Shown piece by piece: positions 1 through 64,000 of a DNA stretch of 64,000 nucleotides. Source of the stretch: Bacteroidales bacterium. GTDB lineage: Bacteria; Bacteroidota; Bacteroidia; Bacteroidales; G3-4614. The stretch spans positions 25,645 to 89,644 of the forward strand of contig SUXK01000005.1 in assembly GCA_015061035.1 (NCBI GenBank). Direction: 5' to 3'. A program made the translations under genes and the position numbers. Under the pieces are notes generated by a model. It saw nothing but the letters and a program-made list of their open reading frames with translations. It did not search any database and was not told the DNA's origin. Numbering within the stretch: the stretch's first letter is position 1; the number at the start of each line of letters is the position of its first letter.

Positions 1-195
1 AAGTTTGCCATCGGGATCAATTTTATAATCCTCCTCATTACACAAACCAACGTATTTCTCAATCTTCTCGTCGGTATCAAACCATAACCAACCGTCAGCA
101 TCAACATCTGCTGCATCAAATAGGTTATACTCTTGTGCTTGTATATTCAAAGTACAAGCCATTGCTAAAAGCATTAAAGTAAAAATTTTTTTCAT
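1..195 (-). CDS. Secreted hypothetical protein, N-terminal part only (runs off the window start); downstream member of the SusC/SusD operon
   Basis: Manual translation from ATG 195 (or 201): MKKIFTLMLLAMACTLNIQAQEYNLFDAADVDADGWLWFDTDEKIEKY..., signal peptide ending AQ; open to position 1. Confidence 0.75.
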   Translation of the reverse strand, partial: MKKIFTLMLLAMACTLNIQAQEYNLFDAADVDADGWLWFDTDEKIEKYVGLCNEEDYKIDPDGKL

Positions 196-235
196 AAGCA
201 TTTTTTATTTAAATTAATTAATTATTCGCTTTGCT

Positions 236-288
236 CTAATTAGGAATGAGGAATTAACTCCTAATTCCTAATTCCTAATTCCTAATTA
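236..288. repeat. Heptamer (TCCTAAT) tandem repeat forming an imperfect hairpin after susD
   Basis: ctaattaggaatgaggaattaactcctaattcctaattcctaattcctaatt. Confidence 0.7.
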
Positions 289-294
289 AAAAAA

Positions 295-2055
295 CTACAT
301 CTCTCTCCACTCCGGGTTTTGAGCAACGCCATGATAGCGGATTTCATCCCAAGGGATAGGAAGATAGTATTGTTTCTCTTCAAAATATCTCACACGTTTT
401 GGAAAACGGTTCATATTTGAGATAGTGTATCTTGTTTGACCATTAGCACTATTAACAACAATCTTCATTGCTTTAATAGGGTTAGTCTCACCATTCATCT
501 TCTCAACGGCTACGCCCCAGCGGAACATATCCCAATATGTAGTCTCCTCAAATGCCAACTCAATTCTACGCTCGTTAACAAGTTCTTCCCAAGTAAGTGA
601 GGGAAGAGGGTGCATTTTAACTCTTGAACGCACCTCGTTGACTTTTGCCAGTGCAGTTCCGTTGTCTCCTAAGCGGAACATAACCTCTGCGTAATCCAAC
701 AGAGCCTCTGCGTAACGCCATATGATATAGTTTTGCTTACTTGCGTAAGTCTCATCCTTATCAATCTTTTGAGTCTCATCAACAAATTTACCCATATAGT
801 AACCAGTGCGAGAGTAAGCAGCGGTTTCGCTCTCACCATATTGAGTTAAATCCTCACCAGCAACTTCGGTGTTACCTGTACGCACATAGTGAATATCCAT
901 TGTATGTCCGTTATAAACCGAGCCATCATACAGAATGTTGGCATAAAAGCGGTAATCTCTACCCTCATATGGGTTGTTGCTGTTATAAACATATCCATCT
1001 CTCATACCATACTCATCAACGTGGTTTTGAGTAGGAGTATAAGCCGCAATAGTACCTGTAAAGAAAGGAGAGGCAGCATCGCGGTCAAGTTTATGACCAT
1101 ATCCAGTATCATAGTTACCATCGTTAGAGTGTTGCACCTCTAAAATTGACTCCTGACTATTCTTTGTAAGGAATATATTACGATACTCTTTCTTTATATC
1201 CTCAACAGAGGTTCCTGCAATTTGCACCAAACTATATTGGTTAAGTTCAAACAGATCCTCGTAAGCCTTTTTAGCCTTCTCAAGCATTGCTTGAGATTGG
1301 TCATCGGTGAAGCCTAAATAGTCGTTACTCTTGTTTTGGTAGTATTCGCTCGAAGCCCACATATAAGTTTTGGCAATAAGCATAAGTGCAGCACCTTTTG
1401 TTATACGACCTGCATCTGTTGAAGCATAGTAGGCGGGTAGTCTGTTTGCAGCCTCTTTGGCATCGTTAACAATGGCAGTAACCATTTCAGAGTACGATGC
1501 TCTTGCAAATTTAGTATTCTCTTTAAGAGGGTCAAAAGTTTTGTTAATCAACATAACGCCACCCCATTGACGCCATAACATATAGTAGTAATATGCTCTA
1601 AAGAAGTGTGCTTCGCCCAAGATACGCTCTTTCTGTTCACCAGCGGCAATCTTTGCTTCGTTCTCAAACAATCGGTTAATTGCCTGTATTTGAGTATAGT
1701 AATTAGCCCATTTTACGGTAGCCCAGTTGGTTATCTCTTGATTGTTACCTTTTAAAAGGTCGCCGTAACCAGCATTATAGTAGTCAGTTTTAGAGGGGAC
1801 AATTTGATCAGCAAACCAAGGCATATAGTATCGCGATGAACTTTTTACAAGAGCAATTGTGGTAGGAACAAATGTTGAGAATCCGTTATTCATATTCCTG
1901 TACCAAGGCAAAACATATTCATCTAACAACATAGGAGTCTCCCAGATGTAGTTGTCAGTTATTTTATCAACAGGAGCATCATCAAACAAACAACTCGATG
2001 ATGTAAATGGTAATATTGCAATAACTCCGTATATAATATATTTTTTAATATTCAT
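295..2055 (-). CDS. RagB/SusD family nutrient-uptake outer membrane lipoprotein
   Basis: Lipobox FTSSSC; GEAHFFRAYYY, GRITKGAA, RYAEALLDYAE, ERRIELAFE, YYLPIP, QNPEW motifs; start 2055 (MNIKKY) preferred over the ORF-track start 2091 that overlaps susC. Confidence 0.95.
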   Translation of the reverse strand: MNIKKYIIYGVIAILPFTSSSCLFDDAPVDKITDNYIWETPMLLDEYVLPWYRNMNNGFSTFVPTTIALVKSSSRYYMPWFADQIVPSKTDYYNAGYGDLLKGNNQEITNWATVKWANYYTQIQAINRLFENEAKIAAGEQKERILGEAHFFRAYYYYMLWRQWGGVMLINKTFDPLKENTKFARASYSEMVTAIVNDAKEAANRLPAYYASTDAGRITKGAALMLIAKTYMWASSEYYQNKSNDYLGFTDDQSQAMLEKAKKAYEDLFELNQYSLVQIAGTSVEDIKKEYRNIFLTKNSQESILEVQHSNDGNYDTGYGHKLDRDAASPFFTGTIAAYTPTQNHVDEYGMRDGYVYNSNNPYEGRDYRFYANILYDGSVYNGHTMDIHYVRTGNTEVAGEDLTQYGESETAAYSRTGYYMGKFVDETQKIDKDETYASKQNYIIWRYAEALLDYAEVMFRLGDNGTALAKVNEVRSRVKMHPLPSLTWEELVNERRIELAFEETTYWDMFRWGVAVEKMNGETNPIKAMKIVVNSANGQTRYTISNMNRFPKRVRYFEEKQYYLPIPWDEIRYHGVAQNPEWREM

Positions 2056-2080
2056 AACTTTCAATTTATAGGTTAAGAGT

Positions 2081-5000
2081 TTAATATCCAATACTTAAAG
2101 ATACTCCGTATGAGCGTTGAACGGGGTAGCCGCGTAACGATTCGGGGTCCATTCCCAAATCCGAGAGGCTTGACCATGTTACAAGGTTGCTTCCTTGTAA
2201 TGCAATGCTGAACGAACTCAATTTCATCTTTTTCAATACTTTAGGTTGGAAAGAGTATCCTAACGACAATGATTTAAGACGTAAGAAGTTACAGTCTCTA
2301 ACCCAGAAAGTTGACTCTTTACGGTTATTGTCATTTGCCGATGCAAACTTAACTCTTGGCAAAGTTCCGTCAGGGTTCTCCTCACTCCAGCACTCCTCCA
2401 TGTGGTACTCTTGGAAACGTTGCAATGAGCCACTGTTTAGAGTGTACATCTCTTTAATGTTTTGTTGGTAACCGGTTGCTCCCTGGAACAGAGCATTAAA
2501 GAACAAACCTTTCCAACTCAATCCCAATTTAAGACCAAAGTTGAATTTGGGATTTGAAGAGTTCTTCACATATTTCAAGTCGTTGGTATCCAAAACGCCA
2601 TCGTTGTTTTGGTCAACATATTTAATATCGCCGGGAGCCAATGTAACGTTGTTTTGTCCATCTTGATTTAGTTTATGGTTGTCAATCTCCTCCTGCGAAG
2701 TGAACAATCCGTCAGCCTCATACATTGTCCATACCATACTGCTTCTTCCAACGCGTCTTAGATTAGGATTAACGCTCGATTCATTACCATAATCTAACCA
2801 CTTATCCTCTTGTTGCGACATTGTAAATGCAATATCGTATTTAACCTTTCTGATAGTATTGCGGTGGTTAAGAGTCAAATCCCAGCCCCACGCTTTAAGT
2901 TTTGCAAAGTTTATACTTGGAACATTACCATTAACACCAGTAGTTGGTGGGTATAGGTACGATGGAGCAGATGTAATTTTGTTAGTCTCAAATCTCCAGT
3001 AATACTCAAATGTAACACCAAAGCGGTTATCCCAGAATCCCAAATCGGTAGCAATGTTGTAGTCGTGCGACTTACCCCATGTAAGTTCAGGATTTGGGTA
3101 ATTACCTGTTGACATCATAATACCGGGTCGGTAGTTACCGCCAATATTATAACCCTCTCTGGTAGATTCAATATAGTTTAGCAGATATGAATATTCGCCA
3201 ACCATACCGTCATTACCAAGAACTCCGGTAGATGCTCTGAACTTAACGTTTGAGATTACAGGTTGCTCCCAATCTTTAAAGAACTTCTCGTTAGAGAGTA
3301 CCCACGATGCCGATACCGAAGGGAAGAATCCCCAGCGGTTATCAGGGAAGAAGTATGTAGAGCCATCAACGCGGAAACTTGCCTCCAAGAAGTATCGGTA
3401 GTCATAGCCATAACTTACACGACCAATCAACGAAGCACGTTGGTTTTTAGTCTCGCTACCAACTAAACGAGCATCAATAGCAGTACCAATAATCTCGGGA
3501 TAAACCGCTGCGTTCTGGTTTTCGCCAATCATATATTGGTTGTGCATACGTTGGTAGTTGGCAACTAACAAACCGCTCAAATCGTGTTTGTCGTTGAAAG
3601 TTCTGTTATAGTTTAGTCCCACCTCATAAAGTTGATTGTTTGTAAAGCGGTCAATCTGCTCAATAGATACCTTTGCGGTAGGATAAATAGTATTTGGGTC
3701 TGTTGAATACTCGCCAGTTGCCTCATCGTATGTGAACAACTCAACAGGTTTGTCGTAACTCTTCTCAATACGAGTGTTATTATCAAAAGTAGCGCGAGCA
3801 TACAAAGCCAAACCTTTAACCCAAGGCAACTCCCAGCGGAGGTTGGCAGTAATGGTATTCATATTTGCTTTGTCCTGAATATAACCACCCATACCATAAA
3901 CATTAACAAGAGGATTTGAACCATCAATACTTGCCAACTTATCATTGGTAAAACGCAACACCTGAGTAGGAGCAAAAGCGTATGCTGCATCCAGCGTTGC
4001 GTAACTTGAGTTTTTGCTGTTGTTTCTTGAGCCGGTAATATCCAACGAAAGAGTCAAACCTTCGGTAAGGGTAGCATCCAATTTGGTAGAGTAGTTGAAA
4101 CGGTCTCTGCCCACACCGCTGTACAAACCTTTTGTGTGAGTGTAACCACCCGAAACATAATACTTCACCCATTGGTTACCACCATTAAGCGAAACACTAT
4201 GAGTAGTAGTATAACCAGTCTTATCCAAGTAGTCTAAAAGATTTTCGTTGCCATACACATTGGGATTTGTACCTCTCTGAATTTGTTGAAGTTGCTCGGC
4301 AGTGTAGGGCAATATCAGAGTACCGGGAGTATTGTCAACAGCCTTGTTGAACATCTGAGCAAAGTTGTAGGCATCAAGGAACTTAGGAAGTTGAGTAGCC
4401 TGTTGCACGTTCATCTGACCGCGATAGTTAACCGAAACCTTTTGATTTCCCTGTGAGCGTTTAGTCTGTACAAGGATAACACCATTAGCCGCACGAGCAC
4501 CATAAACCGCTGCCGCAGCCGCATCCTTCAGGATTGAGATACTCTCAATATCATCGGGGTTTAAGTCCGAAAGACGCATCTCTCCGTCACTTGTATTAGT
4601 ACCAAAACGAGGCACACCATCAATAACCAATAGAGGAGCGCCATTAATACCACGAATATTCAATTCAGCCTCTTTGGCACTACTTGGGTCTCCTGTCGAT
4701 TGCATAACGTTCAAACCCGAAACCTGACCATATAGAGCCTCATCAATATTGGCAGTTGGAATTTTCAACAACTCCTCGCTCTTGATAGTCTCAACCGAAC
4801 CGGTTATCGAAGATTTCTTTTGAACGCCATAACCCACAACAACCAACTCATCAAGGTTTTGAGCGTCATCCTCAAGTTTAACCAACACGCTTTTAGTACC
4901 ATCGGCAACTTTAGTTATTTTAGTTTTGTAACCAAGATACGAAACAGCAAGTTCTTTACCGGTTTTAGGGATAGTAAAGTTACCGTCCATATCGCTAATA

Positions 5001-5161
5001 GTTGCATTGTTAGCATCTTTCCATTGAACGTGTGCGCCAATTAGAGGTTCACCACTGCGGTCGGTAACTTTACCTTTAAGAATCGCAGTAGAGGTTTGTG
5101 CTGTAACAGCCGAAGCCATGCACAAAAGCGACACTATCAATATATATATCCTACTTCTCAT
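2081..5161 (-). CDS. SusC/RagA family TonB-dependent outer membrane receptor
   Basis: N-terminal GKVTDRSGEPLIGA domain, LDELVVVGYG, PDDIESISILKDAAAAAVYGARAANGVILVQTK signature, C-terminal YPVQRSYGVSLSIGY. Confidence 0.97.
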   Translation of the reverse strand: MRSRIYILIVSLLCMASAVTAQTSTAILKGKVTDRSGEPLIGAHVQWKDANNATISDMDGNFTIPKTGKELAVSYLGYKTKITKVADGTKSVLVKLEDDAQNLDELVVVGYGVQKKSSITGSVETIKSEELLKIPTANIDEALYGQVSGLNVMQSTGDPSSAKEAELNIRGINGAPLLVIDGVPRFGTNTSDGEMRLSDLNPDDIESISILKDAAAAAVYGARAANGVILVQTKRSQGNQKVSVNYRGQMNVQQATQLPKFLDAYNFAQMFNKAVDNTPGTLILPYTAEQLQQIQRGTNPNVYGNENLLDYLDKTGYTTTHSVSLNGGNQWVKYYVSGGYTHTKGLYSGVGRDRFNYSTKLDATLTEGLTLSLDITGSRNNSKNSSYATLDAAYAFAPTQVLRFTNDKLASIDGSNPLVNVYGMGGYIQDKANMNTITANLRWELPWVKGLALYARATFDNNTRIEKSYDKPVELFTYDEATGEYSTDPNTIYPTAKVSIEQIDRFTNNQLYEVGLNYNRTFNDKHDLSGLLVANYQRMHNQYMIGENQNAAVYPEIIGTAIDARLVGSETKNQRASLIGRVSYGYDYRYFLEASFRVDGSTYFFPDNRWGFFPSVSASWVLSNEKFFKDWEQPVISNVKFRASTGVLGNDGMVGEYSYLLNYIESTREGYNIGGNYRPGIMMSTGNYPNPELTWGKSHDYNIATDLGFWDNRFGVTFEYYWRFETNKITSAPSYLYPPTTGVNGNVPSINFAKLKAWGWDLTLNHRNTIRKVKYDIAFTMSQQEDKWLDYGNESSVNPNLRRVGRSSMVWTMYEADGLFTSQEEIDNHKLNQDGQNNVTLAPGDIKYVDQNNDGVLDTNDLKYVKNSSNPKFNFGLKLGLSWKGLFFNALFQGATGYQQNIKEMYTLNSGSLQRFQEYHMEECWSEENPDGTLPRVKFASANDNNRKESTFWVRDCNFLRLKSLSLGYSFQPKVLKKMKLSSFSIALQGSNLVTWSSLSDLGMDPESLRGYPVQRSYGVSLSIGY

Positions 5162-5176
5162 TATATAATGTTTTAT

Positions 5177-7729
5177 TTATTTGTCAAATATGCGCTCTAT
5201 CTTGATAATTTGATAGTTGTAAAAATCTTTGGTAGAACCAGTAGCAGAAGCAACTCTGCTCTTGTATAGAGTAAGAACATCGTTAAGACGTCCTGTCATA
5301 ATAGCACCCAACTGATTAGCCGATAGAGTAGGCAAACCAAAGTTGATACGGGCAAACTCTTTCATTTCGTTAATGCAGTGAGAGCAAGTGATACCGCTAT
5401 TCTCAATATTCTCTTCAACCTCAGCAAACGATTTAGCAGAGCCACCTGATGCGTTTAATCCTGAAGTCTTAATCATCAAATCAATAGCAGTTGCCTGAAG
5501 ATTTTGCTCCACATCCGAAAGTTTGCCACCCTTAGGAGCAATAAATATGGCTTTGGTAACATCCTTTACGTAACCATCCAAAGTATAGTTGTTTTTGCTG
5601 TCAACAATACCACCCTCCTGAATACGATATAACACTGCCGAGTTGATAAGAGCAGATATAATTGTAGATTGAAGTTTGTCGTTAGCATTAAGATTTATCT
5701 CCAACTTATTAATAATGTCAGGACGAGTAAGCCACTCGCTGTGAGTGCGAGCCTCGTTCAACAACCACTCCATAGCCTCTTTTTGAGTAGCCTTGTCAAT
5801 GTAGTGTTTCGAGGTTGCTTTGCCATCGCCCTGTCTGATCTCCTCATATCTGATACCGCCAATGTAGGGGATAACGTGGCGAATATAGCGAGTATATTGA
5901 GTAACAACCTCTTTGTACATATCCTCCATATTGTCGTATCTCTCACCCTCACGTTTGTTCCACTCCTCTAAGTTCTCAATAAGAAGTTTAAGGTTTTTGA
6001 TACCATAGTTACCTGCTTTAATATGGTCATCACCCAAATCCTCAGTCTGGTCAGTGGGGTCAACAATACCAAGGAATTGTTGAGCGCCAAACTCAAACAT
6101 AGCATCACCCTCTTTCTCGGCAATCCATTTGTCAAGAGTTGCTTTTTCATCTTCGGGCGAGTTTGCATCAGGAATCAATCTGTAACCCCAATTGATTGCA
6201 TAAATATCATAAACGCCCAAAATGGGAGGAGTAAGTTTAACCCCCTTCTCAACATCACCCGGTTGAGCAATAAAGTTGTTTCGGGCATAGTCCATAATAC
6301 TTGGAGTAGTACCATATTTTTGAGTAAACGAAGCACTACGTAACGAGTCAACAGGATAAGAGTAACTTGCACCCATATTGTGCATCAATCCCAAAGTATG
6401 ACCAATCTCGTGAGCCGCAGCGTATCTTATTGACTCATTCATAGTCTCATCATCAAAAACGCGGGTGCGAACCTTTTCATCAACTGTTGCAGTTTGAACA
6501 AATCTCCAGTTATGAAGCAACGATAAGATATTGTGATACCAAATAACGTCACCGGTCAAAATTTCGCCAGTGCGAGGGTCAACATAACTTGGACCCATAG
6601 CATTTGGAGTAGCAGTTGCCGCATACTTAAAGCAACTGTAACGCATATCATCGGGGTCAAAAGTAGAGTCGTTCTCAGGATAGTCAACCGCTTTGATAGC
6701 ATTTTTAAAACCAGCGGCCTCAAAAGCCACATTCCAATCCTCTATTCCTTGCTTAATAGAGCCTCTCCACTTCTCGGGGAAAGCGTTGTCAACATAAAAC
6801 ACAATAGGTTTCTCAGGCTCAACAATCTCGCCCGCAAAGTAACGCTCCATATCCTCCTCTTTAGGCTCTAAACGCCAACGGTGAATATAGGTCTTAACCT
6901 CAACACCATCTTCATCGGTAGTGTAAATGCTCTTGTCAGAGTAGAAGAACCCAACCCTGTTATCTTGCAAACGCATATTCATAGGCTCTTCGGGAAGAGC
7001 AAACAGTGAGCGGTGCATAATAACCGAGTATGGTTCGTTCATAAGCGACAAAGTAAACGAAAGACGGCTCTTGATCTCAATATTATTTGGGAAAGCCTTA
7101 TTGCTGATAATACCTGAAGCGTCAGCAACAAAAGTACCTTTTAGAGAGTTACCTCCACCAAAGAGTTTACTCAATGGGTTATCCTGTTTAATGGGGCTGA
7201 TACACTTCTCGTTAGTACCAAAGAACTCGGTAACATCAATAACAACATTACCTTTATCCTCAGCCACAATCTTAAAACCTTTTATAACGGGGTCGTAAAA
7301 GTTTTTGTCGTACGAAAGTTTCACAGGATCACTATCCGAAACAAGTTCCGAACTCTGAATTTCGTGCATATATACCCTACGCTCATCCTTTGAGAACTTA
7401 ATCAATAGCGGAGTAGTAGCCATTTGCCCTGCCACAAAATCTCTTGTGTTGCTTGTTGCTGCAATACGGTTAGCAAGAATGTAGGTCTTACTGAACACCG
7501 AGTCGGGCATCTCAAAATAAAGTTTGCCCTCTTTGGCATTATATAAAGTTGTAAACAACCCCTCTTGTTTTTGAGAGTCCTTTGTTACTTTTTTGTAGTC
7601 AGCACTAACACTATCCTTTACAACAATCTCCAAAGGATTTTTACTCTCCTTACTCTTCCTCTTTGCGTTTGCATTTGGCATACAGACAAATATAGCCAAT
7701 ACAACTGCCAATAGTGATATATGTTTCAT
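5177..7729 (-). CDS. Zinc-dependent metalloprotease (DUF5118/DUF5117/DUF4953, EcxA-like)
   Basis: HEIGHTLGLMHN zinc motif, SIMDY Met-turn, DNRVGFF, KPIVFYVD, DPRTGEIL; signal peptide. Confidence 0.92.
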   Translation of the reverse strand: MKHISLLAVVLAIFVCMPNANAKRKSKESKNPLEIVVKDSVSADYKKVTKDSQKQEGLFTTLYNAKEGKLYFEMPDSVFSKTYILANRIAATSNTRDFVAGQMATTPLLIKFSKDERRVYMHEIQSSELVSDSDPVKLSYDKNFYDPVIKGFKIVAEDKGNVVIDVTEFFGTNEKCISPIKQDNPLSKLFGGGNSLKGTFVADASGIISNKAFPNNIEIKSRLSFTLSLMNEPYSVIMHRSLFALPEEPMNMRLQDNRVGFFYSDKSIYTTDEDGVEVKTYIHRWRLEPKEEDMERYFAGEIVEPEKPIVFYVDNAFPEKWRGSIKQGIEDWNVAFEAAGFKNAIKAVDYPENDSTFDPDDMRYSCFKYAATATPNAMGPSYVDPRTGEILTGDVIWYHNILSLLHNWRFVQTATVDEKVRTRVFDDETMNESIRYAAAHEIGHTLGLMHNMGASYSYPVDSLRSASFTQKYGTTPSIMDYARNNFIAQPGDVEKGVKLTPPILGVYDIYAINWGYRLIPDANSPEDEKATLDKWIAEKEGDAMFEFGAQQFLGIVDPTDQTEDLGDDHIKAGNYGIKNLKLLIENLEEWNKREGERYDNMEDMYKEVVTQYTRYIRHVIPYIGGIRYEEIRQGDGKATSKHYIDKATQKEAMEWLLNEARTHSEWLTRPDIINKLEINLNANDKLQSTIISALINSAVLYRIQEGGIVDSKNNYTLDGYVKDVTKAIFIAPKGGKLSDVEQNLQATAIDLMIKTSGLNASGGSAKSFAEVEENIENSGITCSHCINEMKEFARINFGLPTLSANQLGAIMTGRLNDVLTLYKSRVASATGSTKDFYNYQIIKIERIFDK

Positions 7730-7775
7730 AGTATTTAAATTGATAAATAGTCAATAATATTGCTAATATAATCCG

Positions 7776-7783
7776 CAAATATA
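7776..7783 (-). promoter_or_regulatory. Bacteroidota sigma-A -7 box (TATATTTG) for the peptidase-susC-susD operon
   Basis: Matches TAnnTTTG consensus about 47 nt upstream of the ATG at 7729. Confidence 0.6.
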
Positions 7784-7981
7784 TAAAAAACGTAATAATT
7801 TTGAATGATTATATTCTCTTTTCTTAAAATAGTTATACAATTTTAACTAAAATTTTATATATATCTATATATCTAATTTGTTTATGAATGTAAAAATCCG
7901 ATAAAAGGAACAAAAAAATTTTATATTACACATATCTTATGTTATCTTCGCAAAATAAAACAGAAAATTAATAAAAAATAT

Positions 7982-10534
7982 ATGAAAAAGATTTACACAT
8001 TGGCACTACTTGTTGTTATGAGTATGACAACAATCCTACCCGTAAGTGCCACAGAGAAGAACAAGGGGGAGTTGGCAAATATAGTATGCTTTGTACGCTT
8101 TTTGGGAGAAGATAATTCCGAGTCATTTGAACTCTCAGCATCAACATACAATCAGATGTTTAACGATGATACCGCAGGAACAAACTCGGTATATAACTAT
8201 TTCTACGAAGCATCATACGGGCAACTGCAATGGCGAAGCACAATGTTTCCAGCACCGCAGGGCGATGTGGTAATGTCGTACGAAACCAAGAACGAGCGTA
8301 ACTACTACAAAGAGAAAAGCAGTATAGCACCAAACGGATACGAAGATGAGATTGACCGAGCAGCACGAGAACAAGCCTTGGTAAAAGAGATAGCAGCATA
8401 TCTGTCGGCAAACCTGCCCGATGATGTTGTGCTTGATGCAAACAACGATGGCATAATAGACAATATGTGTATCGTATTAAGCGGACGCAGTGAGATAAGC
8501 AACCGCCACCTGTTATGGCCGCACCGCACCGATTTGGCATTGCCCGATGAAAAAGCAGTATATATAAAAGATAAAAAACTTGTAGGATTTCTAATGGTAT
8601 TTGATGATGCAAACGGATGGGCATCACTTGAACCAATACCATTCAATACAGGAGTAATATGCCACGAGATGTCGCACTCGTTGGGAACATACGACCTATA
8701 TCACGTAGCAGATAACCTAAACCCGGTAGGCGAGTGGGACTTAATGGCCGACAACCTATTGGTACCACAACAGATGTCGGCATACACAAAATACCGCTAT
8801 TGTGGTTGGATTGATGAAATACCCGAGATAACCGAGCCGGGAACATACACACTGAACCCCGTAGGAGGAGCCGAAAAAGAGAACATAGCATACAAAATAA
8901 AGATGATAGGCTCAGACGAATACTTCGTAGTTGAGTATCGCAAAAAAGAGGGAACATTTGATGCAGGTCTGCCACAATCGGGACTATTGGTATATCGCAT
9001 CAATCCAGCATACACAGGCGGAAACGTAAGTTATAACGGTACAACACGTTTAGACGAAGTATATATCTTCCGCCCGGGAGGAACAACAACAGCCGATGGA
9101 TATATTGAGAACGCAGCCTTCTCGGTAGATAATGGACGTGCAACCTTTGGAGGTGTTGGAGCAGAGGTAAAACCATTTTACAGCAATGGCTCAGAGGCAC
9201 GATTTGCCCTTACCAATATAGGCACATGTGGCCAAACAATATCATTCACCTTTGAAACATTAGGACATCAAATCTCACTCTCAAAAGAGAGCATGACACT
9301 AAACGGAAAAGCAGGAGACAAAGGCGAGATAACAATTGAGAGCGATGTACGTTGGCAACTGTCAGCAATGCCCGAGTGGCTAACAGTATCGGCAACAGAG
9401 GGAGAGGCAGGAAAAACCACAATAACCTTCACAACCCTATCGGAGAACACCTCAGCACAATCACGCGAGGTAGAGATTGTCATCACTTCGCCCGAAGATA
9501 ACACACTCTCTGAAACATTGACCATTTCGCAACAATCAAATACCATACTACCCCCATCAGAGTTACAAGCAGTAACCGAAGAGGGAAGCGTAACCCTGTC
9601 GTGGACAGCACCCCAAGAGGGAACACCACTCCTTGCAGAAGGATTTGAAGATACAACCAATCCCAACGGATGGACAATAAGCAACTACAACGATCGTGGC
9701 TGGTATTGGACCGAGAGCAGCAAATATTACCTCGCATATAGCGGTAACTACTCAATGTATATGAAGAGTGCATGGGTAGATGAGCATCAAGATGAAATAC
9801 TTATCTCGCCCACCTTTGCCAACGGAAAAATATTAACATTCCAGAGCAAATCAACAGCACCACTTAAAACCCCCGCATACCCCCACCACTATTACGTTGA
9901 GGTATCATCTGACGGAGGAGAATCATGGACACCGGTATATAACCTGATGACCGATTGCGATGTAGTAAACCAATACACACAAATAACAATCGACCTATCG
10001 GCACACACCTCAGATAATATGAAGATAGCCTTCCACGCATGGGACGATGGCAACATAGGCCTCTCATATTGGTGGCAAATTGATGATATAGTAGTATATC
10101 CAACATTAGCAGTAACAACCATAACAGGATACGCAATATATCGCGATGGCGTTAAGATTGGCGAGAGCGAAACAACCGAGTTTGTTGACACCACACCACT
10201 TGAAGGCGAACACACCTATACAGTAAGAGCAATGGGAGCGTTTGGCGAAACATCTGATTCAGATGCCATAGCAGTAAACTATCAAGGAACAGGAGTGGAG
10301 GAGAGCCAAACCGTAGATGTAAAAGTATATACCTACGCAGGAGAAATAGTAGTCTCAACACCAGAGACTCTAAAAGAGGTGCGAGTACTATCAATGAATG
10401 GCACAATGGTAGCATCTAAAACAATGGTATCTTCAGAGACCACAATCCCCACAGCAACACTCGTAAAAGGAGTATATGTAGTAGTTGCAATACCTGAGGA
10501 GGGCAACCCTGTAATAACAAAAGTGATCCTATAA
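7982..10534 (+). CDS. M6 family (immune inhibitor A-like) metalloprotease with BACON, cleaved-adhesin/Fn3-like domains and T9SS type A CTD
   Basis: GVICHEMSHSLGTYDLY, WDLM, EYFVVEYR, SGLLVYRI; BACON-like PEWLTVS; C-terminal LVKGVYVVV...TKVIL. Confidence 0.9.
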   Translation: MKKIYTLALLVVMSMTTILPVSATEKNKGELANIVCFVRFLGEDNSESFELSASTYNQMFNDDTAGTNSVYNYFYEASYGQLQWRSTMFPAPQGDVVMSYETKNERNYYKEKSSIAPNGYEDEIDRAAREQALVKEIAAYLSANLPDDVVLDANNDGIIDNMCIVLSGRSEISNRHLLWPHRTDLALPDEKAVYIKDKKLVGFLMVFDDANGWASLEPIPFNTGVICHEMSHSLGTYDLYHVADNLNPVGEWDLMADNLLVPQQMSAYTKYRYCGWIDEIPEITEPGTYTLNPVGGAEKENIAYKIKMIGSDEYFVVEYRKKEGTFDAGLPQSGLLVYRINPAYTGGNVSYNGTTRLDEVYIFRPGGTTTADGYIENAAFSVDNGRATFGGVGAEVKPFYSNGSEARFALTNIGTCGQTISFTFETLGHQISLSKESMTLNGKAGDKGEITIESDVRWQLSAMPEWLTVSATEGEAGKTTITFTTLSENTSAQSREVEIVITSPEDNTLSETLTISQQSNTILPPSELQAVTEEGSVTLSWTAPQEGTPLLAEGFEDTTNPNGWTISNYNDRGWYWTESSKYYLAYSGNYSMYMKSAWVDEHQDEILISPTFANGKILTFQSKSTAPLKTPAYPHHYYVEVSSDGGESWTPVYNLMTDCDVVNQYTQITIDLSAHTSDNMKIAFHAWDDGNIGLSYWWQIDDIVVYPTLAVTTITGYAIYRDGVKIGESETTEFVDTTPLEGEHTYTVRAMGAFGETSDSDAIAVNYQGTGVEESQTVDVKVYTYAGEIVVSTPETLKEVRVLSMNGTMVASKTMVSSETTIPTATLVKGVYVVVAIPEEGNPVITKVIL

Positions 10535-10797
10535 TGGTAAAGATAGAGTATAGAACAAAAGGCACCTGTTCGCAACTAATCGAGGTAACAGGCGAGCAGG
10601 GCAGAGTAGTGGATGTAGCCTTTTATGGAGGGTGCAACGGCAACTTGCAAGGCATAGCATCGTTAGTAAAGGGGATGACCTACCAAGAGGTAATAGAACG
10701 CCTCAACGGAATATGTTGCGGATACAAATCAACCTCATGCCCCGACCAACTCTGCCGAGCAATAGAGCAACTAAAAGCAGAAGAGAGCAATGGCTAA
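10534..10797 (+). CDS. TIGR03905 family TSCPD domain protein
   Basis: KGTCSQLI, FYGGCNGNLQGI, GICCGYKSTSCPDQL motifs; TAATG overlap with upstream stop. Confidence 0.9.
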   Translation: MVKIEYRTKGTCSQLIEVTGEQGRVVDVAFYGGCNGNLQGIASLVKGMTYQEVIERLNGICCGYKSTSCPDQLCRAIEQLKAEESNG

Positions 10798-11191
10798 AAA
10801 AGAGGATTACATAAAACAGAATCGCGAGTTCCTTGCAGCAAAGCGAGAGGAGGAGGGCGTAAAAGAGATTTCGCTCGGCGTGTTGCGTAAAATCATAAAG
10901 AGTGGCAAGAGTAATGTGCGCCCACGACAAGGCAATGTAGTAACCGTACACTACAAAGGAACACTAATCAACGGCAAAGAGTTTGACAACAGTTACAAAC
11001 GCTCTTGCCCTGAGGCTTTCAGAGTGCGTGACCTGATAGTAGGCTTTCAAGTAGCCCTGACACAAATGACCATAGGCGACCACTGGATAGTATATATACC
11101 CTGCGAACAAGGCTACGGAATGCGTAGTACAGGCAACATACCCGGAGGCTCAACCCTTGTGTTTGAAATAGAGTTGTTGGGGGTGAATTAG
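10790..11191 (+). CDS. FKBP-type peptidyl-prolyl cis-trans isomerase
   Basis: VTVHYKGTLINGKEFDNS, LIVGFQVAL, GYG, IPGGSTLVFEIELL. Confidence 0.95.
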   Translation: MAKKEDYIKQNREFLAAKREEEGVKEISLGVLRKIIKSGKSNVRPRQGNVVTVHYKGTLINGKEFDNSYKRSCPEAFRVRDLIVGFQVALTQMTIGDHWIVYIPCEQGYGMRSTGNIPGGSTLVFEIELLGVN

Positions 11192-11402
11192 TTGTTCTTA
11201 GCCACCTTAAAGGTCTTAAAGGCTTAATAAACAAAGGTTTGCATTTTCGTGCAAACCTTTGTTATCTCTAATTAGTCCAATTAGCCTAATTAGTCCAATA
11301 ATAAAACTTAATTATCCTATTTATCTTTAAACTCTCCCCCTCATTTTAGGGGGAGTACCCGCAGGGGGGGTAGGGGTAATAAAATAAGAGCATCAAAAGC
11401 AA

Positions 11403-11428
11403 GTAGGGACGTGGCCTGCCACGTCCGC
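11403..11428 (+). repeat. GTAG-type REP palindrome (reference copy)
   Basis: GTAG GGACGTGGC CT GCCACGTCC GC; further copies at 11861, 12236, 12284, 19222, 19672, 19839 (+) and 57038 (-). Confidence 0.85.
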
Positions 11429-11501
11429 CAACAAAGGTTTCAACCTTTGTTATATCCAATTAATTATTTTACAAACTTTTTGACCGCAAAAAGTTACTTG
11501 C

Positions 11502-11592
11502 CCTCCGTCGTGCAGGGCACTGCACTCCCCATTTTAAGGTACAAATTGACATTTAGTCAATTTTAATTACAATGTAATTACCTAAAAATGCC
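11502..11592. mobile_element. 91-bp structured mini-element, copy 1 (inserted at the start of the ~200-bp module)
   Basis: Identical to 12296-12386 and 19234-19324; absent from the equivalent sites at 11959-11966 and 19422-19429. Confidence 0.7.
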
Positions 11593-12295
11593 CGCCACCC
11601 GTATAAAACAGTCATTCGTTTTTTTGTTCGGGAGTAAACATCCCTCAGTCAAAACTCATTTGCCGTTCCAACCTTTCCAAAGTTTGCGAGGTGTTGCGGA
11701 ACTCGCTTCGCTCAAACAGTCCTCACACTATATCCCGCAAACTTCGGGGTTTCCACTCTGTTTTATAATGGTGCGGTCTTATTTTAAAGTAACTCTCCCC
11801 CTCATTTTAGGGGGAGTACCCGCAGGGGGTAGGGGTAATAAAATAAGAGCCTCCCCAGTAGTAGGGACGTGGCCTGCCACGTCCGCAAACAACAAAGGTT
11901 TCAACCTTTGTTATATCCAATTAATTATTTTACAAACTTTTTGACCGCAAAAAGTTACAAAAACTCCCGCCACCCGTATAAAACAGTCATTCGTTTTTTT
12001 GTTCGGGAGTAAACATCCCTCAGTCAAAACTCATTTGCCGTTCCAACCTTTCCAAAGTTTGCGAGGTGTTGCGGAACTCGCTTCGCTCAAACAGTCCTCA
12101 CACTATATCCCGCAAACTTCGGGGTTTCCACTCTGTTTTATAATGGTGCGGTCTTATTTTAAAGTAACTCTCCCCCTCATTTTAGGGGGAGTACCCGCAG
12201 GGGGTAGGGGTAATAAAATAAGAGCCACCCCAGTAGTAGGGACGTGGCAAGCCACGTCCGTAAGAAAAAAGTATCTCAAGGCAGTAGGGACGTGG

Positions 12296-12386
12296 CCTCC
12301 GTCGTGCAGGGCACTGCACTCCCCATTTTAAGGTACAAATTGACATTTAGTCAATTTTAATTACAATGTAATTACCTAAAAATGCC
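12296..12386. mobile_element. 91-bp structured mini-element, copy 2 (in the loop of a REP)
   Basis: GTAGGGACGTG-GCCT-[85 bp]-GCCT-GCCACGTCCGC; the empty site is seen at 11403 and 11861. Confidence 0.75.
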
Positions 12387-12458
12387 TGCCACGTCCGCTA
12401 ACAAAGGTCCTTTGCTATATCTAATTAGCCTAATTGGACTAATTAGCCTAATTAGAAC

Positions 12459-12489
12459 AAAAAAATGGATTGCTGAAGCAACCCATTTT
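12459..12489 (-). terminator. Intrinsic terminator downstream of the 1919-aa gene
   Basis: Minus strand AAAATGGGTTGC TTCA GCAATCCATTTTTTT. Confidence 0.7.
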
Positions 12490-12610
12490 AACTAACAAAT
12501 CTGCGAGTAAGCGAGGGCAAAATAAGTTTACTTAAACTTTGCCGAGCGTGAGCAGATTCAACAAACGTATGTTTGTTAACTAACTTAAACTTGCGTTGCA
12601 AGTTTAATTT

Positions 12611-15600
12611 CTACTCACACACCGCTCTAACAGGATAACCTTCACAGCGATATTCAAAACTTGCACCTAAGTGGGACACAATCCTAAATGTAGTGGCTCT
12701 ATAATTTCCATAATCATAGTAAGAACTTGACCATGTAGATGCAAAGTTATACTCTTCGTGTTTTAGATTACCATCTTCGTAGTGACCATTAACTGGGACA
12801 AAAATTGAGTTTCCATTTATTTCGCTTGTTATAGTCCAACCATTTACTCCATTTAATGTAGTTTTTGTAAATATACAATTCTCTTCCATCTCTTCTATCT
12901 CAGCTTCGGTAGGCATACGCCAAGTGCCACCCCAATTTGCTCTTGCAGCATCATCTTCTATGTCAAGAATAGTTTTATTATCCACTGTGCCATATTGAGA
13001 ATCAGAGCAATATTTAGTCATTGAATCATATGTGCCATTACACCATTTGTAGGTTTCCCAGTTATATATCTCTTTTGTCTCAGTCTCGCCCCATGCAAAG
13101 TAATCGCCTTCCTCTTCAGCTTTAGTAGCACCTACATTACAAGTGGCCCATTTAACGCTCAAACCAAGATCCACATAAACATGACCATTCTCGGTAGTCT
13201 GTTCAAAATTGGCAACAAAATTGCTATTTGTTGTTACTGTTCCGGTGTAGGTACTTGAGGTGCTTACAACGGTGCCATTTAATGTCCAATTCTTAAAGTT
13301 GTAACCGCTCTTTGGAGTTGCTACTAAGGTTATAGACTCGCCCTTAGCAACTATTGAATATCTCGAATTTACTACTCCTCCCTCTGTTGCCGATACAGTT
13401 AATGATACTGTTTCTGAATCTAAAACGGCACGTATAGGAAGTCCTTTATATCGAAGAGAAGATTGTACCTCCCTCGTGCCGGTTCCTTTCACATACATAG
13501 ATTTAGCATATTGATTATCTTCAGAGTCGATTGAACTTGTCCAAATTTGAGTGATATATTGCTTTGGTTGAAGCATAGAACCTTGAGTATAACCTGTAGC
13601 AGGAATAAATATTTTTGCTCCATTTATATTACTTGTTACATGGTGTCCGCTCGCTCCTAAATTACTAACGGATACAGTTTGACTCCATGTGCAATAATCT
13701 ATCAATTCTTGTACCTCTTCTTCTGTTGGCATACGCCAATTACCTCCCATATAAACATTTGCGACATCTGCAGACAGTGGCAAAGTGGCAGGATTATTTA
13801 CATAGGTATAGTTTTCTGCCGTATAACTATCTTTTGAAGATGTCTCTCCCCAAGCAACATAACCACCTAACTCATCAGACTCTTCTGCTCCTACATTGCA
13901 AGTTGCCCATTTTGTACCACTTGGCAATCCTAAATCAACGTATTCAAACCCATTGTGAGCACCAACAATATCTAATTTCTCAAATTTGGCAGTAAATTTA
14001 CGGTTTTCATAAATGTATAAATTCCAAACCTGATCACTATCATCTCCTACCATTACACCATTTTCTTCCCATCCAATAAACTTATATCCGGGATCAGGAG
14101 TTGCCGTTAAGGTTACTTTCCAAGCATAGTCAACTATGGTTGATGAAGTTTGTGCTGTTCCTCCCTCTGTTGAAGATACCGTTACAGTAAATTTTTTAGG
14201 TTTGAAGCATGCTTCAAAAGTGGTATTTTGAATTACAGTTGCCACATACGGATTATCTGTTGATAAAACATCATCACCCATTAAATCTTTCCAGTATTTA
14301 AACTCATAACCCTCATTTGGAGTAGCAGTTAATATTACAGTACCACCTTGCTCAACACTGGTGGCAGATGCAGTTGCACTTCCGTCAGTTGATGCAGCCC
14401 ATACTGTAACGGTACATATTATAGGTTCATTATCCTCCCCTGAACTCTCTTCCTCTTCAAAGTTAGCTACAAACTCGCTGTTTTTAGTTACGGTAGTAGT
14501 ATATGGATTGTCAGTTGAAACAACCTCTCCACCCAATGTCCAGTTTTTAAATACATATCCTTCATCGGGCGTTGCGGTTAAGATTACACTACTACTATAA
14601 GCAATACTTTCGGCAGATGCAGTTGCACTACCACCAGTAGTTGAAGATACTGAAACTGTGTAAGTTATCTTCTCAAAGCTGGCAAGGTATTCGCTGCTTT
14701 TAGTTACGGTAACAGTGTATGGGTTTTCGGTTGAAACAAGCACTCCATCCAAACTCCAACCTCCAAAGTTGTAACCTTCGTTTGCAGTTGCAGTCAAAGT
14801 TACAGTGCTACCGTCCTCAACACTCTCGGCAGATGCTGAGGCTGTTCCTCCTTCTGTTGCTGATACTGATACTGTAAAAGTCTGTTTCTCTCCGAAAACT
14901 GCACGGACAGATTGCCCTAACTCACGGCTCTGTTGGAACCATTGTATGCCGCCCGAATTGAAGCTTATATTGTGAGCAGTGTAGTCGCCGTCGTTCGAAC
15001 TTGACCATAAGTAACCTTTTGTATCGGCATATACGAGTCTGTTCTGGACGATAAGGCCCGCTGCAGGAAGGAAAATGCTGTTGCCATTCTTCTTACTTGT
15101 TACTTTATATCCGTTTACTTCATTCTGTGTAGTCCACTCCCAAGTACAGTTATCGGTGTCCATTAATTCTTCTTGCTCTGCTTTTGTGGGCATGCGCCAA
15201 CTGCCTCCCCAATTTACTCGTGCTGCATCGTCTGAAAGTTCAAGCATGGTTTTATTATCTACTATACCATATTCTGAATTTGTGCAGTATTTCGTCATTG
15301 AGTCAGCTGTGCCATTACACCATTTATAGTTACTCTCATCGTAAGTTGCTTTTGTCTCAGTCTCGCCCCAAGCAAAGTAACTGCCATACTCTTCGGGAGT
15401 AGTAGCACCCACGTTGCAAGTTGCCCATTTTATGCCAGAGGGCAAACCAAGGTCAACATACTCGTGTCCATTATGTAACTCACCTGATTGGTTCTCTTCC
15501 GCTTCAAAGTTAGCCACAAACTCGCTGTTTGCATTTACGGTAGCAGTGTATGGGTTTTCAGTTGAAACAACCTCTCCACCCAATGTCCAATTCTTGAACA

Positions 15601-18370
15601 CGTAACCGCTATTTGCTGTTGCAGTTAAAGTAACACTACCACCTTGCTCAACTTCTAAAGCAGATGCTGAGGCTGTTCCTCCTTCTGTTGCAGATACTGA
15701 TACTGTAAAAGTCTGTTTCTCTCCGAAAACTGCACGGACAGATTGCCCGTAATTGCGTTGGCTGTAGTCACAGTTCACGCTTACCGAAGTGAACATCAAG
15801 CAGTAGGCGTAGGAGGTAGAGCCCGGATAGGCAGAACTCGACCAATAGTAACCGCTATTGGCTGCGCCAGGGAGAAAGATTGAGTTACCATTCTTTTTAC
15901 TTGTTACTTTATATCCGCTTACTCCGTTTTGGGTGGTCCAAGTCCAAGTACAGTTATCGGTGTCCATTAATTCTTCTTGCTCTGCTTTTGTTGGCATACG
16001 CCAATTTCCTCCCCAATTTACATTAGCGGCATCTGCCGATAAGGGTAATACTTCGGGGTTATCATTATATGTGTATTCTGTTGCTAACCAACTCTGTGGA
16101 GTGGTTTCACCCCAAGCATAATTATTTCCATACTCTTCGGGAGCAGTGGCTCCAACGTTGCAAGTTGCCCATTTTAATCCACTTGGCAAACCAAGGTCAA
16201 CATACTCGTGTCCATTATGTAACTCACCTGATTGGTTCTCTTCCGCTTCAAAGTTAGCCACAAACTCGCTGTTTGCTGTAATGGTTGCTATAAATGGGTT
16301 AGAGACACTAACCACATTGTTATTCAATGTCCAATTTACAAATCTGTAACCGGTTTCAGGAGTAGCAGTTAAGATAACACTACCACCCTCCTCAACACTC
16401 TCGGCAGAAGTTGTAACAGTTCCACCTTGGGTTGCTGATACTGATACTGTGTAAGTTGGTATTGGCTCAGGCTCTTCTCCGCCTACTTGCTCCAATACCC
16501 AAGTTGCTCTTAAATCGGCAGGAGCATCGCAGAATGGGTAATATACTCCATTTACATCCTCAACTTTAAAATAGTTTGCTCCATTTTTAATATAGTATGT
16601 TCCGTCAGGGTTATCTATAAAGGTTAACTCTGTTCCTGTTGTCAAAGCATCAACATTCCATTGTTGGCAATAGATGTAGTAACCGCTCTTGCTCTTTAAA
16701 TAGTAGTTTGTACCTGATGCCTCAAATACAAATATCTGGTTATTATTTTCGGCGTATGCTACACAGTTTACTCCTCCGTTTGTTCCTCCTACGTGAGTAA
16801 AATTGTTGCTGACATTTAGGTAGTTTCCACTCTCTACGTGCTTAATGCGATACTCTTTAGTTAATGATATACCGCTCTCAGTTGTTCTCTCTTCAAAGTT
16901 AGCCACAAACTCAGTATTGGCAGTAATAGTAGCAACAAATATATTTTCGGTGGAAACCTCACTACCATTAACTGTCCAGTTAACAAATCTGTAACCCGAC
17001 TCAGGAGTAGCAAACAGTGTTGCACTACCACCATGAGCCATACTGTTTACCGAAGTAGATGCTGTTCCGCCCTCTGTTGCCGAAACAGATACGGTATAGG
17101 TTGGCAACGGGGTAGCCTCTTCCAATACCCAAGTTGCTTTCTCTCCTTCGGTAGTATTACAGAATGGGTAGTAGTATCCATTTAGCTCATCAACTGCAAA
17201 ATATGACTCTCCAAACATAATGTCGTATGTCTCATCATCATTCTTTATAAACGACAAATCAACACCCGTAGTTTGAGCATCAACAATCCATTGTTGGCAA
17301 TAGATGTAGTAACCGCTATTGGTTATAACTTTGAATTTATCACCCGATAACTCAAACTTAAAAATTTGGTCGGCATCCTGAGCGTAAGCAGTACAGTTTA
17401 CACCACCAAAAGAGCCTGTATAGTGGAAGTCGTAGTTTACAGCATTTAGATAAAGGTTACTCTCAACATTTTTAATTCTGTAATACTTCTCTGTTGAGAT
17501 ACCATTATACTCCCTCTCAAATTTAATACTATCTATCTCAGCAATAGGTCTGCTGTATATTACATCATCCTCTTTAAATATCGAAACCTTTGTTTGAGTA
17601 TTTCCTCCATCTATATTGCATACAGCACGTACCGATGCTCCTGAACAACGAGTAAGATTTCCTGTTGAAGTTGGGGCATAAGCATTAATGTAGTATAGAG
17701 CATTTGCACTATTGTTAATAATACTTCGTATTGAGTTTGTCCAATAATAAGCATACTCTTGGTTGCTTACATACCCATCACCAATAGCGCTTGTAGCAGG
17801 AAGAAATATAGAGTTCCCATTTACGGTACTTGTAACTTTATAACCGCTTATTCCGTTTTGAGTTACCCAAGTCCAATTACAATTATTGATAAGTTCAGTC
17901 ATCTCCTCTTCTGTTGGTATTCGCCAACTTCCGCCCCAATTTATATAAGCAGCATCGTCTGTCATTTCAAGTTCAGTCAATCCATCGGGAGCATTGCTGT
18001 ACGAATAACCTGTGGCATATTTTGTAATTCTTGAACCACTACCATCGCAATATTTGTATGTAGTCCAATCGTAAATTGTATTTGGCTCTGTCTCACCCCA
18101 AGCAAAGTAATCGCCAAACCCTTCAGGGGTTGTAGCACCTACGTTGCAAGTAGCCCACTTTGTACCACTTGGCAAACCAAGATCAACAAACTCATGTCCG
18201 TTATGTACAGAGGAAGTAACTTTTGCAAATCCTACACTATCAACATCGGTTAAAGGTACGCTATATATTACCTCACCACCTTTGTGAACTTTTATCTTTG
18301 TCTGTGCGTATGCACCGCCAATTACTATGGCTGATATTGCAAATATTAATGTTATTATTCTTGTTTTCAT
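12611..18370 (-). CDS. 1919-aa multidomain secreted/surface protein: 5 VDLGL..KWATCNVGA (DUF1566/Fib_succ_major-like, CLec-fold) domains, 8 InlB B-repeat-like domains, 2 beta-trefoil-like domains
   Basis: Signal peptide ending AYAQ; five H.G.E.VDLGL...WATCNVGA...WRMPT...SIFLP...WSSS...VRAV units; eight TVSVSATEGG...TATP..GY.F.NW...FVANFE units; two YRIK.VES..YLN...YIYCQQW...ATWVLE units. Confidence 0.88.
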   Translation of the reverse strand: MKTRIITLIFAISAIVIGGAYAQTKIKVHKGGEVIYSVPLTDVDSVGFAKVTSSVHNGHEFVDLGLPSGTKWATCNVGATTPEGFGDYFAWGETEPNTIYDWTTYKYCDGSGSRITKYATGYSYSNAPDGLTELEMTDDAAYINWGGSWRIPTEEEMTELINNCNWTWVTQNGISGYKVTSTVNGNSIFLPATSAIGDGYVSNQEYAYYWTNSIRSIINNSANALYYINAYAPTSTGNLTRCSGASVRAVCNIDGGNTQTKVSIFKEDDVIYSRPIAEIDSIKFEREYNGISTEKYYRIKNVESNLYLNAVNYDFHYTGSFGGVNCTAYAQDADQIFKFELSGDKFKVITNSGYYIYCQQWIVDAQTTGVDLSFIKNDDETYDIMFGESYFAVDELNGYYYPFCNTTEGEKATWVLEEATPLPTYTVSVSATEGGTASTSVNSMAHGGSATLFATPESGYRFVNWTVNGSEVSTENIFVATITANTEFVANFEERTTESGISLTKEYRIKHVESGNYLNVSNNFTHVGGTNGGVNCVAYAENNNQIFVFEASGTNYYLKSKSGYYIYCQQWNVDALTTGTELTFIDNPDGTYYIKNGANYFKVEDVNGVYYPFCDAPADLRATWVLEQVGGEEPEPIPTYTVSVSATQGGTVTTSAESVEEGGSVILTATPETGYRFVNWTLNNNVVSVSNPFIATITANSEFVANFEAEENQSGELHNGHEYVDLGLPSGLKWATCNVGATAPEEYGNNYAWGETTPQSWLATEYTYNDNPEVLPLSADAANVNWGGNWRMPTKAEQEELMDTDNCTWTWTTQNGVSGYKVTSKKNGNSIFLPGAANSGYYWSSSAYPGSTSYAYCLMFTSVSVNCDYSQRNYGQSVRAVFGEKQTFTVSVSATEGGTASASALEVEQGGSVTLTATANSGYVFKNWTLGGEVVSTENPYTATVNANSEFVANFEAEENQSGELHNGHEYVDLGLPSGIKWATCNVGATTPEEYGSYFAWGETETKATYDESNYKWCNGTADSMTKYCTNSEYGIVDNKTMLELSDDAARVNWGGSWRMPTKAEQEELMDTDNCTWEWTTQNEVNGYKVTSKKNGNSIFLPAAGLIVQNRLVYADTKGYLWSSSNDGDYTAHNISFNSGGIQWFQQSRELGQSVRAVFGEKQTFTVSVSATEGGTASASAESVEDGSTVTLTATANEGYNFGGWSLDGVLVSTENPYTVTVTKSSEYLASFEKITYTVSVSSTTGGSATASAESIAYSSSVILTATPDEGYVFKNWTLGGEVVSTDNPYTTTVTKNSEFVANFEEEESSGEDNEPIICTVTVWAASTDGSATASATSVEQGGTVILTATPNEGYEFKYWKDLMGDDVLSTDNPYVATVIQNTTFEACFKPKKFTVTVSSTEGGTAQTSSTIVDYAWKVTLTATPDPGYKFIGWEENGVMVGDDSDQVWNLYIYENRKFTAKFEKLDIVGAHNGFEYVDLGLPSGTKWATCNVGAEESDELGGYVAWGETSSKDSYTAENYTYVNNPATLPLSADVANVYMGGNWRMPTEEEVQELIDYCTWSQTVSVSNLGASGHHVTSNINGAKIFIPATGYTQGSMLQPKQYITQIWTSSIDSEDNQYAKSMYVKGTGTREVQSSLRYKGLPIRAVLDSETVSLTVSATEGGVVNSRYSIVAKGESITLVATPKSGYNFKNWTLNGTVVSTSSTYTGTVTTNSNFVANFEQTTENGHVYVDLGLSVKWATCNVGATKAEEEGDYFAWGETETKEIYNWETYKWCNGTYDSMTKYCSDSQYGTVDNKTILDIEDDAARANWGGTWRMPTEAEIEEMEENCIFTKTTLNGVNGWTITSEINGNSIFVPVNGHYEDGNLKHEEYNFASTWSSSYYDYGNYRATTFRIVSHLGASFEYRCEGYPVRAVCE

Positions 18371-18388
18371 TTCAAAAAATAAATTTTT

Positions 18389-18445
18389 TAATTAGGATTA
18401 AAAAACATTCCTCATTCCTAACTCCTCACTCCTCATTCCTAATTA
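18389..18445. repeat. Heptamer (TTCCTCA/TTCCTAA) tandem repeat between the T9SS gene and the adhesin
   Basis: ttcctcattcctaactcctcactcctcattcctaatt, related to 236-288. Confidence 0.65.
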
Positions 18446-18945
18446 ATTATAATCTTCTTAGTTTCTATCTCTCCATTTGATTGAACTGCAACCACATAAA
18501 TACCAGAGGGGTAGTTGCTAACATCAAGAGTTGCTACCTCAGTGTTGGGAGTTTGGTACTGCATCAACACACCTTGCATATTGTAAAGTTGCACTTGATT
18601 AATTACTTCGGGTGAGGTAACTTTAACCTCTCCTGCCGATGCAATATAGATTATCTCAACCTCTGTCACCTCAACCTCGCTCTCTTCAATAGCGGTGATA
18701 TCGGTATCTCCAAAGGTGATAACCTCAATGTTCTCTATTGCCATAGGCACAATTACGCCCGACATAGTGATGTTAACCTCATCCTCCGAAGGGAAGGTGA
18801 TTTTATCAATCTCATCAATGTTGATTGATTGAAACGCACCCTCTGAGGTTAAGAACACATTCATATAGTCCGTTGCCGAAACACCCATAAATGGGATGAA
18901 TGTGAATAGCAATGCTATAAAACGATTAATAAAATTCTCTCTCAT
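18439..18945 (-). CDS. Small T9SS type A sorting domain protein
   Basis: Signal peptide; short N-domain with EIDKITF/NIEVITF; CTD VQLYNMQGVLM...LDVSNYPSGIYVVAV...TKKIIIN. Confidence 0.9.
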   Translation of the reverse strand: MRENFINRFIALLFTFIPFMGVSATDYMNVFLTSEGAFQSINIDEIDKITFPSEDEVNITMSGVIVPMAIENIEVITFGDTDITAIEESEVEVTEVEIIYIASAGEVKVTSPEVINQVQLYNMQGVLMQYQTPNTEVATLDVSNYPSGIYVVAVQSNGEIETKKIIIN

Positions 18946-19033
18946 ATATCTTAAATTTATATAATTTCTATGCTATAAAGTGCCATTTTGTAGAGTAATA
19001 GATATAACTTATGCAAAATACTCTTTAATATTG

Positions 19034-19068
19034 CAAATATAAATAAAAGGAGCCGTTTTACCCCCCCC
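19034..19068 (-). promoter_or_regulatory. Promoter -7 box TATATTTG (19034-19041) with an upstream G8 tract (19061-19068)
   Basis: TAnnTTTG match upstream of 18945; C8 on the plus strand. Confidence 0.5.
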
Positions 19069-19118
19069 ATTGGTTAAATAAAGTTAAAAATTATTAATTA
19101 GTTTAATGAAAGTATAAC

Positions 19119-19962
19119 TCCAATAAAAACTTAGTTATCCTAATTATCTTCAAACTCTCCCCCTCATTTAGGGGGAGTACCCGCAGGGGGTAGGGGTAAT
19201 AAAATAAGAGCCTCCCCAGTAGTAGGGACGTGTCCTCCGTCGTGCAGGGCACTGCACTCCCCATTTTAAGGTACAAATTGACATTTAGTCAATTTTAATT
19301 ACAATGTAATTACCTAAAAATGCCTGCCACGTCCGCAAACAACAAAGGTTTGCACGAAAAATGCAAACCTTTGTTATATGTAATTAATTATTTTATAAAC
19401 TTTTTGACCGCAAAAAGTTACAAAAACTCCCGCCACCCGTATAAAACAGTCATTCGTTTTTTTGTTCGGGAGTAAACATCCCTCAGTCAAAACTCATTTG
19501 CCGTTCCAACCTTTCCAAAGTTTGCGAGGTGTTGCGGAACTCGCTTCGCTCAAACAGTCCTCACACTATATCCCGCAAACTTCGGGGTTTCCACTCTGTT
19601 TTATAATGGTGCGGTCTTATTTTAAAGTTACTTTCCCCGTCTGAAAGACAGGAAACGAGCCCCCCCACGCAGTAGGGACGTGACCTGTCACGTCCGCCAA
19701 CAAAGGTTTGCGAACCTTTGCTATATCCAATTAGTCCAATAAAAACTTAGTTATCCTAATTATCTTCAAACTCTCCCCCTCATTTTAGGGGGAGTACCCG
19801 CAGGGGGTAGGGGTAATAAAATAAGAGCCTCCCAAGCAGTAGGGACGTGGCAAGCCACGTCCGCCAACAACAAAGGTTTGCATTCGTGCAAACCTTTGTT
19901 ATCTCTAATTAGTCCAATTAGCCTAATAATAAATCTTAGTTATCTTAGTTCTAAAAACTAAC
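19119..19962. repeat. Mosaic palindromic repeat array 2
   Basis: Same modules and orientation as array 1: REPs at 19222, 19672, 19839; ~200-bp module 19429-19628; CTCCCCCT module at 19154 and 19770. Confidence 0.9.
19234..19324. mobile_element. 91-bp structured mini-element, copy 3 (in the loop of a REP)
   Basis: GTAGGGACGTG-TCCT-[insert]-GCCT-GCCACGTCCGC. Confidence 0.75.
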
Positions 19963-20436
19963 CTACTCCTCAACAAAAATTGGAGTCAGGCGAGTCATAT
20001 ATTGAGTATATTGTTTCACAACATTGCCATCCTCTTCTGTGATAGTCTGCTCAATAACCAAGTCAGTTTCATCTAATTTCTTAATAACAAACTTACTATC
20101 TCCATATTGGTCAATAAGTGTGAAATTGCCATCCTCGTATGTCCAAATACCAAAAAGAAGATTTCTACTATCGGTAATCATTCCGTCAGGATTTACCTCT
20201 AATATATTCCATTCGTAAGTACCATCGGCTTTGAATTGGTTAACGAAAGTGTATTGGCTGACGTCTAAAACTTCAGGCTCTCTTGCATCGCCATACTCAG
20301 TTACTTGATACTCTGTTTTTTGTATCTTCCAAGTACCTACAAGAAGAATTTTAGTAGCATCATCTTCAGTACAAGACGGGAATACAAATGCACTTAATAT
20401 AATAGCCAACAGGCTAAAAACTTTAAACTTTTTCAT
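19963..20436 (-). CDS. Lipocalin-like lipoprotein
   Basis: Lipobox FPSC; LLVGTWKI, FKADGTY, GIWTYEDG, IKKLDETDLVI pattern of Bacteroidota lipocalin-like domains. Confidence 0.75.
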   Translation of the reverse strand: MKKFKVFSLLAIILSAFVFPSCTEDDATKILLVGTWKIQKTEYQVTEYGDAREPEVLDVSQYTFVNQFKADGTYEWNILEVNPDGMITDSRNLLFGIWTYEDGNFTLIDQYGDSKFVIKKLDETDLVIEQTITEEDGNVVKQYTQYMTRLTPIFVEE

Positions 20437-20451
20437 TGTCGTATTCTTTTA

Positions 20452-21366
20452 TTATAAATAGTAAGTTAATGCAATTCTACAACCAAGGTTTTGAGTTCCA
20501 TAAAGCAAAGCACAACTTCCGGGACTTACAACATCGGTAACTTGTTCAACTTTACCTGTGTTTGCGCTGAAACCTTCGTAAGTTGCGTATGTTTTAGGTT
20601 GGAATGTAAGCATAAGGGGAGTGAATGTCATTGATACTCCAAGTGCAATTTTTGGAGCAACAAAGAACTCAAGACCTGCATCTGCCTGAACTCCCAAACC
20701 ATGTATATAACCTGAGTTGTAACGCTCTACTGGGCGAGCATAGTCAATGCCAAGTTTGCTTTTGAAATCATCGAGAGTACCTTTTGGTGTTGTCATAGGC
20801 ATTGATGATGGAACATGGTTAAGGTCGGTCATTGCGTTACCGTAGTCAAAAACCATTCTGCCACCGGCTAATGCGTACAAGAGGTCAAATCCGTAAACAA
20901 ACTTAATTTTTGGTGAGCCAACTTTTCCCTCCCAACCAACTGAGAGCGAAAGGCTGTTAAGTCTTGATGTTATGGCATCGGTAACTTTGTTTTGTGATTC
21001 GGGGTTAAGAGCAACGGCAAGGTCGTCTTGAACATACTCGCGGTATTTAACAACGCTACCATTAAATCCAAAGCCAAATCTTAAAGCACTCTTATCGGTT
21101 GTGTAGTATTTGAGTCTTAAAGCAGCCAAAGGGTCTTGAGCAAGAATAAACATCTGTTTTGGATTTCCTGCCAAGTCGCTGATATACTCTCCTGCAAAAT
21201 CGCCGGGGGCTGGTTGGCACGACATACTATATGCAAGAGAGGCGGGGTTAAAGGTAACGCTGATACCCAAATCGCCCTTTTTGCTGTCGTATGAAGTTGT
21301 TTGAGCATATACACCATTTACTAAAAGAAACAGTGCTGCCAATAGTGTTAATATATATCTTTTCAT
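20452..21366 (-). CDS. Outer membrane beta-barrel protein
   Basis: Signal peptide; amphipathic strands (AGLEFFVAPKIALGV); C-terminal RIALTYYL. Confidence 0.75.
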   Translation of the reverse strand: MKRYILTLLAALFLLVNGVYAQTTSYDSKKGDLGISVTFNPASLAYSMSCQPAPGDFAGEYISDLAGNPKQMFILAQDPLAALRLKYYTTDKSALRFGFGFNGSVVKYREYVQDDLAVALNPESQNKVTDAITSRLNSLSLSVGWEGKVGSPKIKFVYGFDLLYALAGGRMVFDYGNAMTDLNHVPSSMPMTTPKGTLDDFKSKLGIDYARPVERYNSGYIHGLGVQADAGLEFFVAPKIALGVSMTFTPLMLTFQPKTYATYEGFSANTGKVEQVTDVVSPGSCALLYGTQNLGCRIALTYYL

Positions 21367-21389
21367 AACGAAGTATTTAATCTTTTATA

Positions 21390-21893
21390 CTAATTAGGTT
21401 GTTTCATTCCGTCTTCTCCAAAGTTTGCTGCAGGAGTTATGTCAAGTTGGAAGTTGTGAGCTGAACCACATGCAATGTCAGCCTCTTTCTCTCCAAAGAA
21501 GTATGTCTCGCACGAAACTTTTTTACCATCCTTATCGGTAGCATAAGACTCGCCATACATCGAAGACTCAACTCTTACGTTAAGAGTTTTTCCAACTGGG
21601 CAACCAAGTTCTACTTTAAAGAAAGCATCGTTATCAACGGCAACAGTTTTTAGAGCATATGCTGCAACTTTACCTTTATCATCGGGTACTCCGTAGAAGA
21701 TATTTACCTTGTGACCGGGAGCAACAAGTTCGGGATCCTCCTGTGCAAGATTTTTGTTAAGGGTGATGTAGCGTACATATCCCATAACTGTAACCTTTGT
21801 CTCTAATACGTCTGTGCTTAACTCTGTTTGTTCGGTACATCCTACCAATGCAAATAGTATTGCAGATAGGCATAATAAAGAAAACTTTTTCAT
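21390..21893 (-). CDS. Hypothetical lipoprotein
   Basis: Lipobox LVGC; beta-rich; co-oriented with short spacers. Confidence 0.75.
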   Translation of the reverse strand: MKKFSLLCLSAILFALVGCTEQTELSTDVLETKVTVMGYVRYITLNKNLAQEDPELVAPGHKVNIFYGVPDDKGKVAAYALKTVAVDNDAFFKVELGCPVGKTLNVRVESSMYGESYATDKDGKKVSCETYFFGEKEADIACGSAHNFQLDITPAANFGEDGMKQPN

Positions 21894-21912
21894 ATCTGTA
21901 TAGTTATTAAAA

Positions 21913-23691
21913 TTATTCGCTCCTGAATGTTAAATTACATGTGAATGTTCCAAAATCACTCATTGAAAGATTATTGTATGTTCCTGTGTAGAATAGGAAG
22001 TCTCTGTAAAATGGATGCTCGCGGCTACTGTTATCAGAGGTCCAGTTTAGTTCATACCACAGATCTGTGTATATCAACTCCGATGACTTTTCATCGTATG
22101 TAGAGCCAACGTTTGCATAGGTATTTATCGATTCGTTGCCATAACGGGTAACAGTTAAACTTCCACCATTTTGCACTGTACCATAGTTTGTTCCGCTGTT
22201 ATATCCAATAAAGGTAAAACTTCTTATTCCCATTGATACGCCAATTGTTGCTCCTGTGCCATATTTGGCACTAATTGTTATGCTTCCTGTTGTTGGAGCA
22301 AGAGCATTAACAATTAGAATTTCAGGCTCTATTGAGTTTGTTGAAATTGATAAATCACTACTGCTGCTTGTTGCTGTATATGTTTGCCCTATTGCATCAA
22401 GGAATAATGATCTGGATAACTCGTTATCATTGATGAAAGCCTCATCAACATACTCTCTTGTGAATCTTTTTTGAACAGTTGCAACTGAGGGTGTAGTCTC
22501 ATTTGTATTGCTATGAACAACTGCCAATTTAAAGGCACTGCTTTTAACTGAACGAACCCTTGTAGTAACTGTTGTGTTGTTTATAGTAGCAGAAATATCG
22601 GTATATCCGTGACCTTTTGCAGTTACAACACCATTCTCAACTGTGGCAACCGAAGTGTTTGAAGATTTCCATGTGGCACCACTCAAATCGTTCTCTTCAT
22701 CGTTAAGATCTATCAGGGTAAACTCTATTGTTTTGTTAAATTTAGAGACACTTCCGTCAGGAGTGATAATGTTCATATATGTTGAAGTCTTATCATTTGC
22801 ACTCTTCTCAAGAGAGAGATTCATCTGTGCAGGGATAATCTTAAGAGTTGCCTCGCCACTTACCCCATCAACACTTGTTGCGGTAACGGTAACATCGCCC
22901 GCTTTCAATCCCTTTATAGTGTTGGTCTCTTCATTAAACTCAACATAACTTGAAGGAGAGAAAGACCAAGAGATCTCTTTAATTGAAGCATTTGAAGGAG
23001 TAATAGATGCACTTACTGTTGTAGTTTTCTTTGCCTCAATAGTGCTATTACCCAAATTTACTTTTATTGATTTAACTGGGATATACTCTTTTACAACAAT
23101 AGAGCAACTCTCTTTGAAGTCGTCAGCAACACCAGTCAGGGTTGTTGTACCATTTTTAAGAGCAGTAACATAAAGAACTCCATCTTCAACCTCAGCCGTA
23201 GCAATATCTTCATCAGCAACACGCCACTCAATTGTTGATATTGAACCATTCTCAGGCTCTATGCCGGTAACTTCAACCTTAACACGTTGGTCAATGTAGG
23301 CATTTATTGAGTTTGGAAGAGTGAACGATGTTACCTCAACAGGATTTACTCTAACCTCAACCGAAGCCGAAACATTACCTGCGTATGCAGTAATAGTTGC
23401 AACACCTTCGCCCTCTGCCGAAACCTTTCCGTTTCTGACTCTTGCAACACTCTTGTCGGTTGTCTCCCAAGTAATGTCGGCAACATCTTGCATATCGGTA
23501 GGAGTGATAATATATGTAATTACAAAATCTTCTCCCTCGTCAAGAGTAATCTTGCCATTACGTACGTTAGTGAATTGAATATCTTCAATCTCTCCACCCT
23601 CTTCATCGCTACACGATGTAGTACTTACTGCTACCGAAGTTAAAATAAAAGCAGGTAGCAATAGATACAATAATAGTCTAAAAGTCTTCAT
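21913..23691 (-). CDS. Lipoprotein with multiple bacterial Ig-like (Big_2) domains
   Basis: Lipobox TTSC plus acidic export signal SDEEGGE; repeats WETTDKSVARVRNGKVSA, WKSSNTSVATVENGVVTA; start 23691 preferred because a TAACTTTG box lies at 23764-23771. Confidence 0.85.
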   Translation of the reverse strand: MKTFRLLLYLLLPAFILTSVAVSTTSCSDEEGGEIEDIQFTNVRNGKITLDEGEDFVITYIITPTDMQDVADITWETTDKSVARVRNGKVSAEGEGVATITAYAGNVSASVEVRVNPVEVTSFTLPNSINAYIDQRVKVEVTGIEPENGSISTIEWRVADEDIATAEVEDGVLYVTALKNGTTTLTGVADDFKESCSIVVKEYIPVKSIKVNLGNSTIEAKKTTTVSASITPSNASIKEISWSFSPSSYVEFNEETNTIKGLKAGDVTVTATSVDGVSGEATLKIIPAQMNLSLEKSANDKTSTYMNIITPDGSVSKFNKTIEFTLIDLNDEENDLSGATWKSSNTSVATVENGVVTAKGHGYTDISATINNTTVTTRVRSVKSSAFKLAVVHSNTNETTPSVATVQKRFTREYVDEAFINDNELSRSLFLDAIGQTYTATSSSSDLSISTNSIEPEILIVNALAPTTGSITISAKYGTGATIGVSMGIRSFTFIGYNSGTNYGTVQNGGSLTVTRYGNESINTYANVGSTYDEKSSELIYTDLWYELNWTSDNSSREHPFYRDFLFYTGTYNNLSMSDFGTFTCNLTFRSE

Positions 23692-23846
23692 ATTAGTGTA
23701 ATTAATTATTAGTTTGTCGTAATAAGTTAATGGTTGTTCAATACATACATAAACTGTATTACGCAAAGTTAAATTAAGTTAACACCTGATGTTTTTGTGA
23801 GTTAGTAAATAAAATATACGAAAGGGTAAAAATTTTATACAATCTT

Positions 23847-24062
23847 TTACTCTTCTCCCTCTTCATATTCCTTTGTGTAGTACAAAAAGAAGTTGTGGTT
23901 TAATGCGTGTGAAATACGCAGAAGTAAATCGGTGTTTATTGATTTTTGACGGAAGATGTAATATACGTTGGGACGCTCGCAATTAATCTTTTTTGCAAGC
24001 CATGCAGGAGTCCTCTCCTGACGTCTCATTTCCTGTTCGATGAGTTTGCCAATGTGTACCAT
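23847..24062 (-). CDS. XRE family helix-turn-helix transcriptional regulator
   Basis: HIGKLIEQEMRRQERTPAWLAKKINCERPNVYYIF..SINTDLLLRIS.AL.HNFF. Confidence 0.9.
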   Translation of the reverse strand: MVHIGKLIEQEMRRQERTPAWLAKKINCERPNVYYIFRQKSINTDLLLRISHALNHNFFLYYTKEYEEGEE

Positions 24063-24093
24063 AAAGAAAGGCGGAACCGTTTGTTACAAACCT

Positions 24094-24215
24094 AAAACTG
24101 AGGTACCGCCAAGCACCCTTGATACAGATAAGCACAAACAATCCACGCCTTGGGGGCATGAACCATTATGAAGTGCTTATTCCCGTATCTAAAAAAATTG
24201 GCGGTTTTCAGTTTT
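24094..24215 (-). ncRNA. Candidate structured RNA in the 5' leader of the XRE gene
   Basis: Nested stems AAAACTGA/TCAGTTTT, ACCGCCAA/TTGGCGGT, GATACGGGAATAAGCAC/GTGCTTATCTGTATC, TTCATGCC/GGCGTGGA; mismatches become G-U pairs on the minus strand; TACTTTTG box at 24366-24373. Confidence 0.6.
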
Positions 24216-24453
24216 GAGAATAATTACTTAAAGTTCAAATTTTAAAGTGTTTAGATTTTATCTATCTCCTTTATCCCTACTATATTTTTCTCGTATCTAT
24301 CTTTTTAAATTATTACTATAAAATTTGTTTTACCTATTGAGACTCAACAAAATTGTATTTGAGTGCAAAAGTATGAAAAAACAATATAACCACAAACAAA
24401 ACACCCCAATAATATATTCAAACTACTAAATATCACTCATTTTCAATTTTTTG

Positions 24454-25095
24454 TTATCTCCTAAACGATTTGCCTGTAAATATTATTACGCTCATCATCT
24501 CGTTAAAGCGGTCGGCAATTCTTGTTCCGTACTTCTCTTTTATCTCCTTTGCCGTTAGATTGGTTGATATAACAGTAAACAGTTGCTCATTGTATCGGTG
24601 TTCAAGCACCTCTATTACAGGGTTTAGAATATTGCCGTAGTCGAGTTTTGTTGTAGGCTCTTTTCCCATATCCTCTATTGCAAGTAGTGGAACTGTTTTA
24701 CTCTCCTTCATTCTGTTGGCAACCTCTCTTGCATCCATAATGGGCAACCCGTATTCTGCCAAATTTCTTAACTTCAGGTATATAAGCGAGTTTTGCAATG
24801 CTCTTACAAGAGTTGTTTTGCCATTACCGCAAGTACCGCAGAGAACTATACCTGTTTTGTGCGACTTTGTTGTTAGTGCATCTGCCATTTTTTTGATGGC
24901 AGAGTTCGTCTCCTCACTCTCTTGATACTTCATATTGCGTGATGCAACCTCTGCCCTATATGCTGCTGTTAGCAATATTCTCACCTCTTCTGTGGGTAAG
25001 TTAATCTTGAAGCCAGTCCGAGTAATCCTCTGCTGAAGTAGCACCGACATCAAATCCGATATCTTTTTCGTAGTTACGTTGTTTTGATTTTCCAT
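24454..25095 (-). CDS. DnaC/IstB-like ATP-binding protein (phage-type helicase loader)
   Basis: Walker A GTCGNGKTT, LLAIEDMGKE, TVISTNL, YGTRIADRF. Confidence 0.85.
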   Translation of the reverse strand: MENQNNVTTKKISDLMSVLLQQRITRTGFKINLPTEEVRILLTAAYRAEVASRNMKYQESEETNSAIKKMADALTTKSHKTGIVLCGTCGNGKTTLVRALQNSLIYLKLRNLAEYGLPIMDAREVANRMKESKTVPLLAIEDMGKEPTTKLDYGNILNPVIEVLEHRYNEQLFTVISTNLTAKEIKEKYGTRIADRFNEMMSVIIFTGKSFRR

Positions 25096-25780
25096 TAGTT
25101 AGTTCCTTTCTATGCTCTTTTTTATGTTGTTGAAGTTGTATTCTTAACCAATCTACGAAATGTGCTTTAATATCAGCATCATTTGCGTGAGTAGTGTTTT
25201 TGCATTTTTGTTCAAGTTCAAAATCATCAATATATTTCAGCAACTCATCTTTTGTTGTTTTAAATCGCATCAATATATTCTCTTGCCAATTTTGGTTATC
25301 TCTTAAATCTTGCGTTAACTCTACTTCGCTTGTGTGCGATATAGTGTGTGTGATATTATTATTTTCTTTTATTTCTTTTTCTTTTCTTTTATTTGCATCA
25401 TTTTGCTTTGCATTTGCATTGCGTTTGCATTTATTCTCTGATTTCCAACGAGTTTCACTTGCCTTTCTGCGTTGTTGGCTAACCTCTTTTTGCTTCTCTA
25501 ATCGGGTATTTACAGCACTGCTCCAAAACTCAACATCGTTGTGTTCAAACAAACCACTGCACTCAATTATATTTTGTATTACATTTGTATCAACGTGTAA
25601 TACAAATGCAATACTTTTGTATGCCGATATAGGCAACCTTCCACCTTGCTCATATAAATGTTCTATGATACACCAGTAGATGCCAACACCCGCAACGCCA
25701 TACTCTGCCAACAGCATTTGTATTTTGGGATCGTTTCTTGCTCCGTAATCGTGAGGAAAGTAATATGCTCTCTTTGCCAT
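25001..25780 (-). CDS. DUF4373 (Lin1244/Lin1753-like) domain protein, putative phage-type replication initiator
   Basis: YFPHDYGARNDPKI...G.GIYWCIIEHLYEQ; linker with ATGCAAA repeats; C-terminal HFVDWL; overlaps the downstream ATPase. Confidence 0.8.
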   Translation of the reverse strand: MAKRAYYFPHDYGARNDPKIQMLLAEYGVAGVGIYWCIIEHLYEQGGRLPISAYKSIAFVLHVDTNVIQNIIECSGLFEHNDVEFWSSAVNTRLEKQKEVSQQRRKASETRWKSENKCKRNANAKQNDANKRKEKEIKENNNITHTISHTSEVELTQDLRDNQNWQENILMRFKTTKDELLKYIDDFELEQKCKNTTHANDADIKAHFVDWLRIQLQQHKKEHRKELTNGKSKQRNYEKDIGFDVGATSAEDYSDWLQD

Positions 25781-25958
25781 TCTCTTAATTTATTAACTGC
25801 TATTTCTAATATTTTTGTTTGCTCACAAAAATAGATTATAGTTTAGTGCGTGTAGTGGTATAATTATATGAATTAGCAAAGAGTAGAGAGTAGATAAAAG
25901 TAGGGAGGTGATGTCACCTCCGCAGTTGTTTGTAATTGGGCTAATGAACTAAATCCAT

Positions 25959-26013
25959 AATAACAACTGAGGAGAAAAGAAAAAGAGAGGTAATCTTTCG
26001 ATTATCACTCTTT
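25959..26013. repeat. Direct repeat copy A (~55 bp) of the sequence just downstream of tRNA-Leu, including its terminator
   Basis: aataacaactgaggagaaaaga..aaagagaggtaatctttcgattatcactcttt vs 27556-27613. Confidence 0.85.
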
Positions 26014-26052
26014 ACTAACTATCTCTCTTTTTTAAGGTTATTATCAAAGCCT

Positions 26053-26607
26053 TTATTCTATCCCAAATATTTTATTAAATACACCATAATTATATATAGC
26101 ATATACATTTTCATTATATTTCTCAATATTATTGATCTTAATCTTTATATGATTAAAATCTTCAATAAACCCCAAAATTTCTTCATCAGTGATTAAATTA
26201 TATGCATCTCTATGAAAAAGGATATTAGAAAAATAGACTCTGCGTGAGTGAATATGTACTAAATACGTAATATTATAAATATTACTTTTCCCTTCACTGT
26301 CAAATGCTTTACCCTTTCCAAAATGTTTAATAAGAAGATACTCAATTACTGCATTTACATTCTCTTTATCTAAGATGCTTATAGGTATGTCTTCTCTCAT
26401 TTCTACACCTTTAAATAATTCTTTGTTTTTTTCTGGTAGATGCCATACCCAAAAATCCCTTACATGATGTTTTAATGTATCAGTGTATGCTACCATATAT
26501 TGCAAATCACCTTTCTTGATAATCTCAATATTTTCATTAGACTCTGCAAATATGTTCTGCGACACAACTATTAATAAAAGAGTTGCAACAAAGAGAAACC
26601 TTTTCAT
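26053..26607 (-). CDS. Low-GC secreted hypothetical protein
   Basis: Start 26607 gives signal peptide MKRFLFVATLLLIVVSQNIFA; very AT-rich. Confidence 0.75.
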   Translation of the reverse strand: MKRFLFVATLLLIVVSQNIFAESNENIEIIKKGDLQYMVAYTDTLKHHVRDFWVWHLPEKNKELFKGVEMREDIPISILDKENVNAVIEYLLIKHFGKGKAFDSEGKSNIYNITYLVHIHSRRVYFSNILFHRDAYNLITDEEILGFIEDFNHIKIKINNIEKYNENVYAIYNYGVFNKIFGIE

Positions 26608-26731
26608 AATAAAGTCAATTATAATATGTTTTAAAATATGAGTATAAAAGTATTCTATTTTCCTATGATATGCAATAGGGCTTCCGCTGGTAAGACTCCA
26701 TATACAAACATAAGAGTGGACTTTGAAAATA

Positions 26732-27277
26732 TTACCAGTAAACGGCATATTGAGTATAACAGGTTTCTCTATTTTTTATATCTGTTTTTTTAGGGAGTTT
26801 TATATCTTCATTTATACTCTTTGCAAAAGAGATAATTTCTTCTGTCATAGATTTATTGTCAACAGATTCTTTGAACCATATAAAATTTAATGATACATTT
26901 CCGTTATATGGAAATATATATAGCCAAACACCTTTTACTGCATAGTTTGCCGTAGGTAGGCACTTTTTTAGCAAGGTTTTTATTTGGTTGTCTATTTTAT
27001 AAAAAATAGAATCTTCTTTTGAATATATATCGGAGAATAAGGCTTCATTTAAATTGTTAGAATTAAAAGAGAGATTATTGTATTTTGCAAAGACAGAGTT
27101 AATCTTTCCTTCTGTCGAGTCTTTATATGTAGTTATATATTTCACTAACTCTATATCATCAGTATTTGCTATTAAAGAATCTGAGTTATTGTAATTTATA
27201 ATGTCATAGGTAATTTCTTCTTTGTTAGTTTTAGTACATGAGACCAGCAGAAGAAATATGAATATTATATATTTCAT
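26732..27277 (-). CDS. Low-GC hypothetical lipoprotein
   Basis: MKYIIFIFLLLVSC lipobox; TATATTTG box at 27310-27317. Confidence 0.75.
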   Translation of the reverse strand: MKYIIFIFLLLVSCTKTNKEEITYDIINYNNSDSLIANTDDIELVKYITTYKDSTEGKINSVFAKYNNLSFNSNNLNEALFSDIYSKEDSIFYKIDNQIKTLLKKCLPTANYAVKGVWLYIFPYNGNVSLNFIWFKESVDNKSMTEEIISFAKSINEDIKLPKKTDIKNRETCYTQYAVYW

Positions 27278-27555
27278 AATTTACAGAATATAGATATTAT
27301 ATTTTAATACAAATATAGTAACTAACAAGCGAGAAATATAAAACTTGTTTTAATATTTTTCACAGCGAGTGAAAGTATATTCGCTGTCACAGCAAATATA
27401 CTAAATATGGGCTATCCCGTCTTTGCAGACGGATAAAGATTATTCATCAATAACCACGGACTTTGTCCGCGGCTATTAAGTAGTTTCGCTTACACTCAAC
27501 CCTGTCTTTCAGACAACATTAGTATAATCTTAGTTCTAAAAACTAACAAATCTGC

Positions 27556-27613
27556 AATAACAACTGAGGAGAAAAAAAGAAAAAGAGTGGTAATCTTTCG
27601 ATTATCACTCTTT
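27556..27613 (-). terminator. tRNA operon terminator / direct repeat copy B
   Basis: Hairpin AAAGAGTGATAATC GAAA GATTACCACTCTTTTT on the minus strand right after tRNA-Leu. Confidence 0.85.
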
Positions 27614-27619
27614 TCTCGG

Positions 27620-27706
27620 TACCCGGAGCGGGACTTGAACCCGCACAGCCGTGTTATAGCCAAAGGATTTTAAGTCCTTCGTGTCTACCGATTCCACCAT
27701 CCGGGC
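27620..27706 (-). tRNA. tRNA-Leu (TAA)
   Basis: GCCCGGATGGTGGAATCGGTAGACACGAAGGACTTAAAATCCTT...GGTTCAAGTCCCGCTCCGGGTA; long variable arm; CCA not fully encoded. Confidence 0.96.
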
Positions 27707-27714
27707 GAAACCAT

Positions 27715-27790
27715 TGGAGCGAAAAACGGGACTCGAACCCGCGACCCTAACCTTGGCAAGGTTATGCTCTACCAACTGAGCTATTTTCGC
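27715..27790 (-). tRNA. tRNA-Gly (GCC)
   Basis: GCGAAAATAGCTCAGTTGGTAGAGCATAACCTTGCCAAGGTTAGGGTCGCGGGTTCGAGTCCCGTTTTTCGCTCCA, 76 nt. Confidence 0.97.
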
Positions 27791-27801
27791 ATTTGCGAGT
27801 G

Positions 27802-27809
27802 CAAAGATA
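27802..27809 (-). promoter_or_regulatory. -7 box TATCTTTG for the tRNA-Gly/tRNA-Leu operon
   Basis: TAnnTTTG 11 nt upstream of tRNA-Gly. Confidence 0.75.
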
Positions 27810-27999
27810 CTCTTGTTTTTTGGATTTGCAAATAAAATGAGCAAGAATTTAATTAAAAAAATTTAATAGTCTTTTGGCTATTTGCCTATAAATATCAGGA
27901 TATTAATGGTTTAATATACTTTTGCTCTATTTGTGTTTTTACTGCTTATTGCCGATAAAACTCTAATTTTATATATTTGCATGTGATAAATCATCTATT

Positions 28000-30267
28000 A
28001 TGAGAAGAGTTGTTGCCATAATTATACTATTGTTTGTGCTAAACTTTTCGCCTAAAGCAGAGAGTTTGGTTGATTACGTTAACCCTCTTATGGGTACTGA
28101 ATCTACTTTTAGTTTCTCGCATGGTAATACCTATCCTGCTGTTGCTCTGCCTTGGGGTGTTAACTTTTGGTCGCCACAAACGGGTGAGAATCGCAATGGT
28201 TGGATGTATGCTTATACTGATTCTGTTATTAGAGGTTTTAAGCAGACGCACCAGCCAAGTCCATGGATTAACGACTATGCGGTACTCTCTGTTATGCCTT
28301 TGAGCGGAGATCTGAAGATTAATCATAAGGAGAGGGGAGTGGGCTTCTCGCACCAGAACGAGGAGGCTCATCCATACCTCTACTCTGTAACAATGGATAA
28401 TGGTGTTAAGGTTTCTCTTACTCCAACTCGCACCTCTTCTGTTATTGAGGTTGAGTATCCCTCTCTTGAAGGTCAGTATTTTGTAATTGATGCCCAGCAT
28501 GGTGGCTCAAAGGTTGAGATTGATCAGATGCGGCGCCGTGTTACTGGGTATGTGAAAAACCATAATGGTGGCGTTCCTGCAAACTTTACAAACTACTATG
28601 TTATGGAGTTCAGTCACCCGATAGCCGAAAAGGGGGTGATGATAAACGACTCTCTTTTTGCCGGTCGTAGCGTTGGTGAGCATGACAGGGTGTGTGGTTA
28701 TCTTCGTTTTATAGTTCCCGAGGGCGAAAAACTTACCGTTAAAATATCATCATCGTTTATATCGGCAGATCAGGCTCAACTCAACTTTAACAGAGAGGTA
28801 AGGGGGAAAACTTTTGAGGAGGTAAAGGGTGCTGCCATATCTGAATGGAACTCTATGCTTGGCAGAGCGGTTGTTGAGGATGATGATAGGGTGGCAAAGC
28901 AAACTTTTTATTCGTGCTTATATAGGGTGTTGCTGTTCCCCAGAGAGTTTTATGAGTATGACAGCGAGGGTAATCCCTACTATTATAGCCCCTACGATGG
29001 GGAGATTCACGAAGGGTATATGTACACCGATAACGGATTTTGGGATACTTTCAGGGCGGTTCATCCCTTGTTTACATTGCTATACCCCGAAGTGTCGGAG
29101 CGTGTTATGCAGTCGCTTGTGAATGTGTATGATGAGAGTGGTTTCTTGCCCGAATGGGCATCGCCGGGTCATCGTGGTTGTATGATTGGTAATAACTCGT
29201 TATCGTTAATTACTGATGCCTATATTAAGGGTATTAGGGGTTTTGATACGCAAAAGGCTCTTGAGGCAATGGTGCATCAGACCGAAGCACAAGGCGAGCC
29301 TTTGTCGGTTGGTCGTAACGGATATAAGGAGTACTTTGAGCTGGGATATGTGCCTTATCCTAACTACTACGAGGCAACTGCCAAGACTCTTGAATATGCA
29401 TACGCTGATTGGTGCCTTTCTATCTTTGCCTCTGCATTGGGAGAGGTAGATATTGCTTCGGACTACAAGGCTATGGCATATAACTATGAGAATGTCTTTG
29501 ATAAATCAAACGGTTTTATGCGAGGCAGAACTAAAAGTGGCGATTGGGTATTCCCCTTTGCTCCCGAAGAGTGGGGAGGGGCTTTTACCGAAGGCTCTTC
29601 GTGGCACTACACATGGAGCGTTATGCACGATGTTGAGGGGTTGTCGCAACTGATGGGAGGTCATGAGAATATGACCTTTATGCTCGACTCTATGTTTTCT
29701 GCTCCTCCTGTATATAACTACGGAACATATGGTTTTGTGATACACGAGATAGCCGAAATGGTTGCTCTTAATATGGGACAATATGCTCATGGAAACCAAC
29801 CTGTGCAACATGCTGCCTATCTCTATGACTACACCCTGTCGCCATGGAAAACCCAATACCATGTGCGTCAAATAATGGATAGACTCTATAAACCCACTCC
29901 TGACGGATATTGTGGCGATGAGGATAACGGACAAACCTCAGCGTGGTATGTGTTTAGTACTATGGGATTTTATCCCGTATGTCCGGGTAGAGCCGAGTAT
30001 GCTGTTGGCTCTCCTCTCTTTGATAAGGTTACGCTAAATCTTCCTATGGGAAAAACATTTGTTATAGAGGCAACAGATAATGCCTCAGCAAACTGTTATA
30101 TAAAGAGTGCCTCGCTTAACGGAAAGAGATACAGTAAAAACTATATATCGCATTTTGATATTACGGCTGGTGGTGAACTTAAATTTAATATGGCTGATAA
30201 ACCAAATCTAAAAAGGGGTGTCGAAATAGATGACGCACCTTCATCAATGACGCAAATTAAGAGATAG
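28000..30267 (+). CDS. GH92 family alpha-mannosidase
   Basis: YVNPLMGT, GNTYPAV..PWG, THQPSPWINDY, GFWDTFR, TLEYAYADW, GDEDNGQTSAWYVF. Confidence 0.95.
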   Translation: MRRVVAIIILLFVLNFSPKAESLVDYVNPLMGTESTFSFSHGNTYPAVALPWGVNFWSPQTGENRNGWMYAYTDSVIRGFKQTHQPSPWINDYAVLSVMPLSGDLKINHKERGVGFSHQNEEAHPYLYSVTMDNGVKVSLTPTRTSSVIEVEYPSLEGQYFVIDAQHGGSKVEIDQMRRRVTGYVKNHNGGVPANFTNYYVMEFSHPIAEKGVMINDSLFAGRSVGEHDRVCGYLRFIVPEGEKLTVKISSSFISADQAQLNFNREVRGKTFEEVKGAAISEWNSMLGRAVVEDDDRVAKQTFYSCLYRVLLFPREFYEYDSEGNPYYYSPYDGEIHEGYMYTDNGFWDTFRAVHPLFTLLYPEVSERVMQSLVNVYDESGFLPEWASPGHRGCMIGNNSLSLITDAYIKGIRGFDTQKALEAMVHQTEAQGEPLSVGRNGYKEYFELGYVPYPNYYEATAKTLEYAYADWCLSIFASALGEVDIASDYKAMAYNYENVFDKSNGFMRGRTKSGDWVFPFAPEEWGGAFTEGSSWHYTWSVMHDVEGLSQLMGGHENMTFMLDSMFSAPPVYNYGTYGFVIHEIAEMVALNMGQYAHGNQPVQHAAYLYDYTLSPWKTQYHVRQIMDRLYKPTPDGYCGDEDNGQTSAWYVFSTMGFYPVCPGRAEYAVGSPLFDKVTLNLPMGKTFVIEATDNASANCYIKSASLNGKRYSKNYISHFDITAGGELKFNMADKPNLKRGVEIDDAPSSMTQIKR

Positions 30268-30275
30268 AACGAGAT

Positions 30276-30992
30276 ATGAAAAGATTGACATTTTTTGCAA
30301 TGCTACTATTGGCAGTAGCAACTCAAACAGTAACGGCTCAACAACTAAAATCAATAACCTCTCCCGGCGGAAGGGTTGAGGTAACAGTGTTTTCTTCTAC
30401 TTGGGGAATTCCCGGTTACTCAGTCCAGATTGATGGTGATACGCTTATAAACGATTCGCAATTGGGATTGCGTTATAGTGGGTCAGAGATTACAGGTCAC
30501 TCAATAGAGAGGGTGAACTATAAATGGGAACGCACCGATTCGCTTACTCAAACCAAGTATAACGAGATGACTGTATCTTTTAATCAACCCTATAAAGGTG
30601 TGGTTAAAGCGTGTGTAAGAGCATATGATAATGGCTTTGCTATTAGTCAGACATATAGTTTGGAGGGTGCCGAAAAGACTTTCTTGCAAGATGATAATAC
30701 AACAATCTATTTTGCTCCAAAAGCAGAGATGGTTAGTGGGGAGAGTGTTATACCTGTTGACTCTGTAAAATCGCAACCTCTGCCTATTGATGTAAAACTT
30801 GAAGACGGAAGAGTGGTAACTATCTCGGCAGGTAGTTTAAAGGGTTATCCTCAAATGGAGATTAATGCCTACCCTGAAGTGGCCAACATGCTACAAGTTG
30901 ATTTAAAACCTATGTATGAGGGTAACGATATTATAATGGCAGTTCTGCCCGCAACATTCTCTACCCCATTTATCAGGTTTGAAGTGAAATAA
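30276..30992 (+). CDS. Secreted protein resembling the GH97 N-terminal domain only
   Basis: ITSPGGRVEV, YSVQIDG..LINDSQLGL, YNEMTVSF, VRAYDNGFA, TFSTPFR; no catalytic barrel follows. Confidence 0.7.
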   Translation: MKRLTFFAMLLLAVATQTVTAQQLKSITSPGGRVEVTVFSSTWGIPGYSVQIDGDTLINDSQLGLRYSGSEITGHSIERVNYKWERTDSLTQTKYNEMTVSFNQPYKGVVKACVRAYDNGFAISQTYSLEGAEKTFLQDDNTTIYFAPKAEMVSGESVIPVDSVKSQPLPIDVKLEDGRVVTISAGSLKGYPQMEINAYPEVANMLQVDLKPMYEGNDIIMAVLPATFSTPFIRFEVK

Positions 30993-31027
30993 GAGTTGTT
31001 GGTTAACTAACAACTAAAATCTAAAAT

Positions 31028-33499
31028 CTACTCTTTAAAATATACTCTCTTAACTCTTGCCGAAACGGAGGTGAGAACTTCGTAGGGGATAGTGTCTAAT
31101 TTTTGGGCAATATCCTCAACTTTTATATTCTCGCCAAATACCTCAACAGTATCGCCTTCGGCACATTCAATATCGGTAACGTCAATCATAGTGACATCCA
31201 TACATACGTTGCCTACAATGGGGGCAAGTTTGCCATTAACCCACATTGCTCCACCTCCGTTGCCAAGGTGGCGGTTAAGACCATCGGCATAACCAATGGG
31301 TACTGCTGCTATTCGTGACTTTTTGTTTAGCACTCCACGTCTTCCGTAGCCTACTGTCTCTGCCGAAGTGAGTTCTTTAATTTGTAATATTGTAGTTTTT
31401 AATGCCGATACACTTTTTAGTCCCTTAACCGAGGGGTGTGGGGCAATGCCATACAACCCTATTCCAAGCCTTACCCCTTCAAATTGATATTGTGTATATC
31501 TTGATATTCCTGCTGTGTTGAGTATGTGACGGAATATGGGTTTGCCTATTCCCATTTGAAGCGACTCGGCACAACGGCTGAATGTCTCAATCTGCATTTC
31601 GGTATAGTAGTCAAGACTGTCATCATCGCTACCTGCAAGGTGCGAAAAAACTGAACATGGGGTTAACTCCTTATTTATTGTAAGGTTCTTTATCAGTTTG
31701 GGCATATCCTGAATGGTGAAACCTAAACGGTGCATGCCACTATCAATTTTTATATGTATTGGAAAATTGGTAATGCCCTGAGAACTTGCAGATTTTGTTA
31801 AAGCCTCTAATAACCTGAAATTATATACTTCGGGTTCAAGATTGTATTTGAAAAGGGTGTCAAATGTTCCCATTTCGGGATTCATAACTATAATGGGCAT
31901 AGTGATTCCAGCCTTGCGTAACTCCGCTCCCTCATCGGCAACAGCCACTGCCACATAACTGCATCCTGCATCTTGTAGCGTTTTTGTGAGTTCATACGAT
32001 CCTGCTCCATAACCAAATGCCTTTACCATACATATAACTTTTGTGGCGGGTAGTAACTTTTGCTTATAGTAGTTGTAGTTGTGTCGTATGGCATCGAGGT
32101 TTACCTCTAATATTGTTTCGTGTTGTTTAAGTGAGAGGTTGTCTGTTATCTCATCAAAGTTGAATTTTCTTGCACCTTTCACAAGTATCAACTCGTTGTT
32201 GAAATGGTCTGCCATTCCCGAAGAGATGAACTCTGCCGTACTCCTGTAAAAGGTACTGCCTTCAGGAAACAGTCTCTTGTTTTCTGTTAATCGCTCTCCT
32301 ATACCAACAAATTTATCAACGCCCTTCTCCTTTAAGAGTTGTGCAATTTTTGTGTATAGTTCAACTTCGTTGGATGAAGATTGAAGTATGTCTGATAGTA
32401 TTAATCTTCGCTGTCCGCCATCTAAGATGGAACGGCGAGAAAGAAAATCAAGGGCAATCTCCAATGAGTTTATATCGGAGTTGTATGTGTCGTTTATTAT
32501 TGTGCAGTTGTTTTTTCCCTCTTTAACCTCCAACCGCATTGCAACTGGCTCTATGTTTAACAGACGTTTTGCTGCCTCTTGGGGCGTGATGTTAAAGCAG
32601 AAAAGCATTGCGCAAAGAGTGTGAATGGCATTCTCTATTGAGCCATCCTCTATGAAAGGTATCTTAAAACTCTCCTCTTTTCCATTATATATATACGTAA
32701 CCAATGCTACGTTGTCTGATTTTGAAATCTCTTTTACGTATAGGGGTGCAGATGTGTTGCTGTCTGACCACCCAATTAACTCTCTGTCTGCATATAGGCT
32801 CTCAATAGCCTCTTTGATATTGTTTTGTGAGGCATTGTATATTATGGTTTTTGACTCTTTAAAGAGTTTTAGTTTCTCGTTTAACTTCTCGCTGACCGAT
32901 TTGAATCCCTCTTGGTGAGCATCGCCTATGCAGGTAAAAATTCCAATGGACGGAGAGATTACCTCGCTTAAAGCCTCCATCTCTCCCACTTGAGATATTC
33001 CTGCCTCAAATATAGCAAGTGTTGTGCGTTGCTCTAACTCCCATACCGAAAGCGGAACTCCAATTTGCGAGTTGTAACTGCGAGGTGAACGTGTTATAAA
33101 AAAGTTGGGCTGGAGTAACTGGTTTAACCACTCTTTAACGATGGTCTTGCCATTACTGCCTGTTATTCCTATTACAGGCATCTTAAATCTCTTTCGGTGA
33201 GCAGATGCTATTTTTTGTAGGGCCTTTACGCTATTCTTTACCTTAATTATATTAACTCCTTTAAATGTTGAAAATATAGGTAACTCTTGCTCTACAACAA
33301 AGTTGCGAACACCTTTTTTGTAGAGTTCCTCAATAAACTTGTGTCCATCATTGGTCTTGCTCTTAATTGCAAAAAAGAGTGTGTTGGACGGTGACTTGAT
33401 TGAACGGCTGTCTGTTAGTAGTAACGATATGTTGAGTTCCTCAAAAGGAACATCGTTACAAGCCAGTAAGGCGGTAATATCTTTTATGGAGTATTCCAT
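31028..33499 (-). CDS. alr: Bifunctional MurF-like ligase / alanine racemase
   Basis: N-terminal TDSR, GITGSNGKT, SYNSQIGVP, INDTYNS; C-terminal MVKAFGYGAG, KIDSGMHRLG, IGYADG, GNVCMD, TIPYE. Confidence 0.95.
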   Translation of the reverse strand: MEYSIKDITALLACNDVPFEELNISLLLTDSRSIKSPSNTLFFAIKSKTNDGHKFIEELYKKGVRNFVVEQELPIFSTFKGVNIIKVKNSVKALQKIASAHRKRFKMPVIGITGSNGKTIVKEWLNQLLQPNFFITRSPRSYNSQIGVPLSVWELEQRTTLAIFEAGISQVGEMEALSEVISPSIGIFTCIGDAHQEGFKSVSEKLNEKLKLFKESKTIIYNASQNNIKEAIESLYADRELIGWSDSNTSAPLYVKEISKSDNVALVTYIYNGKEESFKIPFIEDGSIENAIHTLCAMLFCFNITPQEAAKRLLNIEPVAMRLEVKEGKNNCTIINDTYNSDINSLEIALDFLSRRSILDGGQRRLILSDILQSSSNEVELYTKIAQLLKEKGVDKFVGIGERLTENKRLFPEGSTFYRSTAEFISSGMADHFNNELILVKGARKFNFDEITDNLSLKQHETILEVNLDAIRHNYNYYKQKLLPATKVICMVKAFGYGAGSYELTKTLQDAGCSYVAVAVADEGAELRKAGITMPIIVMNPEMGTFDTLFKYNLEPEVYNFRLLEALTKSASSQGITNFPIHIKIDSGMHRLGFTIQDMPKLIKNLTINKELTPCSVFSHLAGSDDDSLDYYTEMQIETFSRCAESLQMGIGKPIFRHILNTAGISRYTQYQFEGVRLGIGLYGIAPHPSVKGLKSVSALKTTILQIKELTSAETVGYGRRGVLNKKSRIAAVPIGYADGLNRHLGNGGGAMWVNGKLAPIVGNVCMDVTMIDVTDIECAEGDTVEVFGENIKVEDIAQKLDTIPYEVLTSVSARVKRVYFKE

Positions 33500-33505
33500 C
33501 TGTTT

Positions 33506-34498
33506 TTATAGGTTGTTTATTTTATTCTTAATATCTTCAATCTCTTGCTCAATATTAATGTGCTTATATTTGCAGGCAAAAGATGTGGCATTTCTTAAAA
33601 GGGTGTTTAAAAAGGTTTTGTACCCTTCGGTGTCGGCACTCATAAGACGGTGGCTGATACCTTGACGTATCTTGCTCCACTCCTTAATAATATTAACAGA
33701 GTTGAGGGTAATAACTTCATCCTCAAATTTTTCCCATATATATTCAACCGCCTTTTTAGAGGGGTGTGCCATGTCATCGGCATAGAAACGATAATCACGA
33801 AGTTCGTCAAGGAGAACCTCGTAGGTTGGTAAATATGATACCCTCTCCTTGAATATGTTTTGTAACTCTTCACAAGCAAGAAGTAGAGTGCTTTTGCTTA
33901 ATGAGTTTTCGTGAATACCATCTTTAAGGTGTCTGATGGGGCTTACCGTCACTACTGCTTTAATATTAGGATTAATAGTAAAAAGGTTCTCAAGAGTTGC
34001 TGAGATGCACTCAACAATCTCCTCAACAGAGACTCTTCTCCTTAAAAAGTTTTTAGCAGGGAGTTTATGACAATTGGCAACAACCTTGCCACTTTCGGCT
34101 GCTTCATATACCCATGCAGTGCCAAAAGTGATGAACAGATAGTTGGCACTCTTTAGGTGTTGGGAACTCTCAGCCAAACTGCTGTTTATTGATTGCAGCA
34201 TATACTCCTTATTGGTATGGGAAAATGCTGAGTGGTGAGAGAAACTGTGGTAAAGATTGCCGCTTTTAAACAACTCTCCCTCCTGAAAGGGGGTGTTGAC
34301 TATTGCTCTGTTTATTGCCTCTGCTATTGATAGTGGATTGTAGAGAACACCAAAAGGGTTTACAAGAGTATTAAATTTACTCGCTTTAAACATTGCTCCA
34401 ATCTCATCGGCAAAACATGAGCCGAAGAAAATTAGAGAATGAGAGTGGTTTAATCTCTCTCCCTGCCAATCAAGAGAAACTTTTGTTCTAAAATCCAT
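33506..34498 (-). CDS. GSCFA domain protein (SGNH-like)
   Basis: FFGSCFA, NPFGVLYNP, VANCHKLP, TVSPIRHLKDG, DELRDYRFYADDMAHP. Confidence 0.93.
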   Translation of the reverse strand: MDFRTKVSLDWQGERLNHSHSLIFFGSCFADEIGAMFKASKFNTLVNPFGVLYNPLSIAEAINRAIVNTPFQEGELFKSGNLYHSFSHHSAFSHTNKEYMLQSINSSLAESSQHLKSANYLFITFGTAWVYEAAESGKVVANCHKLPAKNFLRRRVSVEEIVECISATLENLFTINPNIKAVVTVSPIRHLKDGIHENSLSKSTLLLACEELQNIFKERVSYLPTYEVLLDELRDYRFYADDMAHPSKKAVEYIWEKFEDEVITLNSVNIIKEWSKIRQGISHRLMSADTEGYKTFLNTLLRNATSFACKYKHINIEQEIEDIKNKINNL

Positions 34499-34583
34499 AT
34501 TGCAAAATTATAAAAATAATTTATTAAAAATTACACCATAATAACTTTTTAAAGTAACTTTGCCAACGTAAATAAAAATAAAG

Positions 34584-35162
34584 ATGAAAAACATAATTCT
34601 CATATCTTTGTGGTTTACAATGTTGATGCTATCTCTCTCGTGTCAAAGATTAAACGATTCACGTCTTTCGCATCCCGTACAACGTGACTCCTCTTTGATA
34701 TTTGATTTGGATAGTATGCTTTTGATAGAAGATTTTGAGAAGGGATACGTCACTATGGCAGATATGCCCCCCTTTAATAGTTATTCGATAGTGGGAAGCA
34801 TGGCGTATGCTAAGGATTATAACATTGATATTTTTATGATACCTGAGAACGACTCGGCATATATAGTAATGTCGGAGATGTTTAATAAGGACAAAGAGGG
34901 CAATATGCTTTGGCGATTGGTTGATTCAGTGAAAATATACTACCCCATCGGCTCTTCAATTGGATGGCCGGGCTCAGTTGTAAGGGGTGGTGTCATAGAC
35001 TATAACCTAATGGCTCTGATGCCCGATGATAAAGATTGGATTGATACCGAGGTGTACGATGCCCTTTTAGGTGTGTGGAGTTTAGATGCCCAAGAAAAAA
35101 CTATCACACCACTGCCTGTTGAGAATATCTCATGTATTAATGAGTCGTATGGGGTTTATTAG
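34584..35162 (+). CDS. Hypothetical lipoprotein
   Basis: Lipobox SLSC; TAACTTTG box at 34555-34562. Confidence 0.75.
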   Translation: MKNIILISLWFTMLMLSLSCQRLNDSRLSHPVQRDSSLIFDLDSMLLIEDFEKGYVTMADMPPFNSYSIVGSMAYAKDYNIDIFMIPENDSAYIVMSEMFNKDKEGNMLWRLVDSVKIYYPIGSSIGWPGSVVRGGVIDYNLMALMPDDKDWIDTEVYDALLGVWSLDAQEKTITPLPVENISCINESYGVY

Positions 35163-35375
35163 TTTTTTTTGTTTCGCAAACTTAACCGCCCTATGGGTGG
35201 TTTTTAGATAAAGAATGGTTGTGGGTAACCATTCTTTGTTTATTATAAGACAATTAGGGTGGCGTAGTCAACAAATAAAAAATCTTTAGCAAATTTCTTC
35301 TTGTTTTTTGCTTTTTCTTAAAAAACATGTATCTTGCAAACGAAATTATACTAACCTATAAAAAAGGAGGCTGTT

Positions 35376-36497
35376 ATGAAAAAGATTTTTACTCTATTAG
35401 TAATGCTAATATCTCTAATGCTTTCAATGCCATTGGTAAACGCTAATGAGGTTGAACCTCGTGGAATATATTTAGAAGAATCTGCCTTTGGAATCCCTGC
35501 CGAGCAATTAAACTTTAATAATCAAACACCATTCACTTTTTCTTTTTGGGTAAATATAAAAGAGTTTAATCATAATACACAGGGAACGCAATTTCTTAAT
35601 ATAAGAAACCCCAACATTAATGATAATATGGATAAAGGAGGGGGTTACCCGCTATGTGATTGGGGGTATCTTTTTTCGACTATTCAAGAATATGGAGTAG
35701 ATGATTATGGTGGGATTTGGAAAGATAATGAACTATTAGTTTCTGTGAGAGAGCAAACCGCATCTTCTTCATCGCCCTTTGTAAGAGAGAAAACTTTTAA
35801 ATTTAGTTCAGGTAAGTGGTTTTTTGTTACATTTCAGCAGTACTATACCGATAAACCACAAATGAAACTTTATGTAAACGGAGATGAAATTTTGAAATTT
35901 ACCTCGGAATCTATTCTGATGGATTGGTATAAAGAATATATAATAATGATAGGAGGTCATGCAAAATATCGTTCTCCATTAAATGCATATATTGATAAAG
36001 TACAGTTTTACAATAAAGCGTTATCACAATCCGAGATAGGAGAGAGTATGTATGATCCTTTGTTAATCGATGACTCATTACTTGGTTATTGGGATTTTGA
36101 AAATGGTTGTACAACCGATTCTGAGGGGTATATTATAGCAGATAATGGTACGATAAAAGCAACAATGTATAAAATCTTACAACAAAATGACATATCAATT
36201 GGTACAGAAATACAACCTTTTACATTTGGAGAAGGAGTAAATCCCGAATCAGTTTTGCAAGGAGTGGAAGAGAGGACCACAGATGAGAGCAACACCAAAG
36301 CATACGTTTCAAATAGCGTGTTGTATATAGAGAATGCTGAAGGTATCAACTCAGTAGAGATATATGATACAACAGGCAAAATAATAACCTCAGGAACATA
36401 CAGTAACGCTTCACTTCAAATTCCATTACCCACAACCCTTAAAGGAGTGGTAATGGTTAAGGTAAACAATGAGGTTGTAAAGGTGATTTGTGAATAG
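35376..36497 (+). CDS. LamG/concanavalin A-like domain protein with T9SS CTD
   Basis: FTFSFWVN, KWFFVTF, MKLYVNG, IDKVQFYNKALSQSEI, LLGYWDFE; CTD VEIYDTTGK...GVVMVKVN..VVKVI; SD AGGAGG. Confidence 0.85.
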   Translation: MKKIFTLLVMLISLMLSMPLVNANEVEPRGIYLEESAFGIPAEQLNFNNQTPFTFSFWVNIKEFNHNTQGTQFLNIRNPNINDNMDKGGGYPLCDWGYLFSTIQEYGVDDYGGIWKDNELLVSVREQTASSSSPFVREKTFKFSSGKWFFVTFQQYYTDKPQMKLYVNGDEILKFTSESILMDWYKEYIIMIGGHAKYRSPLNAYIDKVQFYNKALSQSEIGESMYDPLLIDDSLLGYWDFENGCTTDSEGYIIADNGTIKATMYKILQQNDISIGTEIQPFTFGEGVNPESVLQGVEERTTDESNTKAYVSNSVLYIENAEGINSVEIYDTTGKIITSGTYSNASLQIPLPTTLKGVVMVKVNNEVVKVICE

Positions 36498-36507
36498 TTA
36501 AATAGAT

Positions 36508-36585
36508 ATGACAATAGAGGGAGAACAAAAAATAGATATAGAACAAGGAGCAATATTCAATCTAATAAATGGAACAATAAAATAG
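36508..36585 (+). pseudogene. Probable 3'-end remnant of a lost gene
   Basis: Frame reads (ID)MTIEGEQKIDIEQGAIFNLINGTIK-stop, 29 nt before the next ATG; resembles C-termini of Bacteroidota secreted proteins. Confidence 0.4.
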
Positions 36586-36614
36586 ATTATATAAACTTCA
36601 AATATATTAAGATT

Positions 36615-37625
36615 ATGAAACGAATAGCAAGAATAATTAGTAAGTTAGTTTTATTAACACTGCTAATATTAACCTCAAATATCTCTATATATGCCCAAAC
36701 AGAAGAAAATATAACCCTACCCGAAGTATTTCCTAATGAAGATGCGGTTTGGGTTATATTAGTAACACAAACAGAGAATAATCCAAGGGATGTATTTGAG
36801 CCTTATTACAAAGAAACTACTTATAGGACCTCCTATTATTTATTAGGGGATACAATCATAGAAAATAAAAAATATTCAAAATTATATTTTATATATGGAG
36901 AATTAGATTCTTTAAAGGTAAAATCTTGCAACTTTTATACCGAAAATCAGTTATATGTAGGAGCAATAAGAGTTGAGGGAGAGCAAGTGTATTTACGACC
37001 TCATGAGGTGATATATTGTATAGCAGAAGATTGGATGTGTCCCCATATTGACTGTATTGAAGAGGATGGTTATCCTTGGTATAAAGATGAAAATATAGAT
37101 TATACTCTATTTGGAGAAGATGTTCTTATGTACGATTTTAGTGTTGAGGAATCAGAACGTTTATATATTGATAATTATCACACAAATTATAACATAGAAT
37201 GTCACCATTTTCTCGCAACTGGAATAATAAAAGGTTCTAAATATGCACATCCATGGATAAAAGGGATAGGTTCAACAGGAGGGTTATGGTTTAATTTTGA
37301 TTATACCCCTATGTCAGGATATGGGGTTAGAAGAGGTTTAAAATCTTTCCACTATAAAGGCAAACAATTTTACCCTACTGAAGAATCAGGAATTAACGAG
37401 AGTATCGCAGAGGAGAACATCACCAAAGCATACGTATCTGATGGGGTATTGTATATTGAGAGTGCCGAAGATATAAACTCGGTTACGGTTTATGATGCAA
37501 TGGGAAGAATAATAACTTCAGGAACATACAGTAACGCTTTACTTCAAATTCCATTACCCACAACCCTTAAAGGAGTGGTAATGGTTAAGGTTGACAACTG
37601 TGTTGTGAAGGTTATTTGCAATTAG
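36615..37625 (+). CDS. Secreted protein with T9SS type A CTD
   Basis: Signal peptide; GDTIIENKKYSKL, GAIRVEGEQVY, LMYDFS, WIKGIGSTGGL motifs; CTD nearly identical to the upstream gene. Confidence 0.85.
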   Translation: MKRIARIISKLVLLTLLILTSNISIYAQTEENITLPEVFPNEDAVWVILVTQTENNPRDVFEPYYKETTYRTSYYLLGDTIIENKKYSKLYFIYGELDSLKVKSCNFYTENQLYVGAIRVEGEQVYLRPHEVIYCIAEDWMCPHIDCIEEDGYPWYKDENIDYTLFGEDVLMYDFSVEESERLYIDNYHTNYNIECHHFLATGIIKGSKYAHPWIKGIGSTGGLWFNFDYTPMSGYGVRRGLKSFHYKGKQFYPTEESGINESIAEENITKAYVSDGVLYIESAEDINSVTVYDAMGRIITSGTYSNALLQIPLPTTLKGVVMVKVDNCVVKVICN

Positions 37626-37642
37626 TCATCAATCCACCATAT

Positions 37643-37682
37643 AAAAAATGAGGTAAGGCTTAAAAGGCTTTACCTCTTTTTT
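37643..37682 (+). terminator. Intrinsic terminator
   Basis: GAGGTAAGGC..GCTTTACCTC followed by T6. Confidence 0.7.
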
Positions 37683-37784
37683 GTAAACTGAATTTTGATA
37701 CATCTAAAAATAAGTTCTTTTATTTTTCATCTTGATTTTACACTTACTCTTTGAAATTGCCTCACTAAAAAACTTCCTGAAAAA

Positions 37785-37816
37785 TTTGTGTAATTGCCAA
37801 AAAAATAGTACTTTTG
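37785..37816 (+). promoter_or_regulatory. Sigma-A promoter of the str operon
   Basis: TTTG (37785-37788), 20-nt spacer, TACTTTTG (37809-37816). Confidence 0.75.
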
Positions 37817-37959
37817 CGAAGTTTTTAGCGCCAAAAAGTATGCGTATCTCATTATATGGTATTGAGTTACAAATGATTAGAACGTATATTTCGAGTAATG
37901 AAAACGAGAAGAATTAATTAATATAAGTATAAACAAAACTATTAAAAAAGTTCTAAAAA

Positions 37960-38343
37960 ATGCCTACAATTCAACAATTAGTAAGAAAAGGAAGGGTAGT
38001 TTTGGAGGATAAAAGTAAATCTCCCGCATTAGATTCATGTCCTCAAAGACGTGGTGTATGTGTGAGAGTTTATACAACAACTCCTAAAAAACCTAACTCT
38101 GCTATGCGTAAAGTGGCTAGGGTTCGTTTAACAAACGGAAAAGAGGTTAACTCTTACATTCCAGGAGAAGGACACAACTTGCAAGAGCACTCTATCGTAA
38201 TGGTACGTGGTGGTCGTGTAAAAGACCTTCCCGGTGTACGTTATCACATTGTACGCGGTACATTAGATACTGCCGGTGTAGCAAACCGTACCCAACGTCG
38301 CTCGAAATACGGAGCAAAACGTCCTAAAGCAGGTAAAAAATAA
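37960..38343 (+). CDS. rpsL: 30S ribosomal protein S12
   Basis: [12 protein letters not shown]...[11 protein letters not shown]. Confidence 0.99.
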
Positions 38344-38511
38344 TTAGTTGCACGCCTGTAAAAACATTGATGCAACGCCAGAGAAATTAAAACTTAGTTG
38401 TAAAACTATTTTCTAGTTTCTTGGATAGGCTGATTCGGTTGAGTAAACGGTATTAGAGAATACTGTTGAAGATGTGAAAAGCAACCAAGAACAAGAACAA
38501 AAAGAATTAAG

Positions 38512-38985
38512 ATGAGAAAAGCAAAACCAAAGAAAAGGGTCGTATTACCAGATCCTATCTTCAGTGATGTAAAGGTTTCAAAATTTGTAAACCACTTGAT
38601 GTATGACGGAAAGAAGAATACCGCATACACTATTTTCTATTCCGCTCTTGATATGGTTAAATCTAAAATGACCACAGAAGAGACAGCCCTCGAAATATGG
38701 AAGAAGGCTTTGGAAAACATTACACCTCAAGTAGAGGTTAAGTCACGTCGCGTGGGAGGAGCAACATTCCAAGTACCTACGGAAATCCGCCCAGACCGCA
38801 AAGAGTCAATCTCGATGAAAAATTTAATATTGTACGCACGTAAACGTGGAGGCAAAACTATGGCAGACAAATTGGCTGCTGAGATAATGGATGCTTATAA
38901 CAACCAAGGTGGTGCGTTTAAACGTAAAGAGGATATGCACAAAATGGCTGAGGCTAACCGTGCGTTTGCTCACTTTAGATTTTAA
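38512..38985 (+). CDS. rpsG: 30S ribosomal protein S7
   Basis: [29 protein letters not shown]. Confidence 0.99.
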
Positions 38986-38992
38986 TTGAAAG

Positions 38993-41116
38993 ATGGCAAA
39001 AGGAGACGAATTATTAAAATATACCAGAAACTTAGGTATTATGGCGCACATCGATGCTGGTAAAACTACCACATCGGAGCGTATTCTGTTTTACACCGGT
39101 TTAACACACAAAATTGGTGAGGTACACGATGGTGCAGCCACAATGGACTGGATGGAGCAAGAGCAAGAGCGTGGTATCACTATCACATCTGCTGCTACTA
39201 CAACTTGGTGGAACTACAACAACGAGAAGTATAAAATCAATTTGATTGACACTCCGGGACACGTGGATTTCACAGCAGAGGTAGAACGTTCACTTCGTAT
39301 TTTGGACGGTGCCGTAGCAACATTCTGTGCAGTAGGAGGAGTAGAACCTCAATCTGAGACAGTATGGCGTCAAGCAGACAAATATAACGTTCCCCGTGTA
39401 GGTTACGTTAATAAAATGGACCGTTCAGGTGCAAACTTCTTTGAGGTTGTACGTCAACTTAAAGAGGTATTGGGAGCAAATCCTTGTCCAATCCAAATTC
39501 CTATCGGTGCAGAGGAGAACTTCAAAGGAGTTATCGACTTGGTTCGTATGAAAGCCCTATACTGGCCAAACGAGTCAATGGGTGCTGATTACACAGTAGA
39601 GGAGATACCTGCAGAGTTACAAGCAGAGGCAGATGAGTGGAGAGAGAAACTATTAGAGAGTGTAGCAGACTTTGATGACGCTTTAATGGAGAAATTCTTC
39701 GATGATCCCTCAACTATCACCGAGGAGGAGATAAAAGTAGCAATAAGAAAAGGAACTCTTGCAATGAAGATGGTTCCTATGACTTGCGGTTCATCATTCA
39801 AAAACAAAGGAGTACAAACATTGCTTGATGCAGTATGTGCATACTTGCCAAGTCCAACAGATACACCATCAGTAGTTGGACACGAGGTTGACAACAAAGA
39901 GGTGGAGATTTCTCGTAAACCTTCATCAGGCGAGCCACTATCAGCATTGATATTCAAAATTGCAGTTGACCCATATGTAGGTCGTTTGTGTTTCTTCCGC
40001 GTTTATTCAGGTGACCTTGCAGCAGGTTCATACGTATTGAATACTCGTTCAGGTAAAAAAGAGCGTATATCACGTCTATTCCAAATGCACTCAAGCAAAC
40101 AAAACCCAAAAGAGGTTATCGGATGTGGTGATATAGGTGCAGCAGTAGGTTTGAAAGATGTTCGTACAGGAGATACAATCTGTGCAGAGAACGCTCCAAT
40201 CGTATTGGAGTCAATGGACTTCCCAGAACCAGTTATCGGAATAGCAGTTGAGCCAAAAACTCAAAAAGACTTGGATAAACTTGGTCTTGGACTACAAAAA
40301 CTTGCTGAGGAGGATCCAACATTTACAGTTAAATCAGATGAAGATACAGGTCAAACAATCATCAGCGGAATGGGTGAGCTTCACCTTGAGATTATTATCG
40401 ACCGTCTTCGCCGCGAGTTTAACGTAGAGTGTAACCAAGGACGTCCTCAAGTATCATACAAAGAGGCAATCACACAATCAGTTGAGTTGCGTGAAACTTA
40501 CAAGAAACAAACAGGAGGTCGCGGTAAATATGCCGACATGATTGTACGCGTAGAGCCAGTTGACGCTGATTTCGAAGGAAGTTTGCAATTCGTTGATGAG
40601 GTTAAAGGTGGTAACATTCCAAAAGAGTACATCCCATCAATTCAAAAAGGTTTCACAACTGCTATGAAGAACGGAGTACTTGCAGGATACCAAGTTGACC
40701 AATTGAAAGTAACAGTAATAGACGGATCATATCACCCCGTAGACTCGGATCAATTATCATTCGAGGTTTGTGCAATCCAAGCATTCAAAAAGGCTTGTGA
40801 GAAAGCAGGACCAACACTTCTTGAGCCAATCATGAAGATCGAGGTGGTAACACCCGAGGAGAGCATGGGAGATGTAATCTCAGACCTTAACAAACGCCGT
40901 GGACAAGTAGAGGGAATGGAGTCAAGCCGTAGCGGTGCCCGCATCGTAAAAGCAAAAGCACCCCTTGCAGAGATGTTCGGATATGTAACATCATTGCGTA
41001 CAATCACTTCAGGACGTGCAACATCAACTATGACATTCTCACACTATGCCGAGGTTAGTTCATCAATTGCTAAGAACGTACTAACAGAGGTTAAGGGAAG
41101 AGTAGATTTATTGTAG
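38993..41116 (+). CDS. fusA: Elongation factor G
   Basis: [34 protein letters not shown]. Confidence 0.99.
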
Positions 41117-41139
41117 TATTCAAAAATCATAAACGCGAT

Positions 41140-41451
41140 ATGAGTTCAAAAATAAGAATTAAATTAAAATCTTACGATCACACTTTGGTTGATAAATCAG
41201 CTGAGAAGATTGTAAAAACAGTAAAAGCAACAGGCGCAGTTGTAAAAGGTCCTATACCTCTACCAACACGCAAACGTATCTTTACTGTAAACCGTTCAAC
41301 ATTCGTAAATAAAAAATCGCGCGAGCAATTCGAACTTTCATTCTACCGTCGTTTGATAGAGATTGAAATTTTAGATGGTTCGTCAAAAGCAGTAGAGGCA
41401 CTAATGAAATTAGAGTTGCCCAGCGGAGTTGACGTAGAAATAAAATTGTAA
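41140..41451 (+). CDS. rpsJ: 30S ribosomal protein S10
   Basis: [24 protein letters not shown]. Confidence 0.99.
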
Positions 41452-41475
41452 TAAACCAATTAATAACAAAAAGAA

Positions 41476-42093
41476 ATGCCAGGATTATTAGGAAAAAAAA
41501 TCGGAATGACATCCGTATTCAGTGCTGAGGGCGTAAACATGCCATGCACTGTTATCGAAGTAGGTCCTTGCGTAGTTACACAAATCAAAACCGTTGAAAC
41601 AGACGGTTATGCTGCAGTGCAAGTAGGTTTCGAAGACAAAAAAGAGAAACACACTACAAAAGCAGAGATGGGACACTTTAACAAAAGTGGTGTAACACCC
41701 AAGAGACACTTGGCCGAGTTCAAAGGTTTTGAAACAGAGTACAACTTAGGAGATGTAATCTCTGTAGATTTCTTCACAGAGGACGATTATGTTGATGTAA
41801 TCGGAACATCAAAAGGTAAAGGTTACCAAGGTGTAGTAAAACGCCACGGATTTGGTGGAGTTGGACAAACAACACACGGTCAACACAACCGCCTACGTGC
41901 TCCCGGATCAATAGGTGCATGTTCATACCCTGCACGTGTATTCAAAGGAACTCGCATGGCCGGACAAACAGGTAACGCAAGAGTAACTGTACAAAACTTG
42001 CAAGTGATTAAAGTTATACCCGAGCATAACCTTTTATTAGTAAAAGGATCTATCCCCGGAAGTAAAGGTTCAATCGTAATAATAGAGAAGTAA
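41476..42093 (+). CDS. rplC: 50S ribosomal protein L3
   Basis: [25 protein letters not shown]. Confidence 0.99.
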
Positions 42094-42095
42094 TC

Positions 42096-42716
42096 ATGGA
42101 ACTTAGTGTATTAAACATCAAAGGCGAGGATACCGGTAAAAAAGTTACGTTGAACGATACAGTATTCGGTATAGAGCCAAACGAGCACGCAATCTATCTT
42201 GATGTAAAGCAATTCATGGCAAACAACCGCCAAGGAACACACAAATCAAAAGAGAGAAGCGAAGTATCAGGAAGTACTCGTAAACTAAAAAGACAAAAAG
42301 GAACAGGTGGAGCACGTAGTGGAGATATCAACTCACCAGTTATGGTAGGAGGAGGACGCGTATTTGGTCCAGTACCTCGCGATTACAGCTTCAAACTAAA
42401 CAAAAAAGTTAAAGCATTAGCACGCAAATCTGCGTTAAGTTGCAAATTAACAGAAAATGCTATAGTAGTAGTTGAAGATTTCTCATTTGAGGCACCAAAA
42501 ACTAAACAATTTATAGAATTTACAAAAAATTTGCAAGTTGCTGATAAAAAGTTACTTTTAGTTTTATCAGATCAAAATAAAAACGTATATTTGTCAGCTA
42601 GAAATCTTCCAAAGGCTAAAGTTATAACTGTTTCTGAATTAAACACTTACAAAATTCTCGATTGCGAGACTTTAGTAATGTTTGAGAGTTCAGTAGCATT
42701 AATTAATGAATTTTAA
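42096..42716 (+). CDS. rplD: 50S ribosomal protein L4
   Basis: [22 protein letters not shown]. Confidence 0.99.
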
Positions 42717-42733
42717 TAGAAGGAGGCACGAAA

Positions 42734-43024
42734 ATGGCAATAATAATTAAACCGATAGTAACGGAAAAAATGACCAGCATTTCGGAGAAATACAACCGTT
42801 TTGGATTTCGTGTAAGTCCCGATGCTAACAAATCACAGATTAAAAAAGCTGTGGAAGAGATGTACAATGTAACAGTTGTTTCGGTAAACACAATGAACTA
42901 TAAAGGCAAAAACAAAAGCCGTTATACAAAATCAGGACTTATCGAAGGAAAAACTGCTTCATACAAAAAAGCATTAGTTACATTGAAAGAAGGAGATACA
43001 ATAGATTTTTTTAGCAATATTTAA
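42734..43024 (+). CDS. rplW: 50S ribosomal protein L23
   Basis: [28 protein letters not shown]. Confidence 0.99.
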
Positions 43025-43032
43025 TTAAACAA

Positions 43033-43857
43033 ATGGCAGTACGTAAATTGAAGCCCACAACACCGGGGCAAAGACACAAGATTATTGGTGCGTTTGATAA
43101 AATCACTGCTACCGCACCAGAAAAATCACTTGTAGTCGGTAAAAAAAGTACTGGTGGACGCAACAACGAAGGACATCTAACGATGCGTTACATCGGAGGC
43201 GGACACAAACGCAAGTACAGACTTATCGATTTCAAGAGAAATAAAGACGGTGTACCAGCAACAGTAAAGACAATCGAGTATGACCCAAACCGTTCATCTC
43301 GCATTGCACTTCTTTATTATGTTGATGGCGAGAAGCGCTATATAATTGCGCCCAATGGTCTTGAAGTAGGAATGACAGTAATGTCAGGAGAGAAAGCAGC
43401 ACCTGAAGTAGGAAACGCACTATTCCTTTCTGATATACCAGTCGGAACAGTAATTCACAACATTGAGTTGCGTCCTGGACAAGGAGCAGCGTTGGTACGT
43501 TCGGCAGGAGTATTTGCACAATTAACTTCGAGAGAAGGAAAATATGCAATTATCAAATTGCCTTCAGGAGAGACACGTAAGATTCTTTCAGCATGTAAAG
43601 CAACTATCGGAACAGTAGGAAACTCAGACCACGCACTTGAGCAATCAGGAAAAGCAGGTCGTTCACGTTGGTTAGGACGTCGTCCTCGTAACCGTGGTGT
43701 TGTTATGAACCCCGTTGATCACCCAATGGGTGGAGGTGAAGGACGTGCATCAGGAGGACATCCTCGTTCACGTAAAGGTCTTTACGCAAAAGGTCTTAAA
43801 ACAAGAGCTCCTAAAAAGGCTTCTTCACAATATATTATAGAAAGAAGAAAGAAATAA
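43033..43857 (+). CDS. rplB: 50S ribosomal protein L2
   Basis: [24 protein letters not shown]. Confidence 0.99.
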
Positions 43858-43880
43858 TTTGATTTGAATAATTAATAACT

Positions 43881-44147
43881 ATGAGTCGTTCATTAAAAAA
43901 AGGACCATTTATCAGTGTGAAACTTCAAAAGAAAGTTGACGCAATGGAGGCTACCGGTAAAAAATCGGTAATCAAAACTTGGTCACGTGCATCTATGATT
44001 TCTCCCGATTTCGTAGGACACACTTTCGCCGTTCACAATGGTAATAAGTTTATTCCCGTATATGTAACAGAGAACATGGTAGGACACAAACTTGGAGAAT
44101 TTGCTCCAACTCGTATCTTCCGTGGACACGGAGGTAACAAAAAATAA
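43881..44147 (+). CDS. rpsS: 30S ribosomal protein S19
   Basis: [23 protein letters not shown]. Confidence 0.99.
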
Positions 44148-44199
44148 TTAAACCTCCTTGGGAATTTTAAAAACTAATAAAGTAAAAAAGAAAAATAAC

Positions 44200-44610
44200 A
44201 TGGGTGCAAGAAAAAGAGAATCAGCCGAAAAAAGAAAAGAGGCCTTGAAAGAGAAGAGCTTCGCTAAGCTGAACAATGTACCAACCTCACCCCGTAAAAT
44301 GCGTTTAGTAGCAGATATGGTAAGAGGAATGGAAGTGTTCAGAGCACTTGGCGTACTAAAATTCTCTACAAAAGAGGCATCGGCAAGATTAGAAAAATTG
44401 TTGCGTTCAGCAATTGCCAACTGGGAACAGAAAAACGAACGCAAAGCCGAGAGCGGCGAACTATACATATCAGAGATCTTTGTAGATGGAGCTGCTATGT
44501 TGAAACGCCTACGTCCGGCACCACAAGGTCGCGGATACAGAATCCGTAAACGTTCAAACCACGTAACCTTGTTTGTTGATACAATAACTAAAAACGAAAA
44601 TCAAGATTAA
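44200..44610 (+). CDS. rplV: 50S ribosomal protein L22
   Basis: MGARKR start (ATG 44200), [27 protein letters not shown]. Confidence 0.98.
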
Positions 44611-44616
44611 TAAGAG

Positions 44617-45351
44617 ATGGGACAAAAAGTAAATCCGATAAGCAACCGATTAGGAATCATCAGAGGCTGGGATTCTAACTGGTACGGCGGCGATAAGTAC
44701 GGAGACAAGTTATATGAAGACAGTAAAATCCGTAAATATCTAAATGCCCGTCTTTCAAAAGCAAGTGGAGTATCACGCATCATCATAGAGCGTACTCTAA
44801 AACTAATAATTATAACTATTTGCACATCACGTCCTGGTATGGTTATCGGCAAAGGTGGACAAGAGGTTGATAAACTTAAAGAAGAGTTAAAGAAAATCAC
44901 CGACAAGTCTGACAAAGATATCCAAATCAATATCTACGAGATAAAGAAACCAGAACTTGACGCCGTTATTGTTGCTAATAGCATTGCTCGTCAGCTTGAA
45001 GGAAAGATGGCTTACCGTCGTGCAATCAAAACTGCGATATCAAACACAATGCGTGCTGGAGCAGAGGGAATCAAAATCCAAATTTCAGGACGTCTAAACG
45101 GAGCAGAGATGGCGCGTTCAGAAATGTATAAAGAAGGACGTACACCTCTACACACATTACGTGCAGACATTGATTACTCTTTAGCAGAGGCACTAACAAA
45201 AGTTGGTTTGTTAGGAATCAAAGTATGGATTTGTCGTGGTGAAGTTTATGGTAAGAGAGATCTTGCTCCTTCATTTACAGCACAAAAAGAGACACGTGGC
45301 GCAGCCGCAGGTCAAGGAGCTAAAAAAGGCTTCAAGAGAAACAAAAAGTAA
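44617..45351 (+). CDS. rpsC: 30S ribosomal protein S3
   Basis: [29 protein letters not shown]. Confidence 0.99.
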
Positions 45352-45374
45352 TTAACACAAAGAACTGACAGAAA

Positions 45375-45806
45375 ATGTTACAACCGAGAAAAACAAAATT
45401 CAGAAGGCAGCAAAAGGGTCGCATGAAAGGTGTGGCTCAACGCGGCAACGAGTTGGCATTTGGCTCTTTTGGTATCAAGTGTTTGCAATCAAAGTGGATT
45501 ACAGGTCGCCAAATTGAGGCTGCCCGTATTGCCGTTACCCGCTATATGCAACGTCAAGGACAAGTTTGGATCAGAATTTTCCCTGACAAACCAATTACTA
45601 AAAAGCCTGCCGAAGTACGTATGGGTAAAGGAAAAGGATCACCCGAAGGATTCGTAGCACCTGTAACTCCAGGAAGAATCCTAATAGAGATAGATGGCGT
45701 ATCTTTAGAGGTGGCAAAAGAAGCATTGCGTTTAGGAGCGCAAAAACTTCCCGTTACCACAAAATTAATAATCCGTCGTGATTACGACGAAACTCAAAAC
45801 GCATAA
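45375..45806 (+). CDS. rplP: 50S ribosomal protein L16
   Basis: [24 protein letters not shown]. Confidence 0.99.
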
Positions 45807-45818
45807 GGAGGATAAAAA

Positions 45819-46013
45819 ATGAAGATAGCAGAAATAAAAGAACTTCAAACAAAGGAGTTGGTTGAGAGAATTGAAGCACAAGAAATAGCTCTTAACCGTA
45901 TGGTTATCAATCATAGTATCTCTCCTCTTGACAATCCTTCGCAAATTAAACAATTGCGTCGTGAGATTGCGCGTATGAAGGGTGAATTAAATCAAAGAGA
46001 TCTAAACGCATAA
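45819..46013 (+). CDS. rpmC: 50S ribosomal protein L29
   Basis: LDNPSQIKQLRREIARM; position in S10 operon. Confidence 0.98.
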   Translation: MKIAEIKELQTKELVERIEAQEIALNRMVINHSISPLDNPSQIKQLRREIARMKGELNQRDLNA

Positions 46014-46026
46014 TCAATAACGCCGA

Positions 46027-46284
46027 ATGGAAACAAGAAACTTTAGAAAAGAGAGAGTAGGGGTTGTTACCAGTAACAAGATGGATAAAACTATCACAGT
46101 AACGGTAAAATGGAAAGAGAAACACCCCATATATGGTAAATTCGTAAACAAAACGAAAAAATACCATGCTCACGATGAGAAAAACGAGTGCGGTATTGGT
46201 GATACCGTTAGATTGATGGAAACTCGTCCTTTGAGCAAAATGAAAAGATGGAGAGTAGTTGAAATCGTAGAAAAAGCAAAATAA
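46027..46284 (+). CDS. rpsQ: 30S ribosomal protein S17
   Basis: [21 protein letters not shown]. Confidence 0.99.
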
Positions 46285-46288
46285 TATT

Positions 46289-46654
46289 ATGATACAACAA
46301 GAGTCAAGACTAACTGTCGCTGATAATAGCGGCGCAAAAGAGGCACTTTGTATCCGTGTACTTGGTGGAACCGGAAGACGCTATGCAAGCGTAGGCGATA
46401 TTATCGTTGTTGCTGTAAAAGGCGTGGTTCCTTCAAGTGATATGAAAAAAGGTGCAGTGTCAAAAGCTGTTGTCGTACGCACTAAAAAAGAGATACGTCG
46501 TGCAGATGGATCTTACATACGTTTCGACGACAACGCATGTGTATTATTAAACGGAGCAGGTGAAATTAGAGGTAGCCGTATATTCGGTCCTGTTGCTCGT
46601 GAGTTACGTGCAACTAACATGAAAATAGTTTCACTAGCACCTGAAGTACTTTAA
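46289..46654 (+). CDS. rplN: 50S ribosomal protein L14
   Basis: [24 protein letters not shown]. Confidence 0.99.
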
Positions 46655-46673
46655 TAAATAAAAAAGTAGATTA

Positions 46674-46994
46674 ATGAGTAAGTTACACATTAAAAAAGGA
46701 GATACCGTTTACGTAAACGCCGGAGAGGACAAAGGAAAAACCGGGCGTGTGCTTAAAGTCTTAGTAAAAGACAACAAAGCAATCGTAGAGGGTGTAAATA
46801 TGGTGTCAAAACACACCAAACCCAATGCAAAAGCACCACAAGGCGGCATTGTAAAAAAAGAGGCTCCAATACATTTATCAAACCTTAACGTGTTAGATCC
46901 AAAAACAAAAACTCCAACACGTATTGGTCGTAAAATGAATGAAGAGGGCAAATTAGTACGTTATTCTAAAAAATCAGGAGAGGAGATTAAATAA
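46674..46994 (+). CDS. rplX: 50S ribosomal protein L24
   Basis: [19 protein letters not shown] motif, EAPIHLSN. Confidence 0.99.
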
Positions 46995-46995
46995 A

Positions 46996-47547
46996 ATGGC
47001 AGCAAATCTCAAAAAAGAATACCAAGAGAGAATCGTCCCCGCTTTGATGAAAGAGTTTGGCTACACTACAGTGATGCAAGTACCAGTTTTGAAAAAAATA
47101 GTACTTAATCAAGGTTTAGGAGATGCAACTCAAGATAAAAAAATCATCGACACAGCGTTGGCAGAGCTAACAGCAATTGCAGGACAACAAGCTGTAGCAA
47201 CACTCTCACGTAAAGACATTTCAAACTTCAAGGTACGTAAAAAAATGCCTATCGGAGTTTCAGTAACTTTGCGTCGTGAGAAAATGTATGAGTTCCTTGA
47301 GCGTTTGGTACGCGTAGCATTACCCCGTATCCGTGACTTCAAAGGAATTGAAAGCAAATTAGATGGTAGAGGAAACTACACACTCGGAATTCAAGAGCAA
47401 ATCATTTTCCCCGAGATCAACATTGACTCTATCAACAAAATCAACGGAATGAATATCACATTCGTTACAAGTGCAAACACTGACGAAGAGGGATATGCAT
47501 TATTAAAAGAGTTTGGATTACCTTTTAAAAACATCAAAAAGAGCTAA
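46996..47547 (+). CDS. rplE: 50S ribosomal protein L5
   Basis: [25 protein letters not shown]. Confidence 0.99.
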
Positions 47548-47550
47548 ACT

Positions 47551-47820
47551 ATGGCAAAAGAATCAATGAAAGCTCGTGAGGTAAAAAGAGCAAAATTAGT
47601 TGCAAAATACGCTGCTAAAAAAGCACAACTTAAAGCAGAAGGCAACTATGAGGCTCTTCAATTAATCCCTCGTAATGCCTCAAGTGTAAGACTACACAAC
47701 CGTTGCAAATTGACAGGACGTCCAAAAGGATATATGCGTCAATTCGGTATTTCACGTATTCAATTCCGTGAAATGGCATCTCAAGGATTAATCCCAGGAG
47801 TAAAAAAAGCAAGTTGGTAG
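47551..47820 (+). CDS. rpsN: 30S ribosomal protein S14 (89-aa zinc-independent type)
   Basis: [30 protein letters not shown]. Confidence 0.99.
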
Positions 47821-47895
47821 AAACTTGAAAAAAGAAAATAAAGAGAGAGTTAAATATTGTTCGGGTAGTCCGAATCAATTTAAAATTTATTTAAT

Positions 47896-48291
47896 ATGAC
47901 AGATCCAATAGCAGATTATCTTACAAGGTTAAGAAATGCAATCAAAGCTCAACACAATGTAGTTGAGGTTCCTGCATCAAACCTTAAAAAAGAGATCACA
48001 AAAATCCTTTTTGACAAAGGTTACATACTTAACTATAAGTTTGTAGAAGAGGGTCCTCAAGGAACAATCAAAATAGCCTTGAAATACGATCCCGTGAATA
48101 AAGTAAATGCAATCAAAAAGTTGGAGAGAGTATCTTCACCAGGTTTGCGTAAATACGCTGGACACAAAGAGTTACCACGCGTTCTTAACGGTTTGGGAAT
48201 AGCAATTATTTCAACTTCAAAAGGAGTTATGACCGACAAAGAGGCACGTAACTTAAATGTTGGCGGAGAAGTGTTGTGTTACGTATATTAA
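47896..48291 (+). CDS. rpsH: 30S ribosomal protein S8
   Basis: [24 protein letters not shown]. Confidence 0.99.
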
Positions 48292-48308
48292 AAAAGAGGA
48301 GGTAAATT

Positions 48309-48863
48309 ATGTCAAGAATTGGAAAATTGCCTATCGCTATCCCCGCAGGCGTAACAGTAACAGTTAAAGATAACGAAGTATCGGTAAAAGGACCAAAAGG
48401 GGAAATGGTTCAAACCATTACTGGAGGAATAGCAGTAAACGTAGAGGACGGACAATTAACAGTAACACGTCCAGATGATACAAAAGCATCACGTTCATTG
48501 CATGGATTATATCGTGCCCTTATCAACAACATGGTAATAGGAGTATCGGCAGGATATAAAAAAGAGTTGGAACTAGTAGGTGTAGGATACCGTGCAGAGA
48601 ATAATGGTCAAGTACTAAAATTATCACTCGGTTTCTCACACGATATATATGTAAAATTACCCAAAGAGGTAAAACTCGAAACAAAAAGTGAGAGAAATAA
48701 AAACCCACTTATCACGTTAGAGTCATGCGACAAAGAGTTACTCGGACTAATATGTGCTAAAATCCGCACATTCCGCAAACCAGAGCCTTACAAAGGAAAA
48801 GGTATTAAGTTTGTTGGCGAGTATATTCGTAGAAAATCAGGTAAATCGGCTGGTGCCAAATAA
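48309..48863 (+). CDS. rplF: 50S ribosomal protein L6
   Basis: MSRIGKLPI, RKPEPYKGKGI. Confidence 0.99.
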   Translation: MSRIGKLPIAIPAGVTVTVKDNEVSVKGPKGEMVQTITGGIAVNVEDGQLTVTRPDDTKASRSLHGLYRALINNMVIGVSAGYKKELELVGVGYRAENNGQVLKLSLGFSHDIYVKLPKEVKLETKSERNKNPLITLESCDKELLGLICAKIRTFRKPEPYKGKGIKFVGEYIRRKSGKSAGAK

Positions 48864-48885
48864 TTCACGTTAAAAGGTAAACATC

Positions 48886-49224
48886 ATGAATAAGATAGAA
48901 AGAAGAATAAAGATCAAAACCCGCATACGTGGTAAAATTTCAGGAACAGCAGAAGCACCTCGTATGACAGTGTTCCGTAGCAACAAACAAATCTACGTAC
49001 AAATCATTGATGACTTGGCAGGAAAAACATTAGCAAGTGCATCATCAAAAGGTTTGGCTGACGGAGATAACAAAGCTGCAGCAGCACAAGTAGGAGAATT
49101 AATAGCAAAAAAGGCACAAGAGGCAGGAATTACAACAGTAGTATTCGACCGTAACGGTTACCTCTATCATGGCCGAGTAAAAGAGCTTGCAGAAGCAGCT
49201 CGTAAGGGTGGACTTAAATTTTAA
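48886..49224 (+). CDS. rplR: 50S ribosomal protein L18
   Basis: [23 protein letters not shown]. Confidence 0.99.
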
Positions 49225-49230
49225 ACGACA

Positions 49231-49749
49231 ATGGCAGTAAAATATAACAGAGTAAAGTCAACTAACGACTTGGAATTAAAAGACAGATTGGTACACATCA
49301 ATCGTGTAACAAAAGTTACAAAAGGAGGTCGTACATTCAGCTTTTCAGCCATCGTAGTAGTAGGTGACGGCAAAGGAATCGTTGGTTACGGATTAGGAAA
49401 AGCCAGCGAGGTAACAGCTGCTATTGCAAAAGGCGTTGAGTCAGCAAAGAAAAACCTTATCAAAGTACCAGTATATAAAGGAACAATTCCTCACGAGCAA
49501 TTAGCAAAATTCGGAGGAGCGCAAGTACTAATCAAACCAGCATCACACGGTACCGGAGTAAAAGCAGGAGGTGCGATGCGTGCTGTATTAGAGAGCGTTG
49601 GAGTAACTGACGTATTGGCAAAATCAAAAGGTTCTTCAAACCCTCACAACTTAGTAAAAGCTACATTTGTAGCGTTAGCAGAGTTGCGTGATGCAGCAAT
49701 GGTAGCACGTAACCGTGGAGTATCAGTAGAAAAAGTATTTAAAGGTTAA
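49231..49749 (+). CDS. rpsE: 30S ribosomal protein S5
   Basis: [25 protein letters not shown]. Confidence 0.99.
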
Positions 49750-49764
49750 TAAAGGAACAGAGAG

Positions 49765-49938
49765 ATGAAAACAATAAAAATAACACAAGTAAAAAGTAAA
49801 ATCAAATGTCCCGCTGTCCAAAAGAAAACCCTTGAAGCTTTAGGATTGCGTAAACTAAACCAAACAGTTGAGCATGCAGCCACTCCTCAAATCTTAGGAA
49901 TGGTAGAGAAAGTAAAACACTTGGTAGTAGTTGAATAA
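49765..49938 (+). CDS. rpmD: 50S ribosomal protein L30 (not in the ORF track, 57 aa)
   Basis: Manual translation MKTIKITQVKSKIKCPAVQKKTLEALGLRKLNQTVEHAATPQILGMVEKVKHLVVVE. Confidence 0.97.
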   Translation: MKTIKITQVKSKIKCPAVQKKTLEALGLRKLNQTVEHAATPQILGMVEKVKHLVVVE

Positions 49939-49969
49939 TTTGTTTTTTGAACAAGAAAAAATTTAAGAT

Positions 49970-50416
49970 ATGAATTTAAGTAATTTAAAACCTGCTGCAG
50001 GTTCTACAAAAAGCCGTAAAAGAATTGGTCGCGGACCAGGTTCAGGAATGGGTGGAACTTCAACAAGAGGACACAAAGGAGCGAAACAACGTTCTGGATA
50101 CAGCAGAAAATTAGGATTTGAGGGAGGTCAAATGCCCCTTCAACGTCGTTTGCCTAAATTTGGATTTAAAAATCCTAACCACGTAGAGTACAAAGCAATC
50201 AATCTAACAACAATCCAAACATTAGCTGAGGCTAAAGGATTGGATAAAATTGATGTAAATACTTTAGTAGAGGCAGGATTTGTTGCTAAAAACCAAATGG
50301 TTAAAATCTTAGGTGGCGGAACAATCACTGCAAAATTAGAGGTAGCAGCAAACGCATTTTCAAAATCAGCGGAAGCAGCAATCACTGCAGTTGGAGGCAC
50401 AATCGTTAAACTCTAA
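49970..50416 (+). CDS. rplO: 50S ribosomal protein L15
   Basis: RIGRGPGSG, GFEGGQMPLQRRLPKFGF. Confidence 0.99.
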   Translation: MNLSNLKPAAGSTKSRKRIGRGPGSGMGGTSTRGHKGAKQRSGYSRKLGFEGGQMPLQRRLPKFGFKNPNHVEYKAINLTTIQTLAEAKGLDKIDVNTLVEAGFVAKNQMVKILGGGTITAKLEVAANAFSKSAEAAITAVGGTIVKL

Positions 50417-50421
50417 TCAAT

Positions 50422-51753
50422 ATGAGAGCGATAGAGACAATTAAAAATATTTGGAAGATAGAGGATCTAAGATATAGAATCATCACTACCCTATTGCTAA
50501 TAATGGTGTACCGCGTAGGATCATACGTGGTACTACCAGGTATTGATGTTGAAACACTCGCAAACCTACAAGAGCAAACTCGCGGAGGTTTGATGGCGTT
50601 GTTAGACATGTTCTCAGGAGGAGCATTCTCAAATGCATCAATATTCGCATTAGGAATCATGCCCTATATCTCAGCATCTATCGTGATTCAACTTTTGGGA
50701 ATGGCATTGCCATACTTCCAAAAATTGCAACGTGAAGGCGAAAGCGGACGTCGCAAGTTGAATCAATATACTCGCTATCTAACAGTAGCAATCCTATTAA
50801 TACAAGCACCTTCATATTTGGTTAACCTAAAAACCCAAATTGGAGCAGCAGCATTCCCTCAAGGAGTAATGTTTATGATAACATCAACAATCATCCTTGC
50901 AGCAGGAAGTATGTTTGTATTATGGTTAGGAGAGCGCATAACAGATAAAGGTATAGGAAACGGAATCTCATTCATAATCTTGATAGGTATCATAGCACGC
51001 CTACCACAAGCATTAGGATTTGAGTTCATTAACCGTGCAACAACAGCAACAGGAGGATTGGTAATGTTCTTAGCAGAGATCGTATTCCTATTGTTTGTAG
51101 TAGCAGCATCTATTCTATTAGTACAAGGAACACGTAAAGTACCAGTACAATACGCAAAAAGAATAGTAGGCAACAAACAATACGGAGGTGCAAGACAATA
51201 CATCCCCTTGAAAGTGAACAGTGCAGGAGTAATGCCAATCATCTTTGCACAAGCGTTGATGTTCATACCTATCACAATAGTAGGATTCTCAACAACATCA
51301 TCAAGTGCATTTATACAAGCATTCACTGATAACACAGGATTCTGGTATAACTTTGTATATGCAATATTGATCATTGTATTCACATACTTCTATACAGCAA
51401 TCACTATCCAACCCAATCAAATGGCAGAGGATATGAAACGCAACAATGGATTCATTCCCGGAATCAAACCAGGAAAGAAAACAGCAGAGTACATTGATTC
51501 AATAATGTCACGAATCACACTACCAGGTTCAATCTTTTTGGCATTGGTGGCAATCATGCCAGCATTCGCACAAATAGCAGGAATCAGTGCAGAGTTTGCA
51601 CAATTCTTCGGAGGAACATCACTATTGATTCTTGTAGGAGTAATCCTTGACACACTACAACAAATAGAGAGTCACTTGATGATGCACCACTACGATGGAT
51701 TGTTAAAATCAGGCAGAATAAAAGGACGTCAAGGTTCTGTTTCAGCATATTAG
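50422..51753 (+). CDS. secY: Preprotein translocase subunit SecY
   Basis: SIFALGIMPYISASIV, WLGERITDKGIGNGIS, FIPGIKPG. Confidence 0.99.
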   Translation: MRAIETIKNIWKIEDLRYRIITTLLLIMVYRVGSYVVLPGIDVETLANLQEQTRGGLMALLDMFSGGAFSNASIFALGIMPYISASIVIQLLGMALPYFQKLQREGESGRRKLNQYTRYLTVAILLIQAPSYLVNLKTQIGAAAFPQGVMFMITSTIILAAGSMFVLWLGERITDKGIGNGISFIILIGIIARLPQALGFEFINRATTATGGLVMFLAEIVFLLFVVAASILLVQGTRKVPVQYAKRIVGNKQYGGARQYIPLKVNSAGVMPIIFAQALMFIPITIVGFSTTSSSAFIQAFTDNTGFWYNFVYAILIIVFTYFYTAITIQPNQMAEDMKRNNGFIPGIKPGKKTAEYIDSIMSRITLPGSIFLALVAIMPAFAQIAGISAEFAQFFGGTSLLILVGVILDTLQQIESHLMMHHYDGLLKSGRIKGRQGSVSAY

Positions 51754-51769
51754 TCTAAAGTAGATAAAA

Positions 51770-52552
51770 ATGATTTATCTTAAAACAGACGAAGAGATAG
51801 AGTTAATCAGGGAAAGTAACCTGTTGTTAGCAAAAACCATGGGTGAAATAGCCAAATGGGTTGCGCCCGGAGTTACTACCCTAAAACTCGACTCAATAGC
51901 CGAACAATATATTCGCGACAACGGAGGAGTACCAAGTTGTTTAGGATATAGCGGTTATCCAAATTCGATATGTGCATCCGTAAACGAACAAGTAGTACAC
52001 GGAATACCATCAAGCAAAGAGTTGCAGGAAGGTGACATAGTATCGATAGACTTTTGCGTATTGAAGAACGGATTTCATTCCGACTCAACCTACACCTTTC
52101 CAGTAGGAGAAGTGAGTTACGAAGTACAACGACTATTGAAAACAACCAAAGAGTCGTTATACGTAGGAATCGAAAAAGCAGTAGAAGGCAATCGCGTAGG
52201 CGATATAAGCAACGCAATTCAAACCTATTGCGAAAAGAGAGGATACTCACTCGTAAGAGAGATGTGTGGGCACGGAATAGGACGTCAGATGCACGAAGCC
52301 CCCGAAGTTCCCAATTACGGACGCAGAGGGTGCGGACCAGTATTACGAAGTGGTATGGTATTAGCCATAGAACCTATGGTAAATATGGGATCACGTAATA
52401 TAGTAATAGAGAGAGACGGATGGACAGCCCGTACCAAAGACCGCAAACCAGCAGCACACTATGAATTATGTGTAGCAGTACGCGAAGGCAAGGCCGACAT
52501 ACTATCAACATTCAAGTACGTAGAAGAAGTTTTAGGAGATAAATACATTTAA
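51770..52552 (+). CDS. map: Type I methionine aminopeptidase
   Basis: SVNEQVVHGIP, GHGIGRQMHEAP, AIEPMVN. Confidence 0.98.
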   Translation: MIYLKTDEEIELIRESNLLLAKTMGEIAKWVAPGVTTLKLDSIAEQYIRDNGGVPSCLGYSGYPNSICASVNEQVVHGIPSSKELQEGDIVSIDFCVLKNGFHSDSTYTFPVGEVSYEVQRLLKTTKESLYVGIEKAVEGNRVGDISNAIQTYCEKRGYSLVREMCGHGIGRQMHEAPEVPNYGRRGCGPVLRSGMVLAIEPMVNMGSRNIVIERDGWTARTKDRKPAAHYELCVAVREGKADILSTFKYVEEVLGDKYI

Positions 52553-52566
52553 AAAAAAGATAACTT

Positions 52567-52785
52567 ATGGCAAAACAAGCAGCGATAGAACAAGACGGAA
52601 CAATAGTAGAAGCACTGTCTAATGCTATGTTCAGGGTTGAGTTAGAGAATGGACACGAAATAACAGCCCATATCTCAGGCAAGATGCGCATGCATTATAT
52701 AAGAATACTACCTGGCGACAAAGTAAGAGTAGAAATGTCACCTTACGATTTGTCAAAAGGACGTATAGCGTTTAGATATAAATAA
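52567..52785 (+). CDS. infA: Translation initiation factor IF-1
   Basis: [20 protein letters not shown]. Confidence 0.99.
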
Positions 52786-52800
52786 AAAAACTAAATAAAA

Positions 52801-52917
52801 ATGAAAGTAAGAGCATCATTAAAAAAGCGCACACCGGAGTGTAAAATAGTTAGACGCAACGGAAAGTTGTATGTAATTAACAAGAAAAATCCAAAGTATA
52901 AACAACGTCAAGGATAA
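52801..52917 (+). CDS. rpmJ: 50S ribosomal protein L36 (not in the ORF track, 38 aa, non-zinc type)
   Basis: Manual translation [38 protein letters not shown]. Confidence 0.97.
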
Positions 52918-52923
52918 TTTTAT

Positions 52924-52931
52924 TATCTTTG
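52924..52931 (+). promoter_or_regulatory. Internal -7 box TATCTTTG for the alpha operon
   Basis: TAnnTTTG 25 nt upstream of rpsM. Confidence 0.6.
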
Positions 52932-52956
52932 CAAAATATTTATCAGTAATTAATAT

Positions 52957-53337
52957 ATGGCAGTAAGAATTGTCGGTGTTGATCTACCGCAAAATAAAAG
53001 AGGTGAAATCGCTTTGACCTACATATTCGGTATCGGTCGAAGTGCGTCAAAAACCATCTTAGAGAAAGCTGGAATTGACAAAAACATTAAAGTAAAAGAT
53101 TGGACAGACGACCAAGCAGCAAAAGTTCGTGAGATCATTGGATCAGAGTACAAAGTAGAAGGAGATCTTCGTACAGAAGTACAACTAAACATCAAACGAT
53201 TAATGGATATTGGTTGTTATCGTGGAGTACGTCACCGTAATGGACTTCCCGTTCGTGGACAAAGTACAAAAAACAATGCCCGCACACGTAAGGGTAAAAA
53301 GAAAACCGTTGCAAATAAGAAAAAAGCTACTAAATAA
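52957..53337 (+). CDS. rpsM: 30S ribosomal protein S13
   Basis: [24 protein letters not shown]. Confidence 0.99.
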
Positions 53338-53346
53338 TAAGTAAGT

Positions 53347-53736
53347 ATGGCAAAAAAAACAGTCGCAGTAAAGAAGAGAAAAGTACATGTAGGCGCTGTG
53401 GGTCAAGCTCACATCCACTCTTCATTTAACAACATCATCGTCTCAATCGCCAACGAAGACGGACAAGTTATCTCTTGGTCTTCAGCAGGTAAAATGGGAT
53501 TTAGAGGATCAAAGAAAAATACTCCTTATGCAGCACAAATGGCAGCTCAAGACTGCGGAAAAGTTGCATTTGATTTAGGTCTACGTAAAGTAAAAGCATA
53601 CGTTAAAGGCCCGGGTAATGGTCGTGAATCAGCAATCCGTACAATTGCACAATTAGGCATTGACGTAATAGAGATTATAGACGTAACTCCATTGCCTCAC
53701 AATGGATGTCGTCCTCCAAAAAGAAGGAGAGTATAA
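53347..53736 (+). CDS. rpsK: 30S ribosomal protein S11
   Basis: [26 protein letters not shown]. Confidence 0.99.
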
Positions 53737-53770
53737 GAGTATTATTAACATTAACAGTTTTTTTGAGCCA

Positions 53771-53836
53771 CCATCACAAGATGAAATAAAGATTGCCTTT
53801 TATAATCCTCTCGCAATCGCGGCTGCATCTTAATGG
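53771..53836 (+). promoter_or_regulatory. Candidate S4-binding ribosomal protein leader upstream of rpsD
   Basis: Stems AAGATG/CATCTT and GATTGC/GCAATC with a GCGGCTG bulge; location matches described Bacteroidia S4 leaders. Confidence 0.55.
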
Positions 53837-53872
53837 ACAAGATCAAGAAAACAAAAATTAAACAAGTTAAAA

Positions 53873-54481
53873 ATGGCAAGATATACAGGACCTAAATCAA
53901 GAATTGCACGTAAATTCGGAGAGGCAATTTTTGGAGCAGATAAAGTGTTGTCAAAGAAGAACTATCCTCCAGGACAACACGGACTAAACAAAAGAAGAAA
54001 AACATCTGAGTACGGAACACAACTTGCAGAGAAGCAAAAAGCAAAATACACTTACGGAGTATTAGAGCGTCAGTTCCGCATACTATTTGAGAAAGCATCA
54101 CGCACAAAAGGTATTACAGGTGAGGTATTACTACAACTATTGGAGTCACGTCTTGACAACGTAGTATATCGCTTAGGTATAGCACCAACACGTGCAGCTG
54201 CTCGTCAATTAGTATCACACCGTCACATTGTTGTTGATGGAAAAGTAGTAAACATTCCTTCATACCAATTGAAACCCGGACAAGTAGTAGGAGTACGTGA
54301 GAAATCAAAATCATTAGAGAATATCACAGACTCACTTGCAGGATTCAACCACAGCAAATATCCTTGGATTGAGTGGGATGAAGCAACAAAAAGCGGAAAA
54401 TATCTACACATTCCAGAAAGAGCAGATATTCCTGAGAATATCAAAGAGCAATTAATCGTTGAGTTGTACTCTAAACAATAA
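53873..54481 (+). CDS. rpsD: 30S ribosomal protein S4
   Basis: [24 protein letters not shown]. Confidence 0.99.
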
Positions 54482-54489
54482 TAAGAATT

Positions 54490-55479
54490 ATGGCGATATT
54501 AGCATTTCAAAAACCCGAAGAGGTAGTCATGGTAGAGGCTACACAGTTCTTTGGAAAATTCGAATTCCGTCCTTTGGAGCCTGGCTACGGTGTTACAGTA
54601 GGCAATGCGTTACGCCGTATTCTCCTCTCTTCATTAGAGGGATTTGCAATTACCTCAATACGCATTGAGGGAGTTGATCATGAGTTTGCAACCATTCCCG
54701 GAGTATTGGAAGACGTATCAAACATAATCTTGAACTTAAAGAAAGTACGTCTAAAAAGAATCGTTGAAGATGTAGAGACTGAGAAAGTTTCATTAACATG
54801 TTCAGGCTCAGAATTCAAAGCCGGAGATATAAGCAAGGCGCTATCAAGTTTTGAGGTGTTGAACCCTGAGTTGGTAATCTGCCACCTTGATTCAAGTGCA
54901 AAATTCAACATTGAGTTGAACATTAACAAAGGACGTGGATATGTACCCGCTGAAGAGAACGCACAACCCACTGATGCAGTTGATGTAATAGCAATAGACT
55001 CAATATACACACCAATCGTAAATGTAAAATACTACTACGATCCCTATCGTGTAGAGCAAAAAACAGACTACGAGAAGTTGACAATTGAGGTAACAACCGA
55101 TGGATCAATTCACCCAAAAGATGCATTAAAAGAGGCAGCAAAAATATTGATGTATCACTTTATGATGTTCTCTGATGAGAAGATAACATTAGAGTCGTCA
55201 GATGGTGATGGAAACGAGGAATTTGATGAAGAGGTATTACATATGCGTCAATTGTTGAAGAGCCGTTTAACTGACATGGATCTTTCAGTTCGTGCATTAA
55301 ACTGCCTAAAATCAGCAGATGTTGAGACATTAGCAGAGTTGGTGGTATTCAACAAAAACGATCTATTGAAATTCCGAAACTTCGGTAAAAAATCACTAAA
55401 CGAGTTAGATGACCTTTTGGCAGGATTGAACCTATCTTTCGGAATGGACATCTCTAAATATAAATTAGATAAAGAATAA
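54490..55479 (+). CDS. rpoA: DNA-directed RNA polymerase subunit alpha
   Basis: [37 protein letters not shown]. Confidence 0.99.
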
Positions 55480-55484
55480 CAACG

Positions 55485-55970
55485 ATGAGACATAATAAAA
55501 AATTCAACCACTTGAGCAGAACTGCTTCACACAGAGCAGCCATGTTGTCAAACATGACTTGTTCATTGATAATGCACAAGCGTATATTCACAACTTTAGC
55601 AAAAGCAAAAGCATTAAGAGTATATGCTGAGCCTATCATCAACAAGGCAAAAGAAGACACAACAGCATCTCGCCGTGTAGTATTTAGTTATTTGCAAGAC
55701 AAAAAAGCAGTAAAAGAGCTTTTCGGAGATATAGCAACTAAAATTGCAGAGCGTAACGGAGGATACACTCGTATCATCAAAACAGGAACACGTCTTGGAG
55801 ACGGAGCAAAAACTTGTTTTATTGAGTTAGTAGATTACAACGAGAATATGCTTAAAGAGAAAACAGCTAAAAAAGCAACTCGTACACGTCGCTCAAAAAA
55901 AGCAGCAGCACCAGTTGCTGAGGCTCCAGTTGCAGAGGCACCAGTTGCTGAAACTCCAGCAGCAGAGTAA
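55485..55970 (+). CDS. rplQ: 50S ribosomal protein L17 with Ala/Pro/Glu-rich C-terminal extension
   Basis: [25 protein letters not shown]. Confidence 0.99.
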
Positions 55971-55997
55971 TATAGAGCATAAACAATCTATATACAG

Positions 55998-56032
55998 AAA
56001 AAGAGAACGATTTTTATCGTTCTCTTTTTTTT
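55998..56032 (+). terminator. Intrinsic (likely bidirectional) terminator after rplQ
   Basis: AAAAAGAGAACGAT TTTT ATCGTTCTCTTTTTTTT. Confidence 0.85.
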
Positions 56033-56126
56033 ATAGATAAAGTAGAGAGTAATTTATTTATTTTGTAAAGTTTTAGTTGTCGCTACAATTAGAAGCATCA
56101 ATCCCTGACAATCACCATATATACTA

Positions 56127-56978
56127 TCAAATTATTACCCTCACAACCTTAACTCCAACGTGGTGTTTTTGTTTTGCGAGGTATTCACTTAGAGGAAGGG
56201 GATCAATGATCACCTCCTTTTCCCCTGAAGAGGCGTGGAGTAGATGAATTTTGCCGTTAACAAATGAGGCAAACCCAACGTGCGATATATCCAACCCTTT
56301 AATATCTGTTACGATAACAATAATATCACCCTCTTTAACGCTCTCTTTTGTCAGTAGAGCAACTTTGTGTTTGGGTATATATGTGAATGGTTGAGCAGAT
56401 AAAAACGCTTCAGTGGCTTCTATTTTGCTTAGGATAGTGTCCGAAGTGATGCCTTTGTACCAGTCGGCATTAAGGCTCATAAAGTTTATTGAGCGTTGCT
56501 CTGTTGTAATAAGGTTGTCAGGTAAAATCTCCTCAACAATACCCATTGTTTGGTTATTATATATCCACTCGCTGAAGTAGTGCAGTCGGCTCTCATAACC
56601 ATTGCACTTGCCATTGCGGTAGCGAATTATCTCCAACTCTTTTAAGAATGAGTTAAAATCTGTTGTCCCCTTGTTTATGCAACGGGTAAGAGTGGTAACC
56701 GTCTCAACAAAGGTGGTGCAGTCGAGCGAGTCAAACCTCACAACAATACCCTCTGTTTGCTCTCTGTCCAAAGTGCCTCCTTGATAAGGTATGCCTAAAA
56801 ATAGTTTAGCAACATCAGTTGTGCTTACTGGTTTAGAGTCAAACGTGTGGGTTAATATCTCCTCACATTTTACAGAGTCTTTTGCGGTATAATAAACAAT
56901 ATTCTCACTCTCAGCGGACATTCCACAACAAGATAGAGTGAGTAGTAATGAGGATAATATTATATAAAAATAGTGCAT
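56127..56978 (-). CDS. DUF1460 / N-acetylmuramoyl-L-alanine amidase-like protein (NlpC/P60 superfamily)
   Basis: FLGIPYQGGTL, LDCTTFVE, RLHYFSEW, GLDISHVG, LLHASS. Confidence 0.9.
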   Translation of the reverse strand: MHYFYIILSSLLLTLSCCGMSAESENIVYYTAKDSVKCEEILTHTFDSKPVSTTDVAKLFLGIPYQGGTLDREQTEGIVVRFDSLDCTTFVETVTTLTRCINKGTTDFNSFLKELEIIRYRNGKCNGYESRLHYFSEWIYNNQTMGIVEEILPDNLITTEQRSINFMSLNADWYKGITSDTILSKIEATEAFLSAQPFTYIPKHKVALLTKESVKEGDIIVIVTDIKGLDISHVGFASFVNGKIHLLHASSGEKEVIIDPLPLSEYLAKQKHHVGVKVVRVII

Positions 56979-57009
56979 GGCTTTATCTATAACAATCTTG
57001 TTCCCAATT

Positions 57010-57185
57010 TAGCCTACTGCTTGGGTTGCTCTTTTCTGCGGACAGAGCGTGCTCTGTCCCTACTTGCTTGAGATGCCCTTTTTTGCGGACGTGGCGGATA
57101 GACGTCCCCTATTTGATTAAGATATTTTCATCTAACAAAGTTGCGATAGCAAGTTCAACAAACGAAGTTTGTTAACTAACAACAA
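57010..57185 (-). repeat. Third, degenerate REP mosaic between ispG and the DUF1460 gene
   Basis: Minus strand GTAGGGACAGAGC AC GCTCTGTCCGC (57038-57063), degenerate copy 57085-57112, linkers shared with arrays 1 and 2. Confidence 0.75.
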
Positions 57186-57189
57186 ACAA

Positions 57190-58956
57190 CTAAGAGCGGT
57201 CCTCCTCAATAAACTTCAATAGGCGTTCAACAGCCTCATCTTCGGGGATATTCTTCTCAATACAAACTTTTCCCTTATATAGGCTAATCTTGCCACGAGC
57301 AGCACCAACATAGCCATAGTCGGCATCTGCCATTTCGCCCGGTCCATTTACAATGCAACCCATAATGCCAATCTTCAACCCAACAAGATGTGCGGTAGCC
57401 TCTTTAATACGGGCAACTGTTTTTTGTAAATCAAATTGAGTTCTGCCACAACCCGGACATGAGATATACTCGGTTTTGGTTGTTCTTAGTCGTGCCGCCT
57501 GAAGTGCTGAGAATGCAATAGTTGTTATTGTGTTGTTATCAATGCAACCATTGTTTGCAATCATCACGCCATTGCCAACGCCATCAAGTAGCAAAGCACC
57601 CAAATCGGCACCACACTTAATTTGTAGAGCCTCTTTCTCGTTCTCTGCATATTGCAACATCAATACAACAGGGTTATCGCATCCCCTGCGGGTAAGAGTG
57701 TGTGCCGTTGCTCTTAACTCGCCCACCATATTTGCGTGGTTGCTGTATGCCATTACAATAACACTTTTATGGTTTGCAATAAAGGTAATAATGCTATCGG
57801 TTAGTTGTGGGTATTGTAGTTTTAAAATAAGTGGTTCAGAGCAGTTTTCGTAATGCTCAATATCTTCAACTCCAATAACTTTGATTGAGATATTCTCTCC
57901 AACACATAAACTCTCTTTTAAAATGTAGTCGGGTTTAAGTGTGCCGGTAAGCGAACAATCTCCGTTGCAAATAACAATAGGTGCATTATCTCCACCTACG
58001 TTGGCAACTGAGAACGATGGTCTGCGTTCCATATTCAGATATGAGTAACCTTCGTAAGGAGTGGCAATAATCTCTTTGTGTCCCTCTCGCTCCTGAACGT
58101 AGTTTACCAATTGCAATGCAACAGGAACTTCGTTTTGTGGTGGCTCGCTTAGTGAAACTCTAATGGTATCACCAATACCATCGCAAAGCAATGCTCCAAT
58201 TCCCACAGCCGATTTAATACGACCGTCTTCTCCATCGCCAGCCTCAGTAACGCCAAGGTGAAGAGGGTAGTTCATATCTTCACGCTCCATAGCGTCAATA
58301 AGTAGCCTTACCGATTTTACCATAACAACGGTGTTTGATGCTTTTATTGAGAGAGCCACATTGTTGAACCTCTCACGCTTACAAACGCGAAGGAACTCCA
58401 TGCACGACTCGGCAATACCTTCGGGAGTGTCGCCGTATCGGCTCATAATTCTATCCGACAATGAGCCATGATTAACACCAATCCTCAAAGCGGTGTTATG
58501 CTCTTTGCATATGTTGAGCAGTTGTATAAAACGCTCTTCAAGACGCTTAATCTCCTCTCTGTAACTATCATCGGTATATTCAATAATTTTGAATACCCTT
58601 GCACTATCGGTAAAATTACCCGGATTGATTCTTATCTTATCGGTAATCTTAGCGGCAGCATCAGCCACATTGGGGTTAAAATGAATATCCGCAATAAGGG
58701 GAGTGGTATTGCCTTTTGCTCTTAATGTTTCACGTATAACGGCAAGTGCATCAACCTCCAATACTCCTTGAGTGGTTAAACGTACATAGTCGGCTCCAGC
58801 ATCGGCAATTTCCAAAACCTGTTTCACGCTCGCTTCAATGTTGCGAGTAGAGGTGTCGGTCATCGATTGAATTCGTATGGGGTTATCTCCACCCAAAGGA
58901 ATACCCCCAATGTTTGTTACCGAACTAACCCTTCTGCGGTAGTTAAAAATATCCAT
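57190..58956 (-). CDS. ispG: (E)-4-hydroxy-3-methylbut-2-enyl-diphosphate synthase (long form)
   Basis: IRIQSMT, ADIHF, RINPGN, RIGVNHGSL, LHLGVTEAG, ISCPGCGR, MGCIVNGPGE. Confidence 0.97.
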   Translation of the reverse strand: MDIFNYRRRVSSVTNIGGIPLGGDNPIRIQSMTDTSTRNIEASVKQVLEIADAGADYVRLTTQGVLEVDALAVIRETLRAKGNTTPLIADIHFNPNVADAAAKITDKIRINPGNFTDSARVFKIIEYTDDSYREEIKRLEERFIQLLNICKEHNTALRIGVNHGSLSDRIMSRYGDTPEGIAESCMEFLRVCKRERFNNVALSIKASNTVVMVKSVRLLIDAMEREDMNYPLHLGVTEAGDGEDGRIKSAVGIGALLCDGIGDTIRVSLSEPPQNEVPVALQLVNYVQEREGHKEIIATPYEGYSYLNMERRPSFSVANVGGDNAPIVICNGDCSLTGTLKPDYILKESLCVGENISIKVIGVEDIEHYENCSEPLILKLQYPQLTDSIITFIANHKSVIVMAYSNHANMVGELRATAHTLTRRGCDNPVVLMLQYAENEKEALQIKCGADLGALLLDGVGNGVMIANNGCIDNNTITTIAFSALQAARLRTTKTEYISCPGCGRTQFDLQKTVARIKEATAHLVGLKIGIMGCIVNGPGEMADADYGYVGAARGKISLYKGKVCIEKNIPEDEAVERLLKFIEEDRS

Positions 58957-58965
58957 TTTCTATTA

Positions 58966-59472
58966 TTAGTTTGTTTTGTATTTATACTCTATTTTAGCAA
59001 GTTCTTCGTTAGCCTTTACAATTTTTTGTGCCAACGCTGCTTTATAGGTTTTAAATTTAGATGCAATATTCTCATCACTTAGCGATAGCATCTGTATTGC
59101 TAAAATTGCAGCATTCAAAGCCCCGTTTATACCAACGGTTGCAACAGGTATTCCCGGAGGCATCTGCACAATGGCAAGAAGTGCGTCCATACCATCAAGA
59201 GTTGAGTTGATGGGAACTCCAATAACGGGTAGAGGTGTACTTGCTGCAATAACACCGGGAAGGTGAGCAGCCATACCTGCGGCAGCAATAATAACTTTAA
59301 TACCTCGTGCTTCGGCATTTTTTGCAAACTCTTCAACCTCAACGGGAGTGCGGTGAGCCGATAGTGCATTCATCTCAAATGGAATTTCAAACTCATCAAG
59401 CAATTTAGCCGCTTTCTCCATAATGGGCAAATCTGATGTACTGCCCATAATAATACTAACAATAGGTTTCAT
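58966..59472 (-). CDS. purE: N5-carboxyaminoimidazole ribonucleotide mutase
   Basis: [35 protein letters not shown]. Confidence 0.98.
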
Positions 59473-59487
59473 ATCTTATAATATAGT

Positions 59488-60087
59488 TTAAAATAATAAT
59501 TTCGTAAAAATAGCAATAGTGTAACTCCAACTGAATCCGAGAATTGCACCAGTAATAACCTCTCCCGGAGTATGCTCTTTTAGATATACTCTTGCACTAC
59601 CTAACATGCCTCCTAATAAAATTATAAGGCAAATAATCTCCAAAGAAACAAAACTTTGGAACTTGGCAATTATAAATGTTGCTCCAATCAATACCCCATA
59701 CATGGTTGTGTGGAACGATATATTATATTTTTTGTTAAACAGGTGTAGTGTAATTATTGCCAATATTGCACTAATTAAAAAACTAATTCTCCATACAGGA
59801 ATACCTCTACTTAAAAGATAATATGCCAATGTAAAATTACCAATCCCAAAAGCCATATATAAAGGGCCTCTTTCACTGCTTTTATCGTTAAGATTTACTC
59901 TATTTATTCTTGATACAAGAAAGGGTATAAGTGTTGTGAACAGTGCAACAACTCCTAACAATACTCCAAAAGAGTAGAGCGAAACAGTGCTGAAATATGC
60001 CGAGAGAAAGATAAGGGCATATAAGTATATGAATATAAAATATGGAGATAATACACCCGAAATAAATTTGGATAATACTCTTAACAT
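59488..60087 (-). CDS. PAP2-superfamily-like integral membrane protein
   Basis: Multiple TM helices; ISFH and SARVYLKEHT motifs. Confidence 0.75.
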   Translation of the reverse strand: MLRVLSKFISGVLSPYFIFIYLYALIFLSAYFSTVSLYSFGVLLGVVALFTTLIPFLVSRINRVNLNDKSSERGPLYMAFGIGNFTLAYYLLSRGIPVWRISFLISAILAIITLHLFNKKYNISFHTTMYGVLIGATFIIAKFQSFVSLEIICLIILLGGMLGSARVYLKEHTPGEVITGAILGFSWSYTIAIFTKLLF

Positions 60088-60093
60088 AAACTA

Positions 60094-61569
60094 CTAAAAC
60101 TCCTTTCTTAGTCTTGCTATGGGGATTTCGCACAACTCTCTATATTTGGCAACTGTGCGTCTTGCAATTTTGTATCCCTTTTCGCAAAGGATTTTGCAGA
60201 TTGCACTATCTGAGAGAGGGCGTTTTTTATCTTCACCTTCAACAATATCTGCTATAATCTTTTTAATCTCTCTTGAAGAGACATCTTCTCCTTCGTTGGT
60301 TTGCATGCTCTCCGAGAAGAGATATTTAAGAGGATATATGCCAAAACGAGTTTGCATATATTTGCCGTTGATAACACGCGACACTGTTGATATGTCATAA
60401 GAGGTTATCTCTGCAATATCTTTTAAAATCATAGGACGGAGATTGCGCTCATCACCAGTTATAAAGAACTCTTTTTGAATTGCTATTATTGCTGTCATTA
60501 TTTTTGTCAAAGTAATTTGTCGCTGTTTTACAGCATTTATGAACGAATGAGCAGCATCTAATTTTTGTTTTACAAATATAAGAGCCTCTTTTTTCTCCTT
60601 TGTGCGATTGGCCTTATTGCTGTTGTAATCCTTATACATATCAGCATATTTTTGGCTTATGGTCAGTTCGGGAATATTTCCAGAGTCCATTGAGAAGGTG
60701 ACATCTCCATCGTTCTCCTCAACAATAAAATCTGGAATTATTTGGTTGTTAGTATCGCTATACGTTGAGTTCCATGCATTACCAGGGCGAGGATTTAGTT
60801 GGGTAAGAGTTTTTATAGTTCTTTTGAGAAGTTCTTTGTCTAACCCAAGAGCCTTGCCAATTTTGTCGTAATGTTTTTTGCTGAAGGCTTCAAAATGGTT
60901 GGTTATAATCTCTTTGGCTATAACAACACTCTCATCGCAGTTCTCAATTCTCTCAAGTTGGAGCATAAGACACTCTTGAAGTGTGGATGCTGCAACACCG
61001 GCAGGTTCAAACTCTTTTATCTTTTCAAGAATAGGTGCTATTTTATCAACACTTATATCAAGACCAGCCTGAAAAATTAAATCATCTGAAATTGATTGTA
61101 ATGATCTTCTCAGATAACCATCGTCATCAATGTTGCCTATAATATATTCTGCAATCTTCTCGTCAAGTTCCGATAGTTCAATCAAACCAAGTTGATCAAA
61201 CAGATAATCTTGAATAGAACTATCTCCTAAAAAAGGTATATCTCCTTTATATTCCTTGTTATTATCTTTTTCGTATTGAAAAATTTTATAATCAGGGATG
61301 TCATCCTCTGAGAAGTAATCTCCCAGCGAAAAGTCCTCGTTACTACCTTCTTCATCATTGTTGTTTATGGCATAATCATCTTTCAATGGAGAATCAATCT
61401 CCCCATCGTTTCCAATGCTAACCTCTTCAAGAGCAGGGTTATCAATAATCTCTTGTTTGATTTTCTCCTCAAATTCCAAGCTATTAAGTTCCATCATGCG
61501 TATAACTTGAATCTGTTGAGGATTGAGACGCTGTTGGGTTTTTAGTTCTAACTGCTGTGTTAATGCCAT
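60094..61569 (-). CDS. rpoN: RNA polymerase sigma-54 factor
   Basis: Q/L-rich region I, YIIGNIDDDGYL, ISTVSRV, RpoN box ARRTVAKYRE. Confidence 0.97.
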   Translation of the reverse strand: MALTQQLELKTQQRLNPQQIQVIRMMELNSLEFEEKIKQEIIDNPALEEVSIGNDGEIDSPLKDDYAINNNDEEGSNEDFSLGDYFSEDDIPDYKIFQYEKDNNKEYKGDIPFLGDSSIQDYLFDQLGLIELSELDEKIAEYIIGNIDDDGYLRRSLQSISDDLIFQAGLDISVDKIAPILEKIKEFEPAGVAASTLQECLMLQLERIENCDESVVIAKEIITNHFEAFSKKHYDKIGKALGLDKELLKRTIKTLTQLNPRPGNAWNSTYSDTNNQIIPDFIVEENDGDVTFSMDSGNIPELTISQKYADMYKDYNSNKANRTKEKKEALIFVKQKLDAAHSFINAVKQRQITLTKIMTAIIAIQKEFFITGDERNLRPMILKDIAEITSYDISTVSRVINGKYMQTRFGIYPLKYLFSESMQTNEGEDVSSREIKKIIADIVEGEDKKRPLSDSAICKILCEKGYKIARRTVAKYRELCEIPIARLRKEF

Positions 61570-61599
61570 ATAAAACTACAATAGAATTATTGTGCGAAG

Positions 61600-63270
61600 T
61601 TAATATATAAAACTGCTTCCACCAAGAAACTCCCTTGCCAAAGATGTTGGCGGAATCTCTTTTTCGGGGGTAGGCATAAACATGGTCAAGAAATTTAATA
61701 ATCGTTTTGCTTCGTTATACTCTTTTTGGTTTTTACCAACCTGTGCAAGAACAGGAATAGCCTCTCGGCATATAACTGAAAGTTCGTAAAGCAGCGATGT
61801 GTTAAACATTGCATCTGCATTCTCTTGATATGGGAAAATCCACTTCTCCTCGCCACGTCTGACGCTTGGCCAGCGAGCAATAGTGCTTTGTGCCGAGGTG
61901 CCGCGATATTTAGCATCACGAATAATTCTACGCAACAGACGGTTATCGGTAGTGGGTATTCTATTGTGGTCGTCAATTGAAATTGAGGTCAATGCCGAAA
62001 CATAGACTCTGTATTTCATTCTATCCTCAACCTGTGCAGTAAGTTGAGGATTTAGAGCATGAATACCCTCTAATATCAAAATACTTTGAGGGGTAAGTTT
62101 TAATTTTTTACCACCATAACTTCTTGTGCCTGTCTCAAAATTGTAAGTTGGAATATCAACCTCTTTACCATCAAGTAAATCGTTAAGGTCTCTGTTGAAT
62201 GCTTCAAGGTCAAGTGCATAAAGCGACTCATAATCATAATCGCCACTCTCATCGCGAGGCGTATCCTTTCTGTCAACAAAATAGTCATCTAACGATATGG
62301 CAACAGGAAGTAGCAGATTGGTTAAAAGTTGTATCGACAACCTCTTTGAGAAGGTGGTCTTGCCCGATGATGAAGGTCCTGCAATTAGAACAACTCTACC
62401 GCTACCGTTAAGTTTAAATCTTTCGGCAATATCATCAGCAATGTGTGCAATCTGTTTCTCATGCAAAGCCTCCATGACCTTTATAAGTGTGGGGGCGTGT
62501 CCCGAAGCAATAGCCTCGTTCAAATCGCCAACGTTGCTCAATCGGGCAATATTATTAAACCTATATTGCTCCTCAAAAGCGGCAAGGAGTTTATCTTGTC
62601 GGGAGATTTCATTCAACTCATTAGGATTTGCTTTTGATGGCGGAACAAGAAGAAATCCGTAACTATACTTGACAAAGTCAAAAACAGAAATGTATCCTGT
62701 TGACGGTGTAAGTTCGTATGGGTAAGTATCAATAACATTATCCATTTTATAATATACGGTATATGGTGCAGAGATGTATGAGAGGAGTTTAACTTTGTCC
62801 TCCATTGCTGCATCTTTAAACTTTTGCAATACCTCTTTGGTTGGCTCTTCAAATCTCTCTATTGGCATATCCATGGCAACAATCTCACGCATACGCTCGT
62901 TAATCATCATAAGAATATTTTCGCCACATTTCTCTGATAAACGACAGAATAACCCTTTTGATATTGAGTGTTCAATATCGAGTTTTGCGTTGGGCATAAC
63001 ATCGTGAACTGCTTTGTATAGAATAAAACAAAGGGTATGGATATATACCCTCTCTCCATGAGGCGAGGTATAGTCAAAGAACTCAATCTCTTTTGGTTTA
63101 TATACCCTGAAATTCAAACTCTGTGTTCGGTTATTAACCAAAGCGCCCATAATACGAGAATTCAACACAATCCCCGACTTGTTGAATATCTCCAAAACTG
63201 AAGAACCCTTCTCAACTTCAATCTCTTTTCCGTTATTAACGCAGAAAATTTTAATAGTTTCGTTCATCAT
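61600..63270 (-). CDS. Nucleoside (uridine) kinase family protein with N-terminal TGS/ThrRS-like domain
   Basis: IAGPSSSGKTT, ISLDDYF, LEGIHALNP, RLLRRIIRD, GEEKWIFPYQENAD; ATG 63270 preferred. Confidence 0.9.
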   Translation of the reverse strand: MMNETIKIFCVNNGKEIEVEKGSSVLEIFNKSGIVLNSRIMGALVNNRTQSLNFRVYKPKEIEFFDYTSPHGERVYIHTLCFILYKAVHDVMPNAKLDIEHSISKGLFCRLSEKCGENILMMINERMREIVAMDMPIERFEEPTKEVLQKFKDAAMEDKVKLLSYISAPYTVYYKMDNVIDTYPYELTPSTGYISVFDFVKYSYGFLLVPPSKANPNELNEISRQDKLLAAFEEQYRFNNIARLSNVGDLNEAIASGHAPTLIKVMEALHEKQIAHIADDIAERFKLNGSGRVVLIAGPSSSGKTTFSKRLSIQLLTNLLLPVAISLDDYFVDRKDTPRDESGDYDYESLYALDLEAFNRDLNDLLDGKEVDIPTYNFETGTRSYGGKKLKLTPQSILILEGIHALNPQLTAQVEDRMKYRVYVSALTSISIDDHNRIPTTDNRLLRRIIRDAKYRGTSAQSTIARWPSVRRGEEKWIFPYQENADAMFNTSLLYELSVICREAIPVLAQVGKNQKEYNEAKRLLNFLTMFMPTPEKEIPPTSLAREFLGGSSFIY

Positions 63271-63407
63271 AGAATTATTTTTTTGCAAAAATGTTAAAAG
63301 TTTTGCCTAATTGTATTTTTATTTTAATTTTGTGTCGGTAAAATGCCTAAATGTTTTTGCATTTGTGATGCTAAAATAAGAAAATTATTATAAAAATCAA
63401 ATAGTAA

Positions 63408-64000
63408 ATGGAATATTCATTTTTTGACTTTCTGCAACTAATAGGTTCATTAGGTCTGTTTTTGTACGGAATGAAGATGATGAGTGAGGGGTTGCAAAAA
63501 ATTGCAGGTGACCGTATGCGTTCAATCCTCTCGGCAATGACCTCAAATCGCTTCATGGGAGTTTTTACTGGACTATTGATTACTGCACTAATCCAGTCTT
63601 CATCGGCAACCACAGTTATGGTTGTAAGTTTTGTAAATGCAGGACTCCTCTCGTTGGCGCAATCAATCTCAGTGATTATGGGTGCCAACATTGGAACAAC
63701 GCTTACTGCATGGATAATATCGTTCTTTGGATTTGCCGTTGACATTAGTGTTTTTGCAATACCATTAATTGGTTTGGCTATTCCATTCTTCTTCTCAAGT
63801 AAGAGTAACAGACGCTCAATTGGTGAGTTGATACTTGGATTCTCATTCCTGTTTATGGGACTGTCATACTTGAAAAACTCAGTGCCTGATATTAAAAGCA
63901 GTCCTGAGATTTTGGCATTCCTGCAAAACTATTCTGATATGGGATATTGGTCAGTACTGATATTCTTCTTTGCGGGAGCAATAATAACTCTTATAGTGCA
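63408..64000 (+). CDS. Na/Pi cotransporter family protein, partial (runs off the window end)
   Basis: Manual translation MEYSFFDFLQLIGSLGLFLYGMKMMSEGLQK...IQSSSATTVMVVSFVNAG...IMGANIGTT. Confidence 0.93.
   Translation, partial: MEYSFFDFLQLIGSLGLFLYGMKMMSEGLQKIAGDRMRSILSAMTSNRFMGVFTGLLITALIQSSSATTVMVVSFVNAGLLSLAQSISVIMGANIGTTLTAWIISFFGFAVDISVFAIPLIGLAIPFFFSSKSNRRSIGELILGFSFLFMGLSYLKNSVPDIKSSPEILAFLQNYSDMGYWSVLIFFFAGAIITLIV

Follow-up and report, generated by a model that had tools for sequence, protein, structure and literature searches.

The window analyzed here is a stretch of 64,000 nucleotides that carries, on the minus strand at positions 12611..18370, a gene for a five-headed protein of 1919 aa, as defined by its ORF and translation and by Pfam. 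The protein is composed of a signal peptide, five Lcl_C heads, eight InlB B-repeat (Flg_new_2) modules, and two beta-trefoil-like modules. The head motif VDLGL..KWATCNVGA..W[ST][SN]S..[VI]RAV is found five times in the translation, and the heads recovered within this ORF lie at the coordinates assigned to them in a first-pass annotation of the DNA. In the 1919-aa protein, Pfam detects the stalk as Flg_new_2 (PF18998, "divergent InlB B-repeat"; 328.8 bits, cut-off 23.6) in eight stretches and Lcl_C/DUF1566 (PF07603; 74 bits, cut-off 34.9) in three, together with a weak similarity to Fib_succ_major; a six-frame search of the genome with Lcl_C gives matches in four of the five heads, one of them above the cut-off. 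Head 1 (17615..18208, minus strand, aa 55-252) is of the Lcl_C type and is followed by the beta-trefoil-like pair (16481..17503, minus strand, limits approximate), a repeat seen in the translation whose units of ~130 aa each have a stalk repeat after them; its scores with RicinB_lectin_2 (19.1 bits, cut-off 25.6) and Fascin (19.4 bits, cut-off 23.1) are both under the Pfam cut-offs. Then come head 2 (15722..16222, minus strand, aa 717-883) and head 3 (14891..15478, minus strand, aa 965-1160), both Lcl_C, head 4 (13418..13960, minus strand, aa 1471-1651), and the C-terminal head 5 (12614..13192, minus strand, aa 1727-1919). Pfam finds no T9SS type A sorting domain (Por_Secre_tail) in the 1919-aa protein, whose end is head 5; such a tail (37.4 bits) is present in a 168-aa protein encoded upstream of it (18439..18945, minus strand). 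An Rfam scan of 11000-19000 returns no family. The gene product is likely to be a secreted, multivalent, lectin-like surface protein whose heads and beta-trefoil-like modules are set apart by stalks of InlB B-repeats. It may bind a carbohydrate or a surface ligand, and the way in which it is held on the cell is something that we infer.

An AF2 model of head 2 (pLDDT 79.4) was used to look for structural relatives. Nearly every match in VIA-align is to a CLec or FGE-like fold (Z 5-7.5), with invasin/InvE and many animal CTLDs among them; the list is a consistent one, but all values lie below Z 8, a range in which, as VIA-align warns, a match can mean only a common arrangement. With Foldseek against the PDB the same model gives nothing at E <= 0.001, the top entry being 8q4e at E 0.41, and a sequence profile run against the PDB gives a single, unrelated match at E 0.36. 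The five heads are putative C-type-lectin-fold domains of the Lcl_C/DUF1566 family.

The first-pass annotation compared these heads with the variable regions (VRs) of diversity-generating retroelements (DGRs) and remarked that no reverse transcriptase (RT) was in view. This is true of the window; the sole RVT_1 match in the entire assembly (46.1 bits) lies on another contig of the genome, C5, in an RT ORF (C5:181493-180297) with the motifs IGNLTSQ and YVDD. Beside the RT, as the annotation had proposed to search for, is a template (TR) of 192 nt (C5:181693-181502), which is Asn-rich and ends in the 3' anchor GGGCAATCTGTCCGTGC. The cassette also has an accessory ORF that is MutS_I-like (E 0.0064, under the Pfam cut-off); no avd-like ORF was seen in it. 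This DGR has three live VRs, VR0 (C5:182768-182577), VR1 (C5:164146-163955), and VR2 (C2:34699-34890), all C-terminal in their proteins. Of the positions at which they differ from the TR, 20/20 (VR0), 23/24 (VR1), and 22/23 (VR2) are adenines in the TR, which corresponds, in codon alignments, to non-A mismatch at 0/135, 1/135, and 1/135 positions. All three are followed by a 3' hairpin, GCATAACTCCGC...GCGGAGTTATGC, which folds at -19.5 to -27.8 kcal/mol. A complete three-target DGR is located in the genome, although the window alone could not show a DGR. The two loci are also alike in their surroundings: the 168-aa protein with the T9SS tail and its counterpart encoded upstream of the live target on C5 agree at 139/169 residues (82%), and the five-headed protein and the large target protein of C5 have their N-termini in common. 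The five-headed locus and the live-target locus on C5 are paralogous. The five-headed gene belongs to a large paralog family of a ruminant-gut Bacteroidales genus, some members of which are live DGR targets.

Within the five-headed protein, a relationship to the TR is concentrated in the C-terminal windows of two heads, which we regard as probable relict VRs. The head 2 window (15724..15860, minus strand) includes 20 nt, TACGGGCAATCTGTCCGTGC, that are identical to the TR 3' end; the head 3 window (14891..15073, minus strand) has a 5' half of TR length and a 3' half with a deletion of two codons. When aligned by codon with the TR, head 2 is mismatched at 20/42 A sites and 28/114 (25%) non-A sites (p 0.010), and head 3 at 28/52 A sites and 44/131 (34%) non-A sites (p 0.018). 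(Without gaps, head 3 runs out of register with the TR over part of its length; the codon-aligned count is used instead.) The comparison is saturated for head 1, which has no TR-related window (26/52 A sites, 67/131 non-A sites), and head 5, although it ends in VRAVCE and a stop codon as the live targets do, is unrelated to the TR (non-A mismatch 74/134). By BLAST, head 2 matches the resident TR at 70.9% over 141 nt with four gap openings, and it is without 11 codons of the TR 5' half; head 3 is without two codons of the 3' half. Both heads are internal in the gene rather than 3'-terminal. Both keep the 17-nt TR 3' anchor, and their 3' flanks, which fold at -8.9 and -8.8, are without the hairpin of the live VRs, as is the different 3' flank of head 5. 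Thus, in the count of adenine-specific mismatches that the first-pass annotation had suggested, the live VRs behave as products of the TR whereas heads 2 and 3 do not.

The excess of mismatches at A sites in heads 2 and 3 does not prove past mutagenesis, because the same excess would be expected if the TR had gained Asn codons after these heads split off. This point bears on a rival explanation, in which no DGR ever diversified heads 2 and 3 and the two are paralogs of the ordinary kind; their likeness to the TR would then reflect common descent, the TR itself having been copied from the end of such a domain, and their divergence would reflect fast evolution of a ligand-binding surface. It is consistent with such a history that non-A mismatch to the TR, counted in all 21 of the genome's Lcl_C domains, rises as a gradient from 0% to 56%, in which no clear break between classes is seen once the live VRs are passed. 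In a scaffold tree of these 21 domains, head 2 falls together with the target domains of VR0 and VR1 (UFboot 94/SH-aLRT 97), but 13 of the 18 internal branches stay open, and head 3 has no settled place, not being firmly nested among the targets; the tree was used as weak support. Three observations speak against this rival. First, the enrichment of C-ending codons that the first-pass annotation had reported just before GQSVRAV is borne out by counting: such codons make up 16/31 (52%) of the head 2 window (Fisher p 7.6e-6) and 12/29 (41%) of the head 3 window (p 0.0013), matching the TR (40%), whereas heads 1, 4, and 5 (4/33, 4/32, and 5/30) and the rest of the gene (286/1764, 16%) are not enriched. 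Second, head 3, whose scaffold is nearest that of the live VR2 target, is identical to it at 167/180 positions (93%) in the last 180 nt ahead of the VR boundary and at 108/184 (59%) inside, the drop occurring exactly at the boundary. Third, head 2 agrees perfectly with the TR over 20 nt at the 3' end of the latter. Among the paralogs, heads 2 and 3 are those nearest to the live target domains, and we consider it unlikely that they never passed through a DGR.

Heads 2 and 3 also share tracts of near-perfect identity with each other. Two exact repeats described in the first-pass annotation are present as claimed: block A (15441..15532 = 16185-16276, 92/92) and block C (14829..14917 versus 15660-15748, 88/89). 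A third, block B (15140..15187 = 15944-15991, 48/48), was absent from that account. The windows of the two heads just before GQSVRAV, which these blocks surround, are, as had been noted, diverged, and codon alignment confirms that they are unequal in length. The annotation attributed the pattern to a recent duplication, a reading that can be examined with the aid of a congener, G009, whose ortholog (on contig C20) is complete, exactly as long as the present gene (5760 nt), 92% identical to it by BLAST, and has the same order of five heads. In the region of block B, heads 2 and 3 of G009 match at 42/60 positions, while head 3 of the present genome agrees with its counterpart in G009 at 59/60; block B was copied from head 3 to head 2, in this genome's lineage only. 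In the region of block C, the two heads have 90 of 102 nt in common in this genome and 78 in G009. Since block B is identical in this genome and not in the ortholog, gene conversion explains the identical blocks better than a recent duplication does. A more trivial source of such a mosaic would be an assembly artefact, the chimeric collapse of repeats in a MAG: the genome appears to be a 16-contig draft, the gene is highly repetitive, and contigs from public runs often break within it. However, an ortholog of exactly equal length and the same head order exists in the congener, contigs from independent runs are colinear with the window over most of the stalk region and over head 3, and the exact blocks, at no more than 92 nt, are below a typical read length; an artefact is, to our mind, extremely improbable.

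If heads 2 and 3 were being rewritten now, their windows should vary and a cognate TR should exist. The head 2 window, however, is present in six of the 12 genus genomes (this one and 11 congeners) with identities of 100, 98, 98, 98, 93, and 92%. The head 3 window has one ortholog, in G009, at 96% identity; the differences are seven nonsynonymous and no synonymous, all at codon positions 1-2, and six of the seven involve A in one genome. The gene as a whole has 105 synonymous and 110 nonsynonymous differences between the same genomes, and the head 5 window has two synonymous and one nonsynonymous in 64 codons. A ratio of 7:0 is what one would expect if the window were rewritten occasionally off a conserved TR, and also what positive selection would produce. 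Contigs from three metagenome runs (X7, X8, and X9) show zero differences across 14918-15075, although those from X8 and X9 differ elsewhere; these population data are assembled Logan contigs, from which rare variants are dropped. Over the head 2 window (bin 15712-15918), summed depth in X7-X9 is low, and among the matches listed no contig spans it. A contig found in both X8 and X10 has a head-3-like scaffold (34 differences/193 nt) and a head-2-like end (26/190) with 140 letters between them, and probably represents another paralogous or allelic head.

The search for a cognate TR was made by scanning the whole assembly (85.72% complete, which leaves room for another DGR or TR in the missing part) for sequences whose differences from a head are confined to their own adenines. 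None of the heads has a candidate with fewer than 20 non-A mismatches; as controls, VR0 and VR2 reach the TR at 0 and 1. Likewise, no cognate TR for heads 2 and 3 was found in 33 loci from five congeners, by BLAST in the 12 genus genomes, or in G009, whose completeness is 99%. Viral contigs contain seven loci with the exact 17-mer GGGCAATCTGTCCGTGC, all of which proved to be unrelated: the six full-length loci have 60-83 non-A mismatches to either window, and the seventh, which is ended by the contig edge, agrees with two other loci over the overlap. Exact scans of metagenome_contigs with a 30-mer and with a 20-mer gave 0 matches each, and the 20-mer scan of genome_contigs gave three loci, namely one chance match in Nitrospirales and two ruminant-gut Bacteroidales/Muribaculaceae MAG records; these scans of public collections carry little information, as only perfect matches to an anchor are reported.

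These results must be set against the possibility that head 2 and/or head 3 is live and is rewritten by a TR outside the searched assemblies, either in a second DGR within the 14% of the genome that the assembly lacks or on an unbinned phage or plasmid. Apart from the incompleteness of the assembly, such a possibility can draw on the 7:0 ratio at codon positions 1-2 in the head 3 window, on the TR-like C-ending codons of both windows, on the 17-nt anchor of the resident TR kept in both heads, and on the fact that DGR action in trans on remote targets is known, being described in PMC5758913. Yet the head 2 window is 92-100% identical in six species, three independent runs give contigs in which the head 3 window is unchanged, the search for a cognate TR was negative in this genome, in the 99% complete G009, and in the 12 genus genomes, the seven anchor matches in viral contigs are unrelated sequence, and both heads are internal and are without the 3' hairpin common to all three live VRs. 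We judge it very unlikely that either head is live. Of the two alternatives offered in the first-pass annotation, a remote multi-site DGR target thus finds no support, given the non-A mismatch of 25% and 34%, the indels, the missing hairpin, and the conservation of the windows across species and samples. Assembly of the gene from previously DGR-diversified domains is in accord with the kinship of heads 2 and 3 to live targets, with their partial TR homology and its excess of mismatch at A sites, and with their TR-like C-ending codons.

Exchange of larger units is suggested by head 4, which differs as an entire head between species. Between the present genome and G009, head 4 matches at 370/530 nt (70%) with 32 gap columns, and its flanks are ~98-100% identical; the copy of head 4 in another genome, G001, is 97% identical to the form found here. 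On this evidence head 4 looks like a cassette swap between species.

In our preferred reading, heads 2 and 3 are quite probably frozen relict VR heads, paralogous to the live targets of the resident DGR and shuffled as cassettes. They would descend from DGR-type variable heads whose windows were formerly written by a DGR, and these windows would have kept partial TR homology, the TR 3' anchor, and the C-ending codon usage. Rewriting would then have ended, so that the sequences are now fixed and conserved; short-tract gene conversion between the two heads probably produced the patches of perfect identity, and entire heads have probably been exchanged as cassettes between genes and species. A more general scheme, which might be called "evolve, freeze and assemble" and which we put forward tentatively and with more doubt than belief, would have the DGR diversify single C-terminal Lcl_C heads, the winners of which lose their colinearity with the TR and their 3' hairpin and so escape; gene conversion and cassette exchange would then stitch them into multi-headed adhesins that keep distinct, conserved specificities. 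In a bolder variant, head 3 would be rewritten now and then from a TR on a mobile element outside these assemblies. If heads 2 and 3 are indeed frozen DGR products, then binding sites made by a DGR outlive the mutagenesis and are reused as fixed modules of multivalent adhesins in gut Bacteroidales, which would provide a route from hypermutation to a stable repertoire of ligand binding. Because DGR surveys count targets by TR-VR matching, heads of this type are invisible to them. Related heads that are live, recently frozen, and long frozen form a natural set for asking which ligands were selected.

Several known systems can be compared with this arrangement. The closest structural relatives of the head 2 model belong to the same Pfam family as the heads: the C-terminal domain of Bdellovibrio Bd2740 (PDB 8oks) is the best match (Z 7.5, 98 residues aligned), and the C-terminal domain of Legionella Lcl (8q4e) aligns over 101 residues with 22% identity (Z 6.7). 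Both matches are weak, and the present heads differ in having extra insertions and in their fivefold array on B-repeat stalks. Solved DGR variable proteins with a CLec-type fold, Mtd (1yu0, Z 6.5), TvpA (2y3c, Z 6.1), and TaqVP (5vf4, Z 5.7), are also matched by the model, again below Z 8, but their sequence relationship to the heads is undetectable and they are live single-VR targets. Among DGRs, Wu et al. (2018, PMC5758913) place variable proteins of the DUF1566/DUF823/Fib_succ_major class in "category d", with CLec2 VRs, e.g. Legionella LdtA, and with an MSL accessory gene; the MSL-containing DGRs described there also contain avd. The present genome resembles this class in the domain family, in the ...SVRAVCE end shared by its live targets, and in a resident DGR that has a MutS_I-like ORF and remote targets. 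It differs in that heads 2 and 3 do not restrict mismatches to adenines and are internal, hairpinless, and conserved, and in that the C5 cassette shows no avd-like ORF.

A nearer parallel for the fate of heads 2 and 3 is found in cyanobacteria, in which Vallota-Eastman et al. (2020, PMC7517822) describe paralogs of DGR variable proteins that are not diversified and retain "remnant TR-VR homology", which the authors read as diversification that was lost once a variant had been selected. There, as here, the CLec modules of DGR targets seem to duplicate and disperse, and some paralogs keep only remnant TR homology. The phylum and the CLec subclass are different, however, and the partners of the modules in that account are kinases and proteases, whereas here they are stalk repeats and lectin-like modules. 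Unlike the cyanobacterial case, the putative relict modules of the five-headed protein are tandem internal heads of one ORF, mixed with heads unrelated to the TR, and they bear signs of gene conversion and cassette exchange.

The stretch from 12611 to 18370 of the window encodes, on the minus strand, a single ORF of 1919 aa. The protein has an N-terminal signal peptide, and Pfam recognizes within it eight Flg_new_2 ("divergent InlB B-repeat") modules (328.8 bits) and the Lcl C-terminal domain PF07603, formerly DUF1566 (74 bits versus a cut-off of 34.9). Two internal repeats of ~130 aa have weak, sub-threshold similarity to ricin-B and fascin, and no T9SS sorting domain is found in the 1919-aa protein. 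Five heads, numbered from the N-terminus (aa 55-252, 717-883, 965-1160, 1471-1651, and 1727-1919), share the pattern H.[YF]VDLGL..KWATCNVGA ... W[ST][SN]S ... [VI]RAV; the translated ORF places them at the same window positions that a first-pass annotation had read from the DNA. Head 2 was modelled with AF2 from an alignment of nine paralog sequences (mean pLDDT 79.4), and the best structural matches of the model are nearly all C-type-lectin or FGE-like folds. These include the C-terminal domains of Bd2740 (Z 7.5) and Legionella Lcl (Z 6.7), the variable proteins Mtd (Z 6.5), TvpA (Z 6.1), and TaqVP (Z 5.7) of diversity-generating retroelements (DGRs), and many animal C-type lectin-like domains. 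Because every Z in the whole list is below 8 and Foldseek returns no match to the model at E <= 0.001, a CLec fold is likely but not proven.

As the first-pass annotation remarked, no reverse transcriptase (RT) is in view: the sole RVT_1 match in the entire assembly, which is 85.72% complete and comprises 1.92 Mb in 16 contigs, lies outside the window, on contig C5. Here a complete DGR cassette on the minus strand (G000:C5:180297-185210) contains a small T9SS-tail protein gene, a target gene, a MutS_I-like ORF, a template repeat (TR), and the RT. The target, an Lcl_C open frame of 678 codons (671 aa from ATG), contains the variable repeat VR0, and the N-terminus of its product is paralogous to that of the five-headed protein. 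The accessory ORF (187 aa) has weak similarity to MutS domain I (E 0.0064, below the cut-off). The TR spans 192 nt on the minus strand (C5:181693-181502; FLPAAGYRNNSNLNNAGSNGNYWSSSLNTSNSSNAYNLNFNSSNVDWNNNNRYYGQSVRAVCE), and the RT (384 aa) contains YVDD and IGNLTSQ, motifs that mark DGR RTs. The assembly holds three copies of the TR, all of full length and without gaps: the adjacent VR0 (20/20 mismatches on TR adenines), VR1, ~17 kb away at C5:164146-163955 (23/24), and VR2, on another contig (C2:34699-34890; 22/23). All three lie at gene ends (...VRAVCE*), and the conserved 3' flank behind each contains a strong hairpin, GCATAACTCCGC...GCGGAGTTATGC. The C5 system is thus a classical DUF1566-class DGR with several targets and an accessory gene of MSL type; Wu et al. 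2018 (PMC5758913) catalogue such systems and report that MSL-type DGRs carry avd too. No avd-like ORF is visible between the target and the RT of the C5 cassette.

Directly upstream of the five-headed gene, at 18439-18945, is the gene for a 168-aa protein with a T9SS sorting domain, and this pairing of a small T9SS-tail protein with a big protein is present again at the C5 locus. A short "...V.....IDxIxF" strand motif is found both in the small protein and in the N-terminus of the big one (18370-18220); the small protein might be a T9SS-anchored partner that keeps the tail-less big protein on the cell surface. On both sides of the two-gene unit (11330-12263 and 19153-19911) lies a dispersed non-coding repeat family with no Rfam match, whose ~375-nt unit is duplicated in tandem at 11584-12258 (98% identity). 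The family has 47 BLAST hits in the assembly, several copies adjoin other Lcl_C loci (e.g., near C5:163383, C4:262335, and C4:314759), and it may mediate recombination or dispersal of such loci. Between the two genes, at 18396-18441, is a CT-rich motif, CATTCCTCATTCC..., with 35 BLAST hits in the assembly; its summed contig depth across four runs is 352-2669, versus ~5-100 for most in-gene bins, and many contigs end there.

To judge from sequence, the heads are not targets of the C5 DGR. By BLAST the TR aligns to head 2 across 141 nt with no more than 70.9% identity and with 4 gap openings, and its match to head 3 is limited to the 25-nt 3' anchor, the motif at the TR 3' end. In codon alignments with the TR, head 2 has mismatches at 20/42 A sites and 28/114 non-A sites and head 3 at 28/52 and 44/131, as against 0-1/135 non-A mismatches for the live VRs; heads 1, 4, and 5 are saturated (~50% mismatch at all sites). 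A whole-genome search for the anchor and a TR near an RT, as the first-pass annotation advised, does find such a pair on C5, but the mismatches of heads 2 and 3 are not confined to adenines. In addition, head 2 is without 11 codons of the TR 5' half and head 3 without 2 codons of its 3' half, which argues against present targeting, since a single round of homing would remove indels of this sort. A scan of the entire assembly, on both strands, also looked for sequences differing from a head window only where the candidate has A. No cognate TR was found there for any head, the best candidates having at least 20 non-A mismatches (for head 2, the resident TR, at 20/38); run on VR0 and VR2 as controls, the scan recovered the TR with 0 and 1, respectively. 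Downstream of heads 2 and 3 the sequence encodes stalk and has no 3' hairpin, and these flanks fold at -8.9 and -8.8 kcal/mol, versus -19.5 to -27.8 for the live VRs.

In view of these features and of the conservation of the windows, the proposal of a live remote multi-site DGR target is not supported. The congener G009 carries an ortholog of the entire gene, equal to it in length. The head-2 window is present in 6 of the 12 genus genomes (100, 98, 98, 98, 93, and 92% identity; next-best sequence in those genomes <=72%), and the head-3 window, among the same 12, in the source assembly G000 and G009 only (96%). Contigs from three public metagenome runs of different studies (X7, X8, and X9) cover 14918-15075, where SNV hotspots had been anticipated, with zero differences, while at other places in the gene the X8 and X9 contigs do depart from the window. 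At the level of assembled contigs, with the head-2 window poorly covered by those listed, the two windows do not appear to be variable in nature. In the head-3 window, G000 and G009 are separated by 7 nonsynonymous changes and no synonymous one, each at codon position 1 or 2; over the whole gene there are 105 synonymous and 110 nonsynonymous changes. Positive selection on a binding surface explains the 7:0 pattern. Rare rewriting of head 3 from a conserved TR absent from all assemblies would also produce it and is of low probability. Neither the 12 genomes nor 33 loci from five of them yielded a TR-like partner for either window. In X8 and X10, one contig of gene-like depth joins a head-3-like scaffold (15056-15248) to a head-2-like end (15560-15749) through 140 letters that match neither window, which hints that other strains have an additional variant of the head.

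The windows before GQSVRAV are, as first described, diverged and rich in C-ending codons: 16/31 in head 2 (p 7.6e-6) and 12/29 in head 3 (p 0.0013), versus 286/1764 in the rest of the gene. Heads 1, 4, and 5 have no such enrichment; within the gene, a bias like that of the TR is seen in these two windows only. The TR 3' anchor is exact over 17 nt in both heads and over 20 nt in head 2, and TR adenines carry an excess of mismatches (p 0.010 for head 2, 0.018 for head 3). Across the 21 Lcl_C domains of the assembly, non-A mismatch to the TR rises from 0-1% in the live VRs through 23% (C4:316570), 25% (head 2), 33% (C9:257317), and 34% (head 3) to 38%-56% in the remainder. The head-3 scaffold matches the live VR2 target at 167/180 positions (93%) over the 180 nt leading up to the VR boundary, and beyond it, within the VR, the match falls to 108/184 (59%). 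The upstream T9SS-tail proteins of the five-headed and C5 loci are 82% identical, and the large proteins have a signal peptide and first strand motif in common. Taken together, the anchor, the codon bias, the adenine excess, the decay series, the break at the VR boundary, and the paralogous loci point to descent of the head-2 and head-3 windows from DGR-type variable repeats, and the earlier suggestion of a gene assembled from previously diversified domains is supported. That these heads were themselves once diversified seems fairly probable. Past mutagenesis is not proven by these signs, as an adenine excess is also expected if the TR gained Asn codons later; the scaffold tree of Lcl_C domains is poorly resolved.

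Heads 2 and 3 share the exact repeats reported at first, 15441-15532 = 16185-16276 (block A, 92/92) and 14829-14917 versus 15660-15748 (block C, 88/89), and a third exact block of 48 nt (block B, 15140-15187 = 15944-15991); between the blocks there are many synonymous differences and indels. At block B the two heads match at 55/60 positions in G000 (with the exact run of 48 nt) and at 42/60 in G009, while head 3 of G000 matches head 3 of G009 at 59/60, so that head 3 has overwritten head 2 in the G000 lineage. For block C the figures for the two heads are 90/102 (G000) and 78/102 (G009), and head 2 of the congener G007 holds another tract of head-3 sequence. The interpretation of the blocks as remains of a recent duplication is rejected, and they are read as gene-conversion tracts. 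Head 4 (13418-13960) has 70% nucleotide identity with indels between G000 and G009 (~42-58% over most of the C-terminal half) within flanks of ~98-100%, and the copy in G001 is 97% identical to the G000 form; the difference looks like an exchange of entire heads as cassettes. Head 2 likewise travels as a cassette, since it lies between quite different flanks in G008 and G004.

Other multi-headed paralogs are located at G000:C4:160836-163783, with four Lcl_C domains in frames of 508 and 512 aa (3/4 Pfam-matched, split one/two; first and third heads near-identical in the scaffold tree), and at C9:256501-257889, with two adjoining domains, one in a 519-aa frame. The VR-accessory-TR stretch has 23 BLAST matches in G004 and 19 in G008 (~70-87% identity), so that many VR/TR-like sequences, belonging to several diverged families, seem to be present in the genus. 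PMC5758913 covers DGR targets of the DUF1566 class, remote targets, and accessory genes of MSL type. For cyanobacteria, PMC7517822 describes CLec paralogs of DGR targets that are dispersed and keep "remnant TR-VR homology"; there, diversification is taken to have been lost after selection of a variant. The five-headed gene is a further example of such remnant-homology CLec paralogs, in Bacteroidales. What sets it apart from the cyanobacterial paralogs is that two relict heads are internal in one five-headed ORF, beside unrelated heads, and have had their edges homogenized by gene conversion.
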